A DNA stretch of 50,115 nt, filler included, from Catajapyx aquilonaris (lineage: Eukaryota), in the NCBI GenBank assembly GCA_000934665.2. It is 2 parts of 2 records of this genome, joined end to end, with 100 filler letters (N's around TTAATTAATTAA, not from the genome) between each part and the next. Parts side by side here need not be neighbours in the genome. Positions count along the whole stretch, not along the records: positions 25,168 to 50,115 come from JYFJ02005436.1; 1 more part is not named here. One strand, given 5' to 3'. The notes beneath the pieces were generated by a model. That model was not told where the DNA came from. It worked only from the letters and a program-made list of their open reading frames with translations, and searched no databases. Shown here one piece after another: positions 1 through 50,115 of this stretch. The translations under genes were made by a program, and so were the position numbers. Numbering within the stretch: position 1 is the stretch's first letter; every line of letters starts with the position of its first letter.

Positions 1-393
1 AAAGTAAACTTCTAACACTCATTGGTAGAGCCATTACCCAAAAATGTGACCTTCGAATGGAATATTAACTTTTAACTGTCAATGGTGGAGCAGTAACACT
101 GCTCTTTCTTCTCTGCTTAGAGCTTCTCTGCTTCTCTGCTTTTTCTTCGAATCGCACATGATTAGAAGTTCTAATCATGTGCGATTCGAAGATGACATTT
201 TGTAGTCCTGTGATACGAATCAGAGGTCCAAGTATATTTATAATTATTCTAATGAATCAAGGAACTGTATTTGTAATTTGAAGGTGGAGTTGTTACGTTA
301 CTGCTCCACCATTGACAGTTAAAAGTTAATATTCCATTCGAAGGTCACATTTTTGGGTAATGGCTCTACCAATGAGTGTTAGAAGTTTACTTT
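1..393. mobile_element. Foldback/MITE with ~97-bp inverted arms and an internal perfect hairpin
   Basis: 1-97 is the reverse complement of ~297-393; a 24-bp perfect stem with a 1-nt centre lies at 144-192. May extend beyond the window edge. Confidence 0.7.
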
Positions 394-649
394 CTATTGT
401 ATTAAACCACGCATCGCATTGTTCCTCGTGCCCGTGAACCAAGTCCGGCCAAGTCATCTCACTTAGCTTATAGCCTCGAAGAAAGGCTTGGCGTCCACCA
501 CGATCTCACGACTTTGTACGGTGGAGTGGACAAGGCTTGGCTTCCAGGCACTATCTCACAGGTTTTTTCGGCAGACGACTTGGCGCGTTTTTACGAGTGC
601 GTTTTTGAGGGAGATCTAATTTACTCAATATACTAATACACTTCGTTAA

Positions 650-1258
650 TACAACCGGGATTCTCCTAAATGCAATGATTGGCGTGAGATCATGAAGGGC
701 AAAATCACAGGTCCATTTTTTTCTCGCAGACCGTGGTAACTGGACTTACATGCCTGGGTATGTTACAGAAATTTGCTGTGCTTCAGCTAATCCCCCCACT
801 TTGCCAATGATATCGGCACATTCTGGGATGACCATTACAGGATGGATTTGGAGATGATCAAAGTTCATTGCATGGCCCCCCAAATGACCAAACCTAACTT
901 TTTCCTGTTGGGGTTAGTTAAAGACACGTGTAGGCTACACAGGTGCATAATTTGGCAGACTTGCGCGACAGAATTTGCGTTGCAATTAAAAAGGTAACAC
1001 CCCAAAATACTTCTCAACGCATGGGTTGAGGCAGACTTCCGGTTTGACCTTTGCTGCGCTACCAGTGGAGTTCATGTTGAAGCGTATTAGACATGTAAAA
1101 AAATTCCGATCTGCTCTTTAAACTGGCACACAGCTTCCGTCATTACAACTAGTACTTCGTAAGTTATGAATTTTTCTTTTATTATACCCGTTATAACCAT
1201 TCGTTACTTACTCCATGCTGCATCGTTTTTATCTGCCCACGACTTTTGCCCCACCCTG
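650..1258 (+). mobile_element. Decayed Tc1/mariner-superfamily transposase 3' part and right end
   Basis: Remnant AWPP...FFLLGLVKD...NLADLRDRI...ATSGVHVEAY*; ends ACCCTG-TA. Confidence 0.75.
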
Positions 1259-1281
1259 TACCTCTAAGCGGAACACCCAGT

Positions 1282-3073
1282 ATACTGATGATTACATAAT
1301 CAAAAATTTCAAGTCAAAAATTGGTGCTCCAATTTTGATTTTGATTTTTCTCAAACTTGGATACTTTTGAGATTTTCTGAATGACTTTTAAAATGAAGCT
1401 GGACATGTCTGGCCAATATTTCCGAAAACTCTACGAGGACGATTTTGGTCTTTCACGCTCTAGAAGCCGAAACGAAACCCGTGTGCATGCGCGTGGACCA
1501 CCCCGCCCGCCTTTCCACATATATAGCGAGAACGATTGATGTATATATCAATTGTTCTCGCTATCTGGATGTAATCCACTGCAGCCGGCTTTATGTGACC
1601 TTTACTTCTAACTGCAGATATCTTTCATACCCAACTGAAGAAAAGAGTAATTTTTTGTTGTTTGTTTACACACATGACAAAAATGCCCTTTCCCACATGC
1701 AGTACGCGTAGAAGTGAACACAAAGTAGCCATTTACACTGTGATATGCGACAGGAGTAGGCTATATATGGAGCAATGAAAATGTACGAGATGTCAAGGTG
1801 TTCTAGAATAATTCTAAATCTATTCTAAACTGTTCTAATTCTATATATTCTAATCTATTCTAAATTAGTTCTAGAATAATTGAAGTTTCTACACATGCAA
1901 ACTCACCCTATTCAGATACTGACATCTTCCTGTAATTTTTATTAAATGGAACAGACAAGCCATGTATCGTTTTTTTTTTTTTTTTTTTGAAGGATCCCTC
2001 CCCCATACTATAGAACACATGTTCTCTTTGGGGGAGTAATAAAATTTGATTGATTGATTGATTGGTAATTTTTTGAAGGAGTAAATAAGACACCTTGCAG
2101 TTTATTAATAATTAACCAGCCAATTAGGTTGAGGGAGGGAAATGCAACTTATTGCAAAGAGGATATAATAATTAACTTATTGGCCCTATGCAATAGTGTT
2201 TACGACAGAGGGCACGATCCTTCTGCACTAGTACTGTATTGGACAGATCTAATCATGTCAGTGTTTGGTGTCAAATTCTATTCTCACTGTAGCCGGTACT
2301 TATTGTTAGAGAACCCAAGTTCCATCATCAGAGCATATGCATGGCAAAGGCACTTATTTATTTCAGATCAGTACAAACGATAGATCTTCGCGTGGCTGGA
2401 AGACACAGGGCAAGGCGGGTGGGCTGGTCCACGCACATGCACATGGGTTATGTTTCGGCTTCTAGAGCATGAAAGAGCAAAATCGTCCTCGTAGAGTGTT
2501 TGGAAATATCGGCTAGACATCCAGCTATACAGGGTTTGAAAATTTAATCGACCGCCGCTTTGGGAAATGTACGATGGAGGGGTTCCAGGCGATCACTTTG
2601 AGTATATGCAACATGGGTCTCCAACGCATAGTTACCAAGATAATGTGCTTCATACACAAGGTATAAAATATCCTGGCACGTATGCGTCCCTCCATGTGAC
2701 CGCACCTTTTACATTTAAAAAGGTGTTTCCATGTAATTTAATTTTAATATACTATCCTGCTAGGTGTAGCAGGGAATGTCCTAGGGCTAGGCGATGGAAG
2801 TGTCGTAAGCAATATCCGAAACTTATAAGCTGGGATAATGCACTTTTTATTTAATGCTAATTATCTCGGCAAATATGCGTAGGAGACCCATGCTGCATAT
2901 ACTCAAAGTGATCACCTAGAACCCCTCTATCGTTTCCCAAAGTGACAGTAGATTAAATTTCCGAACCCTGTATTTTAAGTCATTCAAAAACTCTCAAGTG
3001 TGAGAAAAATCTAAATCTAAATTAGAGCGCCAATTTGTGACTTTATATTTTTGATTCTCGTAATCATCAGTAT
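1282..3073. mobile_element. MITE with ~230-bp TIRs; right TIR interrupted by a nested element
   Basis: 1282-1511 matches the reverse complement of 2415-2527 plus 2973-3073. Confidence 0.75.
2530..2970. mobile_element. Tc1/mariner-type MITE nested in the TIR of another MITE
   Basis: TA-CAGGGT...ACCCTG-TA; ~110-bp imperfect TIRs. Confidence 0.82.
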
Positions 3074-3283
3074 GACCATCTCATAGAGCGTTAAAATAGG
3101 TATCCAATGCACACATCAAGTTTAGGATTTGTACTTATTCTCTTGGAGTTATGGTAATCCAAGTGACTGCATGAGAAGCAAAAATCTGCATTAATTGGAA
3201 GATTCTGCACCCTATAGTTACGCAACCGCACAACGCAGAGGTATAATTAGGTTTCCTGCATAAGTCGATGAGTTGTACTATGG

Positions 3284-3466
3284 CCCAAACAAGGATTGTC
3301 GTGGATTATCCTGGCTCGGATGCAACCCATTGCACAGGTATGCATTGTGTGTCCACAAAGACAGCTCCTATGCAGAGCAATGCAGATAAGGGACGGGGTC
3401 AGATAAGCAACACATATCAATGCAATGGGTTGCATCCAAGCCAGTATGCGACAATCCTTGTTTGGG
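3284..3466. mobile_element. Small foldback MITE
   Basis: CCCAAACAAGGATTGTCG / CGACAATCCTTGTTTGGG plus a second inner inverted pair. Confidence 0.6.
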
Positions 3467-3558
3467 TGATAGAACATTAGATGTCACTAAATTTTGGTCA
3501 AGGTCCTCACCGATTTGCCAGAAAGGTGGCCCAATTGACGTGGAATGCCTCATGTGTA

Positions 3559-3946
3559 CAGTTCTGTTCATAAAGAATGGTACAACTCTATATGGACGAA
3601 ATGTTTATTCTGTTCCCAATCCCTGGGGTGCCAGCATGTTTTTAGGGGTCATGAGGAAGTCCGGGAAAAGGGAATCAAAAGAAAATAAAGAAGAGAAGAA
3701 AAAAACAAATCAAAGTAGGAAAATTTTAGGGGTGAAATCCACATCAAATCTACGTAAGCATTGTACCGGGTTGAACATTTTGGTCATTAAAATTTTTATT
3801 TAAAAATCGAGATGGGTCATACGGGTCGCCAGAAGTCCAGAAAAGGTTGTCCATAGGGTTTTGGCGAATTAAGGTTGGGAATAATGCTCGATAATCAGGA
3901 TAACATTACATCCATAGAGTCGTACCATTCTTTATGAGCGGGACTG
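3559..3946. mobile_element. Tc1-type MITE
   Basis: TA-CAGTTCTGTTCATAAAGAATGGTAC...GTACCATTCTTTATGAGCGGGACTG-TA. Confidence 0.75.
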
Positions 3947-4310
3947 TACATTCTGATTTGGGTGCACTGATATATGATTATAACATAAATGTTTCCCTTC
4001 CCTTTGTCACTGATTGAACATCCCAGGTGGAGAAGATATGCCATTTCTTAGATGACAGAAATGTCCCTAAGCCAAAGATTGGGTCAGTGGAGGAGTTCCA
4101 GGGCCAAGAGAGAGTGGCCATCATATCCTGTCAACCGTTCGATCAGTAAACGATTTCAGCAGTATCAGCACGATTAACCAGATCTTCAATTTGGGTTTTG
4201 TAGCCAGCCCGAAGTGAATGAATGTGGCCCTAACAAGAGCAGAGGCCTGCCTGGTGGTGATTAGAAACACTCACGTGCTGCCTCTGGACATGGAGTGGAG
4301 GGCCTTTTTG

Positions 4311-4587
4311 CAGAGTTGGGTAAGTTACTTTTGTAATGTAACTGGTAACAGTTACAGTTATTCAGTCCAAAAAAGTAACTAGTTACAGTTACTCATGAAG
4401 TTACTTTTCCATGGTCTGTCACCGCTGCTGTAGATGGATGGGGATTCCCCATTTCTCCCTCTAATACGAATACAGAATATCACCGTGGTCAAAAAAAAAA
4501 AAAAAAGATCAACCTCGATTTACTTTTAATAATAGCTGCTTTTCAAAGTTTGCACCAGTAAGCTTTCCCCTTCTCGGTGTAAAAACT

Positions 4588-4633
<46 letters not shown>

Positions 4634-5829
4634 CCCCCCCCCACACACACACACACACACTGAAAAGTCTCCTCACAGAGGCACTGGAGGGCAGTGCAGT
4701 GTTGTATAGGATGAACATTTTTAAAGGGGGCGATAAAGATCATTTGGGAGTAAAGTTCTCGGTAGCTAACTAACAACAACAGAACCGATTTTTTTTGGTG
4801 TGTAAGTGTAACTGACCTCTCTCTTACACATGTGTGCTGTACTTTTCCCATATTCTTATGTAGTATTTTAAAAAGTCATTTGCATTCGGGAGTAATATAC
4901 GCCGTCGTAAAATTTTAAGTCATGTTGTAACAAGCACCCAAAAATGCGGAAAAATGAGGTGCTCCGGACCCGCGAAGCCGCTTTTTATATTTAGCTATAA
5001 CCTTTCGGCAAATAATAATTTTGTCAAAATTTGACTGATTTGAGAACTATTAGAAGTCGGGGGAACCCTAATTTTCATGGTTTTTATTGTGCCTCGAGGG
5101 AATGGTCAACCGCAAACGCGACCCTCCTTTCGTGTAGGGAGGGTGGGATCAAGTGTCTCCTCTTTTGCCCAGAGTTGGAACTCAAAGAAGCCCGGATTTT
5201 CTATATCCCCGTCTTAAATTTCCGGACCTGAGTCAGACATATAATCCGGAGAAGCCGTCGGCGCGGAGGGAACCGTCCCACTGTCGCCAAATAAATGAAT
5301 CATACGTGTGTTAAAATAGGTGCTTTTCAAAACCTGCATGGAAAAGTAACTTTGTAACTTTCGTTACAAAGTTACTGTTTAAAGGTAACTAGTTACAAGT
5401 ACAAGTTACTTGTGCACAAAAGTAACGACGTTACCGGGAAAAGTACTCAAAAAGTAACTAGTAACTAGTAACTAGTAACGCGTTACTTCTACTCAGTTAC
5501 TGACCGAAGCAGTGGTAGCGGAGGGGATATGGTATCCGACTGCTAATCGGGAGGTCCTGGGTTCGAATCCCGGTGGCCGCCGACCCTGACCGTGGTTTTC
5601 TGTGGTTTCCCATGGTCTCACCAGGAAAATTCCGGGGTCGTGTCCGTAATTATAGGCCACAGCCGCTTCCTTCCGTCCCTATCCCATCCCCATATACGAG
5701 AAGTAAAAACGAAAGCAAGAGTTCCAGATAAAAAAATACGGTGGTATTCCACCCCCCTAAGAGGGCCATGGCCCTAGCACGGGGTACAAATTATTATTAT
5801 TATTATTACTCAGTTAGTACCCAATTCTG
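4311..5829. mobile_element. Non-autonomous hAT element with GTAAC/GTTAC subterminal repeats
   Basis: TIRs CAGAGTTGGGTA/TACCCAATTCTG; 8-bp TSD CCTTTTTG at 4303-4310 and 5830-5837; contains a CT/CA microsatellite and a SINE. Confidence 0.88.
5503..5806 (+). mobile_element. tRNA-derived SINE family A, copy 1 (nested in the hAT element)
   Basis: Pol III A/B boxes (GGTTCGAATCC), GACTGCTAATC tRNA-Ser(GCT)-like loop, (TTA)n tail, TSD ~TACTCAGTTA. Confidence 0.85.
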
Positions 5830-5993
5830 CCTTTTTGTCCTACGTGTACAAATTAGGATCATACAAATGATGCGAAATGCCATGTATTGTGATCAGGGGG
5901 GACGATGATGAGGATGACATGCCAAATATCTATTAGGAAATCAGGTTTTCTTGTGGTTTCTGAGTTTCATCATTTACAGATATGGAATTCATC

Positions 5994-6447
5994 ACCGAAG
6001 CAGTTTGGTGGAGTGGATATGGTGTTGGACTGCTAATCGGGAGGTCCTGGGTTCGAGTCCCGGGGCCGGCGATCCTGACTGTGGTTTTCTGTGGTTTCCC
6101 AAAGTCTTTCCAGGAAAATTCCAGGGTTGTTACCGTAAATAATAGGCCACAGCCGCTTCCTACCATTCCTATCCTGTCCCATCCCAGAGGAGGTGCGATG
6201 CCAGTGGGGGATTTCTGTCCCACATCTTGGCGAACGGACCCCCTGAGGGACTGCACACGACCCCCAACTTGAGAAAATGCACCTGCACCACTGTCCCCCC
6301 CTCTTTTCCCTATCCTTTCCCCTGCACCTGGAGTGAGAGAAAAATGCGAAAAAGCATTAGAAAAACTGATGGTGGTATGCCTCCCCCCAATAACGACTTA
6401 AAAGTTGTATCACGGGGTAAAATAAATAAATAATAAATAAATAAAAT
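5994..6447 (+). mobile_element. tRNA-derived SINE family A, copy 2
   Basis: 16-bp TSD AGATATGGAATTCATC (5978-5993, 6448-6463); (TAAA)n tail. Confidence 0.9.
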
Positions 6448-6916
6448 AGATATGGAATTCATCAGTTATGTGCCTGAATCACATGTTTATGTAGTAAGAA
6501 TGAGTTTTTAAGTCACTTTTAGGGCAGTGATTAGTAGTATATGTTTAGGTCAAGTTTTAAGTTGAAAAATTAGATGATATTTTGCAGGATAATTTGAAAA
6601 CACTGAAAGTGACCACTTTTGTCGACTTGGCTTATTAATATTACTCCTCAAATCATAGATGTTGAAAACCGGTAAGAGTTTTAAGAAACTTGTGCCACTC
6701 ATTGTTGCAACAGACGGTGTGCCATGACCAACATTCCAGGCTCATTACATGTAACACTCAAGTAGACAAAATACTTCCTTTTGTTGCGTGGTGAGTAACC
6801 TAAACAATTGATGGTATACGGAACTACTAACTCGTATAAGTTGCGTCAGTTTTACCTCCATAATTGAGCAAATAATCAAATTGTGACATGGTAATTGGAT
6901 GCACTTAGAATTTATA

Positions 6917-7529
6917 CGAGGGCTGTACTAAAATGATTTACAATTAATTTTTTTTTGCCACAAATACAGTGCCCGTACAGGTCGGCAGATAGTCACACAT
7001 TATAGACAGAATATATCCTCCTGGAGCCGAATGCACTACCACCACAGGTGTGTCAACCTCTCCAGGCCTTCCAGGAACCACTTTTTGGATGTGTGACACC
7101 CCCACTACCAGACAACTGTGCACAATCAACAACATAAACAAGTTGTCCACAGTGTCCTCGACATTGCGGCGGTGAAGGTTTTTTTTCATGGATCTGGGTT
7201 TGGGTGCTTCCACACCCGCTGCACTCACCGGGCTTGGCGCCCAGTGACTCTCACCTGTTCAGATCCAGCAAGAAAAGAACTCCTTTGCTGATGCAATTTC
7301 GGACATTGTTGAGTGTAAGCAGTAGTTGTTGGGGAGGGGGCGCCGAACCTTCAAAAAATGGTTCCTGGACGGGCTGGAAATGTTACCACACCCATGACTC
7401 CTGTTCATTCAGCTCCAGGAGGATTCTCTCGATAATGCGTATGTCGATCTGCGATCTGCCCACCTGTACGGGCACTATATTTGTGGCAAAAAATAATAAT
7501 AATTGTAAATAATTTTAGTACGGCCCTCG
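6917..7529 (+). mobile_element. Internally deleted mariner element
   Basis: TA-flanked ~120-bp TIRs; internal HSPGLAPSDSHLF, the mariner YSPDLAPSDYHLF motif. Confidence 0.85.
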
Positions 7530-7934
7530 TACATTTAGAGACGCTATAGAGATTTTCCTGTTTCTGAAGGTGGTTAATTGGCAATCCAATAGTGAAGAGT
7601 ATGGTAGTACTCTGAACCAAAGTTTTCTTTAAGTCCTGTTTTGTATATGGGCCTATAATTATGGGGTAATATAATATAAAGGGTCAAATGAGTATAGTAA
7701 CTTCATGTATTTCCTGCATTTTGTGGCTGTAATATGCCATTACATTTCATCAGCATTTCATCGTAAGTTTTCCCATATGTAATTTTTTATGAACTGAAGT
7801 GTTAAAATATGTCCTTCTGTACATTATAAACTCATTAACCCTTTGATGGCGGAGTTTTTTTGGCCATTTTAGTCTCTTTATGGAAAAAAAAATCTTGTAG
7901 GAGTAATATTAATGACAAACAATATGCTCCAATA

Positions 7935-8257
7935 GGCGAAGTGGCGCTGCGGTAACGTACGCGCCCACGGATGTTAAGGTCCCGGGTTCGATCCCAACCC
8001 GGGGACACCCCCTTCATCTCGTGCAGAGTTCATTGGGTCACCTCTGGCTTCGTCTCGGGTGGTATTTCCTACAGACTAAACCACCCGGGGGAGTTCACTA
8101 AAAATGGCCACATAAAGACATTGCACTGCACCTTGCACATCCCCTCCTGTCATCCTGCCCGTGGGCCCGGGCGTTACGTATAAAGGCTCCAATGTACACG
8201 ACAAAAATAAATAAAGGTCCGTGCTACATACCTCTGATGAGGTCAGCACTACCCCGG

Positions 8258-8290
<33 letters not shown>
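7935..8290 (+). mobile_element. tRNA-derived SINE family B, copy 1
   Basis: B box GGTTCGATCC; (TTA)n tail; 13-bp TSD ATATGCTCCAATA (7922-7934, 8291-8303). Confidence 0.88.
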
Positions 8291-8294
<4 letters not shown>

Positions 8295-9408
8295 GCTCCA
8301 ATATTTATCATTTCAACTCGTGGTGGTCCTTTTGAATGTAAAATGCCGAAAAAATTCATCTACAGGGTGTTCCAGAAAAAAATTTAAAGTGCAATTAACT
8401 TGAAACGTAATTAAATTTATTTAAATTTTTAACGTCACTATAAAATTGTTACTGTGGTTACATAATACTACTAAAACACTGTGCTTTGAGAAATTACTGC
8501 GAATCCAGACGTCGCATGTTGTCAAAAATCTTCAGGCGGGAAGGGGTATTCTTAGCTACCGCTGGGAGGCGGGAAAACTGATTAGCATACGCCATGGTAG
8601 TTGAGCCCCCTTCCACGAGGTGGTAGGAGCAGTTTGAGCCTCAAACTGCGCCATTTTTGTTCTCCCAGTTCAAAAGCCAACAGGACATCATATGATGTCC
8701 ATAGCCATCAAAGGGTTAAGAATTAATATAAGAGAGTAACTATGCAATACTGTCACCTGTGAGAAATCAGTCCTCTTGCATGACCATTCCCAACACCAGA
8801 TGTACAAATCTGACTAGCCAGTCTTACTTTAGGAATATACTCTTAGGAATATGCTGACGGTGGGATGACCTGCTACTAGTAAGAAGCACCCTGTATGAAA
8901 AGTAAGATTCAGTGTCAAACAGGAATTCTCTCAACTGTCAAGACATTCATGTGTGCCAGGTAAATCCCACAGAACACTGAATTTGTACAAAATAAATAAA
9001 TGATGGAAATAGGTCCATAACAAATAACATAACAGTATCACTAACTTACGCTTTCAGGTTTATGCCGCCCACTTCAGAACACTCTTGCCTTATCAAAGGC
9101 ACAAATCTTATGGTAAGTACAGCTTCATCTCTCCTGCCTCAAAGTGACAAGATTGGGGCACAATTATTTTCAAATCTGGCATCTTCCAGTTCATAGATAT
9201 ACCGTACTCAATATTTTTTGCTGTTTTATATTGCAATGGATCAAAATAACTTACCCAACCCTGTGACAGATCAAAACTTTAACTGATATCAAAGCCTTAA
9301 AAGTACATCAGACTTCACTATCCACTAATATTGTATCTGGATACAAAAGAGTAGAAAAAATTGCTTCTGCAACACCTTTGCTCAATTATGCAATTAATCG
9401 CAATAAGT

Positions 9409-9746
9409 ATTTTTTTTTTTTTTAATGTACCTCGTGATGACCTGTTGGGTCTATAGGGGGTGGTGGATTACCACCATTGGTATTTGATTTGGAGGGTGTA
9501 AGAGAATCTTATGAATTACTCCAAGGGTTGGTAGGAGGGGATGTGCAAAGTGCATGTGCGCTGTCGTTAATTGGTCATTTTGTGAACTCCCCCGGGTGGA
9601 TTAGTCTTTAGGAAATTTCCACCCGAAATGAAGCCAGAGATGGCCCAACTCTGCACGGATAAAGGTGGGAACCCCAGGTGAGGATTGAACCCGGGACCTT
9701 CATATCCGTGGGCGCACGCGTTACCGCGACGCCACTTCATCTCCCT
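9409..9746 (-). mobile_element. SINE family B, copy 2
   Basis: Reverse-complement match to 7935-8150; poly(A) tail; TSD GCAATAAGT. Confidence 0.85.
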
Positions 9747-10842
9747 GCAATAAGTCATTTTGTAACTTACTACTTCCACCCAGAAAACCTTTTCCTTTTC
9801 AATTTCTAATTCTTCTCAAGTCTAAACTGATTTCATAAGGCCCATATAAAATTTTCACTTTCTCTAAGCTTTGGTAAACGTGTTATCAAGAGAAAAAATA
9901 ACAGGCTTATTACAACTTGTGTGTGCAAGGACTTTAAAAAGTGCACAAGAAAAAAAAGTCTATATACCGTACTAATAATACTGTCATTCAGTAATGGACA
10001 CCTATAAAAAGGGTGCGTACACCATGTTCATGTAACATTGTAACTGAATAGATAACGGCAGTAGTTGTCTTGAACAAATAGGGTCGAATTGTTGTAAATT
10101 AATGTGTACAAGATATTTCCCTATACAGGCCTAACCGAGGGAATATTATATTTGAGATATTCAGTTGGGCGTGTGACTGAGAGAAAGCCATTATGTTAAA
10201 TGAATATAGCCTATTTCATTGATGTATCTATTATTAAGTTATGGTGGCAAAATCACTGCTATGTGACCATTATACCCTCCCCCACGCTGTCCCTCCCTCC
10301 CCAGTGACACTGGTTCAGGGAGTCAAAAGGACACCAAGGTTGGGACCCATCATTCCACTGGGGCTCCAACCAGACCAGTGCAGTGGGGAACTGGATTCTG
10401 TCCATTGCTTTATTGTCATCATTTTTCATGACACCAAGATGAACTATTCTGTTGGACTCAAACGAACGAATCGCACATGATTTAACCTCATTGCGCGAAA
10501 TATGAACAACCGAATAATGCGAACAAGTCAAAACTAAGTGACTGGTTGTGTTTTTTGCAAAAACAAAAATGGTCGAATATGAGTTATGATCACCACTTCA
10601 TAGGTGGTCCATGCCGTGCACTCTTAATGCACAAATCCTAATGCAAAAAGGAGAATGAGCAAGGGAGAAAAAAAATGCAGCACAAATGCACCTTATGCAA
10701 TAATATCAAAAACATTCCCTTCAGTGAAAAAAAGGGTAGTAAGACCTCCGTGGCGGAATGAAAGTACTGAAACAAGGCAGTCGCACGTAAGACCTTCCCC
10801 AATTGATTTAAGCTGTACCACAGGTCTTACTCAAGCAATTCT

Positions 10843-11292
10843 ACCGAAGCAGTAGTGGTGTAGTGGATATGGTGTCCGACTGCTAATCGGGAGGTCCTGG
10901 GTTCGAATCCCGGAGGCCGGCGATCCTGACCTTGGTTTTCTGTGGTTTCCCAAGGTCACTCCAGGAATAATTTCTGGGATCGTACCGTAATATAGGCCAC
11001 AGCCGCTTCCCTCCTTTCCCTGTCCTGGAGGAGATGCGGGTCAGTCGGGGGTTTCTGACCCGCATCTAGGGGGCCATCTATGGCGAACGGACCCCCTGGG
11101 GGACTGCACACGACCCCCAACATAGGAGATTGCACATGCACCAGTGTCCCCCCTTCCTACCCTTACCTTCCTTACCTTGTCCCTGCACCAGCTACTGTAA
11201 AAATAATAACAATAATAATAAAGGAACGTGTGATATACCCCCAGTTGGGGGTGAAAGCACTACCCCAGTTATTATTATTATTATTATTATTA
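10843..11292 (+). mobile_element. tRNA-derived SINE family A, copy 3
   Basis: 16-bp TSD TTACTCAAGCAATTCT (10827-10842, 11293-11308); (TTA)n tail. Confidence 0.9.
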
Positions 11293-11848
11293 TTACTCAA
11301 GCAATTCTCAATTTACTGATCATAAAGTCTCACAGTTCTGCAAAGCGTTCCTTTAGTATAGCCACAAGCTTAGGTGAATGAAATTACCAGTATGTTCCTT
11401 CTTTCTCTCTCTCATTTTGCGCCCCCATACAAATGTTGGCGTCCAGGGCAACTGCCTCCGGCTGCTCCCCCCCCCNNNNNNNNNCCCCCCCCCCCCCCCT
11501 GTACGCCCCTGTGTAAAATAATAGGAAATAAACTTCCCTAACTCGAATTTCTATAACTCGTCGAAGTTCTCCATAACTCGAAGTGCAGGCAGGGTCTTAC
11601 GATGGGATATCAATGCATTTTCAGTCTCCCTAAGTCCCAGTTCATGTTGGCGAGTACGGAAAATTTTCTCATTTCCCAGACGAAGGGTCGAGAGTACAGA
11701 CATGTACAGAAAGGCTTCAATATCCTGATCTCCATCTACTAGACGTACCGAAAGAAGTGCTTGACTCGATTGTGACAATTGAATCCTTGAATCTAAGAGT
11801 AGGCATATGTCCATAATGGATTATTAGCATTCCCACAATTTTCAGGCC

Positions 11849-14070
11849 ATGGGGGACACAACGGAATGCATGCCCAGTAATTCCACTGCGGAAACCCTCC
11901 CACCGCCTGACCCGACCCTTGACCCCGCACCATCCGGATCACCGAAGCACAGCAACTGCTTGATATGTGCAACCAAGATCCCGGCCTCAATGCGAGTATG
12001 CTGCAACATACTCTGAGAAGGGAAGCAGATGACCAATGCATCCTGCAAGCCATTGCTTGGATGGCTGGGAAACCTCCTTGGCGTTCTGCTGAGTCAGACA
12101 GAGGCAAGGTTGCACATGGTGTGCCAAACGTGCTTCCAGCTGCTGAAAGGCATAGACGTGGTGGAGGTCAGCCTGGAGGCCATGAAGGACGCCATTCGCT
12201 GCAAGTATAACGGAAGCGTTGGGTTCTGAGAGAAGTTGGAGAGCGGACAGCCGGATGCGGATGAACAGGTTAAGGAAAAGGTGGTCAAAGGAAAGGTGTG
12301 CAGACAAGCACAGAACCAGCCTGAGGTTGAGACCAGTGCGTGTGAAAGCTGCACGGATGGGCATCTGGCGGATGGAGACTTTGATTTCGATGTGGACGAA
12401 GAGGATGATGAGGACGAGGAGGATGATTCGAGCGGTGGCAACCCTCCACCTGAAGGAAATGGTAGGATGAGGTGCCACAAGTGTCCGCGCTCCTTCGTGT
12501 GGTCCAAGTGGCTGTCCGACCACATGAGTATGGCTTATGGCGATGGCCTGTATGCATGTGAAGTCTGCCCGGCCGAGTTCGACCAAGGTTCATTGCTCCA
12601 GTCGCACCTCCAGGAACCTGAAATCTATTCATATGCTTCCCCTGCGAACAGAGCTTCCAGGTCTGTAATGTAGCTTTTATGAAATACTTGTACGAATTTG
12701 CTTATTGCAGGACCTATGCAAGTATCAAGACCATACGAAGAGACACTGGTGTCGTAAGTCCGGTGCGGTCGTTGTGGACACATGTTCTACAGCCACCGGA
12801 TGCTGCAGCATCATGCGAACGCGCACGATGGCGTCCGGCCATACCAGTGTCCCGTTTGCACCTCAGCGTATTCTGTCCATAGCTGCTTGAATGCTCACCG
12901 CAAGGTTCACCAGCAGGGGGTTACGCCTGCTCACTGCCGGTTGTGCGGAAAGGCGTTTTTGAACAATCATCTCCTGAAACAGCATCAGAAGGCACATGCT
13001 TCGGAGCCGGATTATACGGTGTGCCAGCAGTGCGGGCGAGGTTTCTCCTCAGCGTATGCATTGGAAGTTTACCGGATGTCCGCACACTTTGATAAGCGTC
13101 CATTCCGATGCGATTCATGCGTTAAGACTTTTACCCGCAAGGAGAACTATGGCACTCATTTGCGGACGCACAAGGGTGAGAGTCTGTTCCAATGCGAGGT
13201 GTGCGGTATCCTATTCTCGCAGCTATCCAACTTGCGATTGCACAAGCGTGCCATGCACTATGATGACTGCCGGTATAGATGCTAGGCTTGCAACATTGGT
13301 TTTAAGAGGCATCGCCTGCTGGTCTACCACAACAACAGGGTCCACACAGGCGAGCGTCCCTACAAATGCAAACAGTGCAACATCGCCTTCATCAACCCAA
13401 ACCACTACAAGAAGCACCTCAAGAGCCACACGGGGGAGAAGCTACACAAGTGCGAGATCTGCGGGAAGGCGTTTAATTCCCGTGACAACCGCAACACCCA
13501 TCGGTTCACCCACTCTGACAAGAAGCCCTACAAGTGCAAGGTGTGCCAGAGGGGCTACATGAGGAAGTCCATGCTCTATGCGCACATGAACGCCAAGGGG
13601 CACTTCCAGGACATCATTATCGTCAGCGAGCTGCAGATCCACCACGTCGACAGTGCAGAAGAAGCGGGATTAAGTGTGAAGCAGTACGATGTCGAGGTAA
13701 TCAATTTATTTAATTACATATTTTTTCAACATTTACCCGATCCTATTTTAAACAGTAAAAATATCTTTCCATGCAGGTTGGGCAGAGTCAACCATTGAGG
13801 GCCTGGCTGTCGCCAAAGGCAACCCAGGGTATTCAGCCTGCTTTGTCATAGTTGACGGCCTGCAGCTGTAGGCCATGGAGGAAGCGGGGGATGGTATTCC
13901 CATGGACGATATTGCTGCCGGTCCAGAAGTTGATGTGGTAACGAAGAAGGGTGGCGTAAAGTGTGAAGACGGCAATGTCAGAGTGAAAGCAGAGGGGTGA
14001 GGTGTCAGGGCAGTGGATCGTATGCATCCTGATGCTGCTTAAAATAATCCTGGTGCTTTTCGATGGATGA
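11849..14070 (+). pseudogene. ZAD (zf-AD) + C2H2 zinc-finger array transcription factor pseudogene, intron-retaining
   Basis: ZAD-like VCQTCFQLLKGIDVVEVSLEAMK and many C2H2 fingers with TGERPY/TGEK linkers. In-frame stops at 12227 and 13283, frameshifts near 12615 and 12750. Introns 12661-12710 and ~13697-13777. Confidence 0.85.
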
Positions 14071-14649
14071 AGCACTTCAGACTATGTCCTCCGTTAAAGT
14101 TCCATTTGTTAGCACCCAGCAGTGGAATCAGACGGTGCTACACATTTTGTGTTGATTGTAGTTGGAATAGTACCCAGATATTCTCGGTTTTATGTTTAAT
14201 GTTAATAAATTGTCATATTCTTCTGTTCTATATCCGAGTATCACTCCTATGCACTGCTCCAAGAACTGGTACTGCATCTTTCTTGTAAATGAAATGGCGG
14301 CATCTATGTCAAGTTGCCTCTAAAGAATGCTCACCAAGTTAGTCCCACTATTTGCGACGCTGTCCCTGAAGTACATCGCAGGACACTTGTTGATGACTCC
14401 CTTGATTGCAGATGGCAGCATAACTGGTGCAGCATCAGACGCAACATGCACATGTGCTTGGCAGATCCAGGACTCACCAGGTGATACTTTCTGCAAGCAT
14501 TTTGGGCAAAATTAGCAAAGAATCATGCGCTATTCTGCCATTTTTCAGCAAACGTACAGCAGTAATATCAACGACCGGAAGAAATGCTGACAATGAAATG
14601 AGGCAAGTACAAAAATTGATATCTCACTTTAGCATTAGCTTCTACAGGA

Positions 14650-16998
<2,349 letters not shown>

Positions 16999-17504
16999 GT
17001 CAGGGCATCAGGGCTGCAACAATATGGTAGGCCACATGTTTAGAAGCAAAAGTGTAGTGATCTAGTGATCCTGATGATCAATTAAGATCATGTGACAATG
17101 AGCACGTTAGTTTCAAAGAGGCGAGGAGTTAGGTGCATGCCTGTCCGTAATTGTGGCACAGGCGCGACAAAATATAATGGATCATAGTGATAAGTGATAG
17201 CACAGGTGCGTCTAAATTGTATGCACCCTAGGTTGTGGTCCTATACTATAATCCAATATTACTTTTTTGTTGCTTTTTTATATACACAAATACAGTATTA
17301 TTATTACTGAATAGGGGAAAAAAACGTATGCACTGCGGTATGTAGACAGTGATAGTAATTAATCAGGTGTTTGACCTTGACCCCCCTTCTTTACAGAAGA
17401 GACCACAAAGCAATGGCGTGTAGATAGATATACAGGGTGTTCCAAAAAGGTGTTCCCAGTACAGAACAAATGCAGTTCCAGAAGTATGCCATATACTTTA
17501 TTCT

Positions 17505-19637
17505 TTGCCTTTTCCAACTTCTGCAGGACCACACGCAGGCGCTCATCGTGTTCGTCTGTATTCTTTCCCCACACGAGACTGTCATCCATGTGGCAGACCA
17601 CATCTTCAGCACCTTGTAGCATGTCTCTTATGCGACGAGAAAAGTGTTCTGGGGCAGATGTGATTCCAAAGGGAAGTCTATTGAACCTGTACCTCCCAAA
17701 TTGAGTAATGAATGTTGTCAGGAACTTCTCTCTGTCCAATGGCACCTGCCAGAATCCAGCATTGGCATCGATCTTACTCAATCTTTTAGCCCCTGCCAGT
17801 TGCCCTCGGCCCTGGGGTGTGCTCTATTACTGGCAATGGAAACCTTTCCCTGTTTACACTCCTGTTCAACAGCAAAAAGTCAGCACATATCCTTATCTGC
17901 TCTTTTGCTTTGGGTGCTATAACCATAGGAGCACACCACTCTGTGGGCTCTGTCACTGAAGTTATCACTCCTCGTTGGACCATGTTCTCAAGTTTGGTTT
18001 TGCCTTTTTCCAGCAAGGGTATAGGAATACACCTGGGATTTGTCAAGGAATAGGGTGCTGCTCCAGGTTTAAGGGCAATTTGGTATTCCGCTTCCAGCTT
18101 CCCTCTGGTGAACAAGGATGGAAATTCTTTCTCTGGGTTCAAGGAGGTCAGAGGTGAGGATGTGAGTTTATTTAAGTTGGTTACTAGGGCCACTTGTTTG
18201 ACCACATCCAATACCCGCAGTGCTGGTTTGCCTAGTAAAGGTGACGTCAGTCCTTTTACCACATACACTTCCTGCAGGATTGTCTTATGGCCCTTCTTCA
18301 GTTCAGCATGCATTACCCCAACAACTTTCAATGCTCCCTGGTCTGGCTCACTTAGCTGTCTGTCAGGATCCAGCAACTGCTCTCTTGCAAACTTCTTGAG
18401 ATACACTTCCTCTGGCCGTTCACTTTTATGTCAGTTGTCCAGTCCATGTACTTATGACTTGTGGATCCCACCTTCCCTAAGAACCCGCATTTCCCTGTTC
18501 CTCTTGGGTAACTTGACACACTTTTGCTTCACTGCGACACACTCGGACATAATGGCATTTCTTACCACACTTTTTGCACTCACAGCTGGGCAGTCCTTTT
18601 GGTCATGCTGAGACCATCCATATCTCGGACACTCTTTACCTTCCCCTTTGCTTGGAGTCACCTTGGGTTTGTTGCTGCTCACTCTGGCAGATTTCACCCA
18701 TGGTTTAGCCCCACTGTTGGACCACTGGACTCTGTCCACTTGTTGTCCTCCGTCATGGACCCTCAAACTGACCTGCTGTTTCTTTACCTCCTCTGACTGT
18801 CTGGCTTGAAGAACTGCCTTCTCTAATGTCAGCTTTCTGTCCAACTGCAACCTCTCAGACATCTGAACATCTTTGATTCCCAGTTTCCCACCACTAGCCT
18901 ATCTGGAATTGTGTTATCGTAGCTGGCGGGAAAGTCACATGTTTCTGTCAACGTGTGAAGTTCTGTGATGAATATATCCACCGTTTCTGTTTTGATTTTG
19001 TAATCTGGTGTTGAATACAGCCCTCTCATAGGTTCTTCTGACCACAAAATGGTCCTCCATATGCTGAATCACTAGCTCGTAGTTACCTTGTTCTGCTTGA
19101 CCCAACTTGAATGACTGGAATGTCTCTTCCGCTTGTTCACCCATAAAGTAAATTAGTGTGTTTACGTGTTCCATGGAGGTCTTACTGCTCAGGCCACTGG
19201 CAAATCGGAATCGGCCATAGCGTCGTTTCCACTTTGGCCACTCCCCAGGCACGCCAAACTGGAAAGACCTTGTTGCCAGTATCTGGTACATTGCTCCTGT
19301 GACTGTACTGCCTACTCTGTCTCCTTCCACGGCCATTGTTCTTTGTTGACCTCCCTCAATACGGTCGATACTATCACCGTCACTCATACCTCTTCTGTGC
19401 TCTGCCGTGACCCACTGCTGCATCTATCTTCGACACGATACTGGCTCAGGAGTGGCCCCTCCTGATGCTCACCTGTACTTATCCGGGATCCCTACCCAAC
19501 TGCCACCATGTTTCATAGGGTTCGTTTTGGGGCTCCAAGGAACCATGTCTAGTCAGATCAGCCATCTTGTGTGTACCCCCTTTACGTCACACGCTTATTT
19601 ATTTCCAACCCTGTACGTATTAATACATATCACAACA
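17505..19637 (-). mobile_element. Truncated, decayed Ty3/Gypsy LTR retrotransposon (K02A2.6-like gag, protease region, RT) with candidate 5' LTR
   Basis: gag WPKWKRRYGRFRFASGL, LTLEKAV; RT PTEWCAPMV, IRICAD, SKIDANAGFWQV, RLPFGITSAPEHF, HMDD; several frameshifts. Candidate LTR ~19441-19637 begins TGTTGTG. RT is cut off at a TA-CAGGGTGTTCC MITE end (~17433-17504). Confidence 0.88.
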
Positions 19638-21605
19638 CACAACATTAAGTTCTCTTCAAATAGGGTAAGATGGTGATGGAGACGCATGAACGTGCATGCA
19701 ACATTGATCAAAGTGTACTGTACAGGAAAGATGCTGTGACCAGAAAATGTTTGTAAGACTGGTTTACCCCCAATTTGAAGCAGAACTTAATGTTTCATTT
19801 CAGAGCAGGAAAACTTGGTTGGCTAGGAGTGCCAAGAATTAAATAGTGTGGGGGAGGGTACAAAGGACCAATTGGGTGGAGGGCAGTGAGGAAAATTCAG
19901 GGGCTGGAAAGCAAGAAAATTAACCGTTTTACATTGAGCAAGAGAAATAGGGAAAGAAAGTGGAAGGCCTGGATAGCTGCCCTTACACTAGGTATAACTT
20001 AATATATATTTGCTTTTACTTAGGTTTTACCTAGTCTACAAGTATATTCTTTACTCTTGGCCTGGTCAGAAAATTCGATTAAGTGTAGCTCTTGTCCATG
20101 TGAAAGGCACAGTAGCATGAATCAAATGATGTACCTCACAATACTCATCATTGCTCATTCTCCACAACTCTCAGATTCAGCTCTGTATTAATTATATGTG
20201 CCTTTGGTTCAGAGGCAAATTCCTGCAGTAACCGAGTGCGACCTGGTGCTTGTCACAAGTGAAACGTGTCATCAGTGCTGAATACCCCCACAGCATGAAT
20301 TACATGTTTTTGCATACCACATGCAACTTACTTAGTGCATGGTCTTTTGCATTCTTACTGCACTCACCCCTCCTCCTGAAGCCATTTCATGTGGGTCAAC
20401 AGCCCCTCCCTCACTCTTGTCCACAGTCACCACCATCCTCTCCTCCTCTTCCTCTCCCTCCATCCTCTCCGCAACCTCTACCATCACAGTGCAGTCTTCA
20501 TCCAAGAACAAAGGGAGTTCTTCCTCCACGCTCCCAGCTCCCTCCATGTCTTATCAATGGTTACTTATTCCTTTACCGCCAACATTGACAAGGCCCTGAA
20601 AAAATACTAAGGTAAAGCAAAAGCACTGTTGTGGCCTGGCCCTGCCATGTCACTAGTCCACACTAGCCTGTCCATTCTTCTACCCTCACCAAGAAGTTTC
20701 AAGCCAAGTTAAATAATTGCAGTAAACCCTGGCTAATTCTCACCAATCCTCCTCCAACGTGCCCTAACGATAGACATCACGATCAACACGGGTCCAGCAC
20801 CACATCCTTCCAGAGCAGCTTCCAGCCTCCCTGCTGCAGCAGCCTCCACCTCAAAAGAACTGCTCAGAACCTGGAACAGTGAATTCAAGAGAAAGAAAAT
20901 CGTCCCACTCTCCACGTGCACTCTCAAGTAGACGCAGGAGTAGCAGGACCTGCGCGGCTGCGCAGGACGGCAGGTAGCCATCTTTGGGTGCGTTTAGAAA
21001 TAACGTGGCCAAAATAGCGTAACGCTTGAAAGTAGCGCATATCAAAAATAACTAATACCATGAGCTAACAATAGTTATTAGCTCTTGCTAATACCAGGTC
21101 TCTGCTAATATACTAACTTGCTAACAGTAACGAACTAATTTTTGTTGAAAATATGAGCTACACGTTACTGATACAAAGTTCGATAGGAAGCTGTCGCAAA
21201 AATCTTTTTTGGCAGTAGAACTTTATAAACAACTTTTCCACCTAGGTATAGCGATGGTCGTGCCAAGTATGGGTTGAATATGAAATGACTGTCTAACGCC
21301 GTGGGAGGATTGATCACAAATTACTTCCAGCACCAAGGCCCGAAACACAGCACCCATGCAAAATGACAGGCTACAGCAATTGTATGCGCTACTAGATTCC
21401 CCACCGAATCTGTTGCCTCTTCCACTTCTATTGGCAGCCTGTTATTAATTTGTCTCCCGGGAAACAGCTAGCCTCATTGTTGACAATATTGCCATCAGAC
21501 AGTGTGCATCTCAAATGCGATTGCTGTGATTATTCCGGACAAGTTTAGTCATTTAGACTCAACATTCCTCACTTCCAGCAAGCCCTAGCTGTGTACACTA
21601 GCTAG

Positions 21606-22814
21606 ATGTCTAAACGGACTCGCGCCTACGGGGAGACCCAAGGGCAAGGGGACGGAGGTGGGCAAAGCAATAAGCGACATTGCTACGAAAGTACCTGCGC
21701 CTCGGCACAAGGGGAGTGGCCATCAGTCCTGAACCTGATGACGGACGGAGGATCTTCTAGTAACCCCAGACAGTTTCCAGGAGCTGGGGGAGGTAAGCAA
21801 ATTGGGCTTGGATCAGTTGCACCCGCGCTTGCACCACACTCATTCCTACTTGCACGTGCTTGGCAGATCCACTTCCATCACCAGTGGTCCAGGAGGTAGC
21901 ACAGGACTTGGCTGATTTAAGCTCGCTCCCAGAAGAAACCGGCCTACCAGTAGGCCTAGAATATATTTTGAACCATACAGGGCCATCAGTAACAGGATCT
22001 TCCCTTGGTGTCTCAGACAAAGAATACCAAGTAGGTATGGACGTATGCACAGCGTACAGGCAGTATCTCTCGTCTCAGAAGGAGTGTTTAGAGCTGCTCC
22101 AGGCCTTAAATCAGGAGACTCAAGCAATGCAGGGACGAATCACAGACAACCACAGGTAGGTGCTTCAAGAGTTCGGAAGCCACTGTTCCGGCAGCTTTGG
22201 GCAAGGCGCGTGCCTACCTTGTGACTTATTCTTTGCCGACATTCTCCCCAACACTTGCTCCTAGACCACACATCACCGCCCTGCACACTTTCGCCTCAAG
22301 CTGTGGCCCAGAGTGGAGGTGGTGTTGGGATGGATAAGTCAAGTCACTTGGTTTTGGTTGGTTTATAAGAATCTAAAGAATGGCAGGTGCCTTGGCCCTT
22401 TTCCCCGTTAGACTGTTATTCGTACATAAGAGATAAGACCCAACGCCCTCACAGCAAAGAACGCTCATTTCTGCAAACTTTAAGTAATGTAAATAAGTCA
22501 CACTTATATTCTCACCATGGGTGCCCAACACCAACCGGTGCGGTGCAGCCCTCATGTAATAAAACTCATGCTTAACTTGACAGTTCACTGCTCCCTCGAC
22601 ATGATAATTTATGCACTTTAGTGACTACTGTATACTATTTGCAGATATCAAAAATTAATGAATCTTGATTATAATTATGGCCTATGTTGTTTGCAGGAGC
22701 GAGCTGATGAAAGTCTTTGATGAAATTAAGCTCCTCAGGATGTCATCGAAAGAAAAGCTCCTGCACACACTGCAGAAGCTGTCAAATCCTGAAGAAGAAT
22801 CAATGGACATTTAG
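21606..22814 (+). CDS. Three-exon orphan gene, 197 aa, helical/coiled-coil C-terminus
   Basis: Exons 21606-21792 (G|gtaagc), 21867-22155 (ggcag|...AG|gtaggt), 22697-22814 (ttgcag|...TAG). They total 594 nt with matching phases and no internal stop. Confidence 0.72.
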
Positions 22815-23122
22815 AATCTCTGGGTGAAGACACATTGCATCGATTGCACTCACTATTCCACCCTATTTTTGGGTCATGGTTCCAGAGCTACAATAGGTAT
22901 ATCTCTTCGTTGAAAGGGGGACTTATTTCCTCTCGTTGAGTTGTGCAGTTATAGGGCTACCCATTCCATTATCCATGAGGCCTTTTCTACTTTTAAAAAA
23001 CAACTCGAAAGTTTTTCCTAAAATTTGCGACGCTTCTCACTGGAGGGAGTTGTGGCGTCTTCTGGGGGTGAGGGAAGTGCCAGTCAATAAATAGGTAGCT
23101 CCGTATACCTGTTGTGTTATTA

Positions 23123-23648
23123 TCTAAACCTATGAGGTCCCGGCTGGTTCGCCAGCGATGCGACGGTACTCTCTTGCTCGAGCGGTCCTCGGACCTGACT
23201 CGCATTTCTTGATCGGACGGGGTGCTTAGGAGAATATCCCACTGTTGTGTACTGGAGTGTCACCTTATTTCCCGGAGTGGAAGGGACTGTTTGGTGGGGG
23301 GAGCAACCAGGGGGTGGGCCCTCCCAGCGGCAGTAGGGAGTGAAGCCCAGCCTGACTATGTAAGGTGGGACCTGACCTCCAGACTTGTATCACAATATAC
23401 AACCTAGTAGCGTTCTGTCTGTACCGTCTGTTATTTACACCTGCCCCGAGACTCAACACCCACCCCCGTCCCTCAGTTGGACCCGGCATTGCAGTACAGC
23501 CGGGGCCAGCCCTCCTCTCCCCCACCCTTCTAACCCACCCCCTACCTTGCAATCCCACACCTTCCTCTTCTACCCCCGGCTGCCAAAGGCTCGACTCAGA
23601 AAGAGACATACAAGCTGGGTAACCCTTCCTACCAACCAACCAACCAAA
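23123..23648 (+). mobile_element. 5'-truncated non-LTR retrotransposon 3' end
   Basis: 16-bp TSD ACCTGTTGTGTTATTA (23107-23122, 23649-23664); (CCAA)n tail; remnant H..VLEC knuckle-like coding. Confidence 0.7.
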
Positions 23649-24211
23649 ACCTGTTGTGTTATTAATATTAGACCACGACCACGACCCTGAGTGACCTTGC
23701 GGGGTCAGTAGTCAGGACGTTAAGGGACGAAAAAAGGGTCAACCGTACATCTGGTGAAAAAAGCATGAAATCAGTTTTTAACATTTTTCCTCTGAGTAAT
23801 GATGAAAAGACGGGATCTAAAGTTGAGAAGTTGGAATCTTTTCGTATATACACAATCTGCCTCCGCTGACGGTGCTGTCAAAGGAATACTCCGTCGGCAA
23901 CAATGACACGTGTATCGGACGTTTGGCCCAGCAGTGGGGCAGGTGTCTCACTTGTCCCTCTCACATGTGGGGGATGAAACGTTAAAATTTGATATATAAT
24001 TAATTCCTGAATGGAGGTAGAAAGGACCACTATTCTATTCACCATGTCATACTAGCTTATTCCACAACAATGACCCTGACTACAGCAGATGTTTGAAATG
24101 CAACATGTTGGTTTTTGGAAGAGGCTGGAAGAGACTCGTAACTGACGCAATTTTCGCTCCACTCACATTGTACATATTATCGTATTAATACATATAAATT
24201 CAATGTAAATG

Positions 24212-24373
24212 TAATGTACGGAAAATGAGAGAACGATCTGACGTCATCAAGGTTTCCATGGAAATACCCTCACAGAACAATATGAGTAAACAGTGTCAAC
24301 ATTGTTGAGGCAGCAAAAAGCAACAATGGAAGAAATGATGACGTCTGATCGTTCTCTCGTTTTCCGTACATTA
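24212..24373. mobile_element. Small palindromic MITE
   Basis: TAATGTACGGAAAATGAGAGAACGATC / GATCGTTCTCTCGTTTTCCGTACATTA. Confidence 0.7.
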
Positions 24374-24430
24374 TGTATTGCGGACTTACCATTATCTTGT
24401 TTCGGAGCAGTTCGGAATGACGAAAAAATG

Positions 24431-24570
24431 GGTGTGGGTCATTTCACCGACACCCACCCGGCCGATAGGCCATTTCACCGACAGACATTTCACTAACATA
24501 CCCATTCCACCGACAAGCCATTTCGCCGACAAGGAGGTTCCCCGACAGGGCGTTTCACCGACAGTCATTT
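24431..24570. repeat. ~15-bp tandem repeats (CATTTCACCGACA), like DNA-transposon subterminal repeats
   Basis: About nine degenerate units. Confidence 0.65.
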
Positions 24571-25067
24571 GATCGCAAATTTACCCACACAATGGGGAAG
24601 TAGCCTTCATTTTGGAAACTACATAATAAATTCGCCCATATTTTTTTGATTTTTTTGGCATATTCCGTTTTAAGATATCAGTTTCAGTTCCGGAGGAATT
24701 GGGGTTTTTTATGTAGGGAAATGGTGACGTCACTGTTTCCCTAGAAAATGTTGACGTCACGCGAAGTGAAATGAACGCAAAAATGGTGTTAGAGAACGCG
24801 CCCCGTCATTGTTGTAAAATGCTTCGCTGTTGTTAGCAACCACGGCTGTAGAAGACTCAGGTTAGGTCACTCCCCACCCACCCCCTGCCGAAGGATTACG
24901 CACCGGGTGCTCCCTTGACACCGCCACGAGACATTTCCCAGAGCAATCATGTGGCGACCCTACCGGACTAAAGGCCCGTTTACACGATGACTTTCCTACG
25001 TAAAGTAGGGACGGAGAGCCAATCAGAGCGCTCCCTGCTCCTACTTGGCTAACGGCCCTACTTTCCT

Positions 25068-25167
25068 NNNNNNNNNNNNNNNNNNNNNNNNNNNNNNNNN
25101 NNNNNNNNNNNTTAATTAATTAANNNNNNNNNNNNNNNNNNNNNNNNNNNNNNNNNNNNNNNNNNNN
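25068..25167. other. Artificial contig spacer (44 N + TTAATTAATTAA + 44 N)
   Basis: Exactly 100 nt, symmetric; the central 12-mer places stop codons in all six frames. Confidence 0.92.
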
Positions 25168-26703
25168 CCGAAAATTATGCAGGACCAAAATAGGCGAAAT
25201 TTCCTTCTGCCGCCTCCTTTTTGCAAATTTTATACCTGGAAAACAATATTTTCCCACCGAGGGTACAAGAAATGGTCTGCTATACCCGAGGTGAGGTGAA
25301 AATGAGTCTGTTATATCAGTAGTCAAATACACAGTGCCTAATGGAATCATGCCGGGACAGCCTTTATAACCAAGTATGTTATAGCCGAGGCTGTTATATC
25401 CGGATTCAACTGTAAATCTGTAATAAGTACAATTCGTTCACCTTATAGCAGCGGCAGGGTATAACATTTCGCTAATAACAATATGGCTAGTTGGTAAACA
25501 AGAATTGACGTCTCTAGGTGATGGCATTATGAACTAATGAATGAATGACAGAAAAAATACGAGGTAAAAAAATCACAGCTCCAATCCTGTAGCAGTGGGA
25601 ACTGTGATATTTTGAACATAGATCCGCACCATTCCACTGCACCTTCGGCCCTTTGACGAAGAAACAAAATTCCGGATAGTTATTGAGCAAAAAAATTGAG
25701 ACGTATTTTTTGGTGGTTTAAAATTTTTTGCGGCGTTTTGAAGAGGAATTAAGTAAAAGTGTAAATGGTAGGAAATCAAGTCACGACGGTGGGGATCTGT
25801 GTTCAAAATTTGGAAGCTCTACCTACAGCAGAACTTGAGTTAGGGCGAATAAAAAAAACGTAACAAGAAGAAGAACAACAAGAAGTAGGAAAAATTCATT
25901 ATTGAAACATTGTTGAAATCTATGCTACGGTCTTACTTAAGGGCTATCGCCCTTAAAATGAATCTACTCGACCAGATGAAACAAGTGTTCCTTTGTTGAA
26001 ACTGTTTACTCCTTTTGTTGCGTGAGGGCATCTCCATGGAAACGCGACGGTTGCCACGACGTGTTCGGAGGGATAAACATCATAGGCCGGAATTTGGAAT
26101 CGGGCATACCTTCCTTGAAGTAAGGAGGACTGTCTTTTGAGCCACTGCTGGATGCCTATATGTCCCGCCAACAAGTAGTGTTGTAGTAAAAGGCGCATCA
26201 CACTATTGTTGATTACTCAACCGCTTATTGTGTTGGTGTTCTGTGAGGCGTTGAAGTGACCGCACCAGTATTGCCCGCCTTGTGGCCATGCCAGGCACGG
26301 TACATCGCGTCGCCTTGCACAATTTTAGTTAATTGCGGAGCTAGCCGTTTATTGTGAGTTTTGAGTTCGCAACAGTTATGTGCGTCTTGTGGCGCCGCAG
26401 GCTAACGAACATTATTGTGGCTTTGCCACAAAGACGGACAGTAATGTTGCAGACACACAACCTACACATTACCTTTCAAATTACCATGGAGAGCCCCTCA
26501 CGCTCCATTTTACGCCGTTTCACATTAACGCCAGTTTATAAAATTACATTTGAAATTTTTTATCGAAATTTGTTGAAAAAATTGAAGATAACAACACAAT
26601 CTAAACATAAACACATCACTGCAACACTTCGGAGTCCAAACACACAACCATAATTGCTCTTCTTTTGTTTTCCCTGGTCCCTTGGGCAGGTTCTATCGAT
26701 ATA

Positions 26704-27086
26704 CACGGTGTAAATGAAATAGATGCGCATATGTTGAGGAATGATAAAGTGAAGAGAAAGGAACGTTTTTTTTTTTTGCCAATACAGTAACCATAGTAAC
26801 CACCATAGTAACGACACTGCGTATTGTAAAAGTCGTTTTCATGCCTACCAACCAGGAGCAACACAACCCTCTTTTTCTGATGGAATAACTGGTTGTAAAA
26901 TGATGGTTACTATGGTTCACATGCTATGGTTACTCTGAGTTTGACGCATGTATGACGCGTCATAAATCCTTGTTTTCTGGTGGAAAACGAATCTGCGGCA
27001 CTAATAAGTGTATTGGCAAAAAAAATTTTTTTATATAGTCACTATCGTTCCTCAAAATATGAGCACTTATTTAATTTACACCCTGT
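26704..27086. mobile_element. TA-flanked Tc1/mariner-type MITE
   Basis: TA-CACGGTGTAAAT...ATTTACACCCTG-TA with ~80-bp imperfect TIRs. Confidence 0.7.
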
Positions 27087-28679
27087 ATACAGTACCGTAT
27101 TGTTGGTCTCGATACTCCCCGAAGTACTCGAACTGTTGTTAGTCTTGTTTCATACCCAACGTGTACTAGGACGTGGGGGAATTTCCGGACGTGGGTACCG
27201 AAGCTCAAAATACTTGCCTATGGGGCCTCTACCGACCGTGACCCTGTGATTTTTGCCAGAGTTAGCGGATCCACCCTGTATATAGAAACCTGCACTATTT
27301 TTGTGGGACCAGACTAAGGTACCCTTACCTGTATTGTTTTAAACGTGTGTAAAGAAATTACATTAGAAAATGTTACAGTACATACTAGTTATCAGTAAAA
27401 TAAAGCTACATTTTCTTAAGAGTCGAAATATAGCAAGTGCCATCCTGATATGGTCAGGGGTGCCAATCGTGCCCTGATGATATGTTATAAGTTTGTATTG
27501 TTTTGAATATTTTCTGAGCTGTTTCTTTTAATATAGTGTTTTATTGCAATGTGTCCTTTTTAGTTCATCATTAGCGCTAACTTACATATTCTACGGTAAT
27601 TCATGGATGATCCCTTAAGGCCAAAACACAAAAAGATTTTGCGGCAGGGTCAAGCGGCAAACGCCTGCCCCGCCAATTATTATTAATTATTGGCAATAAT
27701 AAATATAAATAATAAATATGCCGCAACGCGCGCCGTTTGCCGCGCGTTTTTTTTTTTTTTTTTTTTTTTTGTGAAATGGCCTTTACAGTGCAGTGCTCCG
27801 ACTGCTTCCCAATTTCTTTCCATGGCGACCCCAAAAAATCGTCTCGTAAAATTTGCGACCCCTCTATAATTATATGGACATTTCGATCCGCCAACATGAA
27901 AAGACAGGTAAACAGTGAAATGACCCTACCTTATGGTCATGATTTTCAAGAGAGATGGCATCATTTTGTGAACATAATTTGTAACTCTCCCTCGCGACCC
28001 CAAATGGGGTCGCGACCCACAATTTGGGAAGCACTGCCTTAACTATGCAGGAAGATATGATGATGAATGAACTTAATATTATTATAGTGCAAAAATAATT
28101 TCAAAAAACCTATTAATTAGCAGCTAAAAATATGTACTATATTGTTCAAAAAATGGAAGACAATTTTGCATTTGGGTTCAAAACATATTTTTTTCAATGT
28201 ATAACCAAGGTCTCTCTCTCTCTCTCTCTCTCCCCCCCCCCCCCTCTATAAAACTTGGACAGAACCACTACAATTAAGCTCTGCCATATTAAAACCTTGT
28301 GTTCATTCAGCATAAACTTTTCTCACGTGAGAATAGTGGGCCAGAAAATGAATTCCCTTCTGGCCATGGGAATTCTTCCTCGATTAATAAATCAGCCATT
28401 ATCCAAAGCATCTGTGAATAACCATGGGTTTTGCGGGAACACTTAAAGTTTAAATACTACTGATCTACATACAAAACCTTCATTCCATGGTGCAGTATGA
28501 AATACTATTATAGAGGATAAATTCCACTTGATTTGGTTCCTTTCAGGAAGAGCAGCAGTGCAAAAAAAAAAAAAATCATTTAAAAATTCAAGGCCACGTG
28601 TCATTCCTGAAAGTTGGGATCAGGCAAAGCACTCATAATAATCAATTAATTTTCAGATTATGATGGCGTTCACCAGAGA

Positions 28680-29039
28680 ATGACCAACTCTGGCAGCACC
28701 CAAGATGCACAATTTCTCCAGCAATCTGTGGAAGAACTGCAAGCTAAGATCCACCTGATGAAGAAAATGATGGAGGAGTGCTCTGAAGGCCTTGAGAAGG
28801 ACTGCAAGAACCCCAAGAAGGTCAAAGGTCCATCTGCCACCTCCAAAGTCACTGGTGGACCTGGAACCACCGGGGTGTATCTCGGGGCAGGTGCTGACAG
28901 CATCATAGATGGCAGCTTCCTGAGCATGGTCTTTGGCATTGTGCTGTGTCTGATTGTAGGGGTCAGCTTCTATGCATTCCAGAACCTGTACTACGCAATC
29001 CTCAAGAAGTTCCCACCCACCAACATGAAAGATATCTAA
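28680..29039 (+). CDS. Small uncharacterised protein (119 aa): N-terminal coiled coil, C-terminal TM helix
   Basis: Coding-like codon usage; acceptor tttcag at 28656 with an open frame up to the ATG; hydrophobic stretch FLSMVFGIVLCLIVGVSFYAF followed by NLYYAILKKFP. An upstream exon may extend it. Confidence 0.8.
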   Translation: MTNSGSTQDAQFLQQSVEELQAKIHLMKKMMEECSEGLEKDCKNPKKVKGPSATSKVTGGPGTTGVYLGAGADSIIDGSFLSMVFGIVLCLIVGVSFYAFQNLYYAILKKFPPTNMKDI

Positions 29040-29261
29040 ATAAGAGTTCACACAGCTCATAAACCCATTAAGATCCTTCAACCATAGATTCAGTGTTGAT
29101 GGCTCAATGTTCAGCTAGCAACCAAGTGCCTCCCTTTCTTAGTTCATAACTTGTTCCCAGTGTCATCTGTCAACACCATAGGATTATGGCAGCACCATTT
29201 CATTGTCTGTGATCCTATTTAGCTGATTAAAAACTCTTATTGTTCAACCCATGTTTAATGC

Positions 29262-29518
29262 ATTTGTTTTTTTTAAATATTTACCCCGTGATAGGCCCTG
29301 AGCCCTTTTAGAGGGGAAGGGGAGGTTCCCAAGGGAGGGCACTGTGCAGTAGTCATTTCTCACATTCTTTAAACACCAGGCCTTTTCTCCTGGCCTTGGG
29401 AAGAGTAAAGAGTGCAATTCCGACCCGGCATGTTGGGTGAAAAGGGGAAAAAGACCCGGCCAAGCAGAGGTGATGGAGACGCGATTTGAACCCTGGCCAC
29501 CACACCACCATGCCTCCA
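29262..29518 (-). mobile_element. SINE-like insertion between the TM gene and the B52 3' end
   Basis: 12-bp TSD CATGTTTAATGC (29250-29261, 29519-29530); B-box-like GGTTCAAATC; 3' end TCACGGGGTAA plus A-rich tail. Confidence 0.75.
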
Positions 29519-31612
29519 CATGTTTAATGCTACTTGTCATGTGGTAACCTTGCAGTGCACTAGGGGGGTACACCATAATTCGTATGACCAATAACAAGAG
29601 GGAGATGCAGGTGATGCAAAAGGTATCCTCCAGACTTTTAAAAATCACTGCTTTTTGACGGCATTTTCCACTTTATTTTCCTTTTATTGTTGCAGGAAAA
29701 AATGTACATTGCAAATCAACCTGCTACAATGTTACAGTCTACGGTCACTTAAACCGCTACATACTACAGCGTCACGTCACATGCCACATGTCACACGAGC
29801 AATTACATTAGTCGTTGACAAGGCATGCCAGCCTGCTACAAAAAATAATAATAATGAAAAGCCGTTTCTTCCGTATTCAGCGACAAAAGTAAACATGAGT
29901 GTTATGTGCAAATCTATTCCCACACAATTTGAAACAAATTGCACCTATCACACAAAGCCTGTTCCTTTCACATTCAACTGAATACCAAACAATGCTGAGC
30001 TCATTCTTTTAATCGTCTTATCAAAATTGGTTCTTTCACATAACTCAACATTTCTTTGGGAATCACTTCCACTGGATTCCAGATTAAAATCAATGCATCA
30101 ATAATCCAGATATTATGCCAATTTTAACTCACATCACAATGTCACTCGTTTCTGAACTTATTCTAATGTACCCCTTGCATGTCTTGGATTCCCTCACTCA
30201 AAGTTTACAGGTATTTCCGGTAAGGTTTCTTATCCAACCTATTCTATTTAGTTCACATATCTGGGACCAGGATTATTTATGCTAGGATCTCACTACAACA
30301 GTTTTTCCAGACTTGCAGTTGATCTTCTCATTCTCGTACACTTAGAACACGCATCTCACTCCAAACTTATCCTCTGAAAATGCCTGGAACAGTTTTCCAA
30401 CACCAGCCAGATTATGTTAACAGAACATAAGAATAGCTGTCATCCAATTCCCTCTGGGTTTCATCTGAAGGGTCTTCACTACAGAAGAATACATTAGATG
30501 TGCATCGATTCCTGTCACAAAAAGGCATGACTAGTGCTGACACCTTCCACCACATTGTCATGTAGATGCCTGCATGATCAAATGTTAATTGCCTAGTACT
30601 GAACAGATTTCAGTATTTTTCACTGTGTCAAGAAATCTAATTAATGCCAACTACACAGCAACTCCTGTCACTCACAGGTGTTAAGTCACATTTCCCTATT
30701 CAGCATTTGGGGGAAGCTTTTGCATATAATTCCAAGAACCTTCATGAATGAATTCTTTCTTATTTCCGGAACTCTCTTGTAGGTGGCATTAATTTCAAAC
30801 ATTTATATGTCAAACGGAGCTGATCTTTCATACATTTCAAGTGAATGCTTCTGGCTCTTACATCCAGCAAATGCCTGTGATTTTCTGCCTTCAACTGAAC
30901 GCTGCAGTACTCTAGATACCTCTTATATATTTTTTATTTTTTATTTTTTATTTTTTCCTTTTTTGGGGGCTTATACTTCCAGTGGATGCAATTTTTCACC
31001 TTCAACTGAACATGCTAACACTCCGATCCAACTCTTCAATCCTTTTTTGTTTTATCATTTAATTTTTTAAATTATTACATAATTTCCAAAATCATGAGCT
31101 TATGTTTTTCTGCTTCAACACCTTGAATACTTCAATATGCATACAAACATATTGTATTATTCCATTTCTGTTCACGTCAGAGTGCTATTGTTATCCCCCG
31201 TCCAAGTCAATGGCTTGTATTCCAAAACCTAATCAAGTCACACTTTCCAAGACATACAAAAGAACAAAACCATGTGACACATTACACCAGATTACTTTCA
31301 TTGCCACAAAATCTTCTTTTTTTTCTGTATGGACCCATCAACCAGCTTCAACTTGCATCACACAAATAATGAACCCAAACAATTAAGACTTTAAGAAAAA
31401 AGAAAAAAAAAACTAAAAATGAGAACTTTGGGCAGATAGGTACACAAAGTGGCAAGGAAATTAACTGAGTGTTTTCAGTTCAAAACCACTTCAAATCATC
31501 AAAAATGCAAAGCATGAAATTACAGAAAAGGTAATTATGAAAAGGGCAGGAATCTTTAAAAAAAAAACTCCTGATTGGTTCATCAAGTCCTTAGGTGGGA
31601 AACCAACAGTGC

Positions 31613-31712
31613 TTAGTCGTCCTTGCTCTCTGGCGACTTGTCTCCATTGCGCTCTGGAGACTTGGAGCGGGACTTGTCACGACTCATGCTTCGGGAGTGT
31701 GACCGGTCTCGG
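31613..31712 (-). CDS. B52: B52 terminal coding exon ([32 protein letters not shown])
   Basis: ttctgtag|C CGA...GAC TAA. Candidate AATAAA signals on the minus strand near 29672-29688 imply a roughly 2-kb 3' UTR. Confidence 0.9.
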
Positions 31713-34700
31713 CTACAGAATAACAAGACATGGCAATGTCAGAAAAAAGGATACGTGAAAATGGGAATACTGACAATTCCACAATTACTCCTAGATCAGG
31801 ATGCACATAATGAATGGGCCATGAGAAGGTACAGGAAAAAAGCTACCACTCCAGACTATCATTATCAAGAAACATGCTGTTACAACACCCTAACCGAGAA
31901 AATCTTCGACTTATGACAATCCTCACTACAATATTAAATCAGACTCGTTCAGAAGAGGGAAAGTTGTGCGAACAGACAAAAAAACTGAAGCATTAGAGTG
32001 GGTTTTCACTAATGCAATGTTGCATCATTTCATTATCCATGGCTTTCTTTGATCAGTGAAACAGTGATAACATTTAGCTTATTTTCTGGACTGTGATTTC
32101 ATGTCTTTTTTGAACACTCCTTTTCACAAATTTTCGCTGCTCAACAAAAATAGGTAAACAATTAGTTTGCGGCAGCATTTGAAGAATCACTAGAAAAAGT
32201 ATATACTCTCTATCTTGGATCATATGACAGTACTCAGCTGCATCTACAGTAGTTGACTTTAGTTCATGCACTAATAAATGCAAAAGAATTAAGGGTCAAA
32301 TTTTAGCAACACAGTGCCACCACTGGTGCTGCTAAGTTAGCAGTAACTAGCAGTGGGATGATAATTCCACCCACATTTAACATTTAATTTCAAGTTTAAT
32401 TAAATTAATTTAAATTAAAAGTAAAATCCAGCAAAATACATCACATTCTTAATGGATATACTTCACAATAGAACTTCTTGTCCATCACCTACATGTAATA
32501 TAGCCTTGCTTAGATTTATCGTTTTCAATAATAAAAGCATCTCAGAAATCATTTTACTATGCTGTCAAGTCAAACAATTCTACCCTAAACTAATGATGTT
32601 GAAATTTGTTCCAAAAGTTGACATTCTTGCCTGCTAAGAAGCTTACCAATCAAACCATCCCAGTGAAAACTGACCTGGACTTGGAGTGATTCTCCTTAAG
32701 TGGCAGAGGAGATCTCGACCTGGAGTGAGATCTGGACTTGGACATGGGGGTCTTCGACTTGGACTTGGACCTCCCCCTGGACCTGGACCTGGACCTGGAC
32801 TTGGAAGCATCAGCAGCCCTCTCTCGATCCCTATCACGGTCCCTGTCCCGACCACCTCCATCCCTGTCACGATCCCGATCTCTGTCCCCACCTCTTCCAG
32901 CCCTGGCATCACGAGGAGACTTGCTGCGGCTGCGGCTGCTGTGCCGGCTGCGGCTGCGTCTTGGGCTGCGACTGCAATACCTGCTTGTTAATGCACTTCA
33001 TAGAGCCAACGATTTGGTTAACGCTACAATATGCAAGTTGAGTGGACTTACCTTGACCGTGACCTGGGAGAACGAGACCTGGAACGGGAGCGGCGGCGAG
33101 ACCGGGATCGGGAACGTGATCGGGAGCTGGAAGAGCGGGAGCGGCGGCGGCGGCGAGTATCCTCAACCAGGCGAATGCGACGTCCACTCAGATCAGTGTC
33201 ATCTAGTTTGTCAATTGCATTCTTCAGGTCCGTGTAAGTGGCGAACTCTACCACCCTGTCATACGAGAGAATAGGATGGCTCTTATTACACAACTCACGT
33301 TAAAACCATCAGCCTTACAGCTGCCCTAATGCATTAACTATGGTGATCACATTCCAAAGGAACATACTTCACTCTGTCAGATACTCCTTGAGATTGTAAA
33401 AGGGACACGGCACTTGATTTGCATATCAGGCGGAAAGTCAACTCCAAATGTACAAGTTTGGGGCCGTACACATATTACGTCATCACATTTTTGAACCCCC
33501 ACCCCCCAGGTCATACTTTGTCATCATTTGGCAACCCCCTCCCCCGGTTTCTGGTTGGTTTATTCATCTCAACTTGGACCCCCCCCCCCCCCCCCCCCCC
33601 CCCCCNCCCCCTCCCCCTCTCGCCATCTTTAGTCATCAGGTAGCAAATCTCCTCCCCCCTTCGATGATGACGTAATATGTGTAAGGCCCCCTTTCTCGAA
33701 ATTGCAAGGTAAGCCCAGGTGAGGTACATTCGGAGAGAAACCCACTATATCAGGGCTATTCAACTGGCGGACCGCGACGATATACAGGCTAGTTTGAAAT
33801 AGCATTAGAAAATACTAATTCATGATTTTTTGGAAAAAGTGCTACCAATTTCATCACATACACACCCATTCAAATCTCCCACATTCACTTAAGCTCGTTG
33901 ATTTTGAACCCCCCAAAAATTTAAGCCTGCGGCCGGATTGCTCTCAGCCCTTTGCGGGTTGTTCACCTTGTGCTTTTGAAATAGGGCCCCCTCCGATATT
34001 TTTTCTGCCTGCGGGCCTGTACAGGACATCAGAGAGGGTGAAAATGTCTTGATAGGCCCTTCTACCCCTGCTGCACATGTTTCTATTTTCAAAAATGAAC
34101 CCTGTGGTACCATATAAAATCCATATCTTTACACTCGGGGAGGGGGGTGTGTGTGTGTGGGGGTGGGGGGGTGGGGTGGGGGGGGTTTGTTGTTGGGGAA
34201 AGAGGTCCGGACCTTCAATGGCCCAGGAAAGGTAAATACTGGACCTTGTCATAAACTAGTTGAATAGCCCTCCACTATACAGGGTCGACCAACTTCAAGT
34301 GTCGTTTCATAACGGCGATTAATAGCAGTGATTTTGCGATGACGTAGCAGCGACGTGTAAAATGTCCCACTTCGGCGCCATTGAAAATATTAGCTGCCAA
34401 TAGCAGCACACATGTAATAAACCCTGCTGCTGGGTTGACCTGGAAAAAAGGAGGTGCACACATGACCTGCGATGCGCCTGGGTGACGTCCAAGGCACCAG
34501 ATGGATTATGGACCTGTAATGCAAGGGGGAAGCCTGCAAACGAAACACAGCTAATATTTTCGATAGCACCAAAGTGGGCCATTTTACACGTCGCTGCTAC
34601 ATCAATCGTAAAGTACTTCTATTAATAGCCGTTATAAAACAACACTTGAAGTTGGTCCACCCTGTATATCTTGGTTCTGGTGTTCTGCCTACAACTACAA

Positions 34701-36231
34701 CAACTACAAAGAAGGTAAAAACCTAGAAATCCATTCTCTAATTATGTACGAAAGTGCATCATATCTTAATATCAATTATTTACATATGAAAAGCACAAGC
34801 ACCTGAATAATATTTCCTTTACCAGTGTAATGTTTTTAATGAGACAATGTTCACTTCACTTGGTACCCTCACTTTCTCTTTGGAGCATGCATGGAAATTT
34901 GAAAGTAGGAGGTGCCAGACGTGCATTCTTGGGGAACCGCTGGCTATGGTATGGTAGCAGTGATGTTATTAGTGAAAAAATTAATAAAACACACGTACCC
35001 TTCATTTCGACGCTGCTTGTGCGCATCAGCGTAAGTCACTTCGCCGGCCTGCCTCATGTAGTCTTTCAGGTCCTTTGGCAAGAAAAAAGCAAGAAGCAGC
35101 AACACATTAGAAAATTGCATTCAAGGCATGACACGCTTAGATGAGTGCCATAAATATATTTAGAAAAGAAAAGAAAAAAATCCTAACTTCTTTCTCACAT
35201 AACCTAGTCTGCCCAAGCCCATAATTGTAACACCTCTGTGGTGCCTTACGTATGCACCCAGACTAACCAAACAACTGAGGGAAAGTGCACCTGCACAAAG
35301 TGCATCAAAGAAAATCTGTGCTCTAGTGCCACTTATAAAAATCCCATGCAATCAGCTGTCAAATTCACCTGCACTGTATCTGTCAGTCCTATAATTTAAA
35401 TACCCTGCAACTATGTATAACCCTGACACCCACAAAGTTGATTCGTCAGGAACAGTGACATCTGTGCAATGACAGAAGTGAAAAAGTAACAATGACACAG
35501 ACAAATAACTTTTAGAACTCCTTTACGGATACACCTTCAATGGAAATAAAATTATAACGGCTCTGGCAACATGTGAAATCAACAATCTTGGAAATCCCTT
35601 CCGCTGGTTCTACAAGTCCTAAATGTATGCTGAAAAATTTTAGTGCGAGCCCATGAAATTGCAAATTCACAATATCCCCATAATACACCAACAGGATAAG
35701 AGGACTTCACACGTCAGGAATAAAAGGACAATTTTTGTCTCAATGATTTTCCAGTGACTTAAGTGTGGCACAACCTATTTAGGTCAACTTCTCATTGTGA
35801 AAATTGCAGAAGTGGCTCTTAGGTTCCCTCTTTGCACAGCAAATACACAATCAATGTCAAAGCCCAGCTCGAGACAACTTATGAAGTGTTTTTGCAGGTC
35901 TACACATCTTTCATAAACTTGGGTCACAAACCTTTCGAAACAGCAATTTAGTCCCACTAAGTTAGTTTGGGTGCTGTTCTTATCAATAAAATTTCTATGA
36001 GTAAAAGTAAACATGCCAAACAGGCAGTGTGCACAGCGAAACACTTTCGCTGGACACAATCGCCATGTGACTAAGAATTCTTATCTCAGAAATGTACAAT
36101 ACATAAAACAGTGTATAGTTATATAGATAATTATTATATATAGTGGCTGTTGGTGTGCATTTACCTTGGGGCCCTTGCGAGAGAGGCCCGGATTGCGAGG
36201 CCCTGGAACCCCCACATGGCACGGTAGGTAG

Positions 36232-36262
<31 letters not shown>

Positions 36263-39200
36263 TGGTAGCAAGGGGGGCACCCCCTTTTGGACCCTTGGAC
36301 ATTCTCACACCGGGGGCTTAGAGGCCACAGACCCACAGACGGGGGGGAGGGACGGGACCCTCATCGCATAAAGAGGCCGCCAGACCCAAACACAGGCACA
36401 GGGGGGTTCGCTCGCTTTGTCTCCCTCGCTCTCTCTCCCTCATTCCTCTCTCGCTTTGCCTCGCTTACGGACCAGTCGGCAATACAGACCGGGTTGGTGT
36501 AGGATCATGGAATGGTTGGTTGGTACGCTTTTTTTGGCAGTAGTAGTAGGCGGGGTGGCCCTCACACCATTGGCCACCATTGGAACCTCCGGGTCTCAGG
36601 TCACGTCATCGGACAGCACACGTCAGGTACGTCATGGCCTTCTAAAAACGACCCCCTTTTTTTACTCCCGTTTTTTTTTTGTTTTTTGTTTTTTTTTTGG
36701 TCGGGCAAAATAAAGGTTTGGAGAAAAAAAAGGACCTGCAGCCCCCTTTGATAGGCAGTAGTTCTCTACATACAGAAATTCAAAATTGACCCGGCGCCTA
36801 TGTCATTAATAATTCCTGTCAATGAATACTCTCATAACCCTATGATATGCCCAAAATCTATATCCGACTTTTGTCTCCTCAGGGGGGCGCAGGTATAAGA
36901 GCCCTTTCTTCAAAGAAGCACTGTTAGATGTTCAGCACTTGCCATTTGCAACATCTTTTCTTATAACTGAGAAGGCATCTTACCTACCCCCCTTATTTTC
37001 TCTGCTGCTGGTTACATGTACCTTGCAATATTGACTCCCTCAGGAACAGTAACCATGTTCACTGAAGGAATCAAAGCAAGTCCATTACAGATTTCATTAG
37101 AAAAAAAATAACATGTGCAAATATGACTTCTGTCCCTACTAATTGAAATCAACGTAGGGTAGGGTGGATATAAAAGGCGGATACTTAAAACCAATGCCGA
37201 TTTTTCCCACATACCTGCCAGCTGACTCGACTTGACAGGTTCTCCACAATCAGCCTATACTCCGTCCTAGTCGGCGGGCCATACCTACAGATGGTTGGAA
37301 GAAAAAAGAGGGAGAAGGTAATCCACACCTGTCGAAATCATGCCCCACTCGATGTCCTTAGGAAGGGAGGATAAGGAAGTGCATGTGCCCCAAAAACATA
37401 GCTGCCCTTAGGTAGCGTCTTAGGGTGGTAAAACAGGCACCTCATGCAAGTTGCAATGTGGGTGTGCAGGTGCAATAGGTTAGAGCAGGACCCGGTCACT
37501 CATATACCTTATACATTGCTCCCCCTGTGAGCTTCGCTCTTCTCCCCCACCAGGGGGGTTTGCCACAGCGGCGCTGGGATCAGAAGCCAACGTAAGTGGT
37601 GCCACCACTAGCCTGGAGTACTACAGCCAATCGGAGTCGACCGAAAGGTTCAGAATTGACTAGTGGCGGTGCCACCTATGTTGGTTCCTGATCACAGCGC
37701 CACCGTGGCAAACCCCCCCCTGTTAGGGGAGAAGAGCTTAAACTCTCACAAAAAGGAGGGGAGTGGCCGCCACCTGGGTTAGAGAGTCCCCTCCTAGCTA
37801 AAATGGCCACCCCCTAAGCAGTGCAACTGGTCCCTTTTCCCTGCAATTTTGCATGGAGGTGTGGGGTAAGCGCAAAGTGAGTTGCAATGTGGCAGACACG
37901 GCTGAATGACTCGTCTGAGCAGCAGGGTATCTACCTTGTTAATTTTGGATGGGAAGATGTAATCCTTGGAATTATTTGAACTTTCAGATGGCCTATTTTT
38001 GATGCACTTCATACTTTCAATGAGCTCATTTTTAAATTCAGCTATTGCAACCACAGGGCGCAAATGGAACATTAATTGCATTTGTAGTGGCCAAATTATT
38101 TACATCTACTTCATTATTGTCCCTCTTTAAATTCTGAATTTATCAAAATTACTCAATTTACTGTTCTCAGCACACAATATATCACCAGTCTGTCAGCCTG
38201 TCCTTGACTTGGCTTCCTTTAATTCATGAGTCCAGCAGGGCCATCCTCTCCCCTATCCATCCCTCTCATCTCCCTCTCTCCTGTTCCCCCTCCGCTGGTG
38301 CCTGAGGCTGATAGGACATCAAAATTTCATATTTCCCAGATAGCGTCAGCAACAGGGGGGTGAAGATGCGGGGGTCACTTGCAGCTGGCTGCAACAACTC
38401 ACATCAAGAGTCCATGTTAGCTCCTAGAGCAAAATGGCAGGAGCAGAGCTGCCAGTTGCCAAGTCACCACAGGAACACCCCCTTTTGCACCAAGCACCCA
38501 TTTTACAGCCCTTAGATTGCAAGTATTGCAACTACCAGTGTCAACTACTCAAGACTACAAGCCAGCTGTATAAACACAAATCAAAGGAGTAAAATCCCCA
38601 GTAAAATCTCCAATTATCTCGATTACATACCATGATTACCTATATGTAATCGAAGGTTTTCCCATTTTGCTCTGATACAACTGGCCCTCATATACTGTTA
38701 ATCACTTTATATAACTCTCACCTCATGCTTTGTTACCACAGGTCACAAAACTATTGGGCTTGTAATTACAATACTTGTTTTCTAAAGCCCCAAGCAGACT
38801 AGAAACACTTGGTATTGATGTTTCACAAGTTCCCATATTTCAAATGTACCACTCAAGAGCCCACTTTGTTCTGGACATTACATTCAGTTCTGCAGGAATA
38901 TACTTTTTCTGCTCCTGGGAAAGAGCCTGTTGTGGGCAACGTAGAGGCAATCAAATCAAGACTGAATGGACTGCAGTGGCTCCTCTGGCAGCAACAACGG
39001 GAAGCAATCAACCATTTCGAAGGTCCAAAACAGGTGGGCTGATATAGTGGGAGGAAGGCATGCCAAACAGGTTTCATCTTCTGAGGTTCAGGAATGGGGG
39101 CTGGGACCTTTTCACCACCAAGCCTTTGGGGGATGCATATCCACCATGAGGAGAGCCTGTGGTAACACCTCAAGGAAACAACTATGTCTGGAATGGAACA

Positions 39201-41723
39201 TCTGTACCCAGTGTAGGTAGTCTGCAATGGCCTTAACATTCTGATGTGCTCCATGGATCCTTTAAAATGTAACCTGAACTCTCATGAACTAAACTTGGGT
39301 TTGTTGGGGATTCATAAAATACCTTACTTTTATACAGTAGAGCCTCAATTACCCAAACTTATTTCCTGGACATCCTTGTAAGGTCATTTATCCCAATTAT
39401 TTACAAAGTTCTACTATACATGCAGGCATGCTGCATATTTTTCCTGTCACTCCCACAGGTGTTGTGCCTATCAGTGAGTCACACAAACACTGTTATGGGC
39501 ATAGCTTCTGTACAGATTAACATGTTTAAACTAATCTTGCACTTCCTGCAATACACAATTCCCCCCACTCGCTATGCCCAGCTTTCATATTACCCTGATA
39601 TTCCCCATTTCATTTAGAATTGATAATTATTGCGCCTCTACTGTAAACGAGACTCAAATCCACTGTTGAATGCATACAATGTTCCTCCCACCTAATCCTT
39701 CTTAACACAATTCTAACAAAGCTACATTAGATCAAGCGAATCTCGGCTCTACAGGGTTAATGACACCTGGAGGTCAAACACATGACAGCAGCTGGCAACT
39801 CAAGCCCTGGTTGAAAGTCCCAATAGTACTCTCAACCATGCATGTTTGAGACGCCCGGCATTTTTCTCTCTCTGATCTATGCCTGCATGTCTCTTTTCCC
39901 AAAACACTGCTGAATCCCCCTCATCGCCCTAGCAGTCCGGTCTTACTTTTCAGCGGCCCATGTTCGCCACCTCGGCGCCGGCTCGCTGCTTCGCCTGCCC
40001 CTCCAGACATCACTGCCCCTGGGCATCCCTCTCGCTTTCTCTACTGTAACCCTGAAAAGGCCCAAGGAGAAGGAAAAATGGGGGTAGTTGGGATTGCATG
40101 GTAGGTCAAGTTATGGGTGTCAGGGGGGGCAGGATAAAAAAGGAGAGGGAAGAGGGAACAGAGTGTTAGTCCGAAACTCTCCTCCCTGACGTTCTTACTT
40201 GTCCATCCACGAAGCTAAACGGCGTGCAGACCCAAAGTTTCCTCCTCTGTCGCCTCCACCACTCCCTCCGCCTCCGCCACCACCTCCTCCTCCTCCTCTC
40301 TCTCCTCCACCACTTCCTCCGCCATAGCCGCCGCCATAGCCACCCCTCCGGGCTGTGCCCCGGGCATGTTCCACTACCACTCTGCAACGGGCGCAACAAA
40401 AAGAAAGACAAAAACAGGGAGATAAAAGAGGGGGTGATGGCTGGCTCTGGCTGTGTTTTCTTTCTCCCCTCTTCCCTTCCTCTTCCCAAACATGATCATA
40501 CACGAAAAAATCATGAAATTCTCCATCATTCACTGTCTTGAGCATCAGGTGAATAATAATTCCTGATTTAGGTGGAGCGACACGTAAGGAAAAGAGGCAG
40601 AAAGAGGAAAGATGTGAATCCCACACCACATTGTCAGCAGATTGGGTACAGAGTATTCTGTGACATTGAGATCACCCACGACAATCTTTTACCCATTTGC
40701 CAAATGAACTTGAAACAGAACATTGTCAACAAATAATTCTTCCTAGATATTGTGTACTAGTGATCAAAAGACGATTTTGCACTGAAGCGAAATTCAATAT
40801 TATTTCAATCGTTTTGAGTGATAATAGTACTAAGAAATTTTATGAAACAATTTAGCATGGCTGCTCAGAGAGTAAGGCTGTCCTCAGATGAGAAATCAGA
40901 CCCGAAAGATGGTTACCATCATTGCAACCATCAATATACGTGCCAACTGACTTTAAAAAATCACACAAATGAATCGCCAATTCATGCCCTACCTTTCGCC
41001 CAGAAGCTCCTTGCCATTTAGCTCATATACAGCATCGTCGGCATCCCTGTAGTCATCGAACTCCTGTGGAATAGAGGAACTTTGTGCATCTCCTTCATTT
41101 TTAAATCGCACAATTCTAAAAGGACAATCCCTGGCTAATGAAATCCCAGTTTGGTTGCTCAGAACGCGTCAGGACATGAAATACTTTCCACAAGTTTAAG
41201 ATTCAGTCTCGAAAGAGCTCATCACGGCAACCTATTTCCACACCTCAGAAGATTAACTGTACTTCATACAAAATTTACAGGAGGATCACCATCCAATCAA
41301 AAACCTTTCCCCTCTTCTAGCATCTGAGTTGTGAAAAAACTTCCCCCCAAGTCTGTACTTACAACAAAACCATAACCATTCTTGATGAGAACGTCTCGAA
41401 TGCGCCCATATCCCTTGAAAAAACGTTCCAGGTCTTTTTCCCTCACTCCATATGGAAGGCCTCCAATATACACCCTTGTCCCTACCATTTCGTTGCTGCA
41501 ACAAGTTTGAGGTGGTAAGGAAAGGAACTTAGGTCAGGGCTGGGGAGGACAGAGAGAAAAAAAAGAGAGGACAAATTAGTATCCCAGTGTTTGCACTTAC
41601 CACAAATCCATATCCATTCTTCAGCGAGATTTCCATGATTCTACCATATCTGCGGAAGAACTTCTCAACGTCCCGTTCGCGCACCCGCTTACTTAAGCCA
41701 CCAACGTAAACTCTGGTTCCCAT
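31613..41723 (-). CDS. B52: SR splicing factor B52/SRp55 (SRSF4/5/6 family), multi-exon: RRM1, linker, RRM2 (SWQDLKD), RS domain
   Basis: Manually spliced GT-AG exons: 41723-41601 or 41488-41363; 41063-40993; 40381-40199 or 40051-39947; 37284-37215; 35072-34999; 33255-33052; 32971(or 32980)-32675; 31712-31613 (TAA). The 41488+40381 isoform totals 1125 nt (374 aa) in frame. Motifs [72 protein letters not shown] closely match recalled Drosophila B52. Confidence 0.96.
32675..32971 (-). CDS. B52: B52 RS/RD-rich exon
   Basis: Open RS/RD repeat frame; two in-frame acceptors 9 nt apart (32980, 32971); donor AG|gtcagt. Confidence 0.9.
33052..33255 (-). CDS. B52: B52 exon, RRM2 end and RS start ([32 protein letters not shown]...RSRS)
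   Basis: gacag|G GTG...AG|gtaagt, 204 nt. Confidence 0.95.
33460..33690. mobile_element. PIF/Harbinger-like MITE in B52 intron
   Basis: GGGGCCGTACACATATTACGTCATC / GATGACGTAATATGTGTAAGGCCCC. Confidence 0.7.
33751..34271. mobile_element. hAT-like MITE in B52 intron
   Basis: AGGGCTATTCAACT / AGTTGAATAGCCCT; flanking 8-mer CCACTATA on both sides. Confidence 0.7.
34280..34664. mobile_element. Tc1/mariner-type MITE in B52 intron
   Basis: TA-CAGGGT...ACCCTG-TA; ~115-bp TIRs. Confidence 0.8.
34999..35072 (-). CDS. B52: B52 exon, RRM2 ([25 protein letters not shown])
   Basis: ttcttgccaaag|GAC...GG|gtacgt, 74 nt. Confidence 0.95.
37215..37284 (-). CDS. B52: B52 exon, RRM2 start ([23 protein letters not shown])
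   Basis: ctgtag|G...CAG|gtatgt, 70 nt. Confidence 0.95.
37526..37750. mobile_element. Foldback MITE in B52 intron
   Basis: ~85-bp imperfect inverted arms. Confidence 0.7.
39947..40051 (-). CDS. B52: B52 alternative RRM1-end/linker exon B ([35 protein letters not shown])
   Basis: ttttcag|G GTT ACA GTA GAG AAA GCG AGA GGG...GAA AA|gtaaga, 105 nt, phase 2 to 2; homologous start and end to exon A. Not in the ORF track. Confidence 0.88.
40199..40381 (-). CDS. B52: B52 alternative RRM1-end/linker exon A ([18 protein letters not shown]...WMDK), Gly-rich
   Basis: ttgcag|A GTG...AA|gtaaga, 183 nt, phase 2 to 2. Confidence 0.92.
40857..40931 (-). ncRNA. SNORD2: Box C/D snoRNA, SNORD2/snR39B-like, copy 1 (B52 intron)
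   Basis: Minus strand: stem ATGGTTGC, C box ATGATGG, guide ACCATCTTTCGGGT then D' CTGA, D box CTGA, stem GCAGCCAT. The guide is complementary to the conserved 28S rRNA ACCCGAAAGAUGGU; the layout matches recalled human SNORD2. Confidence 0.88.
40993..41063 (-). CDS. B52: B52 constitutive RRM1 exon ([24 protein letters not shown])
   Basis: cag|GAG...AG|gtaggg, 71 nt, phase 0 to 2. Confidence 0.95.
41153..41232 (-). ncRNA. Box C/D snoRNA candidate (possibly SNORD96-like)
   Basis: Minus strand: GGTTGC stem, perfect C box GTGATGA, D' CTGA, D CTGA, GCAACC stem; about 90 nt upstream of the 41063 acceptor. The D guide CATGTCCTGACGCGTT partly resembles the recalled SNORD96 5.8S guide. Confidence 0.7.
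41363..41488 (-). CDS. B52: B52 alternative first coding exon B ([42 protein letters not shown])
   Basis: Own acceptor (cttgttgcag|caacgaaATG) and phase-0 GTAAGT donor at 41362; close to the recalled canonical B52 N-terminus. Confidence 0.93.
41601..41723 (-). CDS. B52: B52 alternative first coding exon A ([41 protein letters not shown])
   Basis: Own acceptor (ttatcttcttcaag|aaATG) and phase-0 GTAAGT donor at 41600; RNP2 and RNP1 start present; 123 nt. Confidence 0.9.
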
Positions 41724-42081
41724 TTCTTGAAGAAGATAAAAGGACTCTTATCAGAAAGGGGAAAGTAGGTACTATTACACGTACGGTTTTGATTTCCATA
41801 TTTCTTGCAAAATGGGAAGCTACAGCTAACTTAAGCCTATGTTTTAAGCCTATGGTACACCAAGTGTACTTTTCCACCTAACGATAAGACTCTTTGATGC
41901 TTCTTCAAGACGTGAGTTACACAACAAAATTATCAGTTATGACCCAGATTTCCCATCTATAAAAACCTAAGAGCACTTTCTATTACTACACATTAATCTG
42001 ACCACACTATGCTTACCAGTAGGACAGTAATCTGGTAATTATGGTGTGCAACATCAACCAGTCACACACAATGACAATGTT

Positions 42082-42156
42082 ATGGTTGCTCAGCAAATGT
42101 ACTTCTCCTCAATTGAGAAATCAGACCCGAAAGATGGTTACCATCATTGCAGCCAT
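42082..42156 (-). ncRNA. SNORD2: Box C/D snoRNA, SNORD2/snR39B-like, copy 2 (B52 5' intron)
   Basis: Identical C box, guide and D' box to copy 1; diverged 3' half; terminal stem ATGGCTGC/GCAACCAT; D box at 42090-42093. Confidence 0.88.
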
Positions 42157-42664
42157 GATCATTATAAGTAGCATGCTGGCAAAACTCTAGCCAGTTTGAA
42201 AAAATAAAGGCATAGACAAACTATCCAAGTAGCAGCTCTCCAAGCGTCTATAAACTTGTTAAACGCAAGCTTAGAAAAATGCTCATTTCACACTCGCACT
42301 GGCCTTGTAGCTAACTGCCAAAGATTTTGCACAAACTTGCAATCCCAACTTTAAAGGCATAACTGAATAGGTACCGTCTAATTATTAAATAACACTGCCC
42401 AGTTTCATCCATCTAAGGGCCGCTCCACCAATGCAGCTCTGGGAGAACTGTCCTGAGCCGCAGTTCAAGTCTGAGCCATGAGAATCAGCAGCTCATCTTT
42501 GAAATGCAGATCATGTGAAAAGAGCCACCACATTGTAGCCAGGTGCAGCATTCAAATGTTTGCATTTGGACTCGTATTTGAGTATCTCCAGTTGAATCTT
42601 TCAGCTTTTAACTGAGTAGTGGTTTTTACTCATTTCACAATGTTTGCCTTAAGATTTACTAAGC

Positions 42665-43180
42665 AAAGGACATGGCACAAAATGTATGGGCCAGTGGCCT
42701 TCCATACGATTTGCCTCAACATGGGATATGTTGTAGCCCAGACAGTCCTGATCTATGTTAGATAGGGACATTTCGAGGTAGGACCTACAGGGAGCATGCT
42801 AATGACCTCCGAAGGCAATATGGGACATAGTCTGGTTTTCCGTTCGATTCGCCTGAAAATTGGATGTGTTTCAGCCCAGACCGTCCTCATCAATGTTGGA
42901 TTGAAACATTTCAAGTTAGGACGTACAGGGAGATCGCTAATGACCTCAAAAGGTAATATGGGGATTAGTAACCATAGATATCGGAATACTATTAAGTACT
43001 AGTATTCCGATATCTATGGTAGTAACTACTCCCCATATTATATTAGCATGCTCCCTGTAGGTCCTACCTCGAAATGTCCCCATCTAACATTGATCAGGAC
43101 AGTCTGGGCTACAACATGTCCCATTTTCAGGCAAATCGAACGGAAGGCCACTGGCCCATACATTTTGTGCCACGTCCTTT
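42665..43180. mobile_element. Foldback MITE with ~140-bp TIRs and a central 21-bp perfect hairpin
   Basis: 42665-42805 is the reverse complement of ~43041-43180; hairpin at 42971-43020. Confidence 0.78.
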
Positions 43181-45637
43181 TGTGTGTCACTTCATTTTTA
43201 ACCAGAAAAACTACTTGAAAGCAACTTGATTCTCAATTCGTACGAGCGGAGAAACAGATGGAATGGCAGGACTGAAATTATGCTGATCCTTAACGTAACT
43301 TCATTCTAGACTGCAGTGAGGCGTGATTCGAGCTGCTTTGGTGGGAACAGCAGTGACACATTTACTAAGGTTTCCATTCCCTGTTAATTTGTGGTAAACA
43401 ATTTACCTCATTATACATGTGTGTAAGAATTTATATGTAGTGGTACCAAGGTACAAATGAATGCACACTTGAAATCTAACATCTTTTGACATGAGTACAT
43501 AAATCCATGTTATCAAAATTGCTGTATGGTAAATGACAGTGGGATTGGCCTAATGGTGTCGAGAGAGTATTAAATTGCCATTATTCTTCTAGGCACCAAG
43601 CACAAAAACTTGCAGAAATCCATCTCATGCTTGCACATACAGCTTAAAATTTTCCATTATAAACAACAAATTTTAAACTGTCAAGTCCAACATACTTCAT
43701 TCTCAAATGTAAATGCAGAAATAATCCAAGAGTAATTGTAACTCCCCCCCCCCCTCCCCCCATACACAATCTGAAAGATTTTAGTAAGAATGCTACCATG
43801 CTGCTTAGTACTGAGACGACGTTCATTTAGTGGAAGATGAGGCAACTAAGCCCATGAGGATGTCAAGAGAGCAGTAGGTGAGAGGTCAAAGGAGAGAAAT
43901 GGTCCAAGACGGGGACCATGGCAACTAAGGTCATATTGCATGTGAGGAAAGAGACACAAGGCATGGATAGTTGGATCTCTCTTCCTCTGACCCTACATCT
44001 GCCTGGCTTGAGACATACTACCTACCATCACCTACTGTTACCACAACAATAGATATTGGGAGTTGTCAGAGAACATGTGGTATTGTCAAATATACCATGA
44101 TTTCCAACTGAAGTTGTGGTCAGAAATTTTTTGGCACACAAGTCATTTATTAAGCAGTTATTTTTAGTGGTTAAAAGGATCACATGCTAATATTAGGTTG
44201 CACTGACCAATCCTTTTTAAATTGGGGGACCTAGGCTGCAAAAAATTGACTGCCACTGACATTCGATGCCATTTTTTTTTTAACTCGGACAATTCCCAAT
44301 CAGAAATCCACTGCAATTCAGAGCTTAGCCAGACAATTCACTTCAGCCCAATATTAGCAGCTAATACTTATGATCACCCCTAAAACTACTCAAAACCACT
44401 TAACTTCGTAGACTGCACCAGATCACATGTAGATCTGTCAGATTCAAAGGATGCTCCTCATTGTTTACTAATAATTCCCTACTATTAGTGACACCCATTA
44501 TCCAAGATTTTAATGTATCCAACTTGACAATCCCCTTGATAAGGTGATTGTGTTTACTCAGTGCTCAAATTTCTGGTCCTGCCGCTTTAGGTACCACCTC
44601 TCGCAATTTCACATCCACGTTACGATACCGAGCAATATTGTGGCGCTGTAAGTGAAATAAAGTTCTCTCCTCCACGAAACAACCATTTTCCTCAGCTGAT
44701 ACCCACATTGAAACTAGCCGTCCATTTTCGCGCAGTGGCACGGCTCTGGAAGCTTTTCAGGTGGCCAGCTCTACTGTAATGTATGCACCACAAATTTTAA
44801 GGGGACCTACCTACCCTCACTTCCAGGATTCCTTCACAAGCGAGCCATTTTACTGACTCACACAGGGTTGTGCGTGGGGATCGATACTACATACAATGTA
44901 AAGTATGCTAACTACTCTAAATTATGCCGGATATTTAATCATATTACTGTATCTTTGTAAGTGGTGGTATAACAGTCAATGACAATGGGGAAAACATCAT
45001 ACTCCCACAACTGCCTTTGCACTGAGTTCTTGTCACTCACCATTCTTCAGTGCCAAATGGTACAAGACACCTGAGAAGTCTGCTGTACATTCTACCGGAA
45101 GTGCAGACTTCCATTGGCCCAAAATCTACTGCACACTAAAAATCATGCAACTTCACTAGCACTGACTGCAGGGCCCACAAGTGTAATACAGTGAAACAGA
45201 CCTATAGCAAATCATGCTTAATTTGGAAGCAGATGGCTCCTTCATGAAGGAAAATATTTAGTAAAATGAAATTAATGTGGCATGCAAAGCCACTTCACAA
45301 CTTCAGGAAAACTGGACTGGGGTGAAAATAGTGCACAGTCGAGAGATTTTTGCTGTTCTAACAAGTTCAGATTTCAAGATGTGTACAGAATTGGGGCAAA
45401 AAATTCCAAGACATGATAGATTTGCTTTCCATTGCCCATAGTGGAAGCTTGTCTTACTGGAATAAAAATTCACATAATGGAGTGTTTTGTATACACAGGT
45501 TTCACTGTAGTAGTAATGAGAACTTACCATCAATGAACACACTTTATTCCAGCCCCCTGACATTCCTCTCATACGGTAGTGTAATTTCTGTGTCCCATCC
45601 AGCCCCCAGACACTTATACTACATTCTGATCTTATCG

Positions 45638-45927
45638 CCTGCCAGGGCGTTTTGCAGGAGGTGCTCACCTTAGAGTGCCATGAGACCTTTCAGAGCACTG
45701 GTATGTGGCGACCCTACCGGACTACGCTGAACTTTATAGGTACAAAAGGGAAGCGCTACATGTGGGCCCAACATGGCCGCCGGTGACCATGTTGGATCCC
45801 CCAATGTAGCCCTTCCCTTTTGTACCTATAAAGTTCAGCGTAGTCCGGTAGGGTCGCCACATACCAGTGCTCTGAAAGGTCTCATGACGCTCTCAGGTGA
45901 GCACCTCCTGCAATGCGCCCTGGCAGG
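45638..45927. repeat. ~290-bp near-perfect palindrome (foldback element)
   Basis: Arms pair almost to the centre (~45780). The core ATGTGGCGACCCTACCGGACTA recurs at 24949-24970. Confidence 0.85.
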
Positions 45928-46114
45928 GGGTAGATGGGAGTGACCAGACCAGAGTATTCTATGACCATGGTCCCATCGTTCGCTAAGCTGCCATCTTGAT
46001 CAAGGTGCAACTCGGGTGGTAGGTAGCGGGCGAGTCTGCCGCGACGCTCATCTTTCTTTGCTTCTGCAGAGGCGCTGACTTACCACTTGAGTGCACCTCG
46101 AACAAGATGGCGGT

Positions 46115-46430
46115 ATTTTTTTATATATTATGTAACTTACCCCGTGATGGGCCACATTTGACACGTTTGGGGGAACCTTTTTTTTTTTTCAGGTTATAAC
46201 TGACTCGAACAATTTTTACGAATCGCCCTGGTCAGAGAGAAGGGTGACTGGGAGGGGATGTGCAATGTCTCAATCGGTACATTTTGTGAACTCCCCCAGG
46301 TGGATTAGTCTGTCAGAGATTCCACCTGAGACGACCCAACTCTGCACGAGATGAAGGGGGCAGACCCTGGGCTGGGATCAAACCCGGGACCCTTCCATCC
46401 GTGGGTGCATATGTTACCGCAGTGCCACTT
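46115..46430 (-). mobile_element. SINE family B, copy 3 (B52 5' intron)
   Basis: Reverse-complement match to the family B head; imperfect TSD AAGATGGYGGT. Confidence 0.8.
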
Positions 46431-47185
46431 AAGATGGTGGTGTAGCGACGCAAGAGCCAAAATCCGGGCTGGCGGAGACACAGGAATTAAACTACCGTAT
46501 CCATACAGCTAGGTGGAAAATGACAGGGAGCTGCTTCATTCTATCAGAAATTGGGTAAGGCAGCGAATCGTGGCAGGGGGATATTGGTGATTGTCTGCTT
46601 TCACTTATATGATAACCAAAAATCCGTAGGATTTAATAGGAAAATTACTAGTGTGTCGCGCAGTCCCTAAGCTAAGGACTATGCTCTCAATAGTCTTAAG
46701 CCAAAGATGTACCGGAAAGGCAATTCAGTTGGAGAAAATCAGGCGTAAGTGACTCAAAGACTGTTGGTTTCATACGCAGCAGCCATGTTTCCTGAGACAT
46801 CAGGCAGGTACTGGCAGCACTGATGTGAAAGGGGAATAGTGATAAATGATTCAGGACTATTGCACGACACTAGGAACCGTAATCACCTGCACTCCATTCA
46901 TGTATCACTATTAGATAAGGGGGGTAAGAACCCGATGGGAAGACTAGGTTAGTTAACCTACTACAGATGGTCAAGTATCATTCAATTACCATCACTTCAT
47001 AGCAACCCCGGGTGATTCACAACATGGCCGACTGGCAGTGGTGCATGTGTAAATCATCCTGAAAATAAACTAGCCCTATTCTGCCATGTCATTGCCTTTC
47101 CAACATCTCAGGCTTAGGACTACGCCGGACTACGCAATACATTAGCCACCTTCCTAGTAAACTGCTTCATTTTCAGTAATCCTAA

Positions 47186-47451
47186 GGCCTGCCGCAAATG
47201 GGGCAACAAGTTGCCTTCCCACCCGCCCAGGACGGATCAGCGCATGCGCTCTCCTGTGGCAACTTGCGCGTGCAGACGGGCAACAAATTTCTTGCAATTA
47301 AGAAATTTGTTGCCGGTCGCCTGGTCCCGGGCGTGCAGGGTTCCAAGATGGCGCAGAAAGTGGAGTTACCGATGTAAGTTGAATATTTGGACTGAAATGG
47401 ATAGGGCGTGTTTATACAAGGAACTTGTGCGTGCCCCGTTTGCGGCAGGCC
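47186..47451. mobile_element. PIF/Harbinger MITE
   Basis: TAA TSD; TIRs GGCCTGCCGCAAA / TTTGCGGCAGGCC. Confidence 0.82.
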
Positions 47452-47967
47452 TAAGAGCAGATATTCACCGATTTAATATTGCTCTGGCCGACTTCCCCGC
47501 TCAGTGGCCTTAATGGCCTCTTCCACACGGTTTCTCAACCAGTACTACTTGGTCTCTTTGGAGCAGTCGTAAGTGGCATGGTAGCATTTTTTCTCGACTT
47601 CCAGATCCTTCCTAGCCAAACATGCAGATTTTTTGGTAAAGTCACCATGCAATTACCAACAAATTCAATAACGCTGCAGTTAATTCTTTTTGGTCAACTA
47701 TTCGGCCCTAATACAAATGCTGCAGGACCCCCATCTTTGATTACTCCACACTATGAACAGAATTTGCTTAAGGCTCCCCACACGCTTCATTCCGCCCCAC
47801 CCCGTGTGCTTCCTACAAAAATATTAACCATATTAATAAAGAGAGCTAAACAAAGGCGACATTTTCTATGCCCCAAAGCCACGCCACAAACCGGGCGAAT
47901 AACTTTACCACCCCCCAATCCCCCCCCCCTCCCCCCCAATTCCCACAAATGCACAAACCGCACTTAC

Positions 47968-48230
47968 TGTTCCGCTGGGTGTTTCGCTCAAGCCGGTGTA
48001 CAAACACAGACCCAAGCAAGGGTCTAATATGATAGCGGCCTCCCCGGCTGAGAGAGCGCAAATTTATAGGAAACCTACAATCGAACGAACACTGCTACGA
48101 AGAAGGGAGTCAGGGGGCTTCCGGCAAGCCGCTGCTTCTCAACACAAGGGATACGGGGCTCACACGACCTGGCGCACGGACAGGCACTCGCATCGAGGCT
48201 GACACACTACTTGCATGATTCATCATGGGA
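47968..48230 (-). other. Candidate non-coding first exon / TSS region of B52
   Basis: CpG-rich segment ending in a strong minus-strand donor ACA|GTAAGTG at 47967. Both ATG exons have acceptors, so an upstream exon is required. The upstream boundary is a guess. Confidence 0.4.
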
Positions 48231-48516
48231 GTCGGCAACACTGCTGAATGAACACTTTTTTCCCCTCCTCGATTTGCGTGTTACTAATCCTGAGTATAAA
48301 TTTTTATTATGAGCTAATATAATATTTTAATTTAAAATTGGAGGCAGTACGACCGTAAGATGAGATTTTGTGATGTAGCGTGCCTGGCGGTTTGTCAGCG
48401 AGCCTACATTTTCAGGTACAGGAATAGGAATGACATGATGCGCACTAAAGGCCGCGACTTATCCTGCGGGGCCTCTCCATCCATGTTACGGGGCCGGACC
48501 ACATAGCCTAGGCGAC

Positions 48517-48645
48517 CTTTGCCCGCCGATTTGAAAAGGGGCCGCGGAGCGGCCCCTTTTCAAATCGGCGGGCAAAGACGGTCTCGTATCGGCCATATAA
48601 CCAACACAGCCGGCCGCTGTGTTGGTTTTAAGGCCGATACGAGAC
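48517..48645. repeat. Tandem pair of GC-rich hairpins
   Basis: Perfect 29-bp stem with GGA loop (48517-48577), a 3-nt spacer, then a ~30-bp stem with two mismatches (48581-48645). Confidence 0.85.
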
Positions 48646-49747
48646 GGAAGTGCACCTACTCTGGCGAGAATATTCCATGTAATACCTCACTGACCTTTGA
48701 GGTGGTGCTGTGTGAAGTCTAAGGCATGTTGTTATGCAATATCGAATGATTTCTTCATAATCCGCCCTCAACCGCGATGAGGGATTAGACATCTTTGTGT
48801 GCACTGTGTAGAGACAGTGACTATTGGGCATTTTTGCGACAGAACAGAAATGAAGCCACGAATACGGCGTTATGTCACATCAATCGGATGATCAAAATCT
48901 ATAGGCTAGGCCCTACTCGGCTACTCGTATGCAATGACAACCTTAAGATTGCCCAGTGTTGCTGTTCTTTGGCATCAGATGCTCAGACTTTCAACTGTGC
49001 GTACAGTACCAGCTGCCTTTGGTATGTGGGACATGCACGGTTTATAGGGGCGCCCCCTTGGGCATTGTCATTCAGCATTCTACCAGCTATTCTCAAGCAT
49101 GTCTGTGGGATGCATATGCAACCTGACGTCATCTTTCGATTGATGAGGTGTGAGAGTAATTTTCTTTAAGTAACCTGATGAGATATCTGCAAGGCTTGAT
49201 TCGTTACCGGAATTCTCAAAATATTTATGCACGTACCCTAATTATATCAATGTTATGGAGCGCCTCACCTGCAGACATTCGTGGAGTCATGCACTAACGC
49301 AGCCAGATACAATATACTTCAATATACAATCAATTCAATATACCTTCAATATAATTATACAAGTATAGTTAGCCGGTAACTAGCCAAGGTATCCACCTGC
49401 CTCCGAGCGCTCTCACTCCAATCTCGGCTGCCAGCTCACGACAGCGACTCAAGATTCTGTGTGAAGTTCGAGTCAGTTCACTGGTCTTGCCCATAGTGTA
49501 CAGTCTTTACTGGCTAAGCATTTATTTCTCCCAGAGTATGTCGGAGCTAAGCTTTGATTTCAGATTGTCTCGCGTCCACAGGAAAACCAGCGGATCATAC
49601 TACAAGTAGGGGAGGTCGGGGTCGGTTGTAACACTTTTCAGTCAGGATTCTTTTTTGTCTGTTACATGTTCATTTACGTAAAATTGTATGACATGGTGGA
49701 AACAAGGTAACATTCCTCTCTGTAAAATTAACATTATAAATTCTTAA

Positions 49748-49882
49748 AATTAAAAATTGAGAAATTTATGAAGGTTTTTTTCAAGGCAAGGCAGAGTGTT
49801 ACAACCGACCCCATCATAGGGTCGGTTGTAACACTCTGCCTTGCCTTGGAAAAAACCTTCATAAATCTCTCAATTTTTAATT
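49748..49882. repeat. ~64-bp-arm hairpin inside a degenerate DNA-transposon end (GGGTCGGTTGTAACAC repeats)
   Basis: Inverted arms around a 7-nt loop; related motif at 49618-49635 and ~49895-49932. Confidence 0.75.
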
Positions 49883-50115
49883 GAGGGGAGGGGGGGGGGT
49901 TGTAACAGTGGGCGAGGCGGATTGTAACACTCTGTCTTTAATGGTAGGCTAAATGTAATATGGAAGAGCCGTTTACACCCACTCATATTCTCGACAATTG
50001 TCGTAACCTAGATTAACTCCTACTTATTTCTTCATGTATTTGAATAATCCAGCAGGTAAGTGTAGCCTATTACAAAAGAATGGGTATTGATTCACATAAA
50101 TTTTTGACAAAGTTG

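Follow-up and report, generated by a model that had tools for sequence, protein, structure and literature searches.

Which parts of an SR splicing factor can be varied by splicing, within a single gene? This question is raised by a locus in Catajapyx aquilonaris, where two pairs of similar exons lie on either side of a shared exon. We analyzed it within a 50,115-nt stretch of DNA from this genome ("the window"). We consider it likely that there is a single arthropod B52/SRp55 gene with two tandem exon duplications, so that splicing picks exon A or B and then exon C or D.

Identity and layout of the gene

The locus is a minus-strand arthropod B52/SRp55 (SRSF4/5/6-type) SR splicing-factor gene that runs from 41725 to 31613. 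Nearly all of the named database matches are SRp55 or SRSF4/5/6, and over the full length, Ischnura SRp55 isoform X12 matches best. The exon order is A, B, the shared exon M, C, D, and then five constitutive exons. All of the exon borders that had been given in an earlier note on this DNA are present in the sequence. The features are as follows.

41601..41725, minus strand: exon A, 125 nt, ATG at 41723, acceptor ...cttcttcaag, donor GTG/gtaagt, phase 0; alternative first coding exon, RRM1 residues 1-41, to the first half of RNP1
41496..41600, minus strand: A-B intron, 105 nt; the end of A is 112 nt from the ATG of B
41363..41495, minus strand: exon B, 133 nt, ATG at 41488, acceptor ...cttgttgcag, donor GTT/gtaagt, phase 0; canonical first coding exon, 42 residues
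40993..41063, minus strand: exon M, 71 nt, common to all forms; middle of RRM1
40199..40381, minus strand: exon C, 183 nt, phase 2 in and out, gtaaga donor; last RRM1 strand and a 61-residue Gly/RGG-rich linker that ends in SWMDK
40052..40198, minus strand: C-D intron, 147 nt
39947..40051, minus strand: exon D, 105 nt, phase 2 in and out, gtaaga donor; last RRM1 strand and a 35-residue Arg/Trp-rich linker
37215..37284, minus strand: exon E5, start of the pseudo-RRM
34999..35072, minus strand: exon E6, completes the SWQDLKD motif
33052..33255, minus strand: exon E7, end of RRM2 and start of the RS domain
32675..32980, minus strand: exon E8, RS domain with an Arg-Asp repeat
31613..31712, minus strand: exon E9, last coding exon, TAA stop at 31615-31613

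The N-terminal RRM is canonical: both RNP2 (VY[VI]GGL) and RNP1 (KNGYGFV/EF) were found. The SWQDLKD motif of the second, atypical RRM spans the joint between E5 and E6, and orthologous proteins match RRM_1 twice. E7 matches positions 44-70 of RRM_1 at 17 bits, which is under the curated Pfam cutoff of 20.7 bits, as expected of a fragment. An SR protein is recognized by its RS domain, which lies at the C terminus, is 50 or more residues long, and has an RS content above 40%. The tail of this protein has 170 residues, of which 61% are Arg or Ser and 70 (41%) lie in RS or SR dipeptides, so it is an RS domain of the SR family.

All four combinations of A or B with C or D have open reading frames, of 350-377 amino acids. 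An assembly artifact, or two paralogous genes, was ruled out as the source of the paired exons by the finding of one continuous gene with a single set of downstream exons. A search for sequencing runs gave a single one for this organism, which consists of low-coverage genomic contigs; its pieces fall within introns, without differences (for example, 40431-40690 and 39442-39593), and of the 8 joints listed for it, none coincides with an exon border.

The first choice, exon A or exon B

A and B had been proposed to be homologous ATG-containing exons, each with its own acceptor and a phase-0 gtaagt donor, and the borders, BLASTP, and Pfam all bear this out. The two proteins are identical at 26 of 41 residues (63%; BLASTP E, 5e-19), and the DNA is identical at 89 of 151 aligned positions, with the flanks counted. 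Both exons match positions 1-44 of the 70 positions in RRM_1, at 31.9 bits for A and 37.8 bits for B. In a tree of 35 first exons (42-column alignment, with groups named after the sequences were inspected), the window's A falls within the insect A-type clade (support 96/97), with a terminal branch of 0.12, which is not long, and the window's B falls within the B clade (94/90). In isoform X12 of Ischnura elegans SRp55, 42 of 42 residues are the same as in B. The window's A has KNGYGFV, versus KNGFAFV in neopteran insects. The peptide encoded by M is unchanged in many orthologues.

Including both first exons would break the frame, as the earlier note had expected from the 133-nt length of B: in the A+B form, a TGA spans the joint between B and M, at codon 86. 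Because of this stop, A+B transcripts in Catajapyx would be removed or would be nonproductive. In other insects, joining A to B is probably impossible, because the spacer between them is only 12-52 nt (10 read-through proteins in the database), versus 112 nt in the window. In database proteins, A and B co-occur solely by reading through the spacer (7 proteins). Models from Timema poppensis and Diachasma (X2 and X3) contain A, a spacer of 13-17 amino acids, B, and M, which is the same order as in the window.

We also considered whether exon A might be mainly a regulatory 5' exon, which, when spliced before B, would give an 85-codon dead end and lower the output of SR protein. SR genes commonly autoregulate by unproductive splicing. 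The stop at codon 86 fits with this explanation, and so does the 105-nt A-B intron: it has a pyrimidine tract and branch-point-like motifs (CTGAC and CTTAC, 38 and 20 nt upstream of the B acceptor), so splicing of A to B looks feasible, unlike in the insects whose spacer is 12-52 nt. However, the half-RRM that A encodes is intact and scores above the Pfam cutoff. Its protein sequence is also conserved (83% identity over 41 columns to the closest A-type exon in the database, lgn04 [P0004], and 73% to the Timema A-type exon), which a purely regulatory exon need not be. Furthermore, A is joined directly to M in 16 database proteins (A+C or A+D). A mainly regulatory role for A is therefore improbable, and we prefer to view A as an alternative first coding exon. 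The regulatory and coding roles of A could coexist.

The second choice, exon C or exon D

The claim that C and D are a second homologous pair held up in part. Both exons are phase 2 in and out, and the pairing is supported by orthologues, but BLASTP returned no alignment between C and D. Inside the window, their likeness consists of the first residues (V.VE.ARG), the common phase, and the similar donors; the argument for homology is based mainly on the orthologues, whose alternative linkers correspond to C and D. The compositions are distinct, with 29 Gly and three RGG motifs among the 61 residues of C, and 7 Arg and 3 Trp among the 35 residues of D. The C type matches Ischnura X12, Diachasma X12, and Lingula X2, which share an SW.D ending. 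The D type (ARG.PRG.D) is also found in proteins from a termite, a beetle, a bug, a wasp, a spider, Lingula (X3), an annelid, and an oyster. The window's D retains this type-defining start; its tail is poorly conserved, and its second half does not closely resemble any orthologue. A word-based protein search with the frame of exon D (a 55-amino-acid open reading frame) returned four candidates, none of which was scored. Hymenoptera and Odonata have small optional exons after C/D. In the window, a search between D and E5 for exons of this kind gave 85 frame-compatible AG...GT segments, none of which combined a pyrimidine tract with the composition expected.

Because the lengths of C and D are both multiples of three, their exclusivity would have to come from something other than the reading frame. 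A form with both exons would be in frame and have 412 amino acids, and a form with neither would have 316. This raises the alternative that C and D are cassettes chosen independently of each other, instead of a strictly exclusive pair, with both of these forms as normal products too. C and D do occur in tandem in three genome annotation models (from Mycetomoellerius zeteki, Cotesia congregata, and Ridgeia piscesae, with C and then D in the Ridgeia model), and another database model (P0109) skips both. However, the three C+D entries are gene models from genome projects, not RefSeq isoforms. We classified the linkers of 92 proteins by motif rules of our own, and although many of these entries are predictions instead of cDNAs, 89 of the 92 have exactly one type (29 with C only and 60 with D only, versus 3 with both). 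Also, including C and D together would give the last strand of RRM1 twice. We doubt that C and D are independent cassettes, and we favor a choice between the two.

What might prevent C from being joined to D? Neighboring exons are classically kept from joining by a steric block, in which the branch point lies near the donor of the upstream exon and a long pyrimidine tract without AG comes after it. In the C-D intron, there is a CTAAC 33 nt downstream of the C donor, and the 123 nt upstream of the D acceptor are AG free, which is the longest such zone among the gene's 10 acceptors. Exclusivity may depend on this combination of a branch point near the C donor and the pyrimidine tract that follows. 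Steric exclusion is just one possible option, as other branch-point-like motifs lie nearer to the D acceptor (68 and 54 nt upstream). Incompatibility with U12-type splice sites was ruled out: every donor is of the GT type, and there is no sign of a second class of splice sites. As for competing RNA pairing, several purine/pyrimidine inverted repeats lie around exon C (40146-40163 with 40460-40477, and 40149-40161 with 41305-41317), but these are of low complexity and lack comparative support, so we discounted them as evidence. Another inverted repeat lies over the acceptor of exon A. A sliding scan for RNA folding (200 nt, 49 windows) gave one clear outlier, at 40650-40451 (z = -3.9).

Combinations in other species and the age of the two switches

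The case that Catajapyx uses these exons rests on comparison with other species. The insect proteins annotated as serine-arginine protein 55 (for example, those of Diachasma alloeum, Orussus abietinus, Athalia rosae, Tribolium castaneum X2, and Ischnura elegans X12) are from the same gene, and they share the A-B-M-C-D order and the borders of both alternative regions with the window. The B+C form from the window is identical to Ischnura X12 at 257 of 322 aligned residues. The earlier note had suggested that one locus could make up to four RRM1/linker variants and that the arrangement might be conserved in insects instead of unique. Both suggestions are borne out: besides the four open frames in the window, all four combinations are found among the RefSeq isoforms of Diachasma alloeum (B+C in X12, B+D in X10, A+C in X7, and A+D in X5 and X11), and A, B, C, and D are each orthologous to alternative regions of annotated isoforms. 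Orussus and Athalia have several of the combinations. Because RefSeq assembles its sets of isoforms on the evidence of junctions, these sets may pair choices that never occur together on one molecule. Across 252 database proteins, the same motif rules identified 1 protein with A+C, 15 with A+D, 20 with B+C, and 15 with B+D. Overall, the layout is real but of long standing: it is conserved, the annotations of other insects include it, and the window contains an ordinary orthologue with the expected exons.

Not every lineage seems to have kept both choices. Dipteran orthologues resemble the window's gene in having RRM1, a pseudo-RRM with SWQDLKD, an RS domain, exon B, and a C-like linker (VVVEPARGTARG...). 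The dipteran proteins that we retrieved (from Glossina, Aedes, Chironomus, Polypedilum, and others, but not D. melanogaster) are all B+C only: they include no A-type or D-type sequence, and their linker lacks the SW.D ending. Conversely, a beetle-like fragment (P0138) has A, 20 residues, and then directly M, without B.

Since lineage-specific loss seems to occur, A and/or D could be unspliced relics in Catajapyx, with B+C, which best matches the Ischnura protein, as the sole product. The poorly conserved tail of the window's D would also fit with this. On the other hand, the frames of A and D are both open, and each exon has an AG acceptor with a pyrimidine tract and a GTAAG donor. Also, the branch that leads to A within the A clade is not long, and D has kept its type-defining start. 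We consider it very unlikely that either exon is a relic, and a gene in which both choices are live remains our preferred interpretation.

The linker of an Amblyomma transcript is of the C type, and that of spiders is of the D type. Outside the arthropods, the SRSF6/SRp55 isoforms X1-X4 of the brachiopod Lingula anatina have alternative C- or D-like linkers at the same position, after ...GER: the linker of X2 is C-like and ends in RRPSWID, and those of X1, X3, and X4 are D-like (ARGVPRGED). Lingula differs at the start of the protein: the first exon is single and belongs to the MGTRVYIGRLSY type, and no A/B pair was seen among the proteins examined. Because both linker types are found in a brachiopod, in an annelid gene model, and in arthropods, the C/D pair is very old.

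We put forward one history tentatively. The B52 gene of the protostome ancestor might already have had C and D, with the A/B pair arising later in an arthropod lineage, followed by reciprocal loss, and the surviving switches might be coupled, with A mostly used with D. The losses could have left flies with B+C and some beetles with A+D, although this is similarly speculative. It is also conceivable, with no greater confidence, that coupled choices lead to two functionally distinct SR proteins per gene.

Consequences and comparison with known systems

If both choices are made, the first one would set the beginning of RRM1 (41-42 residues, reaching the first half of RNP1), and the second would set the last strand of RRM1 and the linker to RRM2, which would be either long and Gly/RGG-rich or short and Arg/Trp-rich. 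The outcome would be up to four SR proteins of 350-377 amino acids with identical pseudo-RRM and RS domains. According to PMC7813835, the RRM1 of SRSF1, SRSF4/5/6/9, and B52 prefers cytosine, this preference is set by Glu87 in strand 4, and the linker between the two RRMs limits how they can be placed relative to each other. Both C and D retain the Glu of the last strand, so the choice between them probably alters the length and flexibility of the linker (and hence the spacing of RRM1 and RRM2) and the sites for RGG methylation, and not the base specificity.

SR proteins determine the choice of splice sites across the genome, and what is known about B52 in insects is derived almost wholly from Drosophila; the fly-type proteins that we retrieved show one form only. 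Most other arthropods seem to produce up to four versions, with variation in the surface that binds RNA and in the linker between the RRMs. In that case, what is learned from flies may not hold for other arthropods, and species with both switches would permit direct tests of how variation in RRM1 and the linker affects target choice. A search of the open-access literature, supplements aside, turned up nothing that describes alternative or exclusive exons for B52/SRp55/SRSF4-6 genes of invertebrates. In the accessible parts of two papers, b52 is mentioned merely as a high-SR gene (PMC8086120) or is handled as a regulator only (PMC3245913). The main text of a paper on tandem exon substitutions in humans (PMC9741552) does not contain SRSF or U2AF1 terms.

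Three further known systems are similar in part. First, in the splicing factor U2AF1 (U2AF35), too, tandem duplicated exons that are used alternatively (3 and Ab) vary the factor's RRM-like domain. PMC5224494 reports regulation by long inverted repeats together with a stem-loop upstream of these exons; in the window, it is the acceptor of exon A that an inverted repeat covers. U2AF1 differs in being a vertebrate gene with one exon pair and unrelated sequence. Second, the C-D intron looks like the intron between exons 2 and 3 of alpha-tropomyosin and those of other exclusive pairs whose branch points are distant, with a candidate branch point near the donor and an AG-free tract; the difference is that the branch point in the C-D intron is a candidate only and that nearer candidates are present. 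Third, vertebrate SRSF4, SRSF5, and SRSF6 share the domain plan and the layout of RRM1, linker, and pseudo-RRM, but in vertebrates the variation is spread over separate genes.

Gene model and reading frames

The window holds one complete SR protein gene, on the minus strand at 41725-31613. The encoded protein combines an RRM1 with the pseudo-RRM motif SWQDLKD and ends in a tail of 170 residues that is 61% Arg+Ser (41% of its residues lie in RS/SR dipeptides), and its named relatives are SRp55/B52/SRSF4-6. For the B+C form, the best full-length match is Ischnura elegans SRp55 isoform X12 (257/322 aligned residues); exon B itself is identical to this isoform at 42/42 residues. All exons have a pyrimidine tract with an AG acceptor and a GT donor; the donor is gtaagt in both A and B and gtaaga in both C and D. 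The exon coordinates in the earlier note are those of our gene model.

Exons of the SR protein gene
41725-41601, minus strand: exon A, start exon, 125 nt, ATG at 41723
41495-41363, minus strand: exon B, start exon, 133 nt, ATG at 41488
41063-40993, minus strand: exon M, shared middle exon, 71 nt
40381-40199, minus strand: exon C, linker exon, 183 nt
40051-39947, minus strand: exon D, linker exon, 105 nt
37284-37215, minus strand: exon E5
35072-34999, minus strand: exon E6
33255-33052, minus strand: exon E7
32980-32675, minus strand: exon E8
31712-31613, minus strand: exon E9, stop TAA

The frame is open in all four forms with one first exon and one linker exon: A-M-C (376 aa), A-M-D (350 aa), B-M-C (377 aa) and B-M-D (351 aa). 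Including both A and B shifts the frame and leads to a stop at codon 86 (a TGA across the B/M joint). The earlier note proposed that this frame shift could enforce exclusivity of the first exons through NMD. For C and D there is no such shift: their joint inclusion stays in frame (412 aa), as does skipping both (316 aa). The frame argument is therefore limited to the first pair.

Several other features lie in or near the gene. Within the RS domain, exon E8 (32675-32980, minus strand) encodes an Arg-Asp repeat between RS stretches. The E6-E7 intron contains at least one N at about 33.5-33.7 kb (frame translations carry X), adjoining a proline/glycine-coding simple repeat, and repeats lie at 33570-33605 in the same region. 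A SNORD2-family C/D box snoRNA occurs twice on the gene's strand, at 42084-42154 (minus strand, 51.6 bits) and 40859-40929 (minus strand, 45 bits; gathering score 37), and the copies have an identical core of 37 nt. The former precedes the exon A acceptor by about 360 nt, and the latter is in the M-C intron. The copy 5' of exon A suggests that the DNA there is still intron, so that an untranslated first exon is to be expected beyond 42154. Farther away are long open frames that look like a retrotransposon (17359-19423, minus strand, with reverse-transcriptase-like and gag-like text) and two frames that probably belong to neighbouring genes: a multi-finger C2H2 zinc-finger frame (12758-13798, plus strand) and an AAA-ATPase-like frame (15560-16147, minus strand, with GPPGVGKT).

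Relatedness and age of the two exon pairs

Exon A or exon B supplies the first 41-42 residues of RRM1. Both match positions 1-44 of the 70 in Pfam RRM_1 (31.9 bits for A and 37.8 bits for B; cut-off 20.7), and they resemble each other in peptide (26/41 identical, E 5e-19 by BLASTP) and in DNA (89/151 aligned positions identical, flanks included). With exon A as the query, 24 of 28 candidate proteins had E <= 0.001, and a query with the end of RRM2 gave 69 proteins from 84 candidates, many of them RefSeq SRp55 isoforms. In a Timema poppensis model, A is followed by a 17-residue spacer, B and M, in the same order as in the window. RefSeq isoforms from Diachasma alloeum include B+C (X12, X9), B+D (X10), A+C (X7) and A+D (X5, X11), and in X2 and X3 A runs on into B through a spacer of 13 residues. 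Orussus abietinus is represented by A+D and B+D forms, and Athalia rosae by B+C and B+D. Tribolium X2, a Coptotermes model and a Graphocephala transcript are of the A+D type, and a Lygus transcript is B+D.

In a tree that we built from first-exon peptides (35 sequences, 42 columns), window A shares a clade with every insect A-type exon and two unnamed exons (96/97 support), window B groups with B-type exons (94/90), and spider and lophotrochozoan first exons lie outside both clades. The split is clean, despite the short alignment and groups named after the sequences were inspected. It therefore places the A/B duplication before the split of the Catajapyx lineage from neopteran insects.

Some proteins depart from this layout. 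A moth model from Operophtera brumata (P0113) has two tandem B-like first exons, MVGSRVYVGGLPFG... then MKGSRVYVGGLPHG..., with one residue between them: either an A copy was homogenised towards B or Lepidoptera had a separate duplication. In a beetle-like fragment (P0138), an A-type exon leads through 20 residues directly to M, with no B between. The dipteran proteins in our sample, which did not include D. melanogaster, were all B+C only. Together with P0138, this is a hint that insect orders have lost the alternative exons reciprocally.

Exons C and D are both phase 2 in and phase 2 out, and both open with the last strand of RRM1 (VVVEHARG and VTVEKARG). The C linker has 61 residues (29 Gly, 3 RGG) and the D linker has 35 (7 Arg, 3 Trp). 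BLASTP gave no pairwise alignment of C with D, and from the window alone their homology is weak. Across species, we recognized C-type exons as Gly-rich, beginning ARG(T/V/P)..R and ending SW.D, and D-type exons by ARG.PRG.D.[WY]R. Besides the window, the C type is found in Ischnura, Diachasma, Athalia, Lingula X2, an Amblyomma transcript and some unnamed proteins; the D type is found in a termite, beetles, bugs, wasps, spiders, Lingula X1/X3/X4, Paralvinella and oysters. The two types swap at one and the same place in the Lingula RefSeq isoforms, and a Ridgeia piscesae gene model has C then D in tandem. Since both types occur in arthropods, annelids and brachiopods, the pair seems to be at least as old as their common ancestor.

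We classified 252 database proteins by our own motif rules, in a sample that is biased by retrieval and includes many predictions: 1 was A+C, 15 were A+D, 20 were B+C and 15 were B+D, and 7 joined A and B by read-through. The linker could be classified in 92 proteins (29 C only, 60 D only, 3 both). The double carriers are genome-project models, from Mycetomoellerius zeteki, Cotesia congregata and Ridgeia; another model, P0109, has neither C nor D. A truncated JGI protein (P0052) combines an A-type start (KNGFAFV) with a linker of the C type, which brings the A+C cases to two. As classified by these motifs, all four combinations are on record and one of each pair is the rule. Given its bias and many predictions, the tally does not prove strict exclusivity or coupling.

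Splicing signals around the alternative exons

In 10 read-through proteins, the end of A is 12-52 nt from the ATG of B. Given the minimal intron size in insects, A could not be spliced to B over so short a distance. The distance is 112 nt in the window, with an A-B intron of 105 nt in which ordinary branch-point-like motifs precede the B acceptor by 38 and 20 nt. A-to-B joining looks possible in this gene, and the transcripts would be non-productive through the stop at codon 86.

Between C and D, the intron (147 nt) contains no AG in the 123 nt ahead of the D acceptor; none of the gene's ten acceptors has a longer AG-free zone. A CTAAC sits 33 nt past the C donor. This resembles the classic steric mechanism with a distant branch point, and steric hindrance may keep C and D exclusive. 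CTGAC and TTGAC, closer to the D acceptor, are alternative branch-point candidates.

An inverted repeat (41725-41764 with 41871-41910, minus strand; 40 nt, 73% complementary, 106 nt apart) has one arm that covers the acceptor of exon A together with its pyrimidine tract and the preceding CTGAT; the other arm is upstream. The fold of 41715-41920, a stretch picked after the repeat was spotted, has an MFE of -62.8 kcal/mol (z -5.3; 0/200 shuffles as good), and the arm occurs once in the window. This hairpin could gate the use of exon A. A 200-nt sliding fold scan over 39801-42400 gave one clear outlier (1/49 windows), 40451-40650 (minus strand, z -3.9). In this segment, which lies 70-270 nt upstream of exon C, a pyrimidine tract and a purine-rich stretch pair.

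Genomic contigs from one low-coverage run (the same or a nearly identical organism) fall in introns without differences, and 0/8 listed joints are at an exon border. A search for sequencing runs found no RNA-derived one, and the statements on exon usage therefore come from comparison with other species.

Likely function and described analogues

According to PMC7813835, cytosine is the preferred base of RRM1 in SRSF1, SRSF4/5/6/9 and Drosophila B52, and the preference is set by Glu87 in strand 4; the inter-RRM linker limits how the two RRMs can be placed relative to each other. The strand Glu is kept in both C and D (VVVEH and VTVEK). We therefore infer that the choice of C or D would alter the length, the flexibility and the RGG sites of the linker rather than the preferred base. 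Swapping A and B alters the loop and helix that follow the first strand, and both RNP aromatics are kept.

Overall, the observation of two exon pairs is confirmed, and comparative evidence supports its interpretation. As the earlier note suspected, the arrangement is conserved rather than unique: it is already annotated in several insect orders and in Lingula, and the window locus is one more example of it rather than something of a new kind. In the full-text literature (subscription journals and supplements were outside its scope), we found no paper describing the arrangement; the B+C-only dipterans may explain the silence of the Drosophila literature. The nearest described analogue is U2AF1 exons 3/Ab (PMC5224494): here too, a splicing factor carries tandem alternative exons, with inverted repeats upstream.
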